Assembly (NCBI RefSeq): GCF_988243305.1
Contig: NZ_OZ547136.1
Reading direction: 5' to 3' (one strand)
DNA length: 64,000 nt
Positions 1 to 64,000 of the stretch are shown one piece after another. The position numbers and the translations under genes are program-made. Below the pieces are notes generated by a model. It made no database searches, was not told the origin of the DNA, and saw only the letters and a list, made by a program, of their open reading frames with translations. Positions within the stretch are counted from its first letter, which is position 1; each line of letters opens with the position of its first letter.

Positions 1-279
1 GAAGTGATGGATATTGACGAAGCCCGGGAAAAATATGCTCGCGGGCTTGCTATCTCGCTGACGGACAGGCAAATTGATGACCAGCTTTTAAACCGACTCC
101 GTCAGTCTCTGGAACCCCACCGCTCTGGGACAATTCCAGTACATCTCTACTATCAGAGGGCGGATGCACGCGCGCGGTTGCGTTTTGGCGCGACGTGGCG
201 TGTCTCTCCGAGCGATCGTTTATTAAACGATCTCCGTGGCCTCATTGGTTCGGAGCAGGTGGAACTGGAGTTTGACTAA
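1..279 (+). CDS. dnaE: DNA polymerase III alpha subunit, C-terminal fragment (gene begins upstream of window)
   Basis: ORF 4..279 is open to the window edge; its position immediately upstream of accA matches the conserved E. coli dnaE-accA arrangement. Confidence 0.7.
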
Positions 280-291
280 TACAGGAATACT

Positions 292-1251
292 ATGAGTCTG
301 AATTTCCTTGATTTTGAACAGCCGATTGCAGAGCTGGAAGCGAAAATCGATTCTCTGACTGCGGTTAGCCGTCAGGATGAGAAACTGGATATTAACATCG
401 ATGAAGAAGTGCATCGTCTGCGTGAAAAAAGCGTAGAACTGACGCGTAAAATCTTCGCCGATCTCGGTGCATGGCAGATTGCGCAACTGGCACGCCATCC
501 ACAGCGTCCTTATACCCTGGATTACGTTCGACTGGCATTTGATGAATTTGACGAACTGGCTGGCGACCGCGCGTATGCAGACGATAAAGCTATCGTCGGT
601 GGTATCGCCCGTCTCGATGGTCGTCCGGTGATGATCATTGGTCATCAAAAAGGTCGTGAAACCAAAGAAAAAATTCGCCGTAACTTTGGTATGCCAGCGC
701 CAGAAGGTTACCGTAAAGCACTGCGTCTGATGCAAATGGCTGAACGCTTTAAGATGCCTATCATCACCTTTATCGACACCCCGGGGGCTTATCCTGGCGT
801 GGGCGCAGAAGAGCGTGGTCAGTCTGAAGCCATTGCACGCAACCTGCGTGAAATGTCTCGCCTTAGCGTACCGGTAGTTTGTACGGTTATCGGTGAAGGT
901 GGTTCTGGCGGTGCGCTGGCGATTGGCGTGGGCGATAAAGTGAATATGCTGCAATACAGCACCTATTCCGTTATCTCGCCGGAAGGTTGTGCGTCCATTC
1001 TGTGGAAGAGCGCCGACAAAGCGCCGCTGGCGGCTGAAGCGATGGGTATCATTGCTCCGCGTCTGAAAGAGCTGAAACTGATCGACTCCATCATCCCGGA
1101 ACCGCTGGGCGGCGCTCATCGTAACCCGGAAGCGATGGCGGCATCGTTGAAAGCGCAACTGCTGGCGGATCTGGCCGATCTCGACGTGTTAAGCACTGAA
1201 GATTTAAAAAATCGTCGTTATCAGCGCCTGATGAGCTACGGTTACGCGTAA
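292..1251 (+). CDS. accA: Acetyl-CoA carboxylase carboxyltransferase alpha subunit
   Basis: 319 aa ORF beginning [19 protein letters not shown] with a GxGG motif region typical of AccA; expected length and neighbourhood. Confidence 0.93.
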
Positions 1252-1270
1252 TTCGCAAAAGTTCTGAAAA

Positions 1271-1296
1271 AGGGTCACTTCGGTGGCCCTTTTTTA
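1271..1296 (+). terminator. Putative rho-independent terminator after accA
   Basis: Imperfect GC-rich hairpin (agggtcac..gtggccct) followed by a T-run immediately after the accA stop. Confidence 0.45.
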
Positions 1297-1349
1297 TCGC
1301 CACGGTTTGAGCAGGCTATGATTAAGGAAGGATTTTCCAGGAGGAACAC

Positions 1350-3491
1350 ATGAACATCATTGCCATTATGGGACCGCATGGCGTCTTTTATAAAGATGAG
1401 CCCATCAAAGAACTGGAGTCGGCGCTGGTGGCGCAAGGCTTTCAGATTATCTGGCCACAAAACAGCGTTGATTTGCTGAAATTTATCGAACATAACCCTC
1501 GAATTTGCGGCGTGATTTTTGACTGGGATGAGTACAGTCTCGATTTATGTAGCGATATCAATCAGCTTAATGAATATCTCCCGCTTTATGCCTTCATCAA
1601 CACCCACTCGACGATGGATGTCAGCGTGCAGGATATGCGGATGGCGCTCTGGTTTTTTGAATATGCGCTGGGGCAGGCGGAAGATATCGCCATTCGTATG
1701 CGTCAGTACACCAACGAATATCTTGATAACATTACACCGCCGTTCACGAAAGCCTTGTTTACCTACGTCAAAGAGCGGAAGTACACCTTTTGTACGCCGG
1801 GTCATATGGGCGGCACCGCATATCAAAAAAGCCCGGTTGGCTGTCTGTTTTATGATTTTTTCGGCGGGAATACTCTTAAGGCTGATGTCTCTATTTCGGT
1901 TACCGAGCTTGGTTCGTTGCTCGACCACACCGGGCCACACCTGGAAGCAGAAGAGTACATCGCGCGGACTTTTGACGCGGAACAGAGTTATATCGTTACC
2001 AACGGAACATCGACGTCGAACAAAATTGTGGGTATGTACGCCGCGCCATCCGGCAGTACGCTGTTGATCGACCGCAATTGTCATAAATCGCTGGCGCATC
2101 TGTTGATGATGAACGATGTAGTGCCAGTCTGGCTGAAACCGACGCGTAATGCGTTAGGGATTCTGGGTGGGATCCCGCGCCGTGAATTTACTCGCGACAG
2201 CATCGAAGAGAAAGTCGCTGCCACCACGCAGGCACAATGGCCGGTTCATGCGGTGATCACCAACTCAACCTATGATGGCTTGCTCTACAACACCGACTGG
2301 ATCAAACAGACGCTGGATGTCCCCTCGATCCACTTCGATTCCGCCTGGGTGCCGTACACCCATTTTCATCCGATCTACCAGGGTAAAAGTGGTATGAGCG
2401 GCGAGCGTGTTGCGGGAAAAGTGATCTTCGAAACGCAATCGACCCACAAAATGCTGGCGGCGTTATCGCAGGCTTCGCTGATCCACATTAAAGGTGAGTA
2501 TGACGAAGAGGCGTTTAACGAAGCCTTTATGATGCATACCACCACCTCGCCCAGTTATCCCATTGTTGCTTCGGTTGAGACGGCGGCGGCGATGCTGCGT
2601 GGTAATCCAGGCAAACGGCTGATTAACCGTTCAGTAGAACGAGCTCTGCATTTTCGCAAAGAGGTCCAGCGGCTGCGGGAAGAGTCTGACGGCTGGTTTT
2701 TTGATATCTGGCAACCGCCGCAGGTGGATGAAGCCGAATGCTGGCCCGTTGCGCCAGGCGAACGGTGGCACGGCTTTAACGATGCGGATGCCGATCATAT
2801 GTTTCTCGATCCGGTTAAAGTCACTATTTTGACACCGGGGATGGACGAGCAGGGCAATATGAGCGAGGAGGGGATCCCGGCGGCGCTGGTGGCAAAATTC
2901 CTCGACGAACGTGGGATCGTAGTAGAGAAAACCGGCCCGTATAACCTGCTGTTTCTCTTTAGTATTGGAATCGATAAAACCAAAGCAATGGGATTATTGC
3001 GTGGGTTGACGGAATTTAAGCGCTCTTACGATCTCAACCTGCGGATCAAAAATATGCTACCCGATCTCTATGCTGAAGATCCCGATTTCTACCGCAATAT
3101 GCGTATTCAGGATCTGGCGCAAGGGATCCATAAGCTGATTCGTAAACACGATCTTCCCGGTTTGATGTTGCGGGCATTTGATACCTTGCCGGAGATGATC
3201 ATGACGCCACATCAGGCATGGCAGAGACAGATTAAAGGCGAAGTGGAAACCATTGCGCTGGAACAACTGGTCGGTAGAGTATCGGCAAATATGATCCTGC
3301 CTTATCCACCTGGCGTACCGCTGCTGATGCCAGGAGAAATGCTGACCAAAGAGAGCCGCACGGTACTCGATTTTCTACTGATGCTTTGTTCCGTAGGGCA
3401 ACATTACCCCGGTTTTGAAACGGATATTCACGGCGCGAAACAGGACGAAGACGGCGTTTACCGTGTACGAGTCCTAAAAATGGCGGGATAA
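1350..3491 (+). CDS. ldcC: Lysine decarboxylase, constitutive
   Basis: 713 aa ORF with good RBS (aggagg); large PLP-dependent decarboxylase in the accA-ldcC-yaeR context. Confidence 0.9.
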   Translation: MNIIAIMGPHGVFYKDEPIKELESALVAQGFQIIWPQNSVDLLKFIEHNPRICGVIFDWDEYSLDLCSDINQLNEYLPLYAFINTHSTMDVSVQDMRMALWFFEYALGQAEDIAIRMRQYTNEYLDNITPPFTKALFTYVKERKYTFCTPGHMGGTAYQKSPVGCLFYDFFGGNTLKADVSISVTELGSLLDHTGPHLEAEEYIARTFDAEQSYIVTNGTSTSNKIVGMYAAPSGSTLLIDRNCHKSLAHLLMMNDVVPVWLKPTRNALGILGGIPRREFTRDSIEEKVAATTQAQWPVHAVITNSTYDGLLYNTDWIKQTLDVPSIHFDSAWVPYTHFHPIYQGKSGMSGERVAGKVIFETQSTHKMLAALSQASLIHIKGEYDEEAFNEAFMMHTTTSPSYPIVASVETAAAMLRGNPGKRLINRSVERALHFRKEVQRLREESDGWFFDIWQPPQVDEAECWPVAPGERWHGFNDADADHMFLDPVKVTILTPGMDEQGNMSEEGIPAALVAKFLDERGIVVEKTGPYNLLFLFSIGIDKTKAMGLLRGLTEFKRSYDLNLRIKNMLPDLYAEDPDFYRNMRIQDLAQGIHKLIRKHDLPGLMLRAFDTLPEMIMTPHQAWQRQIKGEVETIALEQLVGRVSANMILPYPPGVPLLMPGEMLTKESRTVLDFLLMLCSVGQHYPGFETDIHGAKQDEDGVYRVRVLKMAG

Positions 3492-3547
3492 CTTGCCAGA
3501 GCAGCTTCCGGGCGAGTAACGTGCTGTTAACAAATAAAGGAGACGTT

Positions 3548-3937
3548 ATGCTGGGTTTAAAACAGGTTCACCATATTGCGATTATTGCGACGGATTATGC
3601 GGTGAGCAAAGCGTTTTACTGCGATATTCTTGGTTTCACGCTGCAAAGCGAAGTCTATCGCGAAGCGCGCGATTCGTGGAAAGGGGATTTGGCGCTTAAT
3701 GGGCAATATGTGATTGAGCTTTTCTCATTTCCGTTCCCGCCGGAGCGCCCCAGCCGACCGGAAGCTTGCGGCCTGCGTCATCTGGCTTTTAGCGTTGATG
3801 ATATCGATGCGGCAGTGGCGCACCTTGAAAGCCATAACGTGAAGTGTGAAGCCATCCGTGTCGATCCATACACGCAAAAACGCTTCACGTTCTTTAACGA
3901 TCCGGACGGGCTGCCGCTGGAACTGTATGAGCAGTAA
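3548..3937 (+). CDS. yaeR: Glyoxalase/VOC family protein
   Basis: ORF 3521..3937; the internal ATG at 3548 gives about 129 aa (MLGLKQVHHIAIIATDYAVSKAFY), matching the remembered YaeR length. Confidence 0.8.
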   Translation: MLGLKQVHHIAIIATDYAVSKAFYCDILGFTLQSEVYREARDSWKGDLALNGQYVIELFSFPFPPERPSRPEACGLRHLAFSVDDIDAAVAHLESHNVKCEAIRVDPYTQKRFTFFNDPDGLPLELYEQ

Positions 3938-4001
3938 GGCTTGTCATCGCCACATTTGCCCGGTAACGTGCCGGGCATTGCTACTGTAAAATCGCATCAT
4001 C

Positions 4002-5300
4002 ATGACACTCACGCTCAATAGACAACTTCTCACCTCACGCCAGATTCTGGTGGCCTTTAGCGGCGGGCTTGACTCTACCGTACTGCTGCATCAGTTGGTG
4101 CAGTGGCGGGCGGAAAATCCGGGCGTCACTCTGCGCGCTATCCATGTGCATCACGGTTTAAGTGCCAATGCCGATGCCTGGGTTAGGCATTGCGAGAACA
4201 TCTGCCAACAGTGGCAGGTGCCGCTGGTGGTCGAGCGCGTGCAACTTGCGCAAGAAGGACTGGGTATTGAGGCCCAGGCGCGGCAGGCGCGTTATCAGGC
4301 ATTTGCCCGCACCTTGTTGCCCGGTGAAGTGCTGGTCACCGCGCAACATCTCGACGATCAATGCGAAACCTTTCTGCTGGCGCTAAAACGCGGTAGCGGC
4401 CCTGCCGGGCTTTCGGCTATGGGGGAAGTTTCGGAGTTTGCCGGAACACGGCTTATCCGCCCGTTGCTCGCCCGCACGCGGGGAGAACTGGTGCAGTGGG
4501 CGCGTCAGTATGATTTACGCTGGATTGAAGACGAAAGTAATCAGGATGATAGCTACGATCGTAACTTCCTGCGCCTGCGCGTGGTGCCGTTATTGCAGCA
4601 GCGTTGGCCGCATTTTGCCGAAGCAACGGCCCGCAGCGCTGCGCTTTGCGCTGAACAAGAGAGCCTGTTAGATGAACTGCTGGCGGATGATATAGCGCAC
4701 TGTCAAAAGCCGCAGGGGACGCTGCAGATTGCGCCAATGCTGGCGATGAGTGATGCCCGCCGCGCGGCGATTATCCGCCGCTGGCTGGCAGGGAAGAATG
4801 CACCGATGCCTTCCCGCGACGCGTTGGTGAGGATCTGGCAGGAAGTGGCGCTGGCGCGGGAAGATGCTTCCCCCTGTTTACGTCTGGGCGCGTTTGAAAT
4901 CCGCCGCTATCAGTCGCAACTGTGGTGGATTAAATCCGTTGCCGGGCAAAGCGAAACCATTGTGCCGTGGCAGACGTGGCTACAACCGCTGGAATTACCG
5001 GCGGGACTGGGAAGTGTACAGCTTACAGCGGGAGGCGATATTCGCCCTCCGCGTGCAGACGAAGCGGTCAGCGTGCGTTTCAAAGCGCCAGGATTGCTGC
5101 ATATTATCGGGCGCAACGGCGGACGTAAGCTGAAGAAAATCTGGCAAGAGCTGGGTGTGCCGCCGTGGCTACGTGACACCACGCCACTGCTGTTTTATGG
5201 CGAAACGTTGATTGCGGCGGCAGGGGTATTTGTGACGCAAGAAGGTGTGGCTGAAGGTGAGAAAGGCGTCAGTTTTGTCTGGCAGAAAACGCTTAGTTAA
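4002..5300 (+). CDS. tilS: tRNA(Ile)-lysidine synthetase
   Basis: 432 aa ORF with N-terminal PP-loop motif SGGLDS (ATP pyrophosphatase family); expected position. Confidence 0.9.
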
Positions 5301-5306
5301 GTGAAA

Positions 5307-5339
5307 GCCGGATAAGACGCTTCAAACGTCGCATCCGGC
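5307..5339. repeat. REP-like palindromic element
   Basis: gccggataagacgc...gcgtcgcatccggc imperfect palindrome in the tilS/rof convergent intergenic region, typical of enterobacterial REP units. Confidence 0.5.
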
Positions 5340-5348
5340 GAAAGTCAA

Positions 5349-5603
5349 TCAGGACTCGCTCACCACCACCGTACCGATTTCCGGGTGGCTAAAGCTGGTA
5401 ATTTTATCCAGACGCAGCTCGCGGGTTGCACCAGCGGCCTCGACGACCAGATACTCCACATTTTTGCGGGAGACTAAATCGCTGGCCTTCGCCTGCAATT
5501 TTTCGCCATCTTTCAGCTCAAGTGTCAGCATTAAATGATGCTGGCAGGCGAGCTCAAGATTATCGTAATCATCACAATTGATTGGTTGATACGTATCATT
5601 CAT
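5349..5603 (-). CDS. rof: Rho-binding antiterminator
   Basis: Small ORF 5349..5609; the second ATG gives about 84 aa; conserved neighbourhood with yaeP. Confidence 0.75.
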
Positions 5604-5796
5604 TGACATAATCGCTCACCAGTAAGTTTGCCGCAGCGTATGCTGCTTTTTCCCTGACAGCCTCAGAAAGGGCGTCGTCGGCAGCCATTTCATTCAGCAC
5701 TTTCAAAACGCAGCCCAGCGCGTCCGGAACGTATCCTAAGTCTCCGCTGGCGATTTCCGCGTACCGCTTGCGTATTAACTCACAATATTTTTCCAC
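5596..5796 (-). CDS. yaeP: Small conserved protein YaeP
   Basis: ORF 5596..5814; the GTG inside the tracked ORF gives about 66 aa ([15 protein letters not shown]...); overlaps the rof start as in E. coli. Confidence 0.7.
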
Positions 5797-5961
5797 ATGC
5801 CCTCCTGTCAGCACTCTGACTTAACCGTGGATGCAAGTCTAAGCCTACGAAGATAAACTCTGTTTCGCAAGGTGACTATACCACACTCATTTCTGCAATA
5901 TCAGCGCCGCAACTGCACGTATTCCGTTACAATGGCCTCCTGATTCAAAAGGAGTTTTCTT

Positions 5962-6507
5962 ATGGCGCTTAAAGCGACAATTTATAAAGCGACGGTTAAT
6001 GTGGCCGATCTCGACCGCAACCAGTTTCTCGATGCCTCTCTGACGCTGGCGCGCCACCCTTCAGAAACCCAGGAGCGCATGATGCTGCGCCTGCTGGCGT
6101 GGCTGAAATATGCTGATGAACGTCTGCAATTTACCCGTGGTTTGTGTGCCGATGATGAGCCGGAAGCGTGGCTGCGTAACGATCACCTGGGCATTGATTT
6201 GTGGATTGAGCTGGGGCTGCCGGATGAGCGGCGGATTAAGAAAGCCTGCACCCAGGCCGCAGAAGTTGCGCTGTTTACCTATAATAGTCGGGCGGCGCAA
6301 ATCTGGTGGCAGCAAAATCAGAGCAAATGTGTGCAGTTTGCCAATCTTTCCATCTGGTATCTGGACGATGAACAACTGGCGAAAGTAAGCGCCTTTGCCG
6401 ATCGTACCATGACGCTGCAGGCAACGATTCAGGATGGCGTGATCTGGTTATCGGATGATAAGAATAATCTGGAAGTGAACTTAACCGTCTGGCAACAACC
6501 TTCATGA
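5962..6507 (+). CDS. yaeQ: YaeQ family protein
   Basis: 181 aa ORF whose stop overlaps the arfB start (operon coupling). Confidence 0.85.
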
Positions 6508-6926
6508 TTGTGATTTCCCGACATGTTGCTATCCCCGATGGTGAGCTTGAGATCACCGCCATTCGTGCGCAGGGCGCGGGCGGGCAGCATGTTAATAAGA
6601 CCTCAACGGCTATTCATCTGCGTTTTGACATTCGGGCGTCCAGCCTGCCAGAGTATTACAAAGAGCGTCTGCTCGCCGCCAGCCATCATTTGATCAGCAG
6701 TGATGGCGTGATTGTCATTAAGGCACAGGAATACCGCAATCAGGAGCTCAACCGCGAAGCGGCGCTGGCCCGGCTGGTAGCAGTGATTAAAGATTTAACA
6801 ACAGAACAAAAAGCCCGACGACCCACGCGGCCCACCCGCGCATCAAAAGAGCGCAGACTGGCATCGAAAGCACAAAAATCAAGCGTGAAGGCGATGCGCG
6901 GCAAAGTGCGCAGCGGTCGGGAATAA
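6504..6926 (+). CDS. arfB: Peptidyl-tRNA hydrolase / alternative ribosome-rescue factor B
   Basis: 140 aa ORF containing the GGQ motif ([10 protein letters not shown]) and a basic C-terminal tail, as in ArfB/YaeJ. Confidence 0.88.
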
Positions 6927-6939
6927 AAAGAAGGAATGG

Positions 6940-7650
6940 ATGGTGAAAAAAGCGATAGTGACAGCGATGGCTGTAATCAGCCTCTTTACTCTGATGGGAT
7001 GTAATAATCGGGCCGAAGTCGATACGCTTTCTCCGGCGCAGGCTGCCGAACTGAAACCGATGCCGCAAAGTTGGCGCGGCGTGCTGCCGTGTGCCGATTG
7101 CGAAGGGATCGAAACCTCTTTGTTCCTCGAAAAAGATGGAACCTGGGTGATGAATGAACGCTATCTTGGTGCGCGTGAAGAGCCTTCCTCTTTCGCTTCC
7201 TACGGTACATGGGCGCGAACCGCTGACAAGCTGGTATTAACCGACAGCAAAGGTGAAAAGTCATATTATCGGGCGAAAGGCGATGCGCTGGAGATGCTCG
7301 ATCGTGAAGGTAATCCGATTGAATCGCAGTTCAACTATACGCTGGAACCGGCGCAATCCAGTTTACCTATGACGCCGATGACCCTGCGGGGCATGTATTT
7401 TTATATGGCTGATGCGGCGACCTTCACTGATTGCGCGACCGGAAAACGTTTCATGGTAGCGAATAACGCAGAGCTGGAGCGTGGCTACCTGACTGCGCGC
7501 GGTCATAGTGAAAAACCGATGTTACTGTCATTAGAAGGGCACTTTACGCTTGAGGCTAATCCGGATACCGGTGCGCCAACCAAAGTATTAGCGCCCGATA
7601 CGGCAGGTAAATTTTACCCGAACCAGGATTGCAGTAGTTTGGGGCAGTAA
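6940..7650 (+). CDS. nlpE: Outer-membrane lipoprotein, envelope stress sensor
   Basis: 236 aa ORF with lipoprotein signal peptide (LFTLMGC lipobox) and CxxC motif. Confidence 0.9.
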   Translation: MVKKAIVTAMAVISLFTLMGCNNRAEVDTLSPAQAAELKPMPQSWRGVLPCADCEGIETSLFLEKDGTWVMNERYLGAREEPSSFASYGTWARTADKLVLTDSKGEKSYYRAKGDALEMLDREGNPIESQFNYTLEPAQSSLPMTPMTLRGMYFYMADAATFTDCATGKRFMVANNAELERGYLTARGHSEKPMLLSLEGHFTLEANPDTGAPTKVLAPDTAGKFYPNQDCSSLGQ

Positions 7651-7680
7651 ATTGAAAGCCGGAGCATTCTCCGGCTTTCA

Positions 7681-8505
7681 TCACTGAGTCAGCCCAACAA
7701 AGCGGCCCGCCTTGATATAAATCCCAGGCTTCAGGTGCCCAACATACTGTAACTGCGTTTCTGGCTTAAACGCAGAGACATCGCCAGTACGCATATGCAT
7801 CAGATCGGCAGGGCTAATCCAGCCCGATTGCGCCAGTGTAAGTGGATGCCCGGCTTTGGCAAATGCATCAGTGACAAATTCCGAACAAAACCACGACTTT
7901 TTGTCTCCTTCGCCCACACTGCTTAACTGCGCTTTCGCCAGGCCGCTGACGCACTGTTGACGAAAATCCTCGGAGAACGGATTCAGTGAGCACATCTGGC
8001 GAGTTACCATAAAGGGAATAAATTCGACAATGCCGCGATAGTTGTAACCGCTATCTTTAATTTTGTTGGCGAACGCGGTGATTTCTGTGGCTTGTTGCGG
8101 GGTAAGATCCGGGACTCGTAGGACGAAAAGCTTATCGCTATGCTTCATCGCTTTTTTGAGGGAAACAATCTGGACGCCAGCGCCTGTCGCTTCTGCAACG
8201 TTATTTTCACCCAGATAGATTGCAACGTGACTCACAGAGGAAGTGCTGAAGACGCGGATTCCAAATGAGGTTACCCCATGGCTTGAGGAGAACAGCAAAT
8301 CGCCGGGTTTGAGATCAGGTTCCGTTATTTCTTTTATTGATTGTTCGGTAAAAGAGCTTTGATGCTGGAATTTGACTGCCCATGTTTTCGCCCCGGCATC
8401 TACCGCTGTGGCTGATGAGTCCGGCTGGCTGATATCTACGGTACAGGCCGAAAGGAAAAGAAAGCAGGGGAGAAGCAGGCGGCAATGCACCTTTGGTTTA
8501 TCCAT
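7681..8505 (-). CDS. yaeF: NlpC/P60-family lipoprotein
   Basis: 274 aa ORF with signal peptide and lipobox (FLSAC); expected position between nlpE and proS. Confidence 0.8.
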   Translation of the reverse strand: MDKPKVHCRLLLPCFLFLSACTVDISQPDSSATAVDAGAKTWAVKFQHQSSFTEQSIKEITEPDLKPGDLLFSSSHGVTSFGIRVFSTSSVSHVAIYLGENNVAEATGAGVQIVSLKKAMKHSDKLFVLRVPDLTPQQATEITAFANKIKDSGYNYRGIVEFIPFMVTRQMCSLNPFSEDFRQQCVSGLAKAQLSSVGEGDKKSWFCSEFVTDAFAKAGHPLTLAQSGWISPADLMHMRTGDVSAFKPETQLQYVGHLKPGIYIKAGRFVGLTQ

Positions 8506-8557
8506 TTTATACAGTCCATGTAAAAAAGGGCCCTGAAATTCAGGACCCTTTCTGGCA

Positions 8558-10276
8558 TCAGCCTTTAATCTGTTTCACCAGATATTCGACGATGTCACCA
8601 GTCTTAATTAACTGTTTCTCGCCGTTGCGACGATATTTATATTCGATATCGTCGTTGTCGAGGTTACGGTCGCCCAGCACAATAGTGTGCGGAATACCGA
8701 TCAGTTCCATATCAGCAAACATCACGCCCGGACGCTCTTTGCGGTCATCCAGCAGCACTTCGATACCCTGCGCGCGCAGTTCGCTGTACAGTTTCTCAGC
8801 AAGCTCCTGTACGCGGAAGGATTTGTGCATGTTCATCGGCAGAATCGCCACCTGGAACGGTGCGATAGCGTCAGGCCATACGATGCCGCGTTCGTCGTAG
8901 TTCTGCTCAATCGCCGCAGCTACTACACGCGTTACTCCGATACCGTAGCAACCCATCGTCAGGATTTGATTACGGCCATCTTCACCCTGTACGGAGGCTT
9001 TCAGTGCTTCGGAGTACTTGGTACCCAGCTGGAAGATGTGACCAACTTCGATACCACGTTTGATCAGCAGTGTACCCTGGCCATCCGGGCTTGGATCGCC
9101 CGCCACCACGTTACGGATATCAGCAATTTCCGGGGTAGCGACATCGCGATCCCAGTTGATACCGAAGTAGTGTTTACCATCGATGTTAGCACCAGCAGCG
9201 AAATCACTCATCGCTGCAACGGTACGGTCAATCACCACCGGAATCGGCATGTTTACCGGACCCAGTGAACCCGGACCGGCTTTAACCACGGCACGAATTT
9301 CTTCTTCGGTCGCGAAAGTCAGCGGGCTTGCAACCTGCGGCAGTTTTTCTGCTTTAACTTCGTTCAGCTCGTGGTCACCGCGCACCAGCAGCGCAACCAG
9401 CGGGAAGCTACTGCCTTCAACCGCTTTAACCAGCAGAGTCTTAACCGTTTTCTCAATCGGCAGATTGAACTGTTCAACCAGTTCCGCGATGGTCTTCGCG
9501 TTCGGCGTATCAACCAGCGTCATTTCCTGGGTAGCAGCAGCGCGCGGTTCTTTCGGCGCGATAGCTTCTGCCAGTTCAATGTTCGCTGCATAGTCAGAGG
9601 TGTCGGAGAAGACCACATCGTCTTCACCGCTCTGCGCCAGCACCTGGAATTCGTGAGAGGCGCTACCGCCGATAGAACCGGTGTCGGCCTGTACGGCGCG
9701 GAAATCCAGCCCCATGCGGCTGAAGATTTTGCTGTAGGCCGCATACATTGCATCGTAGGTTTCCTGCAGGGATTCCTGAGAAGTATGGAAAGAGTAAGCA
9801 TCTTTCATCAGGAATTCGCGGGAACGCATGACGCCGAAACGCGGACGCACTTCGTCGCGGAACTTGGTCTGGATCTGATAGAAGTTCAGCGGCAGCTGTT
9901 TGTAAGAGCTAAGCTCGTTACGAATCAGGTCTGTAATAACTTCTTCATGAGTTGGGCCGAGTACGAACGGACGCTCGCCACGGTCAACAAAACGCAGCAG
10001 TTCCGGACCGTACTGTTCCCAACGACCACTCTCTTGCCACAAATCGGCTGGCTGAACCACCGGCATCGACACCTCGATCGCACCGGCGTTGTTCATCTCT
10101 TCACGCACGATGTTTTCGACTTTTTTCAGAACGCGCACGCCGGTCGGCAGCCAGGTATATAACCCGGAGGCCAGCTTGCGGATCATCCCGGCGCGCAGCA
10201 TCAGCTGATGGCTGATCACCTCGGCGTCGGCAGGTGTCTCCTTGAGAGTGGAGAGCAGGTATTGGCTAGTACGCAT
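8558..10276 (-). CDS. proS: Prolyl-tRNA synthetase
   Basis: ORF 8558..10330; the internal start [20 protein letters not shown] gives about 572 aa; class II aaRS. Confidence 0.93.
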
Positions 10277-10386
10277 GTTGTTACGGTTCCAGTTGGAAGG
10301 TAGAACAGGCTCAAGGTGAGCCTGGGACAAAAAAAGTGATTTAGTTTACCAGTGCAAAAGAAATGTCAAAAGAGAAGGGCGTGAAT

Positions 10387-11094
10387 TTAACGCGGTTCCA
10401 GCGCAAAGACTTCAAAACCTGCGTCGGTGACGCGCCAGCGAACGTTAAAATCATGCAGCCAGACGGCATAGGTTTTGCCCGTTTCCTCACCTTTACGATA
10501 GGCCGGGCGCGGGTCCTGCGCCAGTACTTCGCGGATAAACAGCGTTAACTGCGGATAACGCTTCTCCAGCGTCAAAAGCTGCTTTTCGACCTCTGCGGTA
10601 AAACTCACCGCCATCTCTGCAGCTGGCGCACTTTGCGCATAGCTGGCACTGGCATCGGGAAGCGATTCGGCAAAGGGGAGATACGGTTTGATATCCACCA
10701 CCGGCGTCCCATCTACCAGATCCAGACTGCCGAGCTTCAGAATCACGCTGTCTTTATGGCAAACAACCTCTTTCAGCTCTACCAGCGACATACCAATCGG
10801 GTTAGGGCGGAAAGTGGAGCGCGTAGCGAAAACACCCATTCTGGTATTACCGCCGAGGCGCGGTGGACGCACAGTCGGACGCCAGCCGCCTTCCATCGTT
10901 TGATGAAAGACGAAAAGGATCCATAAATGGCTGAACGCTTCCAGGCCGCGAACGGCGTCGGCCTGGTTGTAGGGAGCAATGAGATGCAGTTCGCCGTTGG
11001 CGCTTTTTACCAGACCTGGCTGGCGCGGAACGGCGAATTTTTCTTTATAGGGCGAGCGAATAACGCCTATTTGCTCGAATTGGAAACTGCTCAT
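10387..11094 (-). CDS. tsaA: tRNA (adenine37-N6)-methyltransferase
   Basis: 235 aa ORF; conserved yaeB/tsaA-rcsF arrangement. Confidence 0.85.
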   Translation of the reverse strand: MSSFQFEQIGVIRSPYKEKFAVPRQPGLVKSANGELHLIAPYNQADAVRGLEAFSHLWILFVFHQTMEGGWRPTVRPPRLGGNTRMGVFATRSTFRPNPIGMSLVELKEVVCHKDSVILKLGSLDLVDGTPVVDIKPYLPFAESLPDASASYAQSAPAAEMAVSFTAEVEKQLLTLEKRYPQLTLFIREVLAQDPRPAYRKGEETGKTYAVWLHDFNVRWRVTDAGFEVFALEPR

Positions 11095-11495
11095 TTCGCC
11101 GTGATGTTAAGCGCAGAACCGATACATACAGCCTGACGATAGCAACCTGGCGTACCGCTGGTGACTTCGCAGCTATGCAGTAATACCGCATTGGCTTTCA
11201 TTTTAGAGGCGTTGATTTGCATCCGCTTACGTGCGGTTGGAATGCTCGGCGGAGAGTCCTGATTAGAGGCCTGGCAAGAGTCGCCACTGACTTCACCGAG
11301 ATCGCGGAACGGTTTGCCGACTAATTCTTCTGCATTGGTATAAATTCGGACCGGCGTGGCGCGCGGCGCTTTCGGTTTTGCAGGCTCCGCTTTCGGCTGG
11401 GGTGCAGTGCTTTGAACGGGTTCGACAGGGGATCTGCTTAACATGGAACAGCCGCTTAGCATGAGTGCTACTAAACAGATCGGTAAAGCACGCAT
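11091..11495 (-). CDS. rcsF: Outer-membrane lipoprotein of the Rcs phosphorelay
   Basis: 134 aa ORF with lipoprotein signal (LMLSGC) and proline-rich linker. Confidence 0.88.
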   Translation of the reverse strand: MRALPICLVALMLSGCSMLSRSPVEPVQSTAPQPKAEPAKPKAPRATPVRIYTNAEELVGKPFRDLGEVSGDSCQASNQDSPPSIPTARKRMQINASKMKANAVLLHSCEVTSGTPGCYRQAVCIGSALNITAK

Positions 11496-11612
11496 AGTAT
11501 TTCCTCAATGTATGATCAAAACGTCAATATTGAATCAGGAGCTTGTAGAAATGACAAGACGGGCAAGCGCCCGTCCTGAATGATATTACAAATTGTGGAA
11601 ACAGCCTAAAAA

Positions 11613-12428
11613 TTACCAGCCTTTAACAGCGCCGCCGTTAAACACTTTGTTTGCTGCTTCGTAAACTTCGTCAGACTGATAAGCCTGGACGAATTTCTTC
11701 ACGTTCTCGGCGTCTTTGTTATCTTCACGCGTTACGATCAGGTTTACGTACGGGGACTCTTTATCTTCGACAAAGATACCGTCTTTCGCCGGAGTCAGGC
11801 CAATCTGGCTGGCATAGGTGGTATTGATAACTGCCAGAGCGATTTGCGCGTCGTCCAGAGAACGCGGCAGCTGCGGTGCTTCCAGCTCAACAATTTTCAG
11901 ATTTTTGGGGTTCTCAACAACATCAAGAACGGTCGGCAGCAGGCCAACGCCATCTTTCAGTTTGATCAAGCCCACTTTTTGCAGCAGCAGCAGTGAACGA
12001 CCAAGGTTAGTTGGGTCGTTTGGCACGGCAACCTGCGAACCATCCTGCAGTTCATCCAGTGATTTGATTTTCTTGGAGTAACCTGCAATCGGATAAACAA
12101 AAGTGTTGCCTACTGCGACCAGTTTGTAGCCACGATCTTTCAGTTGCTGATCAAGGTACGGTTTATGCTGGAAGGCGTTGGCGTCGATATCGCCTTTGCT
12201 CAATGCTTCGTTTGGCAGAACATAGTCGTTGAAGGTTACCAGCTCAACGTCCAGGCCATATTTGTCTTTCGCAACTTTCTGCGCGACTTCTGCAACCTGC
12301 TGTTCGGCACCAACAATCACGCCGACTTTAATGTGGTTTGGATCTTTTTCATCCTGACCGCAGCCTACCAGTGCCAGTGATCCAATCAGGGCTCCCACTG
12401 CCGCAAAGGTTTTGAATTTGAACGCCAT
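11613..12428 (-). CDS. metQ: D-methionine ABC transporter substrate-binding lipoprotein
   Basis: 271 aa ORF with lipobox (LALVGC); metNIQ operon order. Confidence 0.9.
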   Translation of the reverse strand: MAFKFKTFAAVGALIGSLALVGCGQDEKDPNHIKVGVIVGAEQQVAEVAQKVAKDKYGLDVELVTFNDYVLPNEALSKGDIDANAFQHKPYLDQQLKDRGYKLVAVGNTFVYPIAGYSKKIKSLDELQDGSQVAVPNDPTNLGRSLLLLQKVGLIKLKDGVGLLPTVLDVVENPKNLKIVELEAPQLPRSLDDAQIALAVINTTYASQIGLTPAKDGIFVEDKESPYVNLIVTREDNKDAENVKKFVQAYQSDEVYEAANKVFNGGAVKGW

Positions 12429-12467
12429 ACCTTATTCCTTCTTCAATTATTTATGTTGTGTTGAACG

Positions 12468-13121
12468 TTACTTGCGAGTGACAGCCCGGACGATGCGGTC
12501 GCCTGCGAACTGAATTAAATAAACCAGAATGACCAGCAATACCAGTACCGTATTCATCACCGTCGCGTTGTAGCCGATGTAGCCATACTGATAGCCAATC
12601 TGACCTAAACCACCGGCACCGACTGCACCACCCATCGCGGAATAACCGACCAGGGTAATCAGGGTGATAGTCGCAGCATTCACCAGACCCGGCAATGCTT
12701 CCGGTAACAGCACTTTACGGACGATCTGCATCGGCGTGGCACCCATTGCGCGGGAAGCTTCAATTAGCCCGGTTGGGATCTCCAGCAGAGCGTTCTCGAC
12801 CATACGGGCAATAAACGGTGCTGCACCAACGGTTAACGGAACAATCGCTGCCTGCAAACCAATCGATGTACCGACAATAACGCGGGTAAACGGAATCATC
12901 CATACCAGCAAGATAATGAACGGGATAGAACGGAAAATGTTCACAATCGCAGAAACGGTACGATACAGCTTCGCGTTAGCAATAATTTGCCCCGGGCGCG
13001 TAACATAAAGCAGGACGCCGACCGGCAGACCAATCACAAACCCAAAAAATCCGGATACGAAGGTCATTGCCAGCGTTTCCCATACGCCACGAACCAGCAG
13101 CCACATCATCGGCTCAGACAT
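12468..13121 (-). CDS. metI: D-methionine ABC transporter permease
   Basis: 217 aa hydrophobic ORF overlapping the metN stop. Confidence 0.9.
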
Positions 13122-14145
13122 AACCCAGTACCTCTACTTTTACATGGTGTTCCTGCAGCCAGGCAATGGCGGCTTGCGTATCTTGTTGTGTGCCGTGCAT
13201 TTCAGTCAGCATGATGCCGAACTTAACGCCACCGGCGTAATCCATCTGCGCGCTAATAATGTTGTTGTTGACGTTGAAACGACGCGCGGTTTCAGAAAGC
13301 AGTGGGGCATCGACCGATTGACCGGTAAACTCCAGACGCAGCATCGGCACGCAGTCAGTGAATGGCTCCGCTTGCAGACGCTCCTGATAATCTTCCGGGA
13401 TATCCAGATGCAGGGTCGACTGAATAAACTTCTGCGCCAGCGGCGTTTTCGGATGCGAGAACACTTCACTTACCGTGTCCTGCTCGATCAGTTCGCCATT
13501 ACTGATGACCGCCACGCAATCACAAATGCGCTTCACAACGTCCATTTCGTGGGTGATCAACAGAATCGTCAAACCCAGACGGCGGTTAATGTCTTTCAAC
13601 AGTTCGAGAATAGAACGTGTCGTTGCCGGGTCCAGCGCGCTGGTGGCTTCATCACACAGCAATACTTTGGGATTGCTGGCTAATGCACGGGCAATCGCCA
13701 CACGTTGTTTCTGCCCACCGGAAAGATTCGACGGGTAGCTATCATGCTTATCGCCAAGACCAACCAATGACAGCAATTCCGTCACGCGACGTTTGATCTC
13801 GTCTTTCGGTGTATTGTCCAGCTCCAGCGGCAGAGCCACGTTGCCAAAAACAGTACGCGAAGAGAGCAGGTTAAAATGCTGGAAAATCATACCAATCTGG
13901 CGGCGAGCTTTGGTCAACTCGGATTCTGACAGCGTGGTCAGTTCCTGTCCATCGACCAGCACGCTACCCTCGGTTGGGCGCTCCAGCAGGTTTACACAAC
14001 GTATAAGCGTACTCTTACCCGCGCCTGAGGCACCGATAACGCCATAAATTTGTCCAGCTGGCACATGCAGGCTGACGTTGTTCAATGCCTGGATGGTGCG
14101 GGTGCCCTGGTGGAACACTTTGGTGATATTCGAAAGTTTTATCAT
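13114..14145 (-). CDS. metN: D-methionine ABC transporter ATP-binding protein
   Basis: 343 aa ORF with Walker A (GASGAGKST) and ABC signature (LSGGQKQR). Confidence 0.92.
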
Positions 14146-14331
14146 TGATTATTTATTATCGTCATTAAGTTAGTCGTGGCATTTCGAATGCCTGGAACGG
14201 GCAACGCCGTCAATGAAATGGATGTTAAGGCATCCAGACGTCTAAATCAATCAGGTTTATGCGAAGAGCACTTTCTTGCTGGTCGAAACATGCGATACTA
14301 GCGTCACATGCCTTATTAAGGAGCTATAAAG

Positions 14332-14904
14332 GTGGCGAAGAGCGTACCCGCAATTTTTCTTGACCGTGATGGCACCATTAATGTCGATCACGGCTATGTC
14401 CATGAGATCGACAACTTTGAATTTATCGACGGTGTTATTGACGCCATGCGCGAGCTAAAAAAAATGGGCTTTGCGCTGGTGGTAGTAACCAACCAGTCTG
14501 GCATTGCTCGCGGTAAATTTACTGAAGCACAGTTTGAAACGCTGACCGAGTGGATGGACTGGTCGCTGGCGGACCGCGATGTCGATCTGGATGGTATCTA
14601 TTATTGCCCGCATCATCCGCAGGGTAGTGTTGAAGAGTTTCGCCAGGTCTGCGACTGCCGCAAACCACATCCGGGGATGCTTTTATCGGCACGCGATTAT
14701 TTGCATATTGATATGGCCGCTTCTTATATGGTGGGCGATAAATTAGAAGATATGCAGGCAGCGGCTGCGGCGAACGTGGGAACAAAAGTGCTGGTGCGTA
14801 CGGGTAAACCTGTTACGCCTGAAGCAGAAAACGCGGCGGATTGGGTGTTAAATAGCCTGGCAGACCTGCCGCAAGCGATAAAAAAGCAGCAAAAACCGGC
14901 GTAA
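14332..14904 (+). CDS. gmhB: D,D-heptose 1,7-bisphosphate phosphatase
   Basis: 190 aa ORF with HAD motif FLDRDGT near the N-terminus; GTG start. Confidence 0.88.
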
Positions 14905-14946
14905 TGATTAAAAGATGAGCGGTTGAAATAAAAATGCATTTTTCCG

Positions 14947-14974
14947 CTTGTCTTCCTGAGCCGACTCCCTATAA
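14947..14974 (+). promoter_or_regulatory. rRNA operon promoter P1 (-35 TTGTCT, 16 bp spacer, -10 TATAAT, GC-rich discriminator)
   Basis: ttgtcttcctgagccgactccctataatgcgcc closely resembles the canonical E. coli rrn P1 core promoter. Confidence 0.8.
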
Positions 14975-15057
14975 TGCGCCTCCATCGACACGGCGGATGT
15001 GAATCACTTCACACAAACAGCCGGTTCGGTTGAAGAGAAAAATCCTGAAATTCAGGG

Positions 15058-15085
15058 TTGACTCTGAAAGAGGAAAGCGTAATAT
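15058..15085 (+). promoter_or_regulatory. rRNA operon promoter P2 (-35 TTGACT, -10 TAATAT)
   Basis: ttgactctgaaagaggaaagcgtaatatacgcc about 110 bp downstream of P1, the typical rrn P2 arrangement. Confidence 0.75.
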
Positions 15086-15269
15086 ACGCCACCTCGCGAC
15101 AGCAAGCTGAAAGCCGCGTCGCAACTGCTCTTTAACAATTTATCAGACAATCTGTGTGGGCACTCGAAGATACGGATTCTTAACGTCGCAAGACGAAAAA
15201 TGAATACCAAGTCTCAAGAGTGAACACGTAATTCATTACGAAGTTTAATTCTTTGAGCATCAAACTTTT

Positions 15270-16811
<1,542 letters not shown>

Positions 16812-16879
16812 CCTTAAAGAAGCGTACTTTGCAGTGCTCACACAGATTGTCTGATGAAAATGAGCAGTAAAACCTCTAC

Positions 16880-16956
<77 letters not shown>

Positions 16957-16998
16957 AATTTGCACGGCAAATTTGAAGAGGTTTTAACTACATGTTAT

Positions 16999-17074
16999 GG
17001 GGCTATAGCTCAGCTGGGAGAGCGCCTGCTTTGCACGCAGGAGGTCTGCGGTTCGATCCCGCATAGCTCCACCA
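16999..17074 (+). tRNA. alaV: tRNA-Ala (TGC anticodon) in the 16S-23S spacer
   Basis: GGGGCTATAGCTCAGCTGGGAGAGCGCCTGCTTTGCACGCAGGAGGTCTGCGGTTCGATCCCGCATAGCTCCACCA. Confidence 0.95.
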
Positions 17075-17257
17075 TCTCTGTAGTGATTAAATAAAAAATA
17101 CTTCAGAGTGTACCTGCAAAGGTTCACTGCGAAGTTTTGCTCTTTAAAAATCTGGATCAAGCTGAAAATTGAAACACTGAACAACGAAAGTTGTTCGTGA
17201 GTCTCTCAAATTTTCGCAACACGATGATGAGTCGAAAGAAACATCTTCGGGTTGTGA

Positions 17258-20166
<2,909 letters not shown>

Positions 20167-20259
20167 ACAACGCCGAAGATGTTTTGGCGGATTGAGAGAA
20201 GATTTTCAGCCTGATACAGATTAACTCAGAACGCAGAAGCGGTCTGATGAAACAGAATT

Positions 20260-20379
20260 TGCCTGGCGGCCGTAGCGCGGTGGTCCCACCTGACCCCATG
20301 CCGAACTCAGAAGTGAAACGCCGTAGCGCCGATGGTAGTGTGGGGTCTCCCCATGCGAGAGTAGGGAACTGCCAGGCAT
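20260..20379 (+). rRNA. rrfH: 5S ribosomal RNA
   Basis: TGCCTGGCGGCCGTAGCGCGGTGGTCCCACCTGACCCCATGCCGAACTCAG...GGAACTGCCAGGCAT; 120 nt. Confidence 0.97.
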
Positions 20380-20431
20380 CAAATTAAGCAGTAAGCCGGT
20401 CATAAAACCGGTGGTTGTAAAAGAATTCGGT

Positions 20432-20508
20432 GGAGCGGTAGTTCAGTCGGTTAGAATACCTGCCTGTCACGCAGGGGGTCGCGGGTTCGAGTCCCGTCCG
20501 TTCCGCCA
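20432..20508 (+). tRNA. aspU: tRNA-Asp (GTC anticodon), distal gene of the rRNA operon
   Basis: GGAGCGGTAGTTCAGTCGGTTAGAATACCTGCCTGTCACGCAGGGGGTCGCGGGTTCGAGTCCCGTCCGTTCCGCCA. Confidence 0.95.
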
Positions 20509-20518
20509 CTTATTAAGA

Positions 20519-20548
20519 AGCCTCGAGTTAACGCTCGAGGTTTTTTTT
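20519..20548 (+). terminator. Rho-independent terminator of the rRNA operon
   Basis: Hairpin cctcgagttaacgctcgagg followed by TTTTTTTT directly after the tRNA-Asp. Confidence 0.8.
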
Positions 20549-20670
20549 CGTCTGTATATCTATTATTGCCAGAATCGCAAAAATCCTCTGCATTTTACGC
20601 TCTTTTTCCGCAACAGTCTGAAGCCCATAATCACCTCAGTTAACGAAAATAGCATTAAAAGAGGCATATT

Positions 20671-21474
20671 ATGGCTATCCCTGCATTTGGTTTAGGTACT
20701 TTCCGTCTCAAAGACGACGTTGTTATTTCATCTGTGAAAACGGCGCTTGAACTTGGTTATCGCGCAATTGATACCGCACAAATCTATGATAACGAAGCTG
20801 CCGTAGGTCAGGCGATTGCAGAAAGTGGCGTGCCACGTCATGAACTCTACATCACCACTAAAATCTGGATTGAAAATCTCAGCAAAGACAAATTGATCCC
20901 GAGTCTGCAAGAGAGCCTGCAAAAATTGCGTACTGATTATGTTGATCTGACGCTAATCCACTGGCCGTCACCAAACGATGAAGTCTCTGTTGAAGAGTTT
21001 ATGCAGGCGCTGCTGGAAGCCAAAAAACAAGGGCTGACGCGTGAGATCGGTATTTCCAACTTCACGATCCCATTGATGGAAAAAGCGATTGCTGCTGTTG
21101 GTGCTGAAAACATCGCTACTAACCAGATTGAACTCTCTCCTTATCTGCAAAACCGTAAAGTGGTTGCCTGGGCTAAACAGCACGGCATCCATATTACTTC
21201 CTATATGACGCTGGCGTATGGTAAGGCCCTGAAAGATGAGGTTATTGCTCGTATCGCAGCTAAACACAATGCGACTCCGGCACAAGTGATTCTGGCGTGG
21301 GCTATGGGGGAAGGTTACTCAGTAATTCCTTCTTCTACTAAACGTAAAAACCTGGAAAGTAATCTTAAGGCACAAAATTTACAGCTTGATGCCGAAGATA
21401 AAAAAGCGATCGCCGCACTGGATTGCAACGACCGCCTGGTTAGCCCGGAAGGTCTGGCTCCTGAATGGGATTAA
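20671..21474 (+). CDS. dkgB: 2,5-diketo-D-gluconate reductase B (aldo-keto reductase)
   Basis: 267 aa ORF with aldo-keto reductase features ([15 protein letters not shown]). Confidence 0.88.
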
Positions 21475-22385
21475 GCCTCTCTGACAGCTCCTCCGGGAGC
21501 TGTTTTTACATGCTCGCTAAGGAAATCGATAAAAGCCCGGATGCGCGTACTTACCGCACGGTCGCTGTAATAGACTGCACTGAATGGCATTTCCACTGGC
21601 AACACTTTATCTGCCATTAGCTCCACCAATTCTCCGCGAGCGATTTCTCTGTCGATCATGTAGTCGGACAAACACGCAATCCCGTTGCCACTCAGGCAAA
21701 GCTGTTTCAGTGTTTCCCCACTATTGGATGACAAACCGTACTTCACCTCATGTAATTGTCCATCGCTACAGGCTATCGGCCAGGTATTGAGGGAAGCGGG
21801 TTCAGTGAATCCCAGGCAAACATGTTGCTTTAAATCGTCGATCGTTTCTGGCTTCCCATAGCGGGAAATATAATCGGGGGAGGCTATAATTTTTCGATAA
21901 CTGTTAAATAACGGCCTGGCACGTAAGCTGGAATCCGTTAACGTACCGGCGCGTATCGCGACATCCACTTTTCTTTCGATCAAATTAATAATCGTTTCGG
22001 AGGAGACTAGTGATAAAGTGACTTCCGGATAGCGTTCACGGAAAGGCTTAATCAATGGCATCAGAAAGTGCAGCACCACTGGAGTTGCGGCATCGATCCG
22101 TAACAGTCCACGCGGTGTATTACGCGTCTCCATAATTTCTGATTCTGCCGCTGCCATCTCCTGCAAAATTGACTGTATGCGACGAAAATAACGCTCGCCT
22201 TCTTCCGTCAGGCTAAGTTGCCGCGTGGTCCGATTAAGCAGGCTAACGCCAAGTTTCATCTCCAGCTTCTTCACCGCCCGGCTTACCGCTGAGTTTGCTT
22301 GCCCTAATTGTTCCGCTGCCCGGCTAAAGCTGCCGCTTTCGACGACCGAAACAAAAATGGCGAGTTCTTCCGACGTGGCTTTCAT
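21471..22385 (-). CDS. yafC: LysR-family transcriptional regulator
   Basis: 304 aa ORF with N-terminal HTH ([23 protein letters not shown]) and LysR substrate-binding region. Confidence 0.85.
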
Positions 22386-22574
22386 TTTTGCTCCTGTTGC
22401 AAAATAGATGAGATATTTTGAATTTATTTGTCATTAAACCATCAGGATGCGTGATATGTCATCCGATTTAATGTTCTCAATAATGAGCAAATTTCTGACC
22501 GGTGTAAGCACTTGCTTACATAACAATATACAATTGCTCGTTGAAAGAGTGAGCTAAAATCCCTATAACAGTAG

Positions 22575-23426
<852 letters not shown>

Positions 23427-23502
23427 GGTATGTCAGGTCTGCCACAGGGCAGACCAACGTTTGGCGCTGCCCTTTTTAATCAAACAATAAAAGGACAGCG
23501 CA

Positions 23503-24273
23503 ATGACAACACAATCCCACCATGACCACGTAGAAAAGCAGTTTAGCTCGCAGGCCAGTGAGTATTTAACCAGTACCGTACATGCATCCGGGCGAGATTT
23601 ACAGCGCCTGGCGGTGCGTCTGGCTGATTATCCTGATGCAAGTGTACTTGATATGGGCTGCGGAGCAGGGCATGCCAGCTTTGTCGCTGCGCAAAACGTG
23701 AGCGCGGTGGTGGCGTATGACTTATCTGCCCAAATGCTGGATGTCGTGGCACAAGCTGCCGAAGCCCGGCAACTGAAAAATATCACCACCCGCCAGGGTT
23801 ATGCCGAAAGTCTGCCATTTGCCGATAACGCATTTGATATTGTTATCAGCCGTTATTCTGCCCATCACTGGCATGATGTTGGTGCAGCACTGCGAGAAGT
23901 GAATAGGATATTGAAACCTGGCGGTAGGCTGATTGTGATGGACGTAATGTCTCCGGGTCACCCAGTGCGCGACGTCTGGTTACAGACGGTAGAAGCATTA
24001 CGCGATACCTCTCACGTACGAAACTACGCCAGCGGTGAGTGGTTGACGTTAATCAATGAAGCCAATCTGATAGTTGATAATTTAATTACAGATAAGTTAC
24101 CGCTGGAATTTTCTTCATGGGTCGCGAGAATGCGTACGCCAGAAGCGTTAGTAGACGCTATTCGCATTTACCAACAGAGCGCATCGACAGAGGTGAACAC
24201 GTATTTTGCCTTGCAGAATGATGGCTCTTTCACCAGTGATATCATCATGGTAGAAGCACATAAAGCAGCATAA
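23503..24273 (+). CDS. yafE: SAM-dependent methyltransferase
   Basis: 256 aa ORF with the methyltransferase glycine-rich motif (VLDMGCGAGH). Confidence 0.8.
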   Translation: MTTQSHHDHVEKQFSSQASEYLTSTVHASGRDLQRLAVRLADYPDASVLDMGCGAGHASFVAAQNVSAVVAYDLSAQMLDVVAQAAEARQLKNITTRQGYAESLPFADNAFDIVISRYSAHHWHDVGAALREVNRILKPGGRLIVMDVMSPGHPVRDVWLQTVEALRDTSHVRNYASGEWLTLINEANLIVDNLITDKLPLEFSSWVARMRTPEALVDAIRIYQQSASTEVNTYFALQNDGSFTSDIIMVEAHKAA

Positions 24274-24281
24274 ATAAAAAA

Positions 24282-24312
24282 GGCACCGGGGGAATCGGTG
24301 CCTTTCATTATC
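24282..24312. terminator. Bidirectional terminator hairpin between convergent yafE and mltD
   Basis: aaaaaggcaccgggggaatcggtgcctttcatta: GC hairpin flanked by A-run and T-rich sequence. Confidence 0.6.
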
Positions 24313-24319
24313 TGGTTTG

Positions 24320-25678
24320 TCAGGAATCTGGCATGTTGTTGTTTTTCACAAACAACGTCAGCTTATCGCCTGGTTGCAGATTCGCAGTATCGCTGTTCCA
24401 GCGCATCACATCTTTGATGTTCACGCCGTGGCGTTTAGCAATGCTTGAAAGCGAATCGCCTTTGCGCACACGATACGTAATGCTATCGCTGTTGTTTGCC
24501 AACCGCTGTGCGCTACTACCTGCGCCAATCGTCAAGCTTTGGCCTGGCTTCAGCTTAGATCCGCGCAGTTTGTTCCACTGCTGCAAATCTTTGGTGCTAA
24601 CGCCGAGACGTGAAGCGATGCTTGAAAGCGTGTCGCCAGAGCGTACGGTGTAAACACGGCTGTTAAGCGGCGTATTGTCGGCAACCAGCGTCGACTGTAC
24701 AGCAGCAATTTCGCCCGAAGCCAGAGATTCACGCAGTTGATCTGCATGCTTCTTTGGCACCATCACGTACTGCGGACCACTTGCGCCCAGCGTGGAGCCT
24801 TTCACGCCAGCGTTGAATGTCTTCAGCTTGCTGACGGAAATCCCCGCCATATCTGCAACCTTTGCCATTTCAACCGGGCTGCTCAGGTGCACACGCGCCA
24901 GAGCACGGCTTTCATCGGTCGTTGGCAGACGTACGCCATAACGCTTGCTGTTTTTGAGAATATCACTCAATGCCAGCATTTTAGGCACGTACTGCTTCGT
25001 TTCCTGCGGCAACGGTAACGACCAGAAGTCCGTGGATTTCCCACGCGCTTTGTTCGTTTTAATTGCCTTCATGACTCGACCTTCGCCGCTGTTATAAGCC
25101 GCTACGGTCAGAAGCCAGTCGCCGTCAAACATCTTGTTCAGACGCTGCATCATGTTCAGCGCGGCAGTTGTTGAAGCAACAACATCGCGACGCGCGTCAT
25201 AATTGCGGGTCTGTTTCAAACCATAATTGCGCCCCGTGCTCGGAATGATCTGCCAGATGCCTGCTGCATTGGCGCCAGACGTTGCGTGAGGATCAAAAGC
25301 GCTCTCCACTATGGGTAGTAGTACCAGTTCCATAGGCATGTTACGTTTTTTAACTTGCCCGGCTATCCAGTACATATACGGCTCTGCCCGTAAAGTTACA
25401 TCGTGGAGATAGCTCTTATTGCGTAAATATTTCTGTTTCTGTTCGCGAATCCGGTCATTTTCCGGAATTCCCATCTTTAGCTCGTCGCCAATGAAAGCCC
25501 ACAAGTCACCATCTGGCGCGATAGACGTCCCATCGTCCATCCATCGTGCCTGACTTGTAAACTTTGCTGCTTCCCCTTGACCAGCTGCAGAAAGGCTCTG
25601 TGCGTGCTGTTGAACGTTGCCGGTACTCTGGCAACCCACGAGCAGGACAGAGGCGAGTAATATCGCTTTTGCCTTCAT
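24320..25678 (-). CDS. mltD: Membrane-bound lytic murein transglycosylase D
   Basis: 452 aa ORF with lipoprotein signal (LLVGC), transglycosylase core and C-terminal LysM repeats (YTVRSGDTLSSIA / YRVRKGDSLSSIA). Confidence 0.9.
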   Translation of the reverse strand: MKAKAILLASVLLVGCQSTGNVQQHAQSLSAAGQGEAAKFTSQARWMDDGTSIAPDGDLWAFIGDELKMGIPENDRIREQKQKYLRNKSYLHDVTLRAEPYMYWIAGQVKKRNMPMELVLLPIVESAFDPHATSGANAAGIWQIIPSTGRNYGLKQTRNYDARRDVVASTTAALNMMQRLNKMFDGDWLLTVAAYNSGEGRVMKAIKTNKARGKSTDFWSLPLPQETKQYVPKMLALSDILKNSKRYGVRLPTTDESRALARVHLSSPVEMAKVADMAGISVSKLKTFNAGVKGSTLGASGPQYVMVPKKHADQLRESLASGEIAAVQSTLVADNTPLNSRVYTVRSGDTLSSIASRLGVSTKDLQQWNKLRGSKLKPGQSLTIGAGSSAQRLANNSDSITYRVRKGDSLSSIAKRHGVNIKDVMRWNSDTANLQPGDKLTLFVKNNNMPDS

Positions 25679-25749
25679 GTGTGTGTCAATAGTTGCTTAA
25701 AAGACGACCGATCATAACGGCGAACGGAGCCGATGACAAGAAAGTTTTA

Positions 25750-26508
<759 letters not shown>

Positions 26509-26538
26509 TTACCTCTCAGTGTGAAACGGAAGGTTGTG

Positions 26539-27261
26539 ATGAAACCAGCAAGAGTCCCTCAAACTGTCGTGGCTCCTGATTGCTGGGGCGATTTGCCCTG
26601 GGGAGAGCTTTATCGCAAGGCGCTGGAGCGCCAGCTCAACCCGTGGTTCACTAAAATGTATGGTTTTCATCTGCTTAAGATTGGCAATTTAAGCGCAGAA
26701 ATCAATTGCGAAGCGTGCGCGGTTTCTCATCAAGTGAATGTTTCTGCGCAAGGACTGCCCGTCCAGGTGCAGGCGGACCCACTTCATCTTCCTTTTGCCG
26801 ATAAATCCGTTGATGTTTGTCTACTGGCACATACATTGCCGTGGTGCACCGATCCGCATCGTTTATTGCGTGAAGCCGATCGGGTATTGATTGATGATGG
26901 CTGGCTGGTGATTAGTGGCTTCAATCCCATAAGTTTAATGGGATTACGCAAACTTGTGCCGGTATTGCGCAAAACCTCGCCCTATAACAGCCGGATGTTT
27001 ACTCTGATGCGGCAGCTGGACTGGCTCTCTTTGTTGAATTTTGAAGTGCTACACGCCAGCCGTTTCCACGTTCTCCCGTGGAACAAACACGGTGGAAAAC
27101 TATTGAATGCGCATATTCCTGCGCTTGGTTGCTTACAACTTATTGTCGCCCGGAAACGGACTATTCCTTTAACGCTAAATCCGATGAAACAGAGTAAAAA
27201 CAAGCCACGAATTCGCCAGGCGGTTGGAGCCACCCGGCAATGTCGTAAACCACAGGCTTAA
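26539..27261 (+). CDS. yafS: SAM-dependent methyltransferase-like protein
   Basis: ORF 26521..27261; the first ATG at 26539 gives about 240 aa; conserved position before rnhA. Confidence 0.75.
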
Positions 27262-27725
27262 ACTTCGACTTGATAGCCCGTATCTTCCAGTGTGGGATTC
27301 ATCGCTGCGGCACGAGCCAGTTCATCGCAACGTTCGTTTTCTGGATGACCGGCATGGCCTTTAACCCATTCCCATTTGATTTGATGCTGCCCCAGCGCAG
27401 CATCAAGACGTTGCCAGAGATCGACATTTTTTACTGGTTTTTTGTCTGCTGTTTTCCAGCCACGTTTTTTCCAGTTATGGATCCACTGGGTGATACCCTG
27501 GCGGACATACTGGCTGTCGGTACTCAAAATAACTTCGCAATGTTCTTTTAACGCCTCCAGCGCGACAATAGCGGCCATCAACTCCATACGGTTGTTGGTG
27601 GTGCGGGTGTAGCCTGCGCTAAAGGTTTTCTCGCGTCCGCGATAGCGTAAAATAGCACCGTATCCCCCCGGTCCTGGATTACCCAGACACGAACCGTCGG
27701 TGAAAATTTCTACCTGTTTAAGCAT
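27258..27725 (-). CDS. rnhA: Ribonuclease HI
   Basis: ORF 27258..27797; the internal start [23 protein letters not shown] gives 155 aa, the canonical RNase H. Confidence 0.93.
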
Positions 27726-27789
27726 CTCTGGTAGACTTCCTGTAATTGAATCGAACTGTAAAACGACAAGTCTGACATAAATGACCGCT

Positions 27790-28521
27790 ATGAGCACTGC
27801 AATTACACGCCAGATCGTTCTCGATACCGAAACTACCGGTATGAACCAGATTGGTGCGCACTATGAAGGCCACAAGATCATTGAGATTGGTGCCGTTGAA
27901 GTGGTGAACCGTCGCCTGACGGGCAATAACTTCCATGTTTATCTCAAACCCGATCGGCTGGTGGATCCGGAAGCCTTTGGCGTACATGGTATTGCCGATG
28001 AGTTTTTGCTCGATAAGCCCTCGTTTGCCGAGGTTGCCGATGAGTTCATGGACTATATCCGCGGCGCGGAGCTGGTGATCCATAACGCAGCGTTCGATAT
28101 CGGCTTTATGGACTACGAGTTTTCGTTGCTTAAGCGCGATATTCCGAAGACCAATACCTTCTGTAAGGTCACCGATAGCCTTGCGGTGGCGAGGAAAATG
28201 TTTCCCGGTAAGCGCAACAGCCTCGATGCGTTATGTGCCCGCTACGAAATAGATAACAGTAAACGAACGCTGCACGGGGCATTACTCGATGCCCAGATCC
28301 TTGCGGAAGTTTATCTGGCGATGACTGGTGGGCAAACGTCGATGGCTTTTGCGATGGAAGGAGAGACACAACAGCAACAAGATGAAACAACAATTCAGCG
28401 CATTGTGCGTCAGGCAAGTAAGTTACGCGTTGTTTTTGCGACAGATGAAGAGCTTGCAGCACATGAAGCCCGTCTCGATCTGGTGCAGAAGAAGGGGGGA
28501 AGCTGCCTCTGGCGGGCATAA
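27790..28521 (+). CDS. dnaQ: DNA polymerase III epsilon subunit (3'-5' proofreading exonuclease)
   Basis: 243 aa from [17 protein letters not shown] (Exo I motif); divergent from rnhA as in E. coli. Confidence 0.93.
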
Positions 28522-28653
28522 ATACCTGTAAAAGGCGCTAAAAATAGCGACTTGGGCGATTTTTGCAGCAAACGATTCAAAAGATGAGAAAAACCGTTGA
28601 CGAAGGGTGAGGCAATCCGTAATATTCGCCTCGTTCCCAACGGAACACAACGC

Positions 28654-28730
28654 GGAGCGGTAGTTCAGTCGGTTAGAATACCTGCCTGTCACGCAGGGGG
28701 TCGCGGGTTCGAGTCCCGTCCGTTCCGCCA
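28654..28730 (+). tRNA. aspV: tRNA-Asp (GTC), the island-associated copy
   Basis: Sequence identical to the tRNA-Asp at 20432..20508; followed by a hairpin and T-run at about 28758..28790. Confidence 0.95.
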
Positions 28731-28757
28731 AATTCACTCATGAAAATGAGTTCAGAG

Positions 28758-28790
28758 AACCGCAAGATTTTTAATTTTGCGGTTTTTTTT
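28758..28790 (+). terminator. Rho-independent terminator after the tRNA-Asp
   Basis: agaaccgcaagatttttaattttgcggttttttttgc: stem ccgcaa/ttgcgg followed by T8. Confidence 0.7.
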
Positions 28791-29060
28791 GCATTTAAAT
28801 CCCGCTATTTCTTCGGTCTATGATTTTGTTATGCTGTAAATGTGTTAATCACATATGGTAGACCATATCATTAATATTTAATCATACTATCGAATCATTC
28901 AATTTAAATATATTTGCATGTTATGATTTTCATTTTTCTATTGATTTAATGAATTTATATTTGCTGTTATTTTTGTTTGTTCTGATTCAAGTGGAGTATA
29001 TAATTAAAAATCGTTAGCTAAACATTACCATGATTATGACAGGCGAGGGAGTGTCCGATT

Positions 29061-29846
29061 ATGAATTTAAGAAGGGTTTGTTGTATATGTGTATTATTCT
29101 CGCTGCTTGCAGGATGTGCCTCTGAATCTCCTATTGATGAAAAAAAGAAAAAAACTCAAACCGCACAAAGTTCTATTAATAAAAACGTTCCCCAGCAACT
29201 AACAGACAAAGATTTATATGGTAATGAAACCACACTGGCTGTATCCGAGGAGGATATTCAAGCTGCGCTTGAAGGAGATGAGTTTCGTGTGCCTCTTAAT
29301 TCTCCCGTTATACTTGTTCAGTCTGGCAGTCGCGCACCGGAAACCATTATGCAGGAGGAGATGAGAAAATATTATACAGTTGCCACATTTTCTGGCATTC
29401 CTGACAGGCAAAAACCTGTAACTTGTAATAAAGACAAAAACAAAGATGAAAGTCTGGATGTTGTAGATGCCGAAAATATGAACTGGATGCAGGCATTACG
29501 TTTTGTTGCGGCAAAAGGCCATCAGAAAGCGATTATTGTTTTCCAGGATACGTTGCAGACAGGAAAATATGACTCTGGATTGAAATCAATAGTTTGGTCA
29601 GATTATAAAAATCAAAAATTGACTGACACGATGTCACTGCGTTATTTGGTTCGATTCACGCTGGTGGATGTGGCTACAGGTGAGTGGGCTACCTGGTCGC
29701 CTGTGAATTATGAATCGAAAGTGATTTTTCCGCAGATAGGGAATAAAAATTCTGACAGCCTTGATGTGGCAGAACAGCAGATTTCACAACTTAAGCAGAA
29801 AACGTACGCAGCAGTGGTTAAAGATCTGGTGAATCGCTATCAGTAG
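29061..29846 (+). CDS. yafT: Lipoprotein YafT
   Basis: 261 aa ORF with lipoprotein signal peptide ([12 protein letters not shown]); AT-rich gene immediately after the tRNA-Asp. Confidence 0.75.
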
Positions 29847-30070
29847 TAAGGTTTTATACCAGACGTTTTAATGGTACTTAGCAAGAAAGAGCATTTTCTT
29901 TTCTATTTATACTCTGGTTCAAGTCTGCTAATTAATTCTACATATATATTTTTTTAGGAGTAGTAAAAAACTTTACTAAAGTTATTTATTGTTCTCTCAA
30001 CATATAAGCTGTAGTTCGAGTTTTCGGTTGAACTGTCAAAAATACATCATACACATCTATAAAACAGCAG

Positions 30071-30110
30071 GTACGGTTAATTAAGAATTTTTATTCGTGA
30101 TTAACCGTAC
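30071..30110. terminator. Hairpin terminator at the distal end of the minus-strand T6SS operon
   Basis: gtacggttaat...attaaccgtac: 11 bp perfect inverted repeat, with a U-run on the minus strand (ctgctgtttt) about 70 nt downstream of the hcp stop. Confidence 0.55.
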
Positions 30111-30182
30111 TTTATCATTTTATAATGTTAAATTGCCTTTTTAAAATATAACAATAATGCAGATGAAAAACGCCCAGGTAAC

Positions 30183-30662
30183 TTAGAAAATCCGTTCACT
30201 CCAAAGGCTGTACGCACTGGTTCCGGCGACGCTGTGCTCCCAGTTGATACTCTCATAGGTAAATGACACAGACTCTTCCGGCTGTCCTGGGCTGTCGTTA
30301 ATGGTATGGGGAACGGTAAGGCCGATGTTTGAGATCCGGGCGTTAGTCAGTTTCACCTTGTAGTACGGTTCATTAACACCAAAGCGGTTGGTGCGATAGA
30401 ATACAAAATCACAGGTCAGACATTCATTCTCCGAAATTGCCTTGCCCAGCAGGGGGGAAGATTTGTCCACCGGTTTCGTGATGGTCAGCTCCTGGTGGTT
30501 GACATTCTGCGCCCGGCTCAGACCATGGGACAGTGACGTCACCATGATCTGATCCTGATGTGCAATCTGGGCTTTGTTACCGATGGACGGCATTGACGAG
30601 CATCCGGATGAAATCAGCCCCTGAAGTTCTCCGTTCAGTGTCAGATAGACGGGATTTGCCAT
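30183..30662 (-). CDS. hcp: T6SS tube protein Hcp (TssD), distal divergent copy
   Basis: 159 aa from MANPVYLTLNGELQG with RBS AAGGAGAATAACA upstream; Hcp-like sequence. The upstream 129 codons of tracked ORF 30183..31049 overlap vasL out of frame and are not part of the gene. Confidence 0.8.
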   Translation of the reverse strand: MANPVYLTLNGELQGLISSGCSSMPSIGNKAQIAHQDQIMVTSLSHGLSRAQNVNHQELTITKPVDKSSPLLGKAISENECLTCDFVFYRTNRFGVNEPYYKVKLTNARISNIGLTVPHTINDSPGQPEESVSFTYESINWEHSVAGTSAYSLWSERIF

Positions 30663-30679
30663 TGTTATTCTCCTTAAAC

Positions 30680-32041
30680 TCAATGGGTCGGAGGGACTGG
30701 CACGGTGCTGTTGTCCGTTGCCATATCCTGTCCGGTATTTTTCAGCAACAGCCAGCGGCTTAACAGCCCATCCAGCCGTTGGTTGATCTCTTTTGCTAGC
30801 GCTTGTGTGTCCTGATTCTGCGTGCGGGTCTCCTGGTACTGCGTCAGCATGTACTCCAGTGGAGTTTCCTGATTCAGTAACCGTTCGGCCTGCCAGGTCA
30901 CCGTTTTGATATACGAGAGGGTGAAACCCTGTTTCTCCGTCTCCTTTTTCATCATCAGATCCGCAAAATCCCGCAAATTCTGCCGCGCCTGTTGCCAGCC
31001 CTTCATCTGCGGACTGGCTTGCGCCCGGTTTCTCAGCGTGGTGCTCCACATCCGGCTGGCTTCCTGCTGTTGCAGGCTTTCCGGCCAGAGGGTGTCTGCG
31101 GTGCGCATCATCTGCATTCCGGTTTCCAGCGGCTGTAGCGGTGGGGTATTCAGAAGCTGTTGCAGGTTCTGTTCATATTCTTTCAGTACCGGTGATGCCA
31201 GCCAGACGGTGGCTGCTCCCTGTGTGGTATCCCTGACCTTTGTAAGCTGCCGCTGCATCGGGTACGTCTGCCACCACCAGAGTGCAGCAGCGATAACGGC
31301 AGTACAGGCGGCACCGGCAACAAAACCTTTTACCGTGTCGCCCTGTTTTGCTTTGTCGGCGTTATCTGCCACTCCGCGCACCTCCACCCGCATTTCCGGC
31401 AGGTCGGGTAGGGGGGGCATGGTTTCCGCTGTGGCGGAAGCCGTGCCTTTAGGCGCATAGACCAGCGTTCTGACCATGGTCTGTACCGCCGTAGCAGTAC
31501 GGTTTCTGGGCTGCGGCTCAAACCGCTTGCGTGTGTTCTGCACAAAATAAAGCAGATTTTCCACGCGCGGTTGGCGCTTCAGTTCCACCTGCTGGAGTTT
31601 GTCGCAGATAAGCTGCAAAGCCCGTTCCGTGCGGTAGAGCAACGAAAGATCATTTTCGGAAAAGGAAACCTGCTGGCGCAGGATATTCCCGGTGCGGGTG
31701 TTGAACCAGTCCAGCATCTCAGTCCTCGCCGGGCCACTTTGCGGCCAGAATTTATCCCATTCGTGGGTGATCATCGCAGCTAGCAGTTCCGCGCCTTCAC
31801 AGAACCCTGCCAGTCCCTGATTACGTGTACGTGCCAGCGTATAGTAGGTGGCGGTATGCAAATCCACCCCGTTGGCCTTAAAAATTGACAGCGCCAGCGA
31901 TTCCACTAGTTTCCAGTTCAGCTCCGGCTGTGACGGGTGGTTAGCTTTGTTAATTTCTTCGCGGATGGCGCTGAACTCCGGCAGGGTACGCGGATCGCTG
32001 CCGGTAACGATAGTTTGTGTCAGTACATTGTTGCTCATCAC
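30680..32041 (-). CDS. vasL: T6SS accessory membrane protein with ImpA-N-like domain (VasL/TagA-like)
   Basis: 453 aa; N-terminal region resembles the ImpA_N domain; single predicted TM helix (GFVAGAACTAVIAAALWWW); sits directly after tssM as vasL does in the V. cholerae cluster. Confidence 0.6.
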   Translation of the reverse strand: MMSNNVLTQTIVTGSDPRTLPEFSAIREEINKANHPSQPELNWKLVESLALSIFKANGVDLHTATYYTLARTRNQGLAGFCEGAELLAAMITHEWDKFWPQSGPARTEMLDWFNTRTGNILRQQVSFSENDLSLLYRTERALQLICDKLQQVELKRQPRVENLLYFVQNTRKRFEPQPRNRTATAVQTMVRTLVYAPKGTASATAETMPPLPDLPEMRVEVRGVADNADKAKQGDTVKGFVAGAACTAVIAAALWWWQTYPMQRQLTKVRDTTQGAATVWLASPVLKEYEQNLQQLLNTPPLQPLETGMQMMRTADTLWPESLQQQEASRMWSTTLRNRAQASPQMKGWQQARQNLRDFADLMMKKETEKQGFTLSYIKTVTWQAERLLNQETPLEYMLTQYQETRTQNQDTQALAKEINQRLDGLLSRWLLLKNTGQDMATDNSTVPVPPTH

Positions 32042-32049
32042 TAACCCCC

Positions 32050-35000
32050 TTAATACAACGTATCCGGTAAACGGAATTGGCTGAACAGACCACCGGTGAA
32101 CGGGTTATCTTCGGTATCCACATGCACCCGATAAACCATCGCGCCGCCGTCCACGTTAAAGCGCACGTTAAAGGTGTCACTGGTCACGTTGGTCAACTGG
32201 CCCGCGCCGAACAGGCGGAACTGCGCCCACGGTCCACTGAAAGCGATACTGCGCGGTGCTCCACCGCTGGTGCCAACCAGCGTCAGCTTGCTTTCATTGC
32301 CTTCACGCATGTTGTTTGGCCAGACCAGATGGGCGGTATAGTTGCGTCCCTGGCTGTAGTCCACTAACTGGCCGTCCAGGTTAAGTACGCTGCGCCGTTT
32401 ATTGCCGGAAAGCGACACCGTTTCCACGGCAAATTGTGTGCCCAGCCCGTTCTGCTGGCTGAAGAAGATGTCGCGGATTTTTTGCGCGGTATCCAGTTGT
32501 TGTCGGATATCTTCACGGATCAGCACTCTGCCGTCGTCGCCAAAGGTCAGATCGTTTTCAAGGAACAGTCGCAGGTTGTCCTTATAGAAATTGTCCAGAA
32601 TGCCATCCGGTTTAAAGAAACGTTCAAACGCATCCAGTGAGGCATCCTGTGAGGCGCGTGGATTAAACGGATAGTTACCGGCAAGCTGTTCGTTGAAGGG
32701 TTTCACTACATTGTCGCGCCAGTCCACTTCCATGTAATGAACAGCTTCCACCATCACCACGTGCCAGGCCTGATCCGCCAGCTTGCCCACCCAGCGGTTA
32801 AGCGGTGCAGGCAGGGTTTTTGCCATCTGGCGGGTGGCGAAGATTGGATCGCTGCTGTTTTGATCCAGGCGTAGCTGCACTGCTTTCAGCGCCGATTTTC
32901 CCGGCACTGGCGAGTTCTGGATCGCCAGCAGGTAACGGTGCAGCTCGGTCAGTTGCTGGTACACGGCCTGTAGCGTACTCGCCTTGTCCTTTTGCTCCTC
33001 CAGTGCGCTGTTTTCCGGTGCGAACTCATGCCCCAGCCGGGACAACAGGCGGTAATCCATCTCATTTATCACCGCTTCCCGCGCCTTATCGTCCAGTTTG
33101 CCGGAGAGCGTCAGCGCGTGTGTATTATCGCGCAGCGCCGTCAGCGCACGCTGGAATGGCTGATCGCCGCTGATAATCTGCTCCAGCGCGTCGGTCAGCG
33201 CCGGCATGGCCTCATAGTCACGGACGTTGAGATTATCCATTCCGGCACGCCATGTAGCGGTATAGTCACTGAGGTACTGTTCAGTGATATGGCGCTGGAT
33301 CTCTTCACGGTCGGCCTCGCTGTAGGCGACGCTTTGCGTCAGGTTCAGCACCCACGAATCCAGCGCGGTCAACTCAACGAGACCGTCGTGTTGTTTGATA
33401 AAATAGCTTTGCAGGCCATAGCGGGTGAGAAACTGCGGGATCACCAGTTTTTCATCATTACCGGCGACGAACACGTTGTCGAAGGTGGGACCAACCTGGT
33501 CGCGCAAATTCAAATCGGCGGGCAACACGCTTAATGCTTTGGTGCGTAGGGTCTGGTAGACACGCTGGTATATCGGCAGTTTGCTCAGTTCATGTTGCGC
33601 ATTAATGACCGGTTTATCATAGGGTGTCCAGCGGCTGATGGCGTCGCTGTCGCCGCTCTGGCGCTGCGCGTGCCAGTCGGTGTGTTCCAGCGCATAGTCC
33701 AGATGTGCCATCAGTTGCGCCTGAATATCACGCTGGCCGTGAAATTCATTGCTCCAGCGCCGCGCCATGTACTGTTTTACCGCCTCGTTGTTGCGCCCAC
33801 TTTTGTCTTCCATCATGCGCACTACGCGCAGCACGGCGAGTTTTTCTTCACTCTCAGGCGGGGCATTGTTCAGATCCCGGATCAGGCCGTTCATTAACGA
33901 GGGGAGATAACGCTGCTCAAGAAGCTGAATGTAGGTTTGTTCCACATATGGCCCTACGCGGACGCCCTGGTACAATCCCATATCCGCCAGAAAACCGTGA
34001 TCGCGGTAATCGCCGTAGGCGAGGGTGGCATCGCGTACCGGGTTGAGTAACGGCAGTTGCAGATTGCCGAATTCATCCTTTCCCTGCGGTGGTGGTACGT
34101 CCATAAAGGCTTTAGCCTGTGCCAGTACGTTAACGCCGGACTGCCAGTTCTGGTTGTAATAATGGTGCCAGCTTCCGACCAGCAATGCCGCCAGTGCCGC
34201 GCCACAGGCGGAAAAGGCGGTCAGCCTGCGCCGGGAGCTGTTCAGCCAGACGCTGTTTTCACCTGCAAGGTTTGGCTCGGCTAGCAGGACTTCCGGGAAG
34301 AGGCGGCGGGTGAAATACGGCGTTGTTTCCACCAGGGGCCAGGTCGCCAGCGAGCTGTTGCCCAGCCCGTACTGGCGGGCGGCGGACTGCGTGAAAATAT
34401 CATCCACCTGGCCGCGCTGTAGCGAGGATGTGAGCCAGACGCCGCGCAGCATCACATCCATATTCTCGCCGTCCAGCAATGCGGCGAGCAGTGAAGTGAC
34501 GATTTCTCCCGTTCCCTGCATCTGACGGGAGAAGCTGAACACGGCGCTGCGTAGCGCAGCACCGGTCTGCACGAGCATCAGGTCTGACAGGGCCAGGTTC
34601 ATCTGTTGTCCCCAGGTCTGCCAGAAGGTGCTCAGCTCGCTGCGCCAGTCATCGTTTTCATGAGCGCGGCGGGTAAACGTGACGCCGAGGATCGCGTCGC
34701 GGTCTTTTTTATCCAGTGAATGGAACAGCGCGGCAAAGCCGGTCAGTAGATCCAGCCGGGTCAGCACCACATAAACGGGCAACCGGCAGTGCAGGCACTG
34801 GCGAATTTCCTGAAGTTGCTGACGCAGATTTTGTACCAGTGCTTCGCGACGGAGTTTATCCGCCGTCAGCAGTTCGGGAAGATCGAGCGTCAGGATCAGA
34901 CCATTGAGCGGCTGGCGTGCGCGCGTTTCCATCAGCCAGCCCAGCCAGTGTTCGCGCAGGCGGCGGTGGAGCAGATCATCCCCGCCGGGGGAGGTCAGTA

Positions 35001-35577
35001 CGCCGTCAACATCGAAAATTACTGCCTGGTTGCCCACTCGCGGTGTGATCAGCGGATGATATTCCACACCCCGGATGCTTTCCGGCATGTAAATAATGTC
35101 AGACGGAAAGCCCTCGCGCAGCAGCGTGCTTTTGCCGCTACCCGCAGGACCAATGACCATATACCACGGCAACTGCCACAGATAACTGCGGTTATCCAGA
35201 TGGCGGCGCAGGCGCAGCAGCCAGTGATCCAAATATTGCTGCTGGTGGTGGAGTTCCACGGTCAACGGATCTTTTTCTTCCTCCCGCTGCTGTTTCTGCT
35301 GTTTTTCCAGCTTTTGCAGACGCTTCATTACCCGCCAGGTGAGCCAGACCAGAGCGATAAGCCCCCAGACGGCGGTCGCCAGCCAGCGGTTTGCCAGCGG
35401 AGCCAGCCAGTGCTGCTCATAGAGCGTCCATTTTGGACCCTGCCACCAGATCCACACCAGCAGAAAAATCCATGCCAGCGCCAGCAGCCAGGCGGCGGAT
35501 ACCTTGAATCGCGGCATCGCTGGCCTGAGCGCAGATCTCAACGAGCTGAACAGTCGGGATGTGGGAAATTTGAACAC
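32050..35577 (-). CDS. tssM: T6SS membrane-complex protein TssM (IcmF/VasK)
   Basis: 1175 aa; N-terminal TM helices and Walker A motif GPAGSGKST; size and position match TssM. Exact start uncertain. Confidence 0.9.
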   Translation of the reverse strand: MFKFPTSRLFSSLRSALRPAMPRFKVSAAWLLALAWIFLLVWIWWQGPKWTLYEQHWLAPLANRWLATAVWGLIALVWLTWRVMKRLQKLEKQQKQQREEEKDPLTVELHHQQQYLDHWLLRLRRHLDNRSYLWQLPWYMVIGPAGSGKSTLLREGFPSDIIYMPESIRGVEYHPLITPRVGNQAVIFDVDGVLTSPGGDDLLHRRLREHWLGWLMETRARQPLNGLILTLDLPELLTADKLRREALVQNLRQQLQEIRQCLHCRLPVYVVLTRLDLLTGFAALFHSLDKKDRDAILGVTFTRRAHENDDWRSELSTFWQTWGQQMNLALSDLMLVQTGAALRSAVFSFSRQMQGTGEIVTSLLAALLDGENMDVMLRGVWLTSSLQRGQVDDIFTQSAARQYGLGNSSLATWPLVETTPYFTRRLFPEVLLAEPNLAGENSVWLNSSRRRLTAFSACGAALAALLVGSWHHYYNQNWQSGVNVLAQAKAFMDVPPPQGKDEFGNLQLPLLNPVRDATLAYGDYRDHGFLADMGLYQGVRVGPYVEQTYIQLLEQRYLPSLMNGLIRDLNNAPPESEEKLAVLRVVRMMEDKSGRNNEAVKQYMARRWSNEFHGQRDIQAQLMAHLDYALEHTDWHAQRQSGDSDAISRWTPYDKPVINAQHELSKLPIYQRVYQTLRTKALSVLPADLNLRDQVGPTFDNVFVAGNDEKLVIPQFLTRYGLQSYFIKQHDGLVELTALDSWVLNLTQSVAYSEADREEIQRHITEQYLSDYTATWRAGMDNLNVRDYEAMPALTDALEQIISGDQPFQRALTALRDNTHALTLSGKLDDKAREAVINEMDYRLLSRLGHEFAPENSALEEQKDKASTLQAVYQQLTELHRYLLAIQNSPVPGKSALKAVQLRLDQNSSDPIFATRQMAKTLPAPLNRWVGKLADQAWHVVMVEAVHYMEVDWRDNVVKPFNEQLAGNYPFNPRASQDASLDAFERFFKPDGILDNFYKDNLRLFLENDLTFGDDGRVLIREDIRQQLDTAQKIRDIFFSQQNGLGTQFAVETVSLSGNKRRSVLNLDGQLVDYSQGRNYTAHLVWPNNMREGNESKLTLVGTSGGAPRSIAFSGPWAQFRLFGAGQLTNVTSDTFNVRFNVDGGAMVYRVHVDTEDNPFTGGLFSQFRLPDTLY

Positions 35578-35596
35578 AGTAACTCCTTGTTATCTT

Positions 35597-37039
35597 TTAC
35601 TGTTCTGCCGTGAATTTTTGTTCCAGTGCTTTCAGCAGGGAAGGCTCCCATTCGGGTAGCATCATGTGTAAGCCTGTTTTGAAGAGCATCCGGTACTGCT
35701 GTTGTGCAAGCTGAACCATACCGGCTTCTTCCAGTAACTGCGCGCCGAAAAATTGGCGATGAAACTGGTTACGGGGATCACCTTCGGGCAGGTTTTCCAG
35801 ATACCGCAGCGCGGTTTCCAGCCCGTTCTCATCGAAGCACGCCCTGGCCGCCTGTAATTCTTCATCGGTCTGTACAGCTGCTGCGGTTTGGTTGCCTGAG
35901 CCCGATGGTGCCAGCCACTGTTTCGTCTGTTCGGACACAAACGGAGTGCGGTCGTTAAACAACAGGTTGATCAGTGCGGGCAGGCGAGCAAGAAAACTGG
36001 TAACTTCATCACGGATAGCATCCGCCACCTGTATATAACCAAGGCGCAACGCGGTCTGTGCTGAGAGGTAATGGCCGTCCAGCCAGTACGGGGCCAGCAG
36101 CAGGCTTTTTTCCACCTGCTGCCAAAGCGCCATGTCGGCATTGTTCAGTCGCGCCAGATAGTCATCCATCATATCTACAGGGAAAGCAGCCAGAGGGGTC
36201 CGGCCATCGCTTTCTGCCTGCGGGGTACTGGTGATGGTCTGCCACAGCGCATGGCGGCGCAGGCGGTAACCCAGCGGTGACTCCGGCTGACGTTCACAGA
36301 GAATGGCGGCTACCTTCAACAGGGTGTCGCGCCATGCTTTATCATCGTGGCTGTCCACGGTGACCTGCGGGATTGGAGTGGCTGCAACAGGAGGCTGAGC
36401 GGAAACTGTGTGCGGTAACATATCCGGTGCAGATCCGGTCGTGGCCTGCGGCGCAATGGCGGCGGTTCGTGCAGATGATGGCATTTCAGGCGCTACATCA
36501 CGAAACGCGCGCTGAAACAGAGTAAATAAATCGTCTGTCGCCTTAGCCAGCTCAGGCGCGTTGTGCGCCTGCCAGCACAGTGCCAGTTTTGCCAGCTCTC
36601 CCAGCAAAGCATCGCGCTGTGTTGTCACAGCATTCCCGGCAAAGTCATGAATGGCCGACTCAAAGCGTTTTATCACTTGGGTGGCGAAGCGTTTTTTGTG
36701 GGCCATGTTCTGCGGCGCGGCGCATGTCCAGTAGTGCTCTGTATATTGTGTCAGTATCCTGGAGGCCAGCAGAATATCACCGGCATGTTGCAGGGTACGC
36801 AGCAGGTGGGCCAGCAGGCGAAAATCTTTGGTTTCTGAGGCCAGAAGCATCAGGCCCCGGCGCTGAAGTTCGGGGATATCAAGCTGGCTGTGCGCCAGTG
36901 AACCGAGCTTGACGATTTCGCTGTCGATAAACTCCCAGTCTGCATTGCCATCATCAAGCGCGGCGGACAGCTTATCTTCCGGCAGGTTTTCCAGCAGGTG
37001 TGCAAGCCATATATCAGGATTACGTAAGTCCATTGCCAT
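35597..37039 (-). CDS. tssA: T6SS protein TssA (VasJ; ImpA N-terminal domain)
   Basis: About 480 aa from MAMDLRNPDIWL with RBS AGGAGA; start lies 5 nt from the vasI stop. Confidence 0.8.
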   Translation of the reverse strand: MAMDLRNPDIWLAHLLENLPEDKLSAALDDGNADWEFIDSEIVKLGSLAHSQLDIPELQRRGLMLLASETKDFRLLAHLLRTLQHAGDILLASRILTQYTEHYWTCAAPQNMAHKKRFATQVIKRFESAIHDFAGNAVTTQRDALLGELAKLALCWQAHNAPELAKATDDLFTLFQRAFRDVAPEMPSSARTAAIAPQATTGSAPDMLPHTVSAQPPVAATPIPQVTVDSHDDKAWRDTLLKVAAILCERQPESPLGYRLRRHALWQTITSTPQAESDGRTPLAAFPVDMMDDYLARLNNADMALWQQVEKSLLLAPYWLDGHYLSAQTALRLGYIQVADAIRDEVTSFLARLPALINLLFNDRTPFVSEQTKQWLAPSGSGNQTAAAVQTDEELQAARACFDENGLETALRYLENLPEGDPRNQFHRQFFGAQLLEEAGMVQLAQQQYRMLFKTGLHMMLPEWEPSLLKALEQKFTAEQ

Positions 37040-37043
37040 ATTT

Positions 37044-37787
37044 TTATTCTCCTGCCCAGTGGCAGGCGTCGCGTAGCGGCGCAATAACCCGCGCCAGCCC
37101 GTCAATGTTAAAGGTCAGCTTTCCGGCAGCATTGTCTGTGCCGGTATCAACCGTCAGTGTTTTAGCAGCGAATAGTTGCTTAATTTCATCAATACCGGAT
37201 AACCCCCGGCTGGACTCCAGCAGGGTGCCGTTCTCGCGCACAAACCAGTGGCTGCGCAATGCCCGGCTGTCGGCATTCAGGGTGACGGCGATATCATGGA
37301 CATCCAGAGGATGCATCAGCGCCACCTGCATCCGGGTGATATTGTCCACGCAACTGAACATCAGCACCGGGCGCGGCGGAACATGACCGATAGCCGGGGT
37401 GGTTATCACTACCGTCGGGCGTTCACCCGGCACCTGCGTCACCAGCAGCTCTGTGGTGCTGCCCTGGCGGCGTTTTTCCTGCTCTGTGGCGCGGGTCCAG
37501 GCTTCGCCCACAAAGCTGGCTTTGACCAGTGCGGCGTTGCCGAAGCCGGGCTGTTCCGGTGCAAGAATGCGGTCATAACAGTCAAGCCGCTCCAGCGCCG
37601 CAGATTCCCGCCGACAGGACTGCATGGCCTGTAACGTGGCTGTCGCATCCGGCGGGGGCGTGGTGGCGACGGCGACCGCCGCACCGGCCATTGACGATGT
37701 TTCTGCGGGCGCGGCACTGGCGGGTAAGCCCGCCATCAGGCCCGCGATAAACCATCCTGCCTGCCGGAAAACGCGCAACCTGCTCAT
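37044..37787 (-). CDS. vasI: T6SS-associated protein VasI family (signal-peptide protein)
   Basis: 247 aa; N-terminal signal-like segment (AGLMAGLPASAAPA); lies between clpV and tssA, the position of vasI in V. cholerae. Confidence 0.6.
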   Translation of the reverse strand: MSRLRVFRQAGWFIAGLMAGLPASAAPAETSSMAGAAVAVATTPPPDATATLQAMQSCRRESAALERLDCYDRILAPEQPGFGNAALVKASFVGEAWTRATEQEKRRQGSTTELLVTQVPGERPTVVITTPAIGHVPPRPVLMFSCVDNITRMQVALMHPLDVHDIAVTLNADSRALRSHWFVRENGTLLESSRGLSGIDEIKQLFAAKTLTVDTGTDNAAGKLTFNIDGLARVIAPLRDACHWAGE

Positions 37788-47760: not shown

Positions 47761-49245
47761 TTATTCCTTATCCAGTCGTCCGACCAGGCTCAGGTCGAAA
47801 CTGGCACCCATGTATTTAAAATGCGGTCTGACAGAAATCGCGACCTGGTACCAGCCCGGCTCACCATCCACATCCAGTACCTCGATCTTAGCCTGACGCA
47901 AAGGCCGGTGGCTGCGGACTTCGGCAGGCGGATTTTCCTGGTCAGCAACATACTGGCGAATCCAGGTGTTCAGCTCACGCTCCAGGTCACTACGTTCTTT
48001 CCATGAGCCAAGCTGTTCGCGCTGAATTACCTTGATGTAATGCGCTAACCTGCTGATAACAAACAAGTATGGCAGCTGGGTGCCGAGTTTATAGTTGGTC
48101 TCCGCAGCCTTGCCTTCGGGGGTTTTGGGGAATGTTTTGGGTTTCTGCACCGAGTTGGCCGAGAAAAAGCACGCATTATCAGACCCTTTACGCATGGTCA
48201 GTGTGATAAAGCCCTCTTCCGCCAGCTCATACTCTCTCCGGTCAGTGATCAACACTTCAGTCGGAATTTTTGCCTGCATTTGCCCCATGGATTCATACAG
48301 ATGCACCGGGAGGTCTTTGACTGCGCCGCCGCTGGAAGGGCCAATAATATTTGGGCACCAGCGATACTTAGCAAAACTTTCCGCCAGGTTGGCGGCCAGT
48401 AAAAACGAGGTATTCCCCCACAGATAAGACTCATGACTCTGGCTGACATCTTCATGGTAACGGAAGGTTTTGACAGGGTTTTCATCCGGTGAGTAAGGGT
48501 GGCGCAGCAGGAACCGGGGGGCGGTCAGGCCCAGGTAACGGGAATCTTCCGATTCACGCAGGGCGCGCCAGCGGGAGTAGGCCGGGCCTTCAAAGATGGC
48601 ACCCGGTTCTTTGATCCCCGGTAACTCTGTCCATGAATCCAGACCGAAAAATTCGGATGATACTGACGACAGGAACGGGCTGTGCGCCATCGCGCTGACC
48701 TGGCTGATATATTTCAGCAACTTCATATCCGGCGTGGTGTTCTTAAAGGCAAAGTTGCCGATTACCGCCGCCACTGGCTCACCGCCAAATTGTCCGTAAC
48801 CGCTTGAATATACATGCTTGTAATACGCAGACTGCGTGATTTCAGGTGCAAATTCGAAATCATCCAGCAGTTCTTCCTGAGTGACATTCAGGAAATGGAC
48901 TTTGATGTTTTCCCGTGTATCCGCGCGTTCAACCAGCAGCTTCAGCGAGCGCAGCAGGGATTCCAGTTCCTGAAACTCCGGGGCATGAATAATGGCATCC
49001 ATCTGCCTGCTGGTTCGGGCATCAATATCAGCAATCATGGCGTCAACGGCCAGGATATTGATAGGTTCAGCGCTACTGTCGCCCTGTAACATGGCGGCAA
49101 TAAAGGCGCTCACGCCCTGGCGGGTGATATCGTAGCTTTCTGATTTAGGCTGGACGCGGGTTTGCGCCATGATTTCATCAAGCAGAGATGGGGGCGCGGC
49201 GGTTTGAGACGCGCTGACGGGAGCAATTTCTTCCTTTACTGACAT
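47761..49245 (-). CDS. tssC: T6SS contractile sheath large subunit TssC (VipB)
   Basis: 494 aa; highly conserved sheath protein length and position. Confidence 0.93.
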   Translation of the reverse strand: MSVKEEIAPVSASQTAAPPSLLDEIMAQTRVQPKSESYDITRQGVSAFIAAMLQGDSSAEPINILAVDAMIADIDARTSRQMDAIIHAPEFQELESLLRSLKLLVERADTRENIKVHFLNVTQEELLDDFEFAPEITQSAYYKHVYSSGYGQFGGEPVAAVIGNFAFKNTTPDMKLLKYISQVSAMAHSPFLSSVSSEFFGLDSWTELPGIKEPGAIFEGPAYSRWRALRESEDSRYLGLTAPRFLLRHPYSPDENPVKTFRYHEDVSQSHESYLWGNTSFLLAANLAESFAKYRWCPNIIGPSSGGAVKDLPVHLYESMGQMQAKIPTEVLITDRREYELAEEGFITLTMRKGSDNACFFSANSVQKPKTFPKTPEGKAAETNYKLGTQLPYLFVISRLAHYIKVIQREQLGSWKERSDLERELNTWIRQYVADQENPPAEVRSHRPLRQAKIEVLDVDGEPGWYQVAISVRPHFKYMGASFDLSLVGRLDKE

Positions 49246-49267
49246 ACTGAAAATCCTTCTGTGAAAA

Positions 49268-49771
49268 TTATTTCTGAACGGCGATACCCAGTTCCTGGAT
49301 CAGCTGCTCGCGGCTGTCTTCGTTTTCCAGTAGCGCCTGAAGTTGTGCGCGGAAGGCCGGAATATTGCCTAGTGGAGACTTAAGTGCGACCAGTGCCTCA
49401 CGCAGCTCCAGCAGGCGCTTTATTTCCGGCACCTGACTGGCAATATGGTCAGGAGAAAGGTCATCCATAGATTTGACTTTCAGGTTGACGTACATTTGCT
49501 CATTGGGAGCGTCACTGAGTTCAGCCGGAACAACAAACTCCCGTTCAATGTCAGCTTCTGAAATGACTGCGTTGAGGTTATAGCGGTTGATAGCAATGGC
49601 AGTTCGCTCATCCAACGGCGTGTTATCTGGTTTCCCTTTCAGATTGCCGGTGATCAATAAATTCAGCGGCAATTCGATATCAGCAGCCACCCCATCAACT
49701 TTTGGTGTATACCGAACGCTGATTCTTTCTTTCGGCGCGACACTGCCGCCATTGTTGTTCATTTTGCTCAT
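49268..49771 (-). CDS. tssB: T6SS contractile sheath small subunit TssB (VipA)
   Basis: About 167 aa from MSKMNNNGGSVAPKERISVRYTPK; first gene of the minus-strand operon. Confidence 0.9.
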   Translation of the reverse strand: MSKMNNNGGSVAPKERISVRYTPKVDGVAADIELPLNLLITGNLKGKPDNTPLDERTAIAINRYNLNAVISEADIEREFVVPAELSDAPNEQMYVNLKVKSMDDLSPDHIASQVPEIKRLLELREALVALKSPLGNIPAFRAQLQALLENEDSREQLIQELGIAVQK

Positions 49772-49822
49772 AAAAATGTTCCCGTTCAGGCCATGAGCAC
49801 AGCATTTTCGTACTGCATACAA

Positions 49823-50474
49823 ATACCGACAATACCGTTTCAGTGGCAGTTAGATAATGTAACCTTCTTTCTGTTGTGATCGGTATTCTACTCATGAAAT
49901 AAAATATTAAAAGAACTATTTATATTTTTGAAAGAGATGTATCCTTCATTATTAATACATGATAGTGAAATCAATTTTGGTATTTATAGACTTGGTGAAT
50001 ATAATTTTACGGCCAATAAAGTGCAATAACACATTGATTTATATGTGTTTATTAAATTGATTAATAAGTTTTGTGTATGGTTTTATAAATTAGTTAATTG
50101 CTAGCAATACATCATAAGAAATTCCTTTAAGGAATATCTTAATTGCGTGCAGGAACGATGGTGAAGTAAGTGTTGTAATAATTTATTTTTGACGAAACTG
50201 TAGGTTTTTATGGGGATAAGGATACGTTATGGATAATTCTACTGTTGATGTTGATATATTTTTAGCTTATGTGACCGTGTTCTGAAATTGACTAAAAATA
50301 TATTTAAACACCATAAAAGAGTTTTTCGGTAGGTGCTAATTACGTGTGCCTGTAACTCGAATAAAGAAAAGGGTGTGGTTCCTGATGTGAGCCGCATCAC
50401 ACTCTAACCTGTCGGGGATTAACGACGGGTTGTTCGTAAAAACAGCAGTTGATAATTTCACAAGGAGTTCACAA
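49823..50474. promoter_or_regulatory. AT-rich divergent control region between tssB (minus) and hcp-vgrG (plus)
   Basis: About 650-700 bp strongly AT-rich non-coding spacer between the two divergently transcribed T6SS units; contains a GATC at 49878..49881 and AT-rich tracts; no individual promoter elements confidently assigned. Confidence 0.6.
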
Positions 50475-50993
50475 ATGCCAACCCCATGTTACATTTCTAT
50501 TACGGGCCAGACCCAGGGGAACATCACTGCCGGTGCTTTCACCGCGGATTCTGTCGGCAATATCTACGTGCAGGGGCACGAAGATGAAATGCTGGTGCAG
50601 GAGTTTTTGCACAACGTTACTGTTCCAACCGATCCGCAGTCTGGCCAGCCTTCCGGCCAGCGCGCGCACAAACCGTTCATTTTCACCGTGGCGCTGAACA
50701 AAGCCGTTCCGCTGCTGTACAACGCGCTGGCCTCCGGTGAAATGCTGCCGAAAGTGGAGCTGCACTGGTGGCGTACTTCAGTTGAAGGCAAGCAGGAGCA
50801 CTACTTCACCACACGTCTTACTGACGCGACGATTGTGGACATGAACCTGCACATGCCGCACTGCCAGGACCCTGCACAGCGTGAGTTTACGCAATTGCTC
50901 GCAGTATCACTGGCATACCGTAAGGTTGAGTGGGAGCACATCAAATCCGGTACTTCTGGTGCCGATGACTGGCGTGCACCGCTGGAAGCATAA
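50475..50993 (+). CDS. hcp: T6SS tube protein Hcp (TssD), canonical copy
   Basis: 172 aa from MPTPCYISITGQTQGNITAGAF with RBS AAGGAG; strong resemblance to the canonical Hcp as remembered from V. cholerae. Confidence 0.92.
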   Translation: MPTPCYISITGQTQGNITAGAFTADSVGNIYVQGHEDEMLVQEFLHNVTVPTDPQSGQPSGQRAHKPFIFTVALNKAVPLLYNALASGEMLPKVELHWWRTSVEGKQEHYFTTRLTDATIVDMNLHMPHCQDPAQREFTQLLAVSLAYRKVEWEHIKSGTSGADDWRAPLEA

Positions 50994-51213
50994 ATCTGAG
51001 TCAACAACATCCTGCCTTCGTGCAGGATGTTGTTTTTGTACGTGTAAAAAATGAGTGTCAGTAAGGAGTTACGCTTTCATGAGGGAGATGGCGGATGCCG
51101 GAAACCCGGGCGGTAGCGTACCTGAAAATGTAAAGATGAGTGTAACGCTGCACTGGCACCCTTTGCTGCATGGTGAGAATCATTTGGTCCGTGAATAAAT
51201 CAGGGGGGTCATT

Positions 51214-53196
51214 ATGTCCTTAAAAGGTCTGCGCTTTACGCTGGAGGTTGACGGCCAGGAGCCGGACACCTTTGCAGTGGTGAATTTCAGGTTAATCCAG
51301 AACCAGTCATATCCGTTTGTGATGAGTGTGGATGTTGCCAGCGACTCTTTTATGCAGACGGCGGAGATGCTGCTGGAGAAGAAGGCGACACTGACCATCT
51401 GGCAGGGCGCAGTGGCGCAGCGTTATGTCACCGGCGTGGTGGCGGGTTTTGGCATGCAGGAGAATAACGGCTGGCAGATGCGTTATCACCTGCGTATTGA
51501 GCCGCCGTTATGGCGGTGCGGGCTGCGGCAGAACTTCCGTATCTTCCAGCAGCAGGATATCCGGACGATATCGGCCACGTTACTGAACGAGAACGGCGTC
51601 ACGGAGTGGACGCCGCTGTTTTATGAGGACCATCCGGCGCGGGAGTTCTGTGTCCAGTACGGGGAGTCGGACCTGGCGTTTCTGTCCCGGCTGTGGGCGG
51701 AGGAGGGAATTTTCTTCTTTGAGCGGTTTGCGGCGGACAGTCCGGAGCAGAAGCTGACGCTGTGCGACGATGTGGCGGGGCTGTCACAGGCGGGAGAGCT
51801 TCCGTTTAACCCGGACACATCGACAGGAGCGGAGACGGAGTGTGTCAGTATGTTCCGTTATGAGGCGCATGTCCGCCCGTCGTCGGTGCAGAGCCAGGAT
51901 TACACGTTTAAGGTGCCGGACTGGCCGGGGATGTATGAGCAGCAGGGTGAGAACCTGAACGGACAGCTGGCGCAGTATGAGATATTTGATTATCCGGGAA
52001 GGTTCAAGGACGAGCAGCACGGCAAGGATTTCACGCTGTACCAGATGGGCAGCCTGCGCAGTGATGCGGAAAAGGCCACAGGGCAGAGTAATTCACCGAA
52101 GCTGTGGCCGGGAACGCAGTTTACGCTGACGGGGCATCCGCAGAAGATGCTGAACCGTGAATGGCAGGTGGTACAGAGCATACTGTCAGGAAGCCAGCCG
52201 CAGGCGCTGCACGGCAGCCAGGGGAGAGGAACCACGCTGGGAAATCAGTTAGAGGTGATACCGGCAGACCGGACGTGGCGTCCACGGCTGCAAAGCAAAC
52301 CGAAGGTGGACGGGCCACAGAGCGCCATTGTCACCGGGCCTGCGGGAGAGGAAATCTTCTGCGACGAACATGGCCGGGTACGGGTGAAGTTCCACTGGGA
52401 CCGTTATCACGGGATGACGGAGGCGAGTTCATGCTGGGTGCGGGTATCGCAGGCGTGGGCGGGGCCGGGTTTCGGCAATCTGGCGATACCGCGGGTGGGT
52501 CAGGAGGTGATTGTTGATTTCCTGAACGGCGACCCGGACCAGCCGATAATCATGGGACGGACATACCATGAGGACAACCGTTCGCCGGGGAGTCTGCCGG
52601 GGACGAAGACGCAGATGACGATACGGTCGAAGACCTATAAAGGAAGCGGATTTAACGAACTGCGCTTTGAGGACGCCACAGATAAGGAACAGGTCTATAT
52701 TCACGCGCAGAAGAACATGGATACGGAAGTGCTGAATGACCGGACGACGGACGTGAAGCATGACCACACGGAAACCATTGGTAACGACCAGAAGATAACG
52801 GTGGGGTTGGGCCAGACGGTGAATGTGGGGAGCAAAAAGGAAGGTGGTCATGACCAGAAAGTGACGGTAGCGAACGATCAGCATCTCACGATAAAAAATG
52901 ACCGGCACAAGGTTGTAAATAACAACCAGACAAGCAAGGTGACGGGAACTGATACCGAAGAAGTCGTCAAAAAACAGAGTATTAAAATAGGTGATAATTA
53001 CGAACTGAAAGTTGAGCATGGTACAAAAATCATATCTGGGGACAGTATTGAGCTAATTTGTGGGCAGGGAGAGAGCGGGACTTGTTCCATAAAACTGGAG
53101 AAAACAGGAAAGATAATAATACGGGGGACGGAGTTTCTATTTGAGGCTACCGGTCCTGTAGATATTAAAGGAAAAGATATTCATCTGAACGGATAG
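51214..53196 (+). CDS. vgrG: T6SS spike protein VgrG (TssI), no C-terminal toxin extension
   Basis: 660 aa; gp27/gp5-like VgrG; C-terminal repeats (HDQKVTVANDQHLTIKNDRHKV); the 3' about 350 nt are visibly AT-richer than the rest. Confidence 0.92.
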   Translation: MSLKGLRFTLEVDGQEPDTFAVVNFRLIQNQSYPFVMSVDVASDSFMQTAEMLLEKKATLTIWQGAVAQRYVTGVVAGFGMQENNGWQMRYHLRIEPPLWRCGLRQNFRIFQQQDIRTISATLLNENGVTEWTPLFYEDHPAREFCVQYGESDLAFLSRLWAEEGIFFFERFAADSPEQKLTLCDDVAGLSQAGELPFNPDTSTGAETECVSMFRYEAHVRPSSVQSQDYTFKVPDWPGMYEQQGENLNGQLAQYEIFDYPGRFKDEQHGKDFTLYQMGSLRSDAEKATGQSNSPKLWPGTQFTLTGHPQKMLNREWQVVQSILSGSQPQALHGSQGRGTTLGNQLEVIPADRTWRPRLQSKPKVDGPQSAIVTGPAGEEIFCDEHGRVRVKFHWDRYHGMTEASSCWVRVSQAWAGPGFGNLAIPRVGQEVIVDFLNGDPDQPIIMGRTYHEDNRSPGSLPGTKTQMTIRSKTYKGSGFNELRFEDATDKEQVYIHAQKNMDTEVLNDRTTDVKHDHTETIGNDQKITVGLGQTVNVGSKKEGGHDQKVTVANDQHLTIKNDRHKVVNNNQTSKVTGTDTEEVVKKQSIKIGDNYELKVEHGTKIISGDSIELICGQGESGTCSIKLEKTGKIIIRGTEFLFEATGPVDIKGKDIHLNG

Positions 53197-53302
53197 TGCA
53201 GGATATAAAACATGGTGATTGTATTTGCTTTATACGCCTGTGAATCACCATTTGTGATTGTTTAAATTAATCATAGCATGACTTATTCAGGAATCAATAA
53301 GC

Positions 53303-54349
53303 ATGATAGAAATGAAAAATAACACACCATTTCCTTTGTTGTCATTTGAAAAATATGGTCGTTATGGTCTTTTGTTTGATGTTATTGCTATTAAAATGTC
53401 ATTGCGAATTAAAAATGGATTTTATGCTGATCTTGCTGAGTTTCAAAAAGAATTGTCCATGTCTGATGAATACTATGGGGAGTCTGAAACAAGTAGTCTA
53501 AAATCTGAAACAGACTTAGTTCTTTGTAAAAGAAATACAGATATTCACGTGACAGGTAGTGCTCATGCCCCTCCAGGGGATAAGTCTAAGTGGAAGGCTT
53601 GTGTGAGGGTTAATAGTTTTTCTAAAGAACTGAGTTTATCTGGTGTCCGCTACTTACAATATGAGCGAAATCGTTGGCAGATGAGCTTACCAGATAAAAT
53701 TATTAATGTTCCTCTACGCTATGAGCTTGCTTACGGTGGTATTTGGCAACCAGATGGTATGGAGAAATTGGTTTTTTCAGCAAACCCTGTAGGTTGTGGA
53801 TATTATCCTGATATTTCTCAACTTAATACAAGTTGTCAATATAAACTCCCACAAATAACCAGCTCTGCTTTGTCAGAAAACGCTACCATTTTTAATGGGG
53901 AATCTGACTTTTTTCAAGGTGTTGGCCCTGTATCTCGATGGTGGAAAAGTCGCCTCCAGTATGCAGGAACCTACAATGAAGTATGGCGTGAAAAGCGCTA
54001 TCCCTATTTGCCGGATGATTTTGATGAGCGGTTCTACAATAGTGCTCATCCGGATATGATATACACGGGGTTTCTCTCTGGCGATGAAAACATCTCTCTT
54101 GAAGGTTTTTTTAAATTTGAACAGGTTGTTAAGACAAAATTGCCAGGTATACGACCTGTACTTATATTAAAAACCAAGCATAATACATCACATATGTTCT
54201 TACCTGTTGCGGATACAATGGTTATCGATTTAAGTCGACAGGAAATATACCTTACCTGGAGATTAACAATACCTGATTTTTTTGGAATGAAAGAAGGAGT
54301 GCTGAGTTGTATTATTCCTGAATGTATAGGGAAAAAATATTATGGGTAA
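53303..54349 (+). CDS. Putative T6SS adaptor protein (DUF2169-like)
   Basis: 348 aa AT-rich gene immediately downstream of vgrG and translationally coupled (8 nt overlap) to a PAAR-like effector gene, the canonical DUF2169 context; assignment is by context and size, not verified by search. Confidence 0.5.
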   Translation: MIEMKNNTPFPLLSFEKYGRYGLLFDVIAIKMSLRIKNGFYADLAEFQKELSMSDEYYGESETSSLKSETDLVLCKRNTDIHVTGSAHAPPGDKSKWKACVRVNSFSKELSLSGVRYLQYERNRWQMSLPDKIINVPLRYELAYGGIWQPDGMEKLVFSANPVGCGYYPDISQLNTSCQYKLPQITSSALSENATIFNGESDFFQGVGPVSRWWKSRLQYAGTYNEVWREKRYPYLPDDFDERFYNSAHPDMIYTGFLSGDENISLEGFFKFEQVVKTKLPGIRPVLILKTKHNTSHMFLPVADTMVIDLSRQEIYLTWRLTIPDFFGMKEGVLSCIIPECIGKKYYG

Positions 54350-55382
54350 CTATCATATCGGGGATGGTGAATGTAGATTTAGAGTCGTGTGTTCTTCACC
54401 AGATGTATGTGAAGTAGGAGGTTACAAGGTTCCTTTTGACAGTTACCAGACTTTAGATAGTGAAAGACAGTACAGTTCAACGGTATGGGCGCGTGGATGC
54501 AGAGCTTTAAATGTTGGTTCAGTGATTGCTGGAACTCAAAGTAATGCCGGTAAAGGTGTCATATCCGGTACATCTCAAGGAACGGGTGACTGTGTTATTT
54601 TAACGGGAAGTCCGACTGTAACAATAGAAGGGAAACCTGTTGCTTATCATGGTTCAGTTGTTGGGATTAATAACCATAACTGCCTTGGTAAATTGTATAC
54701 CAAAATAAAATCACCAATGATTTCTGTCATTGATAAAACTTTTAGTTATGAAAGGACTGCTGAAGTAATACACGATTTACTGCTTCTGAAGGATCTCCTT
54801 TCTGTTGGGAATATTTTGGGCGGAGATATTTCACCTGAGGTTAAAAATGATTTATTTCAAATAAAAGATCCTGACCAATCATGGGGGGAGTTTTTTTCAA
54901 TAAAGAATATCAGAGAATCTCTCAGGAATGGTATTGAAGGAGATAAATCTCAGATCAGAGAATGGTTTGGAGAGAACACACTTACTCAAATGGGCAATGG
55001 AGCAATCACCACTTTACATGGTGTGGCGGATTTAGCCTTAGTTACATTCGATGCTCTGTTAGATACGGCAACGGCAACGGTTGCTTGCCCGATAGGCGAA
55101 GATGGGTTATGTGAACAGGCAAATATAAATTTAAATGAAAAAGAACAGGCTTTATTTAATATTAGTAATTCATTGATAAATGGGCAAGCATGGGATGCAC
55201 TTAAAAAAATGATAATGGATACAAATAATGGTGATCAGATTGCTCTGGAGCATTTTGCCAGCTTTTTATGGGGCTTTATGATACCCGCAAAAATACCAGA
55301 AGAAAATATCTCTGGGAAAGTATTTGTAGAGCCAGTAGTTTTAGAAGGTGGTGCTGGTGGCAATTGGACAGTATTTGATTAG
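54342..55382 (+). CDS. PAAR-like (DUF4150-type) T6SS effector, N-terminal and linker portion; ends at an in-frame TAG
   Basis: 346 aa; N-terminal about 125 aa with the DUF4150-like pattern (GTGDCVILTGSPTVTIEGKPVAYHGSVVGINNHNCLG); helical central region; the stop TAG at 55380..55382 is in frame with the following toxin-like ORF. Confidence 0.6.
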   Translation: MGNYHIGDGECRFRVVCSSPDVCEVGGYKVPFDSYQTLDSERQYSSTVWARGCRALNVGSVIAGTQSNAGKGVISGTSQGTGDCVILTGSPTVTIEGKPVAYHGSVVGINNHNCLGKLYTKIKSPMISVIDKTFSYERTAEVIHDLLLLKDLLSVGNILGGDISPEVKNDLFQIKDPDQSWGEFFSIKNIRESLRNGIEGDKSQIREWFGENTLTQMGNGAITTLHGVADLALVTFDALLDTATATVACPIGEDGLCEQANINLNEKEQALFNISNSLINGQAWDALKKMIMDTNNGDQIALEHFASFLWGFMIPAKIPEENISGKVFVEPVVLEGGAGGNWTVFD

Positions 55383-55409
55383 GTTTTAGATTCAAATGTA
55401 ATAAAGCAA

Positions 55410-55781
55410 TTGACTTTAACAGGCTGTGGAGCGGCCTGTGGGGAAATGTTGCTTAGGGATAGGTATATTTTTGTCACGCAAAATGTAATTGGAACAGAAT
55501 TAACATCTATGACGTCGCTGGCAAACAAGCTTAATAAATTTGATGTCGGCTGGGAAGGGAATGAAGTGAGCGAATCTAGTTTATATGCCCTCAGTAATAC
55601 TGGTTCATGGGGAGCAATGATGTGGGATTCTGGAAGTAAAGTAGGGCATTGGGTACTTGTTAAGGGTGTTGATGATGCTGGGAATGTGATAATATATGAT
55701 CCATATCAAGGGAGTCGATATCTGATGACTGAACAGGAATTTAAGGAGGTATGGAATGGGCATAGTGTTTACAAACCATAA
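55410..55781 (+). pseudogene. Papain/C39-like cysteine-peptidase toxin domain, in frame with the upstream PAAR ORF (split by one TAG codon)
   Basis: 123 codons with no ATG or RBS before the putative catalytic Cys (GCGAACGEMLL); His (GHWVLVKG) and Asp (DDAGNVIIYDP) complete a papain-like Cys-His-Asp order reminiscent of peptidase C39; continuous with ORF 54342..55382 except for one TAG. Confidence 0.45.
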
Positions 55782-56046
55782 TATTGATTTGTTATCGGTT
55801 GAATTTGATGAGATTACAAAAAATTGTAATTACACTTTTAGTGTAGATGGAGAGACGGCTATCTTTACTGCTAGAATATCAATAATAAGAAATATAAAGG
55901 GAATTAAATATAGCGAAGAACTTGATAAATTTATAATGTCAATAATGCCATTGCAGCCTAAAGTATCAAAAATTTTGGGAGGTGTTACTTGGGATTGTAT
56001 TTGTGGTAAGGAAGTTGGATTTCCTGTGAGATTAATTGGTAAGTGA
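55756..56046 (+). CDS. Candidate cognate immunity protein (cytoplasmic)
   Basis: 96 aa; strong RBS AAGGAGG 7 nt before the ATG; overlaps the last 26 nt of the toxin-domain ORF; no signal peptide. Confidence 0.5.
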   Translation: MGIVFTNHNIDLLSVEFDEITKNCNYTFSVDGETAIFTARISIIRNIKGIKYSEELDKFIMSIMPLQPKVSKILGGVTWDCICGKEVGFPVRLIGK

Positions 56047-56284
56047 AGGGTGGTGAGGTATTTCTATATTTTTTTTCGTGAAAGTCTTTAAAACTAAAAT
56101 TATCTTGTTGGGAGCCCAAGGTGAGATCATAAAACGTATTATTTTATAAATATTGTTATGCAGGGAAAGGTCAAGTAATGCTGCTTTTTTGTACTAAATA
56201 ATTCGCATTTTATGTTCAATAATTGAGGTGTTCCTTATTACCTAAAGCTGTTTTTCATTGCTTATACATGATCAAATACTCATT

Positions 56285-57130
56285 GCATAATTAAGGGGGC
56301 AAAATGGAACTTAAAAAATTGATGGAACATATTTCTGTTATCCCCGATTACAGGCAAGCCTGGAAAGTGGAACATAAATTGCCAGATATTCTATCTGTTA
56401 ACTATTTGCGCCGTTATTTCTGGTGCATAAGGCTGGGAAGATATAGAGGATTTGGGGAAACACATCTCGATTTTTTGAAGTGATATGGTGATTTTGAAAA
56501 TGGTATTCCTGTTCACGATATCATTGCCAGAGTTGTATCCTGTATCAGTCCTGCAAAATTTTACGAGTGCTTTATTAACTGGATGCGTGACTGTCATTCT
56601 TCAGATGATAAAGACATCATCGCAATTGATGGAAAAACGCTCCGGCACTCTTATGATAAAAGTCGTCAAAAGGGAGCAATTTATGTCATTAAAATCCGTC
56701 TTCATATTGTTTGCATGTCTCTGATGAATTTATTGATTTTACGTTTGAATGGAAAGGGCTGAAGAAATTATGCATGGCAGTCTCATTTCGCTCAATAATA
56801 GCAGAACAAAAGAAAAATCCCGAAATGACGGTCAGATATTATAGCATTTCTGCTGATTTAACCGCAGAGAAGTTCGCCACAGCGAACCGAAATCACTGGC
56901 AAGTGGAGAATAAATTGCACTGGCATCTGGACGTGGTAATGAATAAAGACGACTTCAAAATAAGAAGAGGAAATGCAGCAGAATTATTTTCAGGGATACG
57001 GAAGATCGCTATTAATATTTTAACGAAAGATAAGATAATCAAGGCAGGGGCAAGATGTAAGATGTGAAAAGCAGCTGCGGACAGAGACTACCTCGCGTCA
57101 GTCCTTGCGGGGGCGGGCTTTCGTAATCTT
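56285..57130 (+). pseudogene. ISAs1-family (H-repeat-associated) transposase, degenerate: frameshifts plus internal deletion
   Basis: Segments matching the N-terminus ([26 protein letters not shown]...GETHLDFLK), middle ([10 protein letters not shown]...[19 protein letters not shown]) and C-terminus ([12 protein letters not shown]...[18 protein letters not shown]...[20 protein letters not shown]) of H-repeat transposases in different frames, with about 120 codons missing from the middle. Confidence 0.75.
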
Positions 57131-57295
57131 GTTCTGCAAGGGATGATAAAAAGTGCAACTTTATTCCACGCAGCTATTTAGACAGCGTACAGTAAACAAA
57201 CGAAAGTTGTTATTTCAATGGTCAGGGCAAGAGCATGAAGTGTTTACTACACACTATGCTCTTGTCCTGGAGTCAGGTCTTGTCTGGAGGGATAA

Positions 57296-57799
57296 ATGGT
57301 AGATATTGTCGAGGCCGATAAAACGGATATTTATTTCATTCAGGAGAGTGTTTATGGCAAAATCGGGTTGCCAGCTTTGGGTAATACAATAGGACCATCC
57401 GCACAGCAAGTTGTTAAAAAGGTATTCGCTGTCGTTAAAGAACGAGATAAGACACATGCAAAACAGAGATTATTGTTGGAATATAATGGTAACAAACTCT
57501 GGATGAATGCTATTGATGGCAGTGAAGCTATCCTACCAACAGAATTTTCTAAGCGGTACGAACTTTCATTATTCAATACTACTAATTTTGGAGAAGATCC
57601 TTTTCCTGATGTTAATTTATATAATAATATGAAATCAAGTTTTTTTGTAAGGTTTGGTGGAACATCCCATCCCGAGGCTTGGGCTATTTATAATGCAAGT
57701 ACGAAAGAGGTTAAATATATAGAAACTGCAAGAGAAATTGATAAAATATTCAGTGATTTTAACTTGAGTGGTACATTGCCAATTCACATTGGTCAATGA
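57296..57799 (+). CDS. Hypothetical protein (cysteine-free, no signal peptide)
   Basis: 167 aa ORF with strong RBS (GGAGGG) 6 nt upstream; AT-rich; between the two ISAs1 fragments; no recognisable family. Confidence 0.45.
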   Translation: MVDIVEADKTDIYFIQESVYGKIGLPALGNTIGPSAQQVVKKVFAVVKERDKTHAKQRLLLEYNGNKLWMNAIDGSEAILPTEFSKRYELSLFNTTNFGEDPFPDVNLYNNMKSSFFVRFGGTSHPEAWAIYNASTKEVKYIETAREIDKIFSDFNLSGTLPIHIGQ

Positions 57800-57864
57800 T
57801 TTTTAAATTGTGTGATTAAATAATTGAACATTAATGATGATTTATAGCATCATTATTCTATAAC

Positions 57865-58377
57865 ATGAATAAACGGATTGAATGTGTTATGTTAAAAATG
57901 AGTTTATACGTAATAATATTGTTATTTTCCTTTCAGATTAGTGCAGCCATTACTAGCAAGGAAAGTGAGGTTGTTTCACCATTATTAATGGATGTTAATT
58001 CTTCACTAACAATGGAAAATATATCTGAATTATCCACATCATCGGAACCATCGCAACAGGGGGTATTTCCTGTAATATGTACTCGACTTCATCCTGGCTC
58101 CGTAATGAAACGCCAGTTATTAACCGGCTGGGGGCCTGTTTTTATAATTGGTGATGATCCTTTTTCTCTGCGCTGGATGAGTGAACATCTGGAGATCCTT
58201 AAATCGCTAAATGCCCTTGGTTTGGTTGTTAATGTTGAATCAGTAGAACGAATGGAGGTATTACAGCAGCGGGCTGATGGGTTATTGTTATTGCCAGTTA
58301 TCTGCGATAATTTCGTGCAAACTCTGCAATTAAATGCTTATCCGGTATTAATCACAGAGATGGAAATATCACAATGA
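57865..58377 (+). CDS. Hypothetical exported protein (signal peptide)
   Basis: 170 aa ORF with N-terminal signal-like segment (MLKMSLYVIILLFSFQISAAITS); AT-rich; no recognisable family. Confidence 0.45.
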   Translation: MNKRIECVMLKMSLYVIILLFSFQISAAITSKESEVVSPLLMDVNSSLTMENISELSTSSEPSQQGVFPVICTRLHPGSVMKRQLLTGWGPVFIIGDDPFSLRWMSEHLEILKSLNALGLVVNVESVERMEVLQQRADGLLLLPVICDNFVQTLQLNAYPVLITEMEISQ

Positions 58378-58394
58378 TTAATAACATAATTACT

Positions 58395-58640
58395 GCAAAT
58401 AATATCGTAATTTTGAAAATGGTAATCCTGTTCACGACACCATAATTAGAGTTATGTCTTGTATCCGTTCAGTATAATTTCACGAATGCTTTATTAACTG
58501 GATGCGAGATTGCCATTCATCAAATGATAAAGACGTCATCGCAATTGATGGAAAAGCGCTTCCACACTCCTATGATAAAAGTGGTCGCAGGAGAGCGGGC
58601 TTTCGTAGTCATACCCCGACTCTCCCCAGCCCTAAACACA
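58395..58640 (+). pseudogene. yafF: ISAs1-family (H-repeat) transposase fragment, second copy (yafF-like remnant)
   Basis: About 220 bp direct repeat of 56490..56700 encoding FENGNPVHDTI...[35 protein letters not shown], adjacent to yafV. Confidence 0.7.
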
Positions 58641-58648
58641 ACCCCCAC

Positions 58649-59428
58649 TCACCACAACCTAAACTCATCCGCATCCCGCCATGCCGGAAACTTTTCTCTA
58701 TACTCCCGCAACGCCATCATCGACAGCTCCGCATCAATGCGCGTTGCCTGATGCGCGTCGGCAGTAGCGATAATCTCGCCTTGCGGATTAATCACCCGGC
58801 TGTCACCACGATAATGGCAGCCGTTGCCATCGCTGCCGACGCGATTGCATCCCGCCACATACGCCTGATTCTCAATCGCGCGGGCTGTCAGCAATGCCTG
58901 CCAGTGCAGAGAGCGCGGAGCAGGCCAGTTGGCGACGTACAGGGCGAGGTCATAATCGTTGAGATTGCGCGACCACACCGGAAAACGTAAGTCGTAGCAC
59001 ACCAGCGGCAAAATACGCCAGCCGCGCCATTCCACAATCACTCGCGCATTGCCCGCTTTATAATGTAGATGCTCATCTGCCATGCGGAACAGATGACGCT
59101 TATCATAAAAATGTACCGTGCCGCCCGGCTCAACCAGCAAAAAGCGGTTAACCGAACCAGACTCCGTTTGTAATGCAACACTGCCTGCAATCAGCGCATT
59201 GCACTGCTGCGCTTTGGCTGTCATCCAGTTCACTACGTCATCTTGTGCTAGCGACGAAGCTGCCGCTTCCATGGCAAAGCCGCTGGTAAACATCTCCGGT
59301 AGAACGATCACATCGCGTCCGGTAATACCTTCCAGTTGACGATCAAAATGACGCAGGTTGGCAGGACCATCCATCCACACCAGTGGTTGCTGCAAAAGCG
59401 TAATCTTCAAACCAGGCACGGTGTACAA
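58649..59428 (-). CDS. yafV: Omega-amidase (nitrilase/CN-hydrolase family)
   Basis: 259 aa ORF with carbon-nitrogen hydrolase features (catalytic-Cys region LVCYDLRFP); core-genome position before ivy. Confidence 0.85.
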
Positions 59429-59572
59429 CTCCTTTATGCGAAGGGTTTTATAACTTTAACACCTTATCAGGCAGTTGCCTTAGCGCAGAATAAATTGATA
59501 ACAAATGCTGATATTGGAAATATCTGATTTGCAAATTATCGTGTTATCGCCAGGCTTTAGGAGGTTAATAAC

Positions 59573-60046
59573 ATGGGCAGGATAAGCTCGGGAGGAATGA
59601 TGTTTAAGGCAATAACGACAGTCGCCGCTCTGGTCATCGCCACCAGTGCAATGGCGCAGGATGATTTAACCATTAGCAGCCTTGCAAAGGGCGAAACCAC
59701 CAAAGCTGCGTTTAATCAGATGGTGCAAGGGCATAAGCTACCTGCATGGGTGATGAAAGGCGGTACTTATACTCCCGCACAAACCGTAACGTTGGGAGAT
59801 GAGACGTATCAGGTGATGAGCGCGTGCAAACCGCATGACTGTGGCTCGCAACGTATCGCTGTGATGTGGTCCGAGAAATCTAATCAGATGACGGGGCTGT
59901 TCTCGACTATTGATGAGAAAACGTCGCAAGAGAAACTCACCTGGTTGAATGTGAACGATGCGCTTTCGATTGATGGTAAAACGGTGCTGTTCGCGGCGTT
60001 GACCGGCAGCCTGGAAAACCATCCGGATGGCTTTAATTTTAAATAA
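59573..60046 (+). CDS. ivy: Inhibitor of vertebrate lysozyme (periplasmic)
   Basis: 157 aa ORF with signal peptide (VAALVIATSAMAQDD) and CKPHDC loop motif. Confidence 0.88.
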   Translation: MGRISSGGMMFKAITTVAALVIATSAMAQDDLTISSLAKGETTKAAFNQMVQGHKLPAWVMKGGTYTPAQTVTLGDETYQVMSACKPHDCGSQRIAVMWSEKSNQMTGLFSTIDEKTSQEKLTWLNVNDALSIDGKTVLFAALTGSLENHPDGFNFK

Positions 60047-60057
60047 TTAGCGGATAA

Positions 60058-60088
60058 AGAAACGGAGCCTTTCGGCTCCGTTATTCAA
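60058..60088. terminator. Bidirectional terminator between convergent ivy and fadE
   Basis: aaacggagcctttcggctccgtt hairpin with flanking A/T runs. Confidence 0.65.
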
Positions 60089-62533
60089 TTACGCGGCTTC
60101 AACTTTCCGCACTTTCTCCGGCAACTTTACCGGCTTCGTCGCCAGCTCTTCCGGATCAAAGTCATCAACGTTAATACTGCGCAGACGGCTTTCTTCAGCT
60201 TTCACCAGAATAGCGGCTTCATCTTTATCAATCAGCCCCTTCGCCAGCGCGTTATGCGCCAGTTCATCCAGACGGGTAAACGGCAGGTTTTTACCCAGCT
60301 CTTTACAGATCCGCTGATGAATTGGGTCGGCGGCAATCACATCCACCAGCGCCTCTTCCAGTAAGCCAACCGGGTTATGCTCGCTCGGCGTCAGGTACTG
60401 ACCGCGACCAATACGTGAACGGGTGGCGTTCGGCACTTGTAAAATCTTCGCCACCTTATGATCCAGCTTGTCAGAAGGTGCCAGATAATGACGTCCGGTC
60501 GGGAAGATCACCACATTCAGCAGCCCGGCAACCACGCGGTTCGGGAAGTTTTGCAGTAAATCATCCATCGCCTGTTCAGCCTGATACAGCGCATCCTGTA
60601 CGCCCCAGTGCACCAGCGGCAGGTCGGCTTCATTACGGCCTTCGTCGTCATAACGCTTCAGAACGGCAGAGGCGAGGTAAAGCTGGCTTAAAATATCCCC
60701 CAGACGTGCCGAGATACGCTCACGACGTTTCAGGCTGCCGCCCAGCACAGCCATCGAGACATCAGAAAGCAGGGCGAGGTTGGCGCTCAGGCGGTTCAGG
60801 TGCTGATAGTAGCGTTTAGTGGCATCGCCGGTTGGCGTGCTGCTGGTTAAACCGCGCGTCAGGCCCAGCCAGAAGCTGCGAACTTTGTTGCTACCGACGT
60901 GACCGATATGTTTAAACAGGAGTTTATCGAACGCGTTGACGTCATTGTTCTTCGCCGCTTCCATCTCTTCCAGCACGTACGGATGGCAACGAATCGCTCC
61001 TTGTCCGAAGATCATCATGCTGCGGGTCAGAATGTTAGCCCCTTCAACGGTGATGGCAATCGGCGCGCCCTGGTAAGCACGCGCCAGGAAGTTGCTCTGC
61101 CCGAGCATAATGCCTTTGCCACCAGTGATATCCATCGCATCAATAATCGACTGCTGCCCGCGGTGGGTACAGTGATACTTAACGATAGCCGACAGCACGG
61201 CAGGTTTTTCACCGAGCATAATGCCGTAGGTAATCAGCGATGCCGCAGCATCCATTACATAAGCGTTTCCGGCAATACGCGCCAGCGGCTCTTCAATCCC
61301 TTCCATCTTACCAATAGAGATTTTGAACTGACGGCGGATGTGCGCATACGCACCCGTTGCCAGCGCTACCGATTTCACGCCGCCGGTTGAGTTGGAAGGC
61401 AGGGTGATACCGCGGCCTACCGAGAGGCACTCCACCAGCATCCGCCAGCCTTGCCCGGCCATTTTTGGTCCGCCGATAATGTAATCGATCGGTACGAAGA
61501 CATCTTTACCGCGCGTCGGTCCGTTCTGGAACGGCACGTTCAGCGGGAAGTGGCGACGACCAATTTCCACGCCCGGCGTGGTAGTCGGGATCAGCGCACA
61601 GGTAATACCTAAATCTTCTGCACCGCCGAGTAATTTCTCCGGGTCGGAGAGTTTAAACGCCAGCCCAAGCACGGTCGCAATCGGTGCGAGCGTAATGTAA
61701 CGTTTGTTCCAGGTCAGACGCATCCCCAGCACCTGCTGGCCCTGCCATTCCCCCATGCAGACAATCCCGGTGTCCGGAATCGCGCCCGCATCGGAACCCG
61801 CTTCCGGGCTGGTCAGTGCAAAGCAAGGGATTTCCTGACCACGCGCCAGACGCGGCAGATAGTGATCTTTCTGCTCGTCAGTGCCGTAATGTTGCAGTAG
61901 CTCACCCGGGCCTAATGAGTTTGGCACGCCGACGGTAATCGCCAGGATCCCGCTCACGCCGGAGAGTTTTTGCAGCACGCGAGACTGGGCATAAGCCGAG
62001 AACTCCAGCCCGCCGTACTCTTTTTTGATGATCATCGCGAAGAAACGATGCTCTTTAAGGTACGCCCACAACTCCGGCGGCAAATCAGCCAGCTCATGAG
62101 TAATCTGGAAATCATTCGCCATCCGGCAGGCTTCTTCTACCGGGCCGTCGAGAAACGCTTGCTCTTCTGCGGTCAGGCGCGGCTGCGGATAGTTATGCAG
62201 CTTTTTCCAGTCCGGCTTGCCCTGGAACAAGTCGCCCTCCCACCATGTGGTGCCTGCGTCGATCGCTTCTTTCTCAGTGCGCGACATCGGCGGCATCACC
62301 TTACGGAAGCCGCGAAATACCGGCGCGGAAATCATCGACTTACGCATAGGCGCAAAGTTAAATGGCACGAGGATAATGGCCAGAGGCACCAGTACCCACG
62401 CCGACCACAGACCAGCAACGCCGAGGGCGGCTGTCCAGGCGAGCAAAATCAGACTGCTGATAAATAAGCTCACGCGGTGATAGAACAACGCGCCGAGCAG
62501 GACAACCGTAGCGAGAATACTCAAAATCATCAT
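60089..62533 (-). CDS. fadE: Acyl-CoA dehydrogenase
   Basis: ORF 60089..62611; the internal start [18 protein letters not shown] gives 814 aa; acyl-CoA dehydrogenase domains. Confidence 0.92.
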
Positions 62534-62772
62534 AACGAAAAGCCCCTTACTTGTAGGAGGTCTGACCACTTGTGATGATATGGTTGTAGTGGATGTAAAA
62601 ACATTTAGCAATGTGTTTACAATATAATTACAACAAAGCTCACATTGTTGCTGTTTTTATCCGCACTTCAGGTCAAAAAGTCCTGGTCATAGCACCTGCC
62701 CGTACTTCTCGCTTTTGGCGGTATCCGGTACACTGCATTTTGTCTATTACATTTATGCTGAAGGATATCCTC

Positions 62773-63351
62773 ATGTACCAGGATCTTATTCGTAACGAAC
62801 TGAACGAAGCGGCGGAAACGCTGGCTAACTTTTTAAAAGATGACGCCAATATTCACGCCATTCAGCGCGCGGCGGTCCTGTTAGCAGACAGCTTTAAAGC
62901 CGGTGGCAAAGTGCTTTCCTGCGGCAACGGCGGCTCCCATTGCGACGCTATGCACTTTGCCGAAGAGTTGACCGGTCGCTACCGTGAAAACCGTCCGGGC
63001 TACCCGGCGATTGCCATTTCTGACGTTAGTCATATTTCCTGCGTCGGTAACGATTTTGGTTTCAATGATATTTTCTCCCGTTACGTTGAAGCGGTAGGTC
63101 GCGAAGGCGATGTACTGCTGGGGATCTCCACCTCCGGTAACTCTGCAAACGTGATCAAAGCGATCGCGGCGGCGCGTGAGAAGGGGATGAAAGTGATCAC
63201 CCTGACCGGTAAAGACGGCGGTAAAATGGCTGGCACAGCGGATATCGAAATTCGCGTACCGCACTTTGGTTATGCCGACCGCATTCAGGAGATCCACATT
63301 AAAGTTATCCATATCCTGATCCAGTTAATTGAAAAAGAGATGGTTAAGTAA
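62773..63351 (+). CDS. gmhA: Sedoheptulose 7-phosphate isomerase
   Basis: 192 aa from [20 protein letters not shown] domain ([15 protein letters not shown]); the tracked ORF start at 62611 is an upstream extension. Confidence 0.92.
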
Positions 63352-63360
63352 GTCTGGCGT

Positions 63361-63400
63361 AGGCCGAATAATGCGTTTACGCCGCATCCGACCTGAAAAT
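63361..63400. repeat. REP-like palindromic element after gmhA
   Basis: taggccgaataa..gcgtttacgccgcatccgac: imperfect palindrome of REP type. Confidence 0.4.
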
Positions 63401-63454
63401 ACTTAAATCAATCTTCGCCGGGGGCCATGCGCTCCCGCTGTTGTGGAGGTTACC

Positions 63455-64000
63455 CATGTGCGAATTGCTCGGGATGAGCGCCAACGTCCCTACCGATATC
63501 TGCTTTAGTTTCACCGGTCTGGTGCAGCGTGGTGGTGGAACCGGGCCACATAAAGATGGCTGGGGCATTACCTTTTACGAAGGTAAAGGCTGTCGCACAT
63601 TTAAAGATCCGCAACCCAGCTTTAATTCCCCCATCGCCAAACTTGTCCAGGACTACCCGATAAAATCCTGTTCGGTGGTGGCTCATATTCGCCAGGCGAA
63701 TCGGGGCGAGGTGGCGCTGGAAAATACTCACCCGTTTACCCGCGAGTTATGGGGGCGTAACTGGACTTATGCCCATAACGGACAACTGACGGGGTACAAA
63801 TCACTGGAAACCGGCAACTTCCGCCCGGTCGGTGAAACCGACAGCGAAAAAGCCTTCTGCTGGCTCCTGCATAAATTAACGCAGCGTTACCCGCGCACAC
63901 CGGGCAACATGGCGGCAGTGTTTAAATATATCGCCTCACTGGCGGATGAACTGCGGCAGAAGGGCGTTTTCAACATGCTGCTTTCTGACGGGCGCTATGT
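63455..64000 (+). CDS. yafJ: Class II glutamine amidotransferase-like protein, 5' part (runs off window)
   Basis: Begins [15 protein letters not shown] with the catalytic Cys at position 2 as in Ntn-type amidotransferases; open to the window end. Confidence 0.8.

Follow-up and report, generated by a model that had tools for sequence, protein, structure and literature searches.

The window analysed here is a stretch of 64,000 nt of contig NZ_OZ547136.1 (RefSeq assembly GCF_988243305.1), and it carries a T6SS effector module whose genes all lie on the plus strand. The module is headed by hcp (50475..50993, 172 aa) and continues with vgrG/tssI (51214..53196, 660 aa; TIGR03361, E 5.7e-182), which is intact, has no internal stop and shows 0 amino acid differences from WP_072647986.1. 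The next gene (53303..54349) encodes a DUF2169 T6SS accessory protein (adaptor); every related record annotates it as DUF2169, its product matches PF09937 in the near-identical loci L011 and L017, and the gene overlaps the start of cpe1 by 8 nt. The 5' part of cpe1 (54342..55382) is a still-translatable ORF of 346 codons that ends at a premature amber codon, TAG, at 55380..55382 (E347*; G55380T compared to the reference GAG). The 3' remnant (55383..55781) comprises residues 348-479 and the stop TAA and encodes the C39 papain-like peptidase (toxin) domain; within it lies a 111-aa ORF starting at Met369 (55446..55781), the 'C39 domain-containing protein' WP_240089701.1 of RefSeq. The immunity gene cpi1 (55756..56046) is intact and overlaps the 3' end of cpe1 by 26 nt. 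All T6SS core (tss) genes in the window are intact, and vgrG, the DUF2169 adaptor gene and the T6SS cluster are linked to cpe1 here as in the Cpe1 family. A promoter and terminator scan of this AT-rich region returned consensus noise only.

From the sequence and the ORF list, the frame opened by ATG 54342 reaches the TAG after 346 codons, and its product is identical to WP_240089697.1. The 27 nt behind the TAG (GTT TTA GAT TCA AAT GTA ATA AAG CAA) are free of stops, an in-frame TTG stands at 55410, and the shared frame closes at TAA 55779-55781. Positions 54342 and 55410 are both multiples of 3 and so belong to one frame, which has 479 sense-codon positions with a single TAG as codon 347. The first-pass annotation of this DNA had described an open frame split by one TAG, and that description was correct in every detail.

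The identification was based on PDB, Pfam and RefSeq annotation. The results showed that the segment downstream of the TAG is identical at 131/132 residues to the crystallised toxin domain of PDB 9L5U chain A (E 9.3e-88), that Cpi1 matches 9L5U chain C across all 96 residues (E 3.6e-62), and that the cpi1 DNA is identical to the sequence encoding WP_000513317.1. 9L5U is the published crystal structure of Cpe1-Cpi1. According to the study that describes it, Cpe1 serves T6SS-1 of E. coli as an effector with a PAAR-like domain and a C39 papain-like cysteine protease, and the proteins it cleaves are GyrB and ParE (PLoS Biol 2025, PMC12136450). For the reference Cpe1, cleavage of GyrB/ParE at LHAGG|KF and neutralisation of toxicity by Cpi1 have been shown (PMC12136450). 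The Cpe1-Cpi1 pair of E. coli ATCC 11775 (Song et al., PMC12136450; WP_000528852.1 and WP_000513317.1) is the same gene at the same locus, next to yafV, and the window is 99.4% identical to it over 1705 nt, with an identical cpi1. We are highly confident that this is the effector-immunity pair cpe1-cpi1 in the T6SS-1 island of E. coli (hcp-vgrG-DUF2169-cpe1-cpi1), present as a loss-of-function allele. The effector is already known: it is a disarmed allele of Cpe1 and not a new toxin. The first-pass annotation knew of no characterised T6SS effector with a C39 domain and rated the locus the best candidate for something undescribed. Neither statement is supported, as the same protein, Cpe1, has its fold, mechanism, targets, immunity mechanism and structure published (PMC12136450), TsaP and EvpQ were also described before it, and RefSeq names the intact gene cpe1. 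When both Cpe1 halves, Cpi1, DUF2169 and VgrG were scanned against NCBIfam, only VgrG was assigned to a family, so the cpe1 and cpi1 names in some RefSeq records do not come from that HMM library.

The interrupted protein is modular. Its N-terminal carrier is a PAAR-like (DUF4150/Tox-PAAR-like) domain at residues 15-115 (54384..54686; Pfam PF13665, E 1.4e-11). Residues 189-346 (54906..55379) form a homologue of the YajC-dependent cytoplasm-entry domain of StbD-CT together with a flexible linker, and matched residues 27-184 of PDB 8SSK in phmmer (E 2.4e-32). The homology covers the seven-helix entry domain including both disulfide cysteines, with ACPIGEDGLC (Cys249, Cys257) aligned to ACATG-DSYC of StbD. 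The description of the entry domain is taken from the StbD-CT study, whose authors have only proposed that Cpe1 entry needs YajC of the target cell (bioRxiv 10.64898/2026.05.07.723447). The flexible linker (~P315-V344) holds the auto-processing motif Gly336-Gly337|Ala338. The modular build of the earlier 'PAAR-linker-toxin' description thus stands, but its 'linker' is more than a linker, since residues 189-346 are the entry-domain homologue.

In the C-terminal part, the C39 peptidase domain was recognised at residues 352-474 (Pfam PF03412, E 7.9e-6), and this match and the near-identity to 9L5U chain A agree with the C39-type papain fold proposed earlier. All codons of the catalytic triad are present: Cys362 (55425..55427), whose C362A substitution kills Cpe1 toxicity (PMC12136450), His436 (55647-55649, mapped from StbD His258) and Asp453 (55698-55700, mapped from StbD Asp275). 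Codon 408 (55563..55565) is GAA and gives A408E on the hydrophobic substrate/Cpi1-binding surface; A408 is one of the exosite residues listed for Cpe1 (PMC12136450). The stop sits three residues past the flexible linker and ten past the Gly-Gly auto-processing site, and therefore exactly the peptidase is lost, while the PAAR-like domain, the YajC-type entry-domain homologue and the auto-processing site are kept upstream of it.

The window and ATCC 11775 share the PAAR-like domain, the entry-domain homologue, the Gly-Gly linker and the C362/H436/D453 codons, whereas the window allele differs from ATCC 11775 Cpe1 by E347*, A408E in the hydrophobic exosite and the four N-terminal substitutions R132K, N135S, F159L and D160G. 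The cpi1 gene lies directly downstream of cpe1, the position of the cognate immunity gene in the Cpe1 family, but the carrier and toxin, which form one continuous 479-aa ORF in that family, are separated here by the TAG at codon 347. Judged by its sequence, the window gene is a pseudogene allele of the Cpe1 family and not a functional member, and a full-length effector is not expected from it.

Alignment to homologous loci, which the first-pass annotation had suggested, gave a sense codon at the TAG position. Codon 347 is GAG (Glu347) in ATCC 11775, 536, N41 and YP3, where the same 1440 nt are one 479-codon ORF and not two genes with a conserved stop. Because these homologues form a single ORF with GAG, the two ORFs in the window are parts of one gene that has been interrupted, and their shared frame is no coincidence. 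Among the complete E. coli genomes with this stretch, 330/332 have GAG and 2/332 have TAG. A single G-to-T transversion at 55380 has thus turned Glu347 into an amber stop, and the view that a single nonsense mutation had hit a modular effector beside an immunity gene proved right, as GAG became TAG (E347*) with cpi1 intact.

A TAG this rare, at a codon a single base apart from the intact allele, could also be read as a sequencing or assembly error, with GAG as the real codon and the gene intact. However, the two complete TAG genomes, which carry an identical allele, came from different laboratories, countries and hosts, and the exact 346-aa truncated product has been recorded on 185 contigs and in 462 index blocks. 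We fetched ten carrier loci and found the module identical across 1705 nt in all of them; the TAG was also linked with nine other substitutions, A408E among them. The sequencing error that the first-pass annotation had kept as an alternative is excluded by the two independent complete genomes and the 185 contigs, and we give it practically no credence.

The flanks of the ten carrier loci differ by up to ~1.4%, and their upstream modules differ too. At least three flank haplotypes and more than 180 assemblies share the identical module. In the collection, each of the intact alleles that have the N-terminal variants of the window allele occurred only once, and this leaves the ancestry of the window allele poorly documented. 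One intact allele, in P0018, already has A408E, which by sequence suggests that the toxin was attenuated in steps, the stop being added to an earlier A408E. No further lesions were found in the 3' remnant across the more than 180 assemblies; the allele could be young, or the remnant could equally be under some constraint.

The frame is open on either side of the TAG, the triad codons are intact, and a modest hairpin follows the TAG (55404-55454, -24.9 kcal/mol, z = -2.3 by RNA fold), features that would suit decoding of the TAG by amber suppression or programmed readthrough, with full-length active Cpe1 still produced, perhaps in small, regulated amounts. Against this, a recoding site combines a conserved stop with a stimulatory context, but here the codon is GAG in nearly all genomes, and the hairpin is ordinary coding sequence common to the intact alleles, with a weak z-score. 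No suppressor tRNA was found in the window. A search for the supE44 allele, which recovered laboratory-strain positive controls, gave supE44-type glnV in 158 genomes, and the 60 matches listed were mostly named K-12 derivatives and included neither carrier. A readthrough product would also bear A408E in its substrate-binding surface. Nothing was thus found in favour of the programmed readthrough that had been raised as an alternative, and we regard production of full-length Cpe1 by this route as very unlikely.

In another scenario, ribosomes would reinitiate behind the stop and make the C39 domain as a protein of its own, which would act as a free cargo toxin or as a decoy lacking the catalytic Cys. 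PLCP toxins are known both fused to a carrier and as separate downstream genes (PMC12136450), RefSeq annotates the 111-aa C39 ORF at this locus, and the in-frame TTG lies 27 nt past the stop. However, the 20 nt upstream of TTG 55410 (ATTCAAATGTAATAAAGCAA) contain no Shine-Dalgarno of the GGAG/AGGA type, and translation from this TTG, which is located within the predicted stem, would begin at Leu357, right after Gln356. Gln356, six residues before Cys362, presumably corresponds to the position of the oxyanion-hole Gln in ComA-type C39 peptidases. The one ATG that precedes the Cys codon lies at 55396 and does not share its frame, and the first in-frame ATG (55446, Met369) is past the GCGAAC motif, so the RefSeq ORF starting there has neither Gln356 nor the catalytic Cys362. 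A free fragment would also lack the PAAR-like and entry domains and have no known route onto VgrG or into the target cytosol, and the close homologues are single ORFs. The separate production of the domain is therefore highly improbable in our view. The earlier remark that the downstream piece has no start signals of its own held up, as there is neither an ATG nor a Shine-Dalgarno for it ahead of Cys362. The 3' remnant is probably untranslated now, or weakly translated at most; the amber codon may still be read through at a low level, or translation may restart at TTG 55410. The cpi1 gene, by comparison, has its own Shine-Dalgarno, AAGGAGG at 55743-55749, 6 nt ahead of its ATG.

A close comparison outside the Cpe1 locus is StbD-CT/StbI of Citrobacter rodentium DBS100, a CdiA-like C39 peptidase toxin and its immunity protein (bioRxiv 10.64898/2026.05.07.723447; PDB 8SSK, 8SSM). 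StbD-CT and residues 189-477 of intact Cpe1 aligned end to end (E 9.7e-83), and both have an entry domain of the YajC-dependent type, a flexible linker with a GG|A auto-processing site and a C39 peptidase cleaving GyrB/ParE, while StbI and Cpi1 are distantly related immunity proteins (E 6e-9). Delivery differs, as StbD-CT uses a CdiA carrier and OmpF and Cpe1 uses a PAAR-like domain on the T6SS spike. StbD-CT is a diverged homologue and not the same protein, and the window allele loses the peptidase part to the stop. TsaP (E. coli) and EvpQ (Edwardsiella piscicida) are earlier T6SS C39-like PLCP toxins likened to Cpe1 by description; they are the seeds that define the Cpe1 family, and EvpQ is by its coordinates a small stand-alone effector (PMC12136450). 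The C39 domains of bacteriocin/lantibiotic ABC exporters (ComA, LahT; PDB 3K8U, 6MPZ) are fused to transporters and serve housekeeping leader-peptide maturation; unlike Cpe1, they are neither secreted as toxins nor paired with an immunity protein.

Taken as a nonsense-disrupted cpe1, the locus would yield a translation product of 346 residues with the PAAR-like domain, the YajC-type entry-domain homologue and the Gly-Gly motif but no peptidase. The DUF2169 adaptor could probably still load this truncated protein onto VgrG, where it would act as a spike cap without a toxin, and the C39 segment would not be produced in active form. Strains of the window type have no small PAAR gene at this locus. 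Cpi1, with its strong ribosome-binding site, is probably still made and would protect against Cpe1 from neighbours with an intact gene. With the peptidase lost and Cpi1 kept, the strain would therefore be disarmed for Cpe1 alone yet still immune. A stronger reading is that the E347* allele is a maintained state of toxin-less spike cap plus immunity rather than a passing pseudogene, because the stop falls approximately at a natural domain boundary, P0018 has A408E, and the module occurs on several haplotypes in many assemblies. We consider this reading unlikely. If it is true, selection would remove Cpe1 toxicity but retain the truncated protein, with its PAAR-like and entry domains, for the firing of the T6SS, and Cpi1 as a protectant.

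The window allele is a known effector in the form of a circulating nonsense pseudogene. The two RefSeq CDSs in its carriers, the PAAR-like protein and the 111-aa C39 protein, are one disrupted cpe1 and should be annotated as a pseudogene. Other losses of cpe1 were also found, namely disruption by an IS3 insertion (CU37RT-2), truncation of the copy in E7-1N7 and, in O145:H28, orphan remnants of 3' cpe1 with cpi1. Effector loss with immunity retention is a recurrent event at the cpe1 locus, which is the expected pattern of T6SS effector-immunity turnover.

The first ORF of the locus runs from the ATG at 54342 to a TAG at 55380-55382 (346 codons), and is followed by 27 nt without a stop and then by an in-frame ORF from the TTG at 55410 to the TAA at 55779-55781. 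Read through the TAG, the frame has 479 sense positions and this single stop as codon 347. Sequence and ORF list agree exactly with the layout described in the first-pass annotation. We searched 5,426 complete E. coli genomes by megablast for the 1,705-nt stretch 54342-56046, and found it in 335 chromosomes and 0 plasmids, in the constant context of vgrG, a DUF2169 gene, cpe1 and a 96-codon gene. The majority of the records hold one 1,440-nt CDS, which recent RefSeq entries name 'cpe1: cysteine protease effector protein Cpe1', followed by 'cpi1: cysteine protease immunity protein Cpi1'. The segment 3' of the stop was identical to PDB 9L5U chain A at 131/132 residues (E 9.3e-88), and the 96-aa product of 55756..56046 matched chain C, 'Cpi1', across 96/96 residues (E 3.6e-62). 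In the repaired protein, Pfam detected Tox-PAAR-like (PF13665) at residues 15-115 and Peptidase_C39 (PF03412) at residues 352-474. All sequence features that define Cpe1 were found except the continuous ORF.

Cpe1 of E. coli ATCC 11775 has been characterised as a papain-like cysteine protease delivered by the T6SS, with Cys362 as the catalytic residue, which cuts GyrB and ParE at LHAGGKF, just behind its Gly-Gly (PLoS Biol 2025, PMC12136450). Cpi1 neutralises it through a hydrophobic exosite (L387, M390, A408, M426, W428, V434) and not through the active site; TsaP and EvpQ, two related protease effectors of the T6SS, were already known (PMC12136450). Because of these structural and Pfam matches and the published work, the papain/C39 fold proposed for the toxin domain was right, whereas the suggestion that a T6SS effector of this type was undescribed was wrong. 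The locus holds a pseudogene allele of an already known, structurally solved effector.

Residues 189-477 of intact Cpe1 aligned with the chain of PDB 8SSK (E 9.7e-83), and residues 189-346 matched 8SSK residues 27-184 (E 2.4e-32). This chain comes from the CdiA-like Citrobacter rodentium toxin StbD-CT, in which a flexible linker (Pro135-Val165) connects a YajC-dependent cytoplasm-entry domain to a C39 peptidase. According to a 2026 preprint, StbD-CT cleaves itself in cis after Gly157-Gly158, and Cpe1 has both this processing site and the entry domain (10.64898/2026.05.07.723447). Mapped from StbD-CT onto the window protein, the linker falls at ~P315-V344, auto-processing at G336-G337|A338 and the catalytic triad on C362/H436/D453, and therefore the amber codon lies three residues beyond the linker. 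The stretch between the PAAR-like domain and the toxin, previously read as a linker, thus does contain a flexible linker but is more than that. Judged from these alignments, the truncated product still has its PAAR-like and entry domains as well as the site of processing, and lacks exactly the peptidase.

Aligned with ATCC 11775, 536, N41 and YP3, the window showed 9-11 differences per 1,705 nt, and position 55380 is T in the window and G in 4/4 references (TAG versus GAG, Glu347). Using 55-nt queries centred on the stop site, so that each 28-nt megablast seed spans it, we counted the TAG allele in 2 and the GAG allele in 330 complete genomes. Together with the single CDS of most homologues, this GAG to TAG change bears out the proposal of one nonsense mutation disrupting a modular effector. 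No complete genome in the set is that of the window itself; the closest relatives of the window, the fetched loci L011, L017 and L018, differed from it by 1-2 mismatches over 10-13 kb. Among the carriers of the TAG allele, the yafV-ivy-fadE flank diverged by up to ~1.4%, a second upstream VgrG-DUF4123-effector-PAAR module is present in some and absent from others, and vgrG is interrupted by an IS element in two loci. A sequencing error at 55380, which the first-pass annotation had offered as an alternative, is ruled out by these varied flanks and modules. These results show that E347* is an inherited allele, old enough to occupy several backgrounds. At least three yafV, ivy and fadE haplotypes stand beside the identical cpe1(E347*)-cpi1 module, with up to ~40 SNPs in 2.9 kb (window 58511-61337 compared with loci L010, L012, L013 and L019); they indicate recombination around the island, or island transfer.

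Production of the peptidase part in active form is unlikely. No Shine-Dalgarno-like sequence was found ahead of TTG 55410, and start-codon analysis showed no in-frame ATG between the stop and the GCGAAC motif: the sole ATG in that interval, at 55396, belongs to another frame, and the earliest in-frame ATG past the stop is 55446 (Met369). A start at TTG 55410 would fall on Leu357, right after Gln356, which lies six residues ahead of Cys362, the position that the oxyanion-hole Gln has in ComA-type C39 peptidases. The 111-aa 'C39 domain-containing protein' of RefSeq (WP_240089701.1) begins at Met369, 3' of the Cys362 codon, and both starts fall inside a stem predicted at -24.9 kcal/mol (z = -2.3). 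A free C39 fragment would also have neither the PAAR-like domain nor the entry domain, on which export and uptake depend. Readthrough of the TAG, the other alternative raised earlier and one that would give full-length Cpe1, is unsupported: 330/332 genomes have a sense codon there, a search of the window revealed no suppressor tRNA, and the 60 entries listed, of 158 with a supE44-type glnV allele, were mostly named K-12 laboratory derivatives and included neither complete-genome carrier.

The window also carries A408E (codon 408, 55563-55565), which puts a charged residue into the hydrophobic exosite next to L387, M426 and W428, all of them required for Cpe1 toxicity (PMC12136450). This exosite binds the substrate as well as Cpi1. 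Two intact alleles, each occurring once in the collection, share the N-terminal variants of the window; P0017 has A408 and P0018 has E408. Since the intact E408 allele exists, A408E probably predates the stop.

Other states of decay were found. In CU37RT-2, cpe1 is split by an IS3 insertion, and in E7-1N7 (L020 2501-3522) the PAAR-like gene is frameshifted and C-terminally truncated; these are independent inactivations of cpe1. O145:H28 RM13514 (L007 3527-5767) has an orphan cpe1 3' remnant at a different chromosomal site, between yncG and pptA. A small PAAR gene comes first there, followed by a vgrG that has lost its C-terminal end and runs straight into the final ~500 nt of cpe1 (beginning at codon 314, where the linker starts, and with GAG at codon 347), with an intact cpi1 behind it. 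Because this homology begins at the linker start, it hints that the 'IPAK' junction is a cassette boundary for toxin swapping. Effector loss with immunity kept is a familiar pattern. That the toxin-less cpe1 allele is maintained by selection instead of drifting is an unlikely reading, with circumstantial support.

The end of the DUF2169 gene shares 8 nt with the start of cpe1, and the first 26 nt of cpi1 lie within the end of cpe1, but cpi1 has a perfect AAGGAGG 6 nt ahead of its ATG. The effector module is AT-rich (GC 39% in cpe1, 31% in cpi1 and 56% in the core cluster), and low GC is usual in swapped-in effector cassettes. Between cpi1 and yafV, degenerate ISAs1-family transposase fragments with frameshifts and internal stops (56304-57067 and 58502-58700) bracket two small genes, one encoding 167 aa of no known family (57296-57799) and the other a DUF2859 product annotated as 'integrating conjugative element protein' (57889-58377); together they look like mobile-DNA remnants at the island edge. 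A tRNA-Asp in the aspV position (28654-28730) lies just beyond the T6SS island end near 29 kb, tRNA-Asp/aspV being the usual insertion context of E. coli T6SS-1, and a second tRNA-Asp (20432-20508) follows the rRNA operon at ~15-21 kb.

What the first reader, a model, noticed from the sequence alone, without database searches (positions are those of the whole stretch)
55756..56046. Small gene overlapping the toxin 3' end is a candidate cognate immunity protein
A 96-codon ORF starts 7 nt after a near-perfect Shine-Dalgarno (AAGGAGG) and overlaps the last 26 nt of the toxin-domain ORF, the usual effector-immunity coupling. It has no signal peptide, which fits a cytoplasm-acting toxin such as a protease. 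It has no recognisable family, as is usual for immunity proteins.
Basis: inference. Interest (0 to 1): 0.6.

Follow-up and report, generated by a model that had tools for sequence, protein, structure and literature searches.

The report
Known T6SS immunity gene cpi1

Summary
A 96-codon ORF lies at 55756..56046 (+). AAGGAGG sits 6 nt upstream of its ATG, and it overlaps the end of the toxin ORF by 26 nt. The interpretation also holds, but it is already known. The product is 100% identical over all 96 residues to Cpi1 (PDB 9L5U chain C; RefSeq WP_000513317.1; Swiss-Prot CPI1_ECOU5).

Cpi1 is the cognate immunity protein of the T6SS effector Cpe1, which has a PAAR-like domain and a C39 papain-like protease domain (Song et al., PLoS Biol 2025, PMC12136450). 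That paper showed rescue of toxicity, pull-down, a 1.87 Å complex structure and a Kd of 8.6 nM. It also showed that Cpi1 binds a hydrophobic exosite of Cpe1 and competes with the substrates GyrB and ParE, rather than plugging the active site.

cpi1 occurs in 332 of 5426 complete E. coli genomes, always with the cpe1 toxin region. What is particular to this window is that cpe1 is a pseudogene. It carries an in-frame amber codon (E347*, 55380) in the linker before the protease domain, plus A408E at an exosite residue. Only 2 of the 332 genomes carry these alleles. cpi1 is therefore probably an orphaned immunity gene that still protects against Cpe1-armed kin. Interest is low; novelty is "already known".

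The parts
55756..56046 (+). cpi1: 96-aa cytoplasmic immunity protein Cpi1, intact
   Evidence: 100% identical over residues 1-96 to PDB 9L5U chain C 'Cpi1' and to S88 WP_000513317.1. The interface residues I47, M61, M64 and K72 are present. There are no Pfam or NCBIfam HMM hits.
55743..55749 (+). Shine-Dalgarno AAGGAGG, 6-nt spacer before the cpi1 ATG, lying inside the cpe1 coding sequence
   Evidence: It is the only such motif in the window, though 0.61 are expected by chance.
54342..55781 (+). cpe1 pseudogene of 479 codons: PAAR-like (DUF4150) N-terminal domain, an entry-domain homologue, a linker and a C39 papain-like protease domain
   Evidence: Same length as S88 cpe1 with 10 substitutions. 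RefSeq annotates the intact gene as cpe1. Residues 189-477 of intact Cpe1 align to StbD-CT (8SSK_A, E 9.7e-83).
55380..55382 (+). Premature amber stop E347* (GAG->TAG), 10 codons after the GGAGG motif (residues 336-340), separating the carrier from the protease domain
   Evidence: This allele is in 2 of 5426 complete genomes and the intact allele is in 330. The exact 346-aa product was seen on 185 contigs.
55410..55781 (+). C39-type protease toxin domain (catalytic Cys362 at 55425..55427), not linked to its carrier in this window
   Evidence: Pfam Peptidase_C39, E 3.4e-06. It matches 9L5U_A with E 6.6e-82, differing only by A408E.
55563..55565 (+). Codon 408, GCA->GAA (A408E), at a residue of the hydrophobic exosite bound by Cpi1 and the substrates
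   Evidence: A408 is listed among the exosite residues in PMC12136450. The allele is in the same 2 genomes as E347*. The aligned residue in StbD is Phe.
53303..54349 (+). DUF2169-family T6SS accessory (adaptor) gene, overlapping the cpe1 start by 8 nt
   Evidence: RefSeq annotation of the near-identical loci.
51214..53196 (+). vgrG (tssI), the spike protein gene of the same operon
   Evidence: RefSeq annotation of the near-identical loci; ORF.
56304..57067 (+). Degenerate ISAs1-family transposase that bounds the effector-immunity module downstream
   Evidence: Fragmented ORFs. Annotated as a frameshifted / internal-stop pseudogene in S88 and Z1323HEC0462.

Best explanation
The ORF is cpi1, the immunity gene of the T6SS effector-immunity pair Cpe1/Cpi1 of extraintestinal and commensal E. 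coli.

Established for the identical protein. Cpe1 is delivered by the T6SS on the VgrG spike, with a DUF2169 adaptor and a PAAR-like N-terminal domain. [quoted passage not shown] This collapses DNA supercoiling and chromosome segregation. Cpi1 is a small cytoplasmic protein that binds with nanomolar affinity to a hydrophobic concave exosite next to the catalytic pocket. The active site stays open, but Cpi1 competitively excludes GyrB and ParE.

Shown by the sequence here. The cpi1 start codon lies 26 nt inside cpe1, behind a strong SD.

Inferred. This arrangement means cpi1 can be translated on its own as well as coupled to cpe1.

Inferred for this window. cpe1 is dead, through an amber stop at codon 347 in front of the protease domain and A408E in the exosite. 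cpi1 therefore no longer protects against self-intoxication. It most likely persists as an orphan immunity gene that protects the cell against Cpe1 fired by related E. coli.
For: - Identity: 96 of 96 residues match PDB 9L5U_C 'Cpi1'. The sequence equals S88 WP_000513317.1, which is annotated cpi1, and Swiss-Prot CPI1_ECOU5.
- Toxin: the upstream domain matches 9L5U_A with E 6.6e-82 and Pfam Peptidase_C39.
- Published experiments on this pair (PMC12136450): rescue of Cpe1tox toxicity; a 1.87 Å complex with a 1,050 Å2 interface at the exosite; loss of binding and protection in the I47/M61/M64/K72 quadruple mutant; displacement of the ParE ATPase domain; Kd 8.58 nM for Cpi1 against 343 nM for ParE.
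- Independent support from the CDI homologue StbD-CT/StbI (8SSM). [quoted passage not shown]
- Co-occurrence: cpi1 is in 332 genomes. The 55-mer around cpe1 codon 347 is in 330 genomes as the intact allele and 2 as the amber allele, which adds up to 332.
- The 26-nt overlap, with the immunity ATG inside the toxin's W-N-G codons, is conserved in a Salmonella plasmid CdiA-CT/immunity module.
- Pseudogene status of cpe1.
Against: Nothing argues against the identity of the gene. The uncertainties concern its state in this strain.
- Expression of cpi1 downstream of a premature stop was not tested, and Rho-dependent polarity could lower it.
- The promoter-like sites inside cpe1 are no more frequent than in shuffled sequence (9 found against 4.8 +/- 2.4).
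- cpi1 shows no substitutions against 10 in cpe1 between the window and S88. About 1.7 would be expected in 291 nt, so this does not prove purifying selection after the effector was lost.
- Song et al. note that cleavage-resistant GyrB and ParE did not protect cells, so Cpe1 may have further targets.
Confidence: 0.97

Rival explanations
1. In this strain cpi1 is a silent remnant. With cpe1 broken, the module is decaying and cpi1 is intact only because too little time has passed. It provides no protection.
For: cpe1 carries two disabling changes. The module is flanked by degenerate ISAs1 copies. The lack of substitutions in 291 nt is not statistically informative, since about 1.7 would be expected. 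No significant promoter signal was found.
Against: The ORF, start codon and strong SD are all intact. The sequence is identical in 331 of 332 genomes. The amber-allele lineage is widespread, with 185 contigs carrying the exact truncated product, yet both complete genomes that have it keep cpi1 identical (WP_000513317.1 in Z1323HEC0462). Retention of orphan immunity genes is a well-known pattern for T6SS and CDI loci (established knowledge).
Confidence: 0.2
2. The effector is still made, and cpi1 remains a true self-immunity gene. This could happen by readthrough or suppression of the amber codon, or by independent translation of the protease domain from TTG 55410. The latter would give a non-secreted toxin-antitoxin-like pair.
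For: The stop is a single in-frame TAG, so readthrough would restore a full-length protein. An ORF that includes catalytic Cys362 can be drawn from TTG 55410.
Against: There is no SD before 55410. The first ATG in frame (55446) lies after Cys362, so the product that RefSeq annotates lacks the nucleophile. A408E puts a charge into the hydrophobic exosite that the paper reports as critical for toxicity. No suppressor tRNA was seen among the 4 tRNAs of the window, although the rest of the genome is unknown.
Confidence: 0.04
3. The ORF is a chance open frame in AT-rich DNA and is not a gene.
For: The region has 30.6% GC. The SD+ATG motif is expected 0.61 times by chance in the window.
Against: The protein has been purified and crystallised (9L5U), shown to be functional, and has homologues at 31-32% identity in CDI loci.
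Confidence: 0

Closest known systems
Cpi1 of E. coli ATCC 11775 / UTI89 (PDB 9L5U chain C; Swiss-Prot CPI1_ECOU5; Song et al., PLoS Biol 2025, PMC12136450)
   Same: The 96-aa sequence, genomic position, overlap with cpe1 and T6SS context (vgrG, DUF2169 gene, cpe1, cpi1, ISAs1) are all identical.
   Different: In this window the partner cpe1 carries E347* and A408E, so the pair is not functional as an effector-immunity pair. Only 2 of 332 complete genomes share this state.
Tsap of ExPEC RS218 (Microbiol Spectr 2023, PMC10434152)
   Same: It is the same effector gene as cpe1. The peptide WDALKKMIMDT, from which the Tsap peptides were derived, is present in the window's ORF 54342..55382.
   Different: That paper treated the protein as a source of antimicrobial peptides. 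It did not describe the downstream immunity gene.
StbI (CdiI) of Citrobacter rodentium StbD-CT (PDB 8SSM chain C; bioRxiv 10.64898/2026.05.07.723447)
   Same: It is a homologous small immunity protein (E 6e-9; 32% identity over 80 aligned residues). It neutralises a homologous C39 protease that cleaves GyrB and ParE by binding an exosite rather than the active site. A close StbI homologue encoded on a Salmonella plasmid shows the same 26-nt overlap with its toxin gene.
   Different: Its partner toxin is delivered by a CdiA-like contact-dependent inhibition protein, not by the T6SS. The sequences have diverged, so cross-protection is not expected and was not tested.
Colicin DNase / rRNase immunity proteins (Im7, Im9, Im3)
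   Same: They use high-affinity exosite binding that leaves the catalytic centre unoccluded. Both papers draw this analogy.
   Different: The fold and sequence are unrelated, and the toxins are nucleases, not a protease.

Membership tests
Cpi1 (cysteine protease immunity protein 1) | Sequence identity to the characterised Cpi1 over its full length | tested here: met
   96 of 96 residues identical to 9L5U_C, to S88 WP_000513317.1 and to the CPI1_ECOU5 cluster entry.
Cpi1 (cysteine protease immunity protein 1) | Encoded immediately downstream of, and overlapping, a gene for a Cpe1-type C39 papain-like protease toxin domain | tested here: met
   26-nt overlap with ORF 55410..55781. That ORF matches Peptidase_C39 and 9L5U_A.
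Cpi1 (cysteine protease immunity protein 1) | Interface residues needed for Cpe1 binding (I47, M61, M64, K72) | tested here: met
   All four are present. Their role is taken from PMC12136450.
Cpi1 (cysteine protease immunity protein 1) | Binds Cpe1tox and neutralises its toxicity | not testable with these tools
   Shown experimentally for the identical sequence in PMC12136450. Not re-tested here.
Functional T6SS effector-immunity pair (in this window) | An intact, deliverable effector linked to its carrier domain | tested here: not met
   An in-frame TAG at codon 347 separates the PAAR-like carrier from the protease domain, and A408E alters the exosite. 330 other genomes carry the intact allele.
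Functional T6SS effector-immunity pair (in this window) | T6SS genomic context (vgrG, adaptor, PAAR-like effector) | tested here: met
   vgrG at 51214..53196, the DUF2169 gene at 53303..54349 and the PAAR-like ORF at 54342..55382. Annotation comes from near-identical RefSeq loci.
StbI / CdiI immunity family of C39 CDI toxins | Detectable sequence homology to StbI | tested here: met
   8SSM_C E 6e-9. BLASTP against the Salmonella plasmid homologue gives 31% identity, E 1e-13.
StbI / CdiI immunity family of C39 CDI toxins | Partner toxin is the C-terminal domain of a CdiA-type protein | tested here: not met
   Here the partner is a PAAR-like T6SS effector. The relationship is homology of the toxin-immunity cassette, not membership of a CDI system.

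The most novel reading that the evidence does not exclude
In a distinct E. coli lineage, cpi1 is kept as an orphan immunity gene after the toxin was knocked out twice. The lineage is represented by the window, Z1323HEC0462, NY1601 and 185 contigs that carry the exact truncated product. The first hit is an amber stop 10 codons after the predicted Gly-Gly auto-processing site, which leaves a PAAR-plus-entry-domain 'blank' spike tip. The second is A408E in the exosite shared by Cpi1 and the substrates. Two hits would suggest selection to disarm Cpe1 while keeping both T6SS firing and protection against armed relatives.
Probability: 0.3. Interest if true: 0.25.

Novelty: already known. Interest (0 to 1): 0.12.

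Why it matters
It matters little as a discovery. The gene, its partner, its structure and its mechanism were published in 2025, and it is named in RefSeq, Swiss-Prot and the PDB.

It is useful as a calibration point. That inference rested on a small ORF with a strong SD, an overlap with the end of a toxin domain, no signal peptide, and hence a cytoplasmic immunity protein for a protease toxin.

The only locally new information is that this strain belongs to a minority lineage with a disarmed cpe1 and an intact cpi1. This is an ordinary example of an immunity gene retained after effector decay.

Tried and rejected
- Pfam and NCBIfam profile searches of the ORF found nothing. Identity came from the PDB sequence search and from RefSeq annotation instead.
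- The SD+ATG motif statistic was not significant on its own.
- The promoter and terminator scan of 55200-56400 gave no signal above shuffled sequence. No intrinsic terminator was detected after cpi1 on the + strand.
- The tblastn search of plasmids found only one distant homologue, on a Salmonella Rubislaw IncF plasmid, so the module is essentially chromosomal in E. coli.
- I considered and rejected independent expression of an active protease fragment. There is no SD before TTG 55410, and the first in-frame ATG lies after Cys362.
- I did not run the large protein-database searches, structure prediction or fold search, because a crystal structure of the identical protein exists.
- The substitution pattern (0 changes in cpi1 against 10 in cpe1, compared with S88) is too sparse to test selection.

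Full report
**Observation.** The window contains a 96-codon ORF at 55756..56046 on the + strand.
- AAGGAGG lies at 55743..55749, six bases before the ATG.
- The ORF overlaps the last 26 nt (55756..55781) of the upstream ORF 55410..55781, in the +1 frame relative to it.
- No competing ORF of 50 aa or more lies on the other strand.
- The SD-plus-ATG motif occurs once in the 64 kb, but 0.61 are expected by chance. The motif alone therefore proves nothing.
- The product has no signal-peptide features: no K or R in the first ten residues, and the highest 19-residue hydropathy mean is 1.0.

**What it is.** A sequence search of the PDB gives a full-length, 96/96-identical match to chain C of entry 9L5U, molecule name 'Cpi1' (E 3.6e-62).
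- Megablast of 54342..56300 against 5,426 complete E. coli genomes finds the region at 99.3-99.9% identity in 300 genomes. Newer RefSeq annotations label the two genes 'cpe1: cysteine protease effector protein Cpe1' and 'cpi1: cysteine protease immunity protein Cpi1'. An example is E. coli S88, where the order is vgrG, DUF2169 accessory gene, cpe1, cpi1, ISAs1 pseudogene.
- The exact protein is also the Swiss-Prot entry CPI1_ECOU5 and was seen on at least 1000 contigs.
- The upstream ORF 55410..55781 matches Pfam Peptidase_C39 (E 3.4e-06). It matches chain A of 9L5U, the Cpe1 toxin domain, with a single substitution (E 6.6e-82).
- Profile libraries do not know Cpi1: there was no Pfam hit and no NCBIfam hit. 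This is why it looked family-less.

**How it works** (from the literature on the identical protein). Song et al., PLoS Biol 2025 (PMC12136450) showed the following.
- Cpe1 is a T6SS-delivered papain-like cysteine protease with catalytic Cys362. [quoted passage not shown] This disrupts supercoiling, chromosome segregation and division.
- Cpi1 rescues cells from Cpe1tox, co-purifies with it, and protects recipients in T6SS competition.
- In the 1.87 Å complex, Cpi1 does not occlude the active site. It covers a hydrophobic concave exosite formed by L387, M390, A408, M426, W428 and V434, with a 1,050 Å2 interface.
- A quadruple mutant of I47, M61, M64 and K72 loses both binding and protection.
- Cpi1 displaces the ParE ATPase domain from Cpe1(C362A). 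It binds about 40-fold more tightly (Kd 8.58 nM against 343 nM).
- All four Cpi1 interface residues are present in the window's ORF.

An independent preprint on the CDI homologue StbD-CT/StbI of Citrobacter rodentium (bioRxiv 10.64898/2026.05.07.723447) reaches the same picture. StbI (8SSM_C) is a detectable homologue of Cpi1 (E 6e-9; 32% identity over 80 aligned positions). [quoted passage not shown]

The effector had earlier been named Tsap in ExPEC RS218 (PMC10434152). Its source peptide WDALKKMIMDT is present in the window's ORF 54342..55382.

- cpi1 alone is found in 332 of 5,426 complete genomes, once per genome, always chromosomal, and at 99% identity or more in 331.
- I used a 55-mer centred on cpe1 codon 347, designed so that megablast's 28-base word must include the variable base. 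It matches 330 genomes with the intact allele and 2 with the window's allele, which totals 332.
- The counts therefore fit cpi1 never occurring without the toxin region, and the reverse. I compared counts only, not lists of records.
- In O145:H28 RM12581 an identical cpi1 follows a toxin-domain fragment behind a truncated vgrG at a different locus, between yncG and pptA.
- Outside E. coli, a Salmonella Rubislaw IncF plasmid carries an orphan CdiA-CT module downstream of a hemagglutinin-repeat gene. Its C39 toxin ORF (L005 5229..5975) is overlapped by exactly 26 nt by an unannotated 95-aa homologue of Cpi1 (5950..6237; 31% identity, E 1e-13). In both cases the immunity ATG sits in the toxin's W-N-G codons (TGGAATGG).
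- The overlap geometry is thus a conserved property of the cassette. It fits translational coupling, which is an inference.

**What is particular to this window.** Aligned with S88, the 1,705-nt cpe1-cpi1 stretch has the same length and ten substitutions, all in cpe1. Two of them matter.
- G-to-T at 55380 turns codon 347 (GAG, Glu) into an amber stop.
- C-to-A at 55564 gives A408E. This places a charged residue at one of the six exosite residues named above. The aligned residue in StbD is Phe.

Both alleles occur together in only two complete genomes: Z1323HEC0462 (human, South Korea) and NY1601 (chicken faeces). The exact 346-aa truncated product was nevertheless seen on 185 contigs. It is therefore a real lineage allele and not a sequencing error.

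The stop lies ten codons after the GGAGG motif (residues 336-340). That motif aligns with the G157-G158 auto-processing site of StbD-CT, and Cpe1 residues 189-336 align with the StbD-CT cytoplasm-entry domain. The truncated protein thus keeps the PAAR-like and entry domains but lacks the protease.

An active free protease is unlikely. TTG 55410 has no SD, and the first in-frame ATG (55446) lies after Cys362.

I infer that cpi1 is here an orphaned immunity gene. Its own strong SD allows translation independent of cpe1. Its most plausible remaining role is protection against Cpe1 fired by related strains. Expression was not tested, and the sparse substitutions cannot show selection.

**Comparison and novelty.**
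- By sequence identity, position, interface residues and T6SS context, the ORF is Cpi1.
- It is homologous to, but not part of, the CDI StbD/StbI system.
- It works like colicin immunity proteins in using an exosite, though it is unrelated to them in sequence.
- The pair in this window fails the test for a functional effector-immunity pair only because the effector is broken.
- Nothing here is new in kind. The gene is already named, crystallised and mechanistically explained. The orphan state next to a decayed effector is a familiar pattern.
- Interest is low (0.12).

Noticed in passing
window 55380..55382 and 55563..55565: cpe1 is a pseudogene in this window. It has an amber stop at codon 347, 10 codons after the GGAGG motif that aligns with the StbD-CT auto-processing site. 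It also has A408E at an exosite residue. Both alleles occur together in only 2 of 5426 complete genomes, but the exact truncated product is on 185 contigs.
   Followed up: yes
L005 5229..6237 (Salmonella Rubislaw plasmid CP074295.1, record 120429..121437): An orphan CdiA-CT C39 toxin module lies downstream of a hemagglutinin-repeat gene. Its 95-aa Cpi1/StbI-like immunity ORF is not annotated in the record. It overlaps the toxin ORF by the same 26 nt, with the ATG inside the toxin's W-N-G codons.
   Followed up: partly
L003 4691..5291 (E. coli O145:H28 RM12581): A second genomic home of the cassette. A toxin-domain fragment plus an identical cpi1 sit behind a truncated vgrG and a small PAAR gene between yncG and pptA, not at the yafV locus.
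   Followed up: partly
window 53303..56046 versus 51214..53196: There is a sharp drop in GC at the cargo module: the DUF2169 gene 37%, cpe1 39% and cpi1 30.6%, against vgrG 55% and the window 51%. This fits a horizontally exchanged adaptor-effector-immunity cassette.
   Followed up: partly
window 56304..58751: Degenerate ISAs1 transposase fragments (about 56304..57067 and 58502..58751) bracket two ORFs. One is a 167-aa ORF with no family hit (57296..57799). The other is a 170-aa protein with a signal-peptide-like N-terminus that matches the PFL_4695 integrating-conjugative-element family (TIGR03765, E 2.2e-35; 57865..58377).
   Followed up: partly
window 16880..17074, 20432..20508, 28654..28730: tRNA-Ile and tRNA-Ala lie in a stretch without long ORFs (probably an rRNA operon spacer), followed by two tRNA-Asp genes. 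The second tRNA-Asp lies just before the block of long ORFs from about 30 to 56 kb that ends in the vgrG-cpe1-cpi1 module. It is probably the insertion site of the T6SS island, whose far end is yafV (58649..59428, - strand) and ivy (59573..60046).
   Followed up: no
window 54342..55382 (residues about 283-293): The peptide WDALKKMIMDT, which was modified into the 'Tsap' antimicrobial peptides (PMC10434152), lies in the stretch (residues 189-336) that aligns with the StbD-CT entry domain, not in the protease domain.
   Followed up: no

Follow-up and report, generated by a model that had tools for sequence, protein, structure and literature searches.

The junction described here most probably comprises two relics of ISAs1-family insertion sequences (ISs), of different age, on either side of an older, resident two-gene cassette, at the point where the aspV type VI secretion (T6SS) island of E. 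coli borders on the core gene yafV. Coordinates are those of the window, the whole 64,000-nucleotide stretch of NZ_OZ547136.1 that was analysed. Such build-up of dead ISs where a genomic island ends is routine, and there is nothing out of the ordinary in this case, which has already been annotated: RefSeq lists both copies as ISAs1 pseudogenes, the upstream one under the label 'ISAs1 family transposase, frameshifted; internal stop'.

The order of events that we infer, with the direction of each step set by parsimony, is as follows. The locus would be the right-hand margin of the aspV T6SS island, now worn. An ISAs1-family element would have inserted there long ago, 30 bp downstream of yafV; decay of its right inverted repeat would have left it immobile, and it would then have been eroded differently in each E. 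coli lineage, what is left of it being an intact-looking copy in B strains, the 3' stub yafF in K-12 and, via two deletions, a piece of ~230 bp in the window. The two-gene cassette would already have been at the junction, without having been brought in by the ISs. A second ISAs1 copy, belonging to the modern ISEc1 type, would subsequently have landed upstream of the cassette and decayed through a 312-bp deletion and frameshifts. The 200-bp direct segment that the two copies share would be an accident of which pieces survived, and a crossover of an upstream ISEc1-type copy with the remnant could delete the cassette, as it apparently did in the ATCC 8739 clade.

A direct repeat of transposase sequence

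A repeat search returned one 200-nt direct repeat, 56478–56677 against 58397–58596, with a spacing of 1919 and 82% ungapped identity. Counted in register, the two arms are 81.5% identical over 200 nt, and blastn aligns them at 83.2% over 185 nt, ungapped, with an E value of 1.4e-46, a match far above chance level. The first arm (56478–56677, plus strand) lies within the upstream ISAs1 copy; the second (58397–58597, plus strand) is an internal ISAs1 fragment, corresponding to ISEc1 nt ~319–519, with two in-frame stops. Both encode residues ~56–125 of the intact ISAs1 transposase, as judged by tblastn against that protein (E values of 2e-68, 6e-64 and 7e-30). The NCBIfam model NF033564 ('ISAs1 family transposase') gives 97.3 bits with the 3' ORF of the upstream copy (cutoff 70) and 407.6 bits with an intact orthologue; the 44-aa readable piece of the downstream remnant matches with an E value of 2.5e-9, under the bit cutoff solely through its shortness.

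An earlier, sequence-only reading of this region had placed repeats of about 220 bp and 85% identity here. The direct repeat is real, with true values closer to 200 bp and 82%, and the final ~25 nt of the downstream segment as then drawn (58595–58618) are unlike 56680–56700, matching instead the right terminus of the upstream IS at 57113–57137. That both segments encode the same internal transposase region was borne out by the tblastn and NF033564 matches, and the opposite case, that the segments are unrelated to each other or to ISAs1, is contradicted by these and by the blastn alignment.

The upstream ISAs1 element

All IS pieces were placed on the 1291-bp reference of ISEc1, or H-repeat (H-rpt), an ISAs1-family element with 14-bp imperfect terminal repeats (CAGGGAAAGATCAC / CAGGGCAAGATTAC), and the upstream element was aligned with six intact ISEc1 copies of other loci. 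The anatomy can be read directly from these alignments. The upstream copy is a dead ISAs1/ISEc1-type element at 56161–57137 (plus strand) in which ISEc1 nt 1–532 are joined to nt 845–1291. Both terminal inverted repeats are kept, in register with the six intact copies: the left (IRL), at 56161, reads CAGGGAAAGGTCA and the right (IRR), at 57124–57137, reads GTAATCTTGTTCTG. A 312-bp internal deletion (ISEc1 nt 533–844; junction 56691/56692), together with adjoining codons that do not align, has cost the transposase residues ~130–242, and the reading frame is further broken by two frameshifts, in the interval ~56385–56460, and by three in-frame stops. The intact transposase ORF of a functional element is thus absent from this copy, as it is from the remnant, which holds 70 transposase codons only, with two stops. 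The description of the upstream copy as nearly full-length, frameshifted and internally deleted therefore stands, as does the comparison with intact ISAs1 transposases on which it can be judged; only the starting point, formerly put at 56285, has to be moved to 56161, as 124 bp of the left end, including the left inverted repeat, had been missed.

When the flanks of 56161–57137 were compared (...ATTGTTATG / CAAGGGATGA...), no matching direct repeat of the kind expected of a target-site duplication was found. This fits later rearrangement and is not an argument against ISAs1 homology; it does count to some degree against the order of events proposed above, in which the upstream copy would have arrived by simple transposition. 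The identical 312-bp deletion is seen in the upstream copy of other strains (loci L011 and L012), so this copy is not recent.

Between the right end of the IS and the cassette lies a 49-bp spacer (57138–57186), which is gone where an intact ISEc1 abuts the cassette in strain T-HYM1 (L003, NZ_CP141767.1). In that strain a third ISAs1 copy, split by a group II intron (ltrA), is found upstream of the cassette (774–3955), followed by a 24-bp fragment 100% identical to window positions 57061–57084 and then by the intact ISEc1, an arrangement that shows repeated ISAs1-into-ISAs1 insertion at this spot. In OU349849.1 the 49-bp spacer is inverted (7703–7767), beside an IRR-like stub (..CGCTTGCCCTG), which hints at an old IS-mediated inversion.

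The yafV-proximal remnant

The downstream remnant spans 58397–58618 and consists of ISEc1 nt ~319–519 fused to the last ~29 nt of the element, a ~740-bp deletion having brought the latter (58590–58618, plus strand; ISEc1 nt ~1263–1291) up against the internal fragment. It has no left end. Its right inverted repeat (58605–58618) is complete but decayed, reading GTAGTCATACCCCG, with 10 of its 14 positions agreeing with the consensus; the possibility that the yafV-proximal IS carries a truncated right repeat was rejected on cross-locus comparison. Only 30 bp separate the end of the remnant from the stop codon of yafV (2-oxoglutaramate amidase; 58649–59428, minus strand), the gene with which the core genome resumes on the right of the island. 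The earlier description of the downstream copy as short and abutting yafV is thus correct, and it is this relic that delimits the aspV island on the right.

The remnant had also been called equivalent to yafF of K-12, the 'min 5' H-rpt remnant known since the Rhs/H-rpt work of the 1990s. This is correct as to position, flank and decayed right repeat, but the two have kept different segments: yafF corresponds to ISEc1 nt 1001–1291 and overlaps the window remnant (~319–519 plus ~1263–1291) in the last ~29 nt only. In BLR(DE3) and BL21, a full-length ISAs1 copy with an intact 1137-bp ORF abuts yafV and the cassette is absent. As the same decayed right repeat and yafV flank are found in the window, K-12, the B strains, ATCC 8739 and other loci, we regard yafF, the B-strain copy and the window remnant as a single ancient insertion, differently eroded; the intact B-strain copy was probably refreshed by gene conversion. 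In 1008 genomes the deletion junction of the remnant occurs together with its yafV flank, ~250 more than have any cassette DNA. The locus resembles ISEc1/H-repeat loci in its NF033564 transposase, in its association with an Rhs/T6SS cargo region and in sharing yafF's insertion site beside yafV, and differs from them in that both copies are dead and the remnant, of a diverged sequence type, retains a segment other than that of yafF. A solitary ~78-bp ISAs1 left-end fragment (80% identity) is found in BLR(DE3) (L002, 3749–3826), ~175 bp upstream of the intact yafV-adjacent copy, and is another relic of past IS turnover at the junction.

Two ISAs1 sequence lineages

In the shared 200 nt, yafV-side remnants are 88–100% identical among themselves and 79–84% identical to every other ISAs1 copy examined, and the upstream copy of the window is 90–95% identical to active-type ISEc1 copies. 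The two window copies therefore represent lineages ~18% apart. A search of 5426 complete E. coli genomes with the remnant found no other place above ~85% identity, nor was any full-length remnant-type ISAs1 found in the same genomes. Within the remnant group, divergence reaches 10–12%, which exceeds expectation for strictly vertical descent within E. coli, and some otherwise remnant-type copies (loci L005 and L011) contain patches of ISEc1-type sites, pointing to repeated gene conversion.

These comparisons bear on the simplest account of a same-family pair in the same orientation, namely that a single element gave rise to both, either as the halves of an IS split by the cassette or through a recent tandem duplication. 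That account is scarcely credible. Both copies hold the same IS segment (nt 319–519), an overlap in IS coordinates that already refutes the idea of two halves, and the 18% divergence of the arms, each of which groups with a different lineage, argues that they are not a recent duplication.

Distribution and age of the cassette

The same 5426 genomes were searched with the cassette (query 57138–58396). Some part of it is present in 758 of them (14%) and all of it in 541, a distribution that is observed directly. There are 763 places in the 758 genomes, 760 of them chromosomal, with one per genome in nearly all carriers, and the cassette adjoins yafV at every locus inspected. Among the variants are the T-HYM1 arrangement, in which the intact ISEc1 lies 49 bp further in and abuts the cassette, and a truncation by IS630 after which just part of the second gene is left.

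Most informative as to age is OU349849.1 (L015), where a relative of gene 1 (68% aa identity; E. coli yielded no other diverged one) and a DUF2859 gene (76% aa) occupy the same locus, followed by yafV, ivy and fadE. The two cassette alleles are 76% identical at the nucleotide level and homology stops at the gene 2 stop codon. No IS is present at the position of the remnant, which is thus an empty site, or directly upstream; an independent complete ISEc1 lies 195 bp after gene 2. Between the alleles, gene 1 has a dN/dS ratio of 0.28 and gene 2 one of 0.32, and purifying selection acts on both. A divergent, selected allele at the same locus that lacks the IS arrangement implies that the gene pair predates the ISs and is not IS cargo. 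Between the independent ISEc1 and yafV, OU349849.1 also has an 87-aa ORF with no family match (10555–10818) that is absent from the window, presumably having been lost by the deletion that made the left edge of the remnant.

The contrary view is that the ISs delivered or captured the two genes as a module, with 56161–58618 forming a unit like a composite transposon. The likeness to IS-flanked cassettes of that type is real enough: same-family copies in direct orientation flank the cargo, an outer IRL (56161) and an outer IRR (58605–58618) are present and correctly oriented, and the cassette is AT-rich (36% GC, against 55% for yafV) and confined to a minority of genomes. The evidence nonetheless makes this view very improbable, and it can be considered largely refuted already. 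No IS–cargo–IS unit was found at more than one locus or replicon among the 763 places, which are yafV-adjacent wherever inspected; the OU349849.1 allele sits at the same locus with neither IS in place; the two IS copies, ~18% apart, have decayed independently; the right repeat agrees with the consensus at only 10 of 14 positions; and the neighbouring T6SS cargo genes are equally AT-rich. In contrast to composite-transposon-like cassettes, evidence of mobility is absent here, the cargo is older than the ISs, and the ISs themselves are defective and of different ages. The sequence-only reading was thus right that the two intervening genes are AT-rich, but its proposal of a separately acquired module fails against the allele found at the same locus in the absence of the ISs, and the bracketing by IS fragments, which it took as a sign of separate acquisition, loses that meaning in view of the empty remnant site and the single copy per genome in nearly all carriers.

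A cassette-less hybrid

In strain 300081 and the ATCC 8739 clade the cassette is absent and the yafV-proximal IS piece is a hybrid, comprising nt 110–519 plus the terminus. Read from left to right, the hybrid sequence of 300081 and ATCC 8739 is of ISEc1 type at 20 diagnostic sites in a row and of remnant type at the next 13, with a single switch within ...CTGCCATTC..., ISEc1-type to its left and remnant-type to its right. Hybrid plus flank is matched at 100% over its full length in at least 40 genomes among the matches listed, and the best match is at least 99% in 135 records; as the 473-bp hybrid query is mostly generic IS sequence, bands of coverage and identity cannot separate the types and these figures are not an exact count of hybrids. 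The ISEc1-type part of the hybrid is nearer to generic ISEc1 than to the decayed upstream copy of the window, so the recombining partner would have been another copy, such as the intact one seen in T-HYM1.

Recombination of an upstream ISAs1 copy with the remnant has probably occurred in nature, to judge from the clean hybrid and the missing cassette, and the hybrid indicates that diverged IS relics are still able to reshape the junction. There is a less likely, though far from negligible, alternative in which the hybrid arose by gene conversion of a longer remnant and the cassette was lost through a separate, unrelated deletion, the repeats never having mediated deletion at all. The ISEc1-type patches in remnant-type copies (L005, L011) show that conversion happens here, and the hybrid, which starts at IS nt 110 behind another full IS, has evidently had a complex history. 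Against this, one crossover would cover the loss of the cassette, the leftward extension beyond nt 319 and the single clean switch together. We therefore take a crossover of the remnant with an ISEc1-type copy upstream to be the probable cause of the hybrid.

Efficient RecA-dependent exchange usually needs ~25 nt of identity, and mismatch repair suppresses exchange between diverged repeats. In the window genome the longest identical stretch shared by the two arms is 20 nt and their divergence is 18%; given these values and mismatch repair, deletion in this genome should be rare. The suggestion that the repeats are substrates for deletion by homologous recombination is accordingly supported by the cassette-less ATCC 8739-clade hybrid, but the arms found here are poor substrates.

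The cassette genes and their T6SS setting

The window gene pair ends the T6SS island. Just upstream of the IS relics, at 53303–56046, is a T6SS cargo module that includes a DUF2169 protein, a 346-aa PAAR-like (DUF4150) protein whose C-terminal half has no assignment, a 123-aa protein that RefSeq calls C39-peptidase-like (with weak, below-cutoff NCBIfam matches) and an overlapping 96-aa ORF with no family match. This module probably consists of an effector and immunity or accessory genes. Rfam gave no match at E ≤ 0.1 across 54000–60500, and a promoter/terminator scan of 56000–58700 found sites no more numerous than in shuffled sequence. At 57223–57269, 27 bp upstream of gene 1, is a 47-bp palindrome whose 21-nt arms are 81% complementary and whose tips (CAGGGCAAGAGCAT ... 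ATGCTCTTGTCCTG) are similar to the terminal repeat of ISAs1. The palindrome provides the window's one exact CAGGGMAAGA match, although at least one such match is given by 24% of shuffles; a pair of miniature IS ends, an operator or mere chance could account for it.

Gene 2 (57889–58377, plus strand, with an alternative ATG at 57865) encodes a 162-aa protein with an N-terminal signal or anchor and a DUF2859 / TIGR03765 domain of the PFL_4695 family of proteins from integrative and conjugative elements (ICEs). The match to TIGR03765 scores 120.6 bits (cutoff 59.75) with full domain coverage, and PF11072 is also matched. In these respects gene 2 is like its counterparts in MPF_G ICEs (SGI4, PAPI-1-like), to the ICE versions of which it is at most 44% identical. 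In the ICEs, however, the PFL_4695 gene lies inside the type IV secretion (T4SS) cluster, between the SLT transglycosylase gene and traD at the two ICE loci examined (L016 and L017), whereas gene 2 has an unrelated partner gene; none of the ICE neighbours found at those two loci, where T4SS genes such as those for SLT, TIGR03759 and TraD would be expected, is present in the window, and gene 2 has no other conjugation genes near it. In the window, this DUF2859/PFL_4695 ICE protein is an orphan.

Gene 1 (57296–57799, plus strand) encodes a 167-aa protein with no signal peptide, which belongs to an uncharacterised family of ~190-aa proteins found mostly in enterobacteria. Searches of gene 1 against Pfam, NCBIfam, PADLOC and PHROGs gave no match, and sequence and profile searches of the PDB found nothing for either cassette protein. 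A full HMMER scan recovered 31 relatives of gene 1, most of ~190 aa, the E. coli product being ~30 residues shorter; conserved positions of the family include E17, D101 and a G-x-D-P-x-P...L-Y motif. Besides the window pair, one homologue follows an orphan hcp gene and one follows tssC inside a T6SS cluster. Seven further homologue contexts have no T6SS gene nearby, three of these being on contigs of less than 1.5 kb. Apart from the hcp and tssC loci, the relatives are found in small islets surrounded by core genes, or on contigs whose length does not allow a judgement, and most of them have directly downstream a gene for a protein of ~145–179 aa; the five such partners that were translated (145–157 aa) have four TM-like segments each. 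A DUF805 gene is also found at three loci of gene 1 relatives.

The same pattern of context has been described for orphan T6SS cargo effectors paired with membrane immunity proteins, such as Ssp4–Sip4 and Ssp6–Sip6 of Serratia, in which Ssp4 is helical and the Ssp6 immunity protein is 67 aa with two TM segments (PMC12669606, PMC6889166). Relatives of gene 1 resemble these pairs in lying in islets of two or three genes with a downstream partner of ~145–157 aa; the E. coli gene 1 differs in being ~30 residues shorter and in having no four-TM partner. Membership of gene 1 in the Ssp6 or Ssp4 families was rejected on the descriptions in those papers alone (immunity protein size, helical fold).

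By analogy of context, then, the gene 1 family might tentatively be put forward as a putative T6SS-linked effector family, a suggestion that we would presently regard as doubtful. A fuller version, equally speculative, would have gene 1 belong to a family of small T6SS cargo effectors, hitherto undescribed, that normally rely for immunity on an inner-membrane protein with four TM segments; the shortened E. coli version, kept at the end of the aspV T6SS island, would stand next to a periplasmic DUF2859 protein taken over from a conjugative element, possibly a new immunity protein or partner. The cassette genes are in any case conserved, selected and uncharacterised, and the context signature of orphan T6SS effectors in the gene 1 family offers a modest lead, the only real one at this locus, in that one of the two cassette products may be a secreted toxin. 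In one metagenomic T6SS cluster (JGI 3300078837, L027; 6001–11062), a gene 1 homologue lies directly after tssC and is followed by eight small unannotated genes, several with signal peptides, a run of genes that looks like an array of effectors and immunity proteins.

Follow-up and report, generated by a model that had tools for sequence, protein, structure and literature searches.

A candidate T6SS-1 cargo effector-immunity pair at the distal end of the aspV-yafV island of Escherichia coli

Here, we explored the two small genes that close the T6SS-1 island in a 64,000-nt stretch of DNA (the window), the source of which is Escherichia coli. ORF1 (57296-57799, plus strand) encodes a protein of 167 aa (18.9 kDa, pI 5.6), and ORF2 (57865-58377, plus strand) encodes one of 170 aa, counted from its first ATG; the positions and lengths of both agree with a first-pass annotation made from the letters. 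Judging from genomic context, the two genes could form a T6SS-1 cargo effector-immunity module, with ORF1 as the candidate effector and ORF2 as the candidate periplasmic immunity protein, a reading that we favour over the others and to which we give an even chance of being correct. The first-pass annotation had deemed both an orphan effector-immunity pair and an immunity-only pair plausible. The former idea gains from the context, namely, three alleles located at the T6SS-1 end, the compartments predicted for the two proteins and a relative of ORF1, P0008, linked to hcp, but not from any toxin motif or fold; the latter is not supported, because relatives of ORF1 never sit 3' of a toxin gene.

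Within the aspV-yafV T6SS-1 island, the region 5' of the pair holds tssGFECB, hcp (~50475-50993), a single copy of vgrG (51214-53196), a DUF2169 gene, a DUF4150 PAAR-like gene, a C39-like ORF and a 96-aa ORF; on the other side, yafV, ivy, fadE and gmhA lie within 58649-64000. The ORF1-ORF2 pair is the last module of the island in the window as well as in L001, L029, L036 and L020/21, and, from strain to strain, the upstream effector modules vary while the terminal pair is nearly constant. The PGAP annotation and alignments bear out the placement of the pair at the effector end of T6SS-1 between IS remnants, both of which derive from ISAs1. The left element (56160-57137, plus strand), of the ISAs1 family (H-repeat) and called a pseudogene by PGAP, was aligned with the intact 1.29-kb ISAs1 elements found in E. 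whittamii (L022) and L029; it has decayed through the internal loss of ~312 bp at 56691/56692 and through frameshifts and stops. The right fragment (58397-58597, plus strand), ~200 bp from the middle of the transposase gene, abuts yafV and is the relic of an element that is full-length at the same position in the divergent allele. Both in the window and in E. whittamii, the pair lies between two ISAs1 copies; a single copy is found in L029, downstream only, and none in L020/21. The possibility that the pair is the cargo of an ISAs1 composite transposon was rejected, given that the IS positions vary between alleles and one allele is IS-free. Homology between the window and L029 spans exactly positions 57255-58377, which delimit the shared DNA module; its leader (57255-57295, plus strand), common to the window and the divergent allele, includes the Shine-Dalgarno sequence of ORF1.

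ORF1 and ORF2 are real coding genes under purifying selection: their dN/dS values are low (0.16-0.30 for ORF1 and 0.27-0.50 for ORF2, in pairwise comparisons of four alleles, namely, those of the window, E. whittamii L022, the divergent E. coli L002/L029 and the metagenomic L020), and ORFs so long in such AT-rich DNA are unlikely to arise by chance. Indeed, both genes are AT-rich, as originally observed, with a GC content of 35.1% (ORF1) and 37.6% (ORF2) against 51.3% for the window, and both are annotated by PGAP. The good ribosome-binding sites ascribed to the two genes hold for ORF1, where GGAGGG (57286-57291) precedes the ATG by 5 nt, but not for ORF2 with its start at 57865, which has no Shine-Dalgarno sequence. 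PGAP and the other alleles use the ATG at 57889, preceded by a weak Shine-Dalgarno sequence, and the true start of ORF2 is likely to be this one, giving a protein of 162 aa.

The pairing of ORF1 with a DUF2859 protein, the family to which ORF2 belongs (see below), is specific to Escherichia, where it occurs in three diverged alleles that always lie at the distal T6SS-1 end beside yafV, the identity to the window being 100/68/58% for ORF1 and 100/75/49% for ORF2. The window-type allele is also present in E. whittamii (ORF1/ORF2, 95%/90% identity), the 68%/75% allele (the divergent one, L002/L029) was found in 12 complete E. coli genomes, and the 58%/49% allele (L020/21) comes from metagenomic contigs, in which the pair directly follows the PAAR gene and is accompanied by no IS. 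The two genes thus diverge while remaining together, as joint inheritance would have it. Among 5,426 complete E. coli genomes, 559 carry ORF1, 757 carry ORF2 and 549 carry the T6SS-1 core marker (tssG/tagH); in the genomes sampled, ORF1 lies 12-20 kb from the T6SS-1 core. Carriers of ORF1 include UTI89, 536, F11, APEC O18 and BEN2908.

The ORF1 protein is cysteine-free (0 Cys), as first noticed, and, by sequence and hydrophobicity, has neither a signal peptide nor a TM segment. Searches of Pfam, NCBIfam, PADLOC and PHROG gave no match to it; no amidase, muramidase or lipase motif or fold and no similarity to a known toxin fold or catalytic motif were detected, and PDB sequence and profile searches returned nothing for either ORF1 or ORF2. 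AlphaFold run on a 3-sequence alignment produced an unusable model of ORF1 (pLDDT 39.5) and became informative once distant homologues were added: the resulting AF2 model (pLDDT 86.8) is beta-rich, with two short helices. This model has no neighbour among PDB structures, and its structural matches in afdb50 are uncharacterised family members only. Thus, structure prediction, one of the checks that the first-pass annotation had proposed, delivered a confident fold for ORF1 but no resemblance to a solved structure.

A word-indexed search with ORF1 retrieved E. coli sequences only, and an exhaustive HMM search yielded 36 matches among 1.84 billion representatives, which define a family of ~190-aa proteins, so that the label 'orphan' given to ORF1 was overstated. 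By sequence, ORF1 is a short-form member of this uncharacterised family of Enterobacterales and Burkholderia, and lacks ~30 residues that all other members carry. The family is represented in Serratia marcescens, where it is common, Yersinia pseudotuberculosis, Y. pestis, Erwinia, Pantoea, Rouxiella, Rahnella, Morganella, Cedecea, Citrobacter koseri, Enterobacter, Burkholderia, Marinobacterium and Halopseudomonas, and all its members are annotated as hypothetical. In an alignment of 18 sequences of full-length members, residues E17, G99, D101, P102, L108 and Y109 are invariant.

Partner genes are conserved in every lineage of the ORF1 family, although the partners themselves differ: membrane proteins of 142-157 aa with 4 TM helices, others of 92-108 aa with 3-4 TM helices and, in E. 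coli, DUF2859. In Erwinia, Pantoea, Yersinia, Rouxiella and metagenome contigs, the family gene is followed by one for a 142-157-aa 4-TM protein, usually with a 4-nt overlap at the junction, and then by a gene for a DUF805 membrane protein; these three-gene cassettes are inserted at differing core loci, and the 8 kb around them contain no T6SS gene. In Morganella, the cassette comprises two genes and lies between can and hpt, and the Serratia member P0144 (193 aa, 22.0 kDa) has a downstream 4-TM partner. The gene for the closest full-length relative of ORF1, P0008 (38-40% identity), begins 15 nt past an orphan hcp, and an ORF for a 3-TM protein converges on it; a homologue of this membrane ORF, again convergent, accompanies a decayed family copy located between sseK1 and rpoC in Salmonella. 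P0008 is the only relative outside Escherichia with T6SS linkage, and at all eight other distinct sites that we examined there is no T6SS gene within 8-10 kb. Proximity to a T6SS cluster, hcp, vgrG or PAAR gene thus characterises the Escherichia pair and P0008, most other relatives being orphan. The genomic context search proposed earlier accordingly produced one hcp-linked relative, but did not place most ORF1 relatives near hcp, vgrG or rhs. In the protein P0160 (292 aa) from a MAG, the family domain is fused to a TM-rich tail; if real, this fusion would suggest that the two partners form a complex within one cell and are not toxin and antidote. PADLOC and PHROG searches with the pair and the cassette partners gave nothing significant, the sole weak match being that of P0008 to a Cas8b model (E=0.0078).

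By contrast with the statement in the first-pass annotation that it matches no family, ORF2 is, on its profile matches, a clear member of TIGR03765/DUF2859 (the PFL_4695 family): its score for TIGR03765 is 120.6 bits, where the cutoff is 59.75, with all 105 model positions covered, and it matches Pfam PF11072 (DUF2859) with E=2.4e-28. The Pfam match places the DUF2859 domain at residues 59-167 of the 170-aa form (58039-58365, plus strand), and PGAP names the product 'integrating conjugative element protein'. The signal peptide noted earlier is clear: MLKMSLYVIILLFSFQISA (57889-57945, plus strand) is typical of the Sec type, with predicted cleavage at ISA|A (MLKMSLYVIILLFSFQISA|AI) and without a lipobox cysteine, and the only hydrophobic segment of the protein on the Kyte-Doolittle scale comprises residues 1-24. 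The two proteins would therefore part company in the producing cell, given that ORF1 lacks an export signal and ORF2 is predicted to be exported by Sec.

The closest relatives of ORF2 outside Escherichia are the ICE copies of Salmonella and Citrobacter (46-55% identity), which share with it an arrangement consisting of a signal peptide, a variable linker and a C-terminal domain of ~105 aa; ICE and plasmid homologues align to ORF2 over the DUF2859 domain only. In ICEs, the gene order runs from an SLT-type transglycosylase through DUF2859, TraD, a DtrJ-like protein and RAQPRD onward to TraC. No conjugation gene was found within 20 kb of ORF2 in the window or in the alleles; hence, ORF2 is a member of the sequence family that lies outside the usual ICE system of DUF2859. 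The idea that ORF1 is a diverged version of the SLT-type lytic transglycosylase whose gene precedes DUF2859 in ICEs was discarded, as BLASTP found no similarity. A search of the literature on DUF2859, PFL_4695, DUF805 and T6SS together with yafV brought up nothing functional; one paper (PMC12629846) refers to DUF2859 only as a hotspot boundary marker. Homologues in non-T6SS contexts with assigned housekeeping functions were what the first-pass annotation had held to speak against an effector-immunity pair. Such contexts do exist, namely, ICEs for ORF2 and, for most ORF1 relatives, sites with no T6SS gene within 8 kb, but no housekeeping role came with them.

We infer the secretion, toxicity, target and neutralisation of ORF1 from these observations, and the mechanism proposed here is conditional throughout. 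As a soluble 19-kDa protein without a signal peptide, ORF1 would be loaded into the T6SS-1 tube, most likely via Hcp, because it is small and has an hcp-linked relative; the size range of Hcp-dependent effectors takes in a protein of 18.9 kDa (PMC4924876), and orphan placement is normal for cargo effectors of the Hcp type (PMC6889166). Injection would take ORF1 to the periplasm of neighbouring cells, where it would act upon their envelope. Given that the partner in every other lineage is a membrane protein with 3-4 TM helices, the inner membrane is the likeliest target, although we hold this less firmly than the pair reading itself. ORF2, which the producer and its kin would export by Sec to their own periplasm, would bind and neutralise incoming ORF1. 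In the T6SS-1 lineage of Escherichia, a DUF2859 protein acquired from the conjugation module of an enterobacterial ICE would have assumed the part of immunity protein, a takeover that would coincide with the loss of the ~30-residue segment from ORF1.

Several T6SS pairs that act in the periplasm, namely, Tae/Tai, Tge/Tgi and Tle/Tli, include an immunity protein exported by Sec. Tle1/Tli1 is an example from E. coli (PMC6889166). The pair described here resembles these systems in that a gene for a signal-less candidate effector is followed by one for an exported candidate immunity protein at the variable end of a T6SS cluster. Unlike Tae, Tge and Tle, however, ORF1 has no amidase, muramidase or lipase signature, and ORF2 comes from a family of conjugation systems. 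With respect to the latter family, ORF2 is like the proteins of ICEs of the PFGI-1/ICEclc/PAPI-1 type (TIGR03765/PF11072), with twice the curated cutoff score and the same architecture, but whereas the ICE copies of DUF2859 lie between SLT and traD in a full conjugation module, ORF2 has ORF1 as its upstream neighbour and closes a T6SS island.

Ssp6/Sip6 and Ssp4/Sip4 of Serratia marcescens consist of small Hcp-dependent cargo effectors that form ion-selective pores and of membrane immunity proteins; both effectors act from the periplasm on the inner membrane, and Sip4 is a 4-TM inner-membrane protein encoded in a three-gene insertion (PMC6889166, PMC12669606). Like Ssp6 and Ssp4, the ORF1 family comprises small soluble proteins without a recognisable domain, and, as at the Ssp6 and Ssp4 loci, its genes reside in small insertions away from T6SS, sometimes by an orphan hcp or in the T6SS cluster, next to a membrane protein gene that is often directly downstream with a 4-nt overlap. 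The likeness has limits: Ssp4 is predicted to have 13 alpha-helices, with TM helices among its predicted features (PMC12669606), whereas the ORF1 model is beta-rich and ORF1 has no hydrophobic segment, and Sip6 is a 67-aa protein with 2 TM helices (PMC6889166), in contrast to the ORF1-family partners of 92-157 aa with 3-4 TM helices, or DUF2859. Tfe1 (Ssp3), a 183-aa, 20-kDa orphan T6SS cargo effector without a recognisable domain that depolarises membranes, has homologues reported in Enterobacterales, Burkholderiales and Pseudomonadales (PMC6617251), taxa that overlap those of the ORF1 family. Descriptions of gene order and size set Ssp6 and Tfe1/Ssp3 apart from ORF1 (PMC6617251, PMC6889166); in particular, the partner gene sip3 of Tfe1 is small and lies upstream, unlike that of the 193-aa, 22.0-kDa Serratia member of the ORF1 family.

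Natural variants bear on the relationship between the two genes. About 200 genomes have ORF2 but have lost ORF1, and in both of the two that were sampled, ORF2 is disrupted by a frameshift and a stop codon. Upstream of it, these two genomes are free of T6SS genes over 9 kb, and a T1SS/adhesin locus and an IS630 remnant stand in place of the island. The ORF2-only genomes can therefore not be taken as a sign of selection for an orphan immunity gene, ORF2 being a pseudogene in both sampled cases. LP5-1 has lost the whole T6SS-1 island and retains an intact ORF1 next to an ORF2 interrupted by IS1. Conversely, KC-Dl-1 has T6SS-1 and ORF2 intact, and a 1-nt deletion in a T7 homopolymer run inside ORF1 (57640-57646, plus strand) truncates ORF1 to 117 aa. 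Thus, in this small sample, ORF2 is lost only in the absence of T6SS, and ORF1 is lost with ORF2 kept, which fits the pattern expected of a periplasm-acting effector and its immunity protein but is not decisive. A cytoplasmic toxin-antitoxin logic is unlikely, considering that ORF2 is exported and that its disruption beside an intact ORF1 is tolerated in LP5-1.

Some observations weigh against an effector-immunity module, among them the missing toxin-like motif, the single T6SS-linked relative outside Escherichia and the P0160 fusion described above. A switch of immunity type inside one effector family would be unusual; the closest relatives of ORF2 are ICE conjugation components, encoded between the SLT gene and traD, and not immunity proteins; and the ORF2-only genomes carry a pseudogene, not a maintained orphan immunity gene. 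Alternatively, ORF1 and ORF2 could be unrelated neighbours that were joined by IS-mediated rearrangement and persist only by linkage to the island end, ORF1 being an orphan and possibly disabled short-form effector minus its membrane partner, and ORF2 a gene stranded from a decayed ICE. The ISAs1 copies on both sides of the pair in the window, the 46-55% identity of ORF2 to genuine ICE proteins, the ~30 residues that ORF1 lacks and every other member has, and the natural ORF1 frameshifts, IS1 insertions in ORF2 and ORF2 pseudogenes would all be in line with such an origin. However, the two genes remain side by side in all three alleles, including one without IS, although identity falls as low as 58%/49%; the dN/dS of both genes is well below 1, ORF2 is unaccompanied by other ICE genes in any allele, and short-form ORF1 is still predicted to fold confidently, so that we consider chance neighbourhood unlikely.

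The pair could also be a functional module unrelated to T6SS delivery, for instance, one serving the envelope, stress or defence, in which proteins of the ORF1 family cooperate with membrane or periplasmic partners in the same cell and the island position is historical. It is to this end that one might cite the three-gene cassettes, in which most family members reside far from T6SS genes and which act like small mobile insertions, as well as the MAG protein that joins the family domain to a TM region. Contact within the same cell, however, would require export of ORF1, which is predicted to be cytoplasmic, to the predicted periplasmic location of ORF2; a defence role finds no significant PADLOC match (only the weak Cas8b hit of P0008, E=0.0078), one relative is tightly linked to hcp, and the genome counts of ORF1 and T6SS-1 are nearly equal. 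Such a module thus appears improbable to us. We regard as very unlikely a further possibility, namely, that ORF1 is a non-antibacterial T6SS substrate (antifungal or anti-eukaryotic, like Tfe1) or an accessory or adaptor protein, and ORF2 is not a true immunity protein. Tfe1/Ssp3 of Serratia is a similarly small (183 aa), domainless orphan effector that depolarises membranes, and the neighbouring 'immunity' gene of Tfe1 turned out to be dispensable (PMC6617251); members of the ORF1 family are frequent in Serratia marcescens, and LP5-1 tolerates disruption of ORF2. Nevertheless, Tfe1 differs in its size of 183 aa and its small upstream partner (PMC6617251) from the Serratia member of the ORF1 family, with its 193 aa and downstream 4-TM partner, LP5-1 has no T6SS and is therefore uninformative with regard to immunity, and partner genes are conserved in every lineage of the family.

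If the effector-immunity reading is correct, ORF1 would add a new effector family, with a fold that has no known counterpart, to the repertoire of a clinically important lineage: ~10% of the complete E. coli genomes have the T6SS-1 island with the pair, and the carriers include model strains of ExPEC and APEC. It would also provide the first functional handle on the ~190-aa homologues in Serratia, Yersinia, Pantoea, Morganella and Burkholderia, and the first functional clue to DUF2859, a conserved uncharacterised ICE protein. A more specific proposition, which we regard as doubtful, is that a DUF2859 protein of ICEs was recruited to confer immunity to a T6SS toxin with a new fold, ousting an ancestral polytopic membrane immunity protein. 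In that case, DUF2859 might natively be a periplasmic binder or inhibitor, perhaps one controlling the lytic transglycosylase encoded beside it in ICEs, and the ORF1 family would represent a new class of envelope-targeting effectors in Enterobacterales and Burkholderia, including Serratia, Yersinia pestis and ExPEC.

Finally, the region immediately upstream of ORF1 harbours an inverted repeat that is predicted to fold into a stem-loop of 16 + 4 bp (57222-57270, plus strand), located 26 nt upstream of the ATG and followed by no U-tract. Promoter-like sites are no more frequent than in shuffled sequence, and Rfam has no match in 56000-58800, the stem-loop included. The stem-loop is not conserved in the divergent allele; in the window it is predicted to be stable, with an RNA fold of -33.7 kcal/mol (z = -4.28).

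A specialised effector gene in the neighbourhood of the ORF1-ORF2 pair (54342-55781 of the window) is split by a nonsense codon at 55380-55382. The ORF upstream of the stop codon encodes a 346-aa PAAR-like protein of the DUF4150 family ending in 'TVFD*', and beyond it the reading frame runs on, without a shift, into a C39-like peptidase domain. In KC-Dl-1, an E. coli strain with an intact T6SS-1, the counterpart is an unbroken gene for a single 479-aa protein that reads 'TVFDEVLDSN' across the site of the stop. Because the nonsense codon splits the gene and the KC-Dl-1 copy is uninterrupted, the DUF4150/C39-like effector is probably inactive in the window strain, where its putative immunity gene (96 aa, 55756-56046) is still present.

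In the integrative conjugative elements of Citrobacter and Salmonella (L016-L019), the gene directly 5' of the one for DUF2859, the family of ORF2, always encodes an exported lytic transglycosylase of the SLT type (174-176 aa), itself preceded by a gene for an exported protein of ~228 aa with a CxxC motif. This arrangement hints that DUF2859 may cooperate with, or restrain, the adjacent enzyme.

A very stable stem-loop (57222-57270; fold energy -33.7 kcal/mol, z = -4.28) is found 26 nt 5' of ORF1, between the end of ISAs1 and the conserved module. It is not followed by a U-tract on its 3' side and has no match in an Rfam search, nor does the divergent allele conserve it. Upstream of the pair in two loci with the divergent E. 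coli allele (L002, L029) and in E. whittamii (L022) stands a trio of genes whose products are a WD40/beta-propeller-like protein of ~340 aa, a second protein of 411-414 aa, and a third, thioredoxin-like one of 137-139 aa. Several strains have this recurring trio behind a PAAR-like toxin, and together the genes may make up a set with an immunity or accessory role.

Among the relatives of ORF1, a 292-aa protein from a gammaproteobacterial MAG (P0160, MBI3898006.1) combines an ORF1-family domain (residues 1-170) with a TM-rich C-terminal part similar to the 4-TM partner that is normally encoded separately. Either the two parts are genuinely fused, or a frameshift error at the 4-nt overlap that usually joins the two genes makes them look so; a real fusion would be evidence against a toxin-immunity relationship. 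In Salmonella Senftenberg NCTC10384 (NZ_LN868946.1, 7900-8790), a frameshifted, decayed ORF1-family gene and a convergent 108-aa membrane ORF beside it are flanked by the T3SS effector gene sseK1 and by rpoC. This record is labelled a plasmid, yet it carries rpoBC and the thi operon. Likewise annotated as a plasmid is the 127-kb 'pCP127' of E. coli EC93 (NZ_CP061330.1), which holds the core chromosomal genes yafV, ivy, fadE, gmhA, yafJ, and dpaA, together with a T1SS/adhesin locus and ORF2 in its pseudogene form. Either a piece of the chromosome was wrongly assigned to a plasmid here, or the replicon is a very unusual one.
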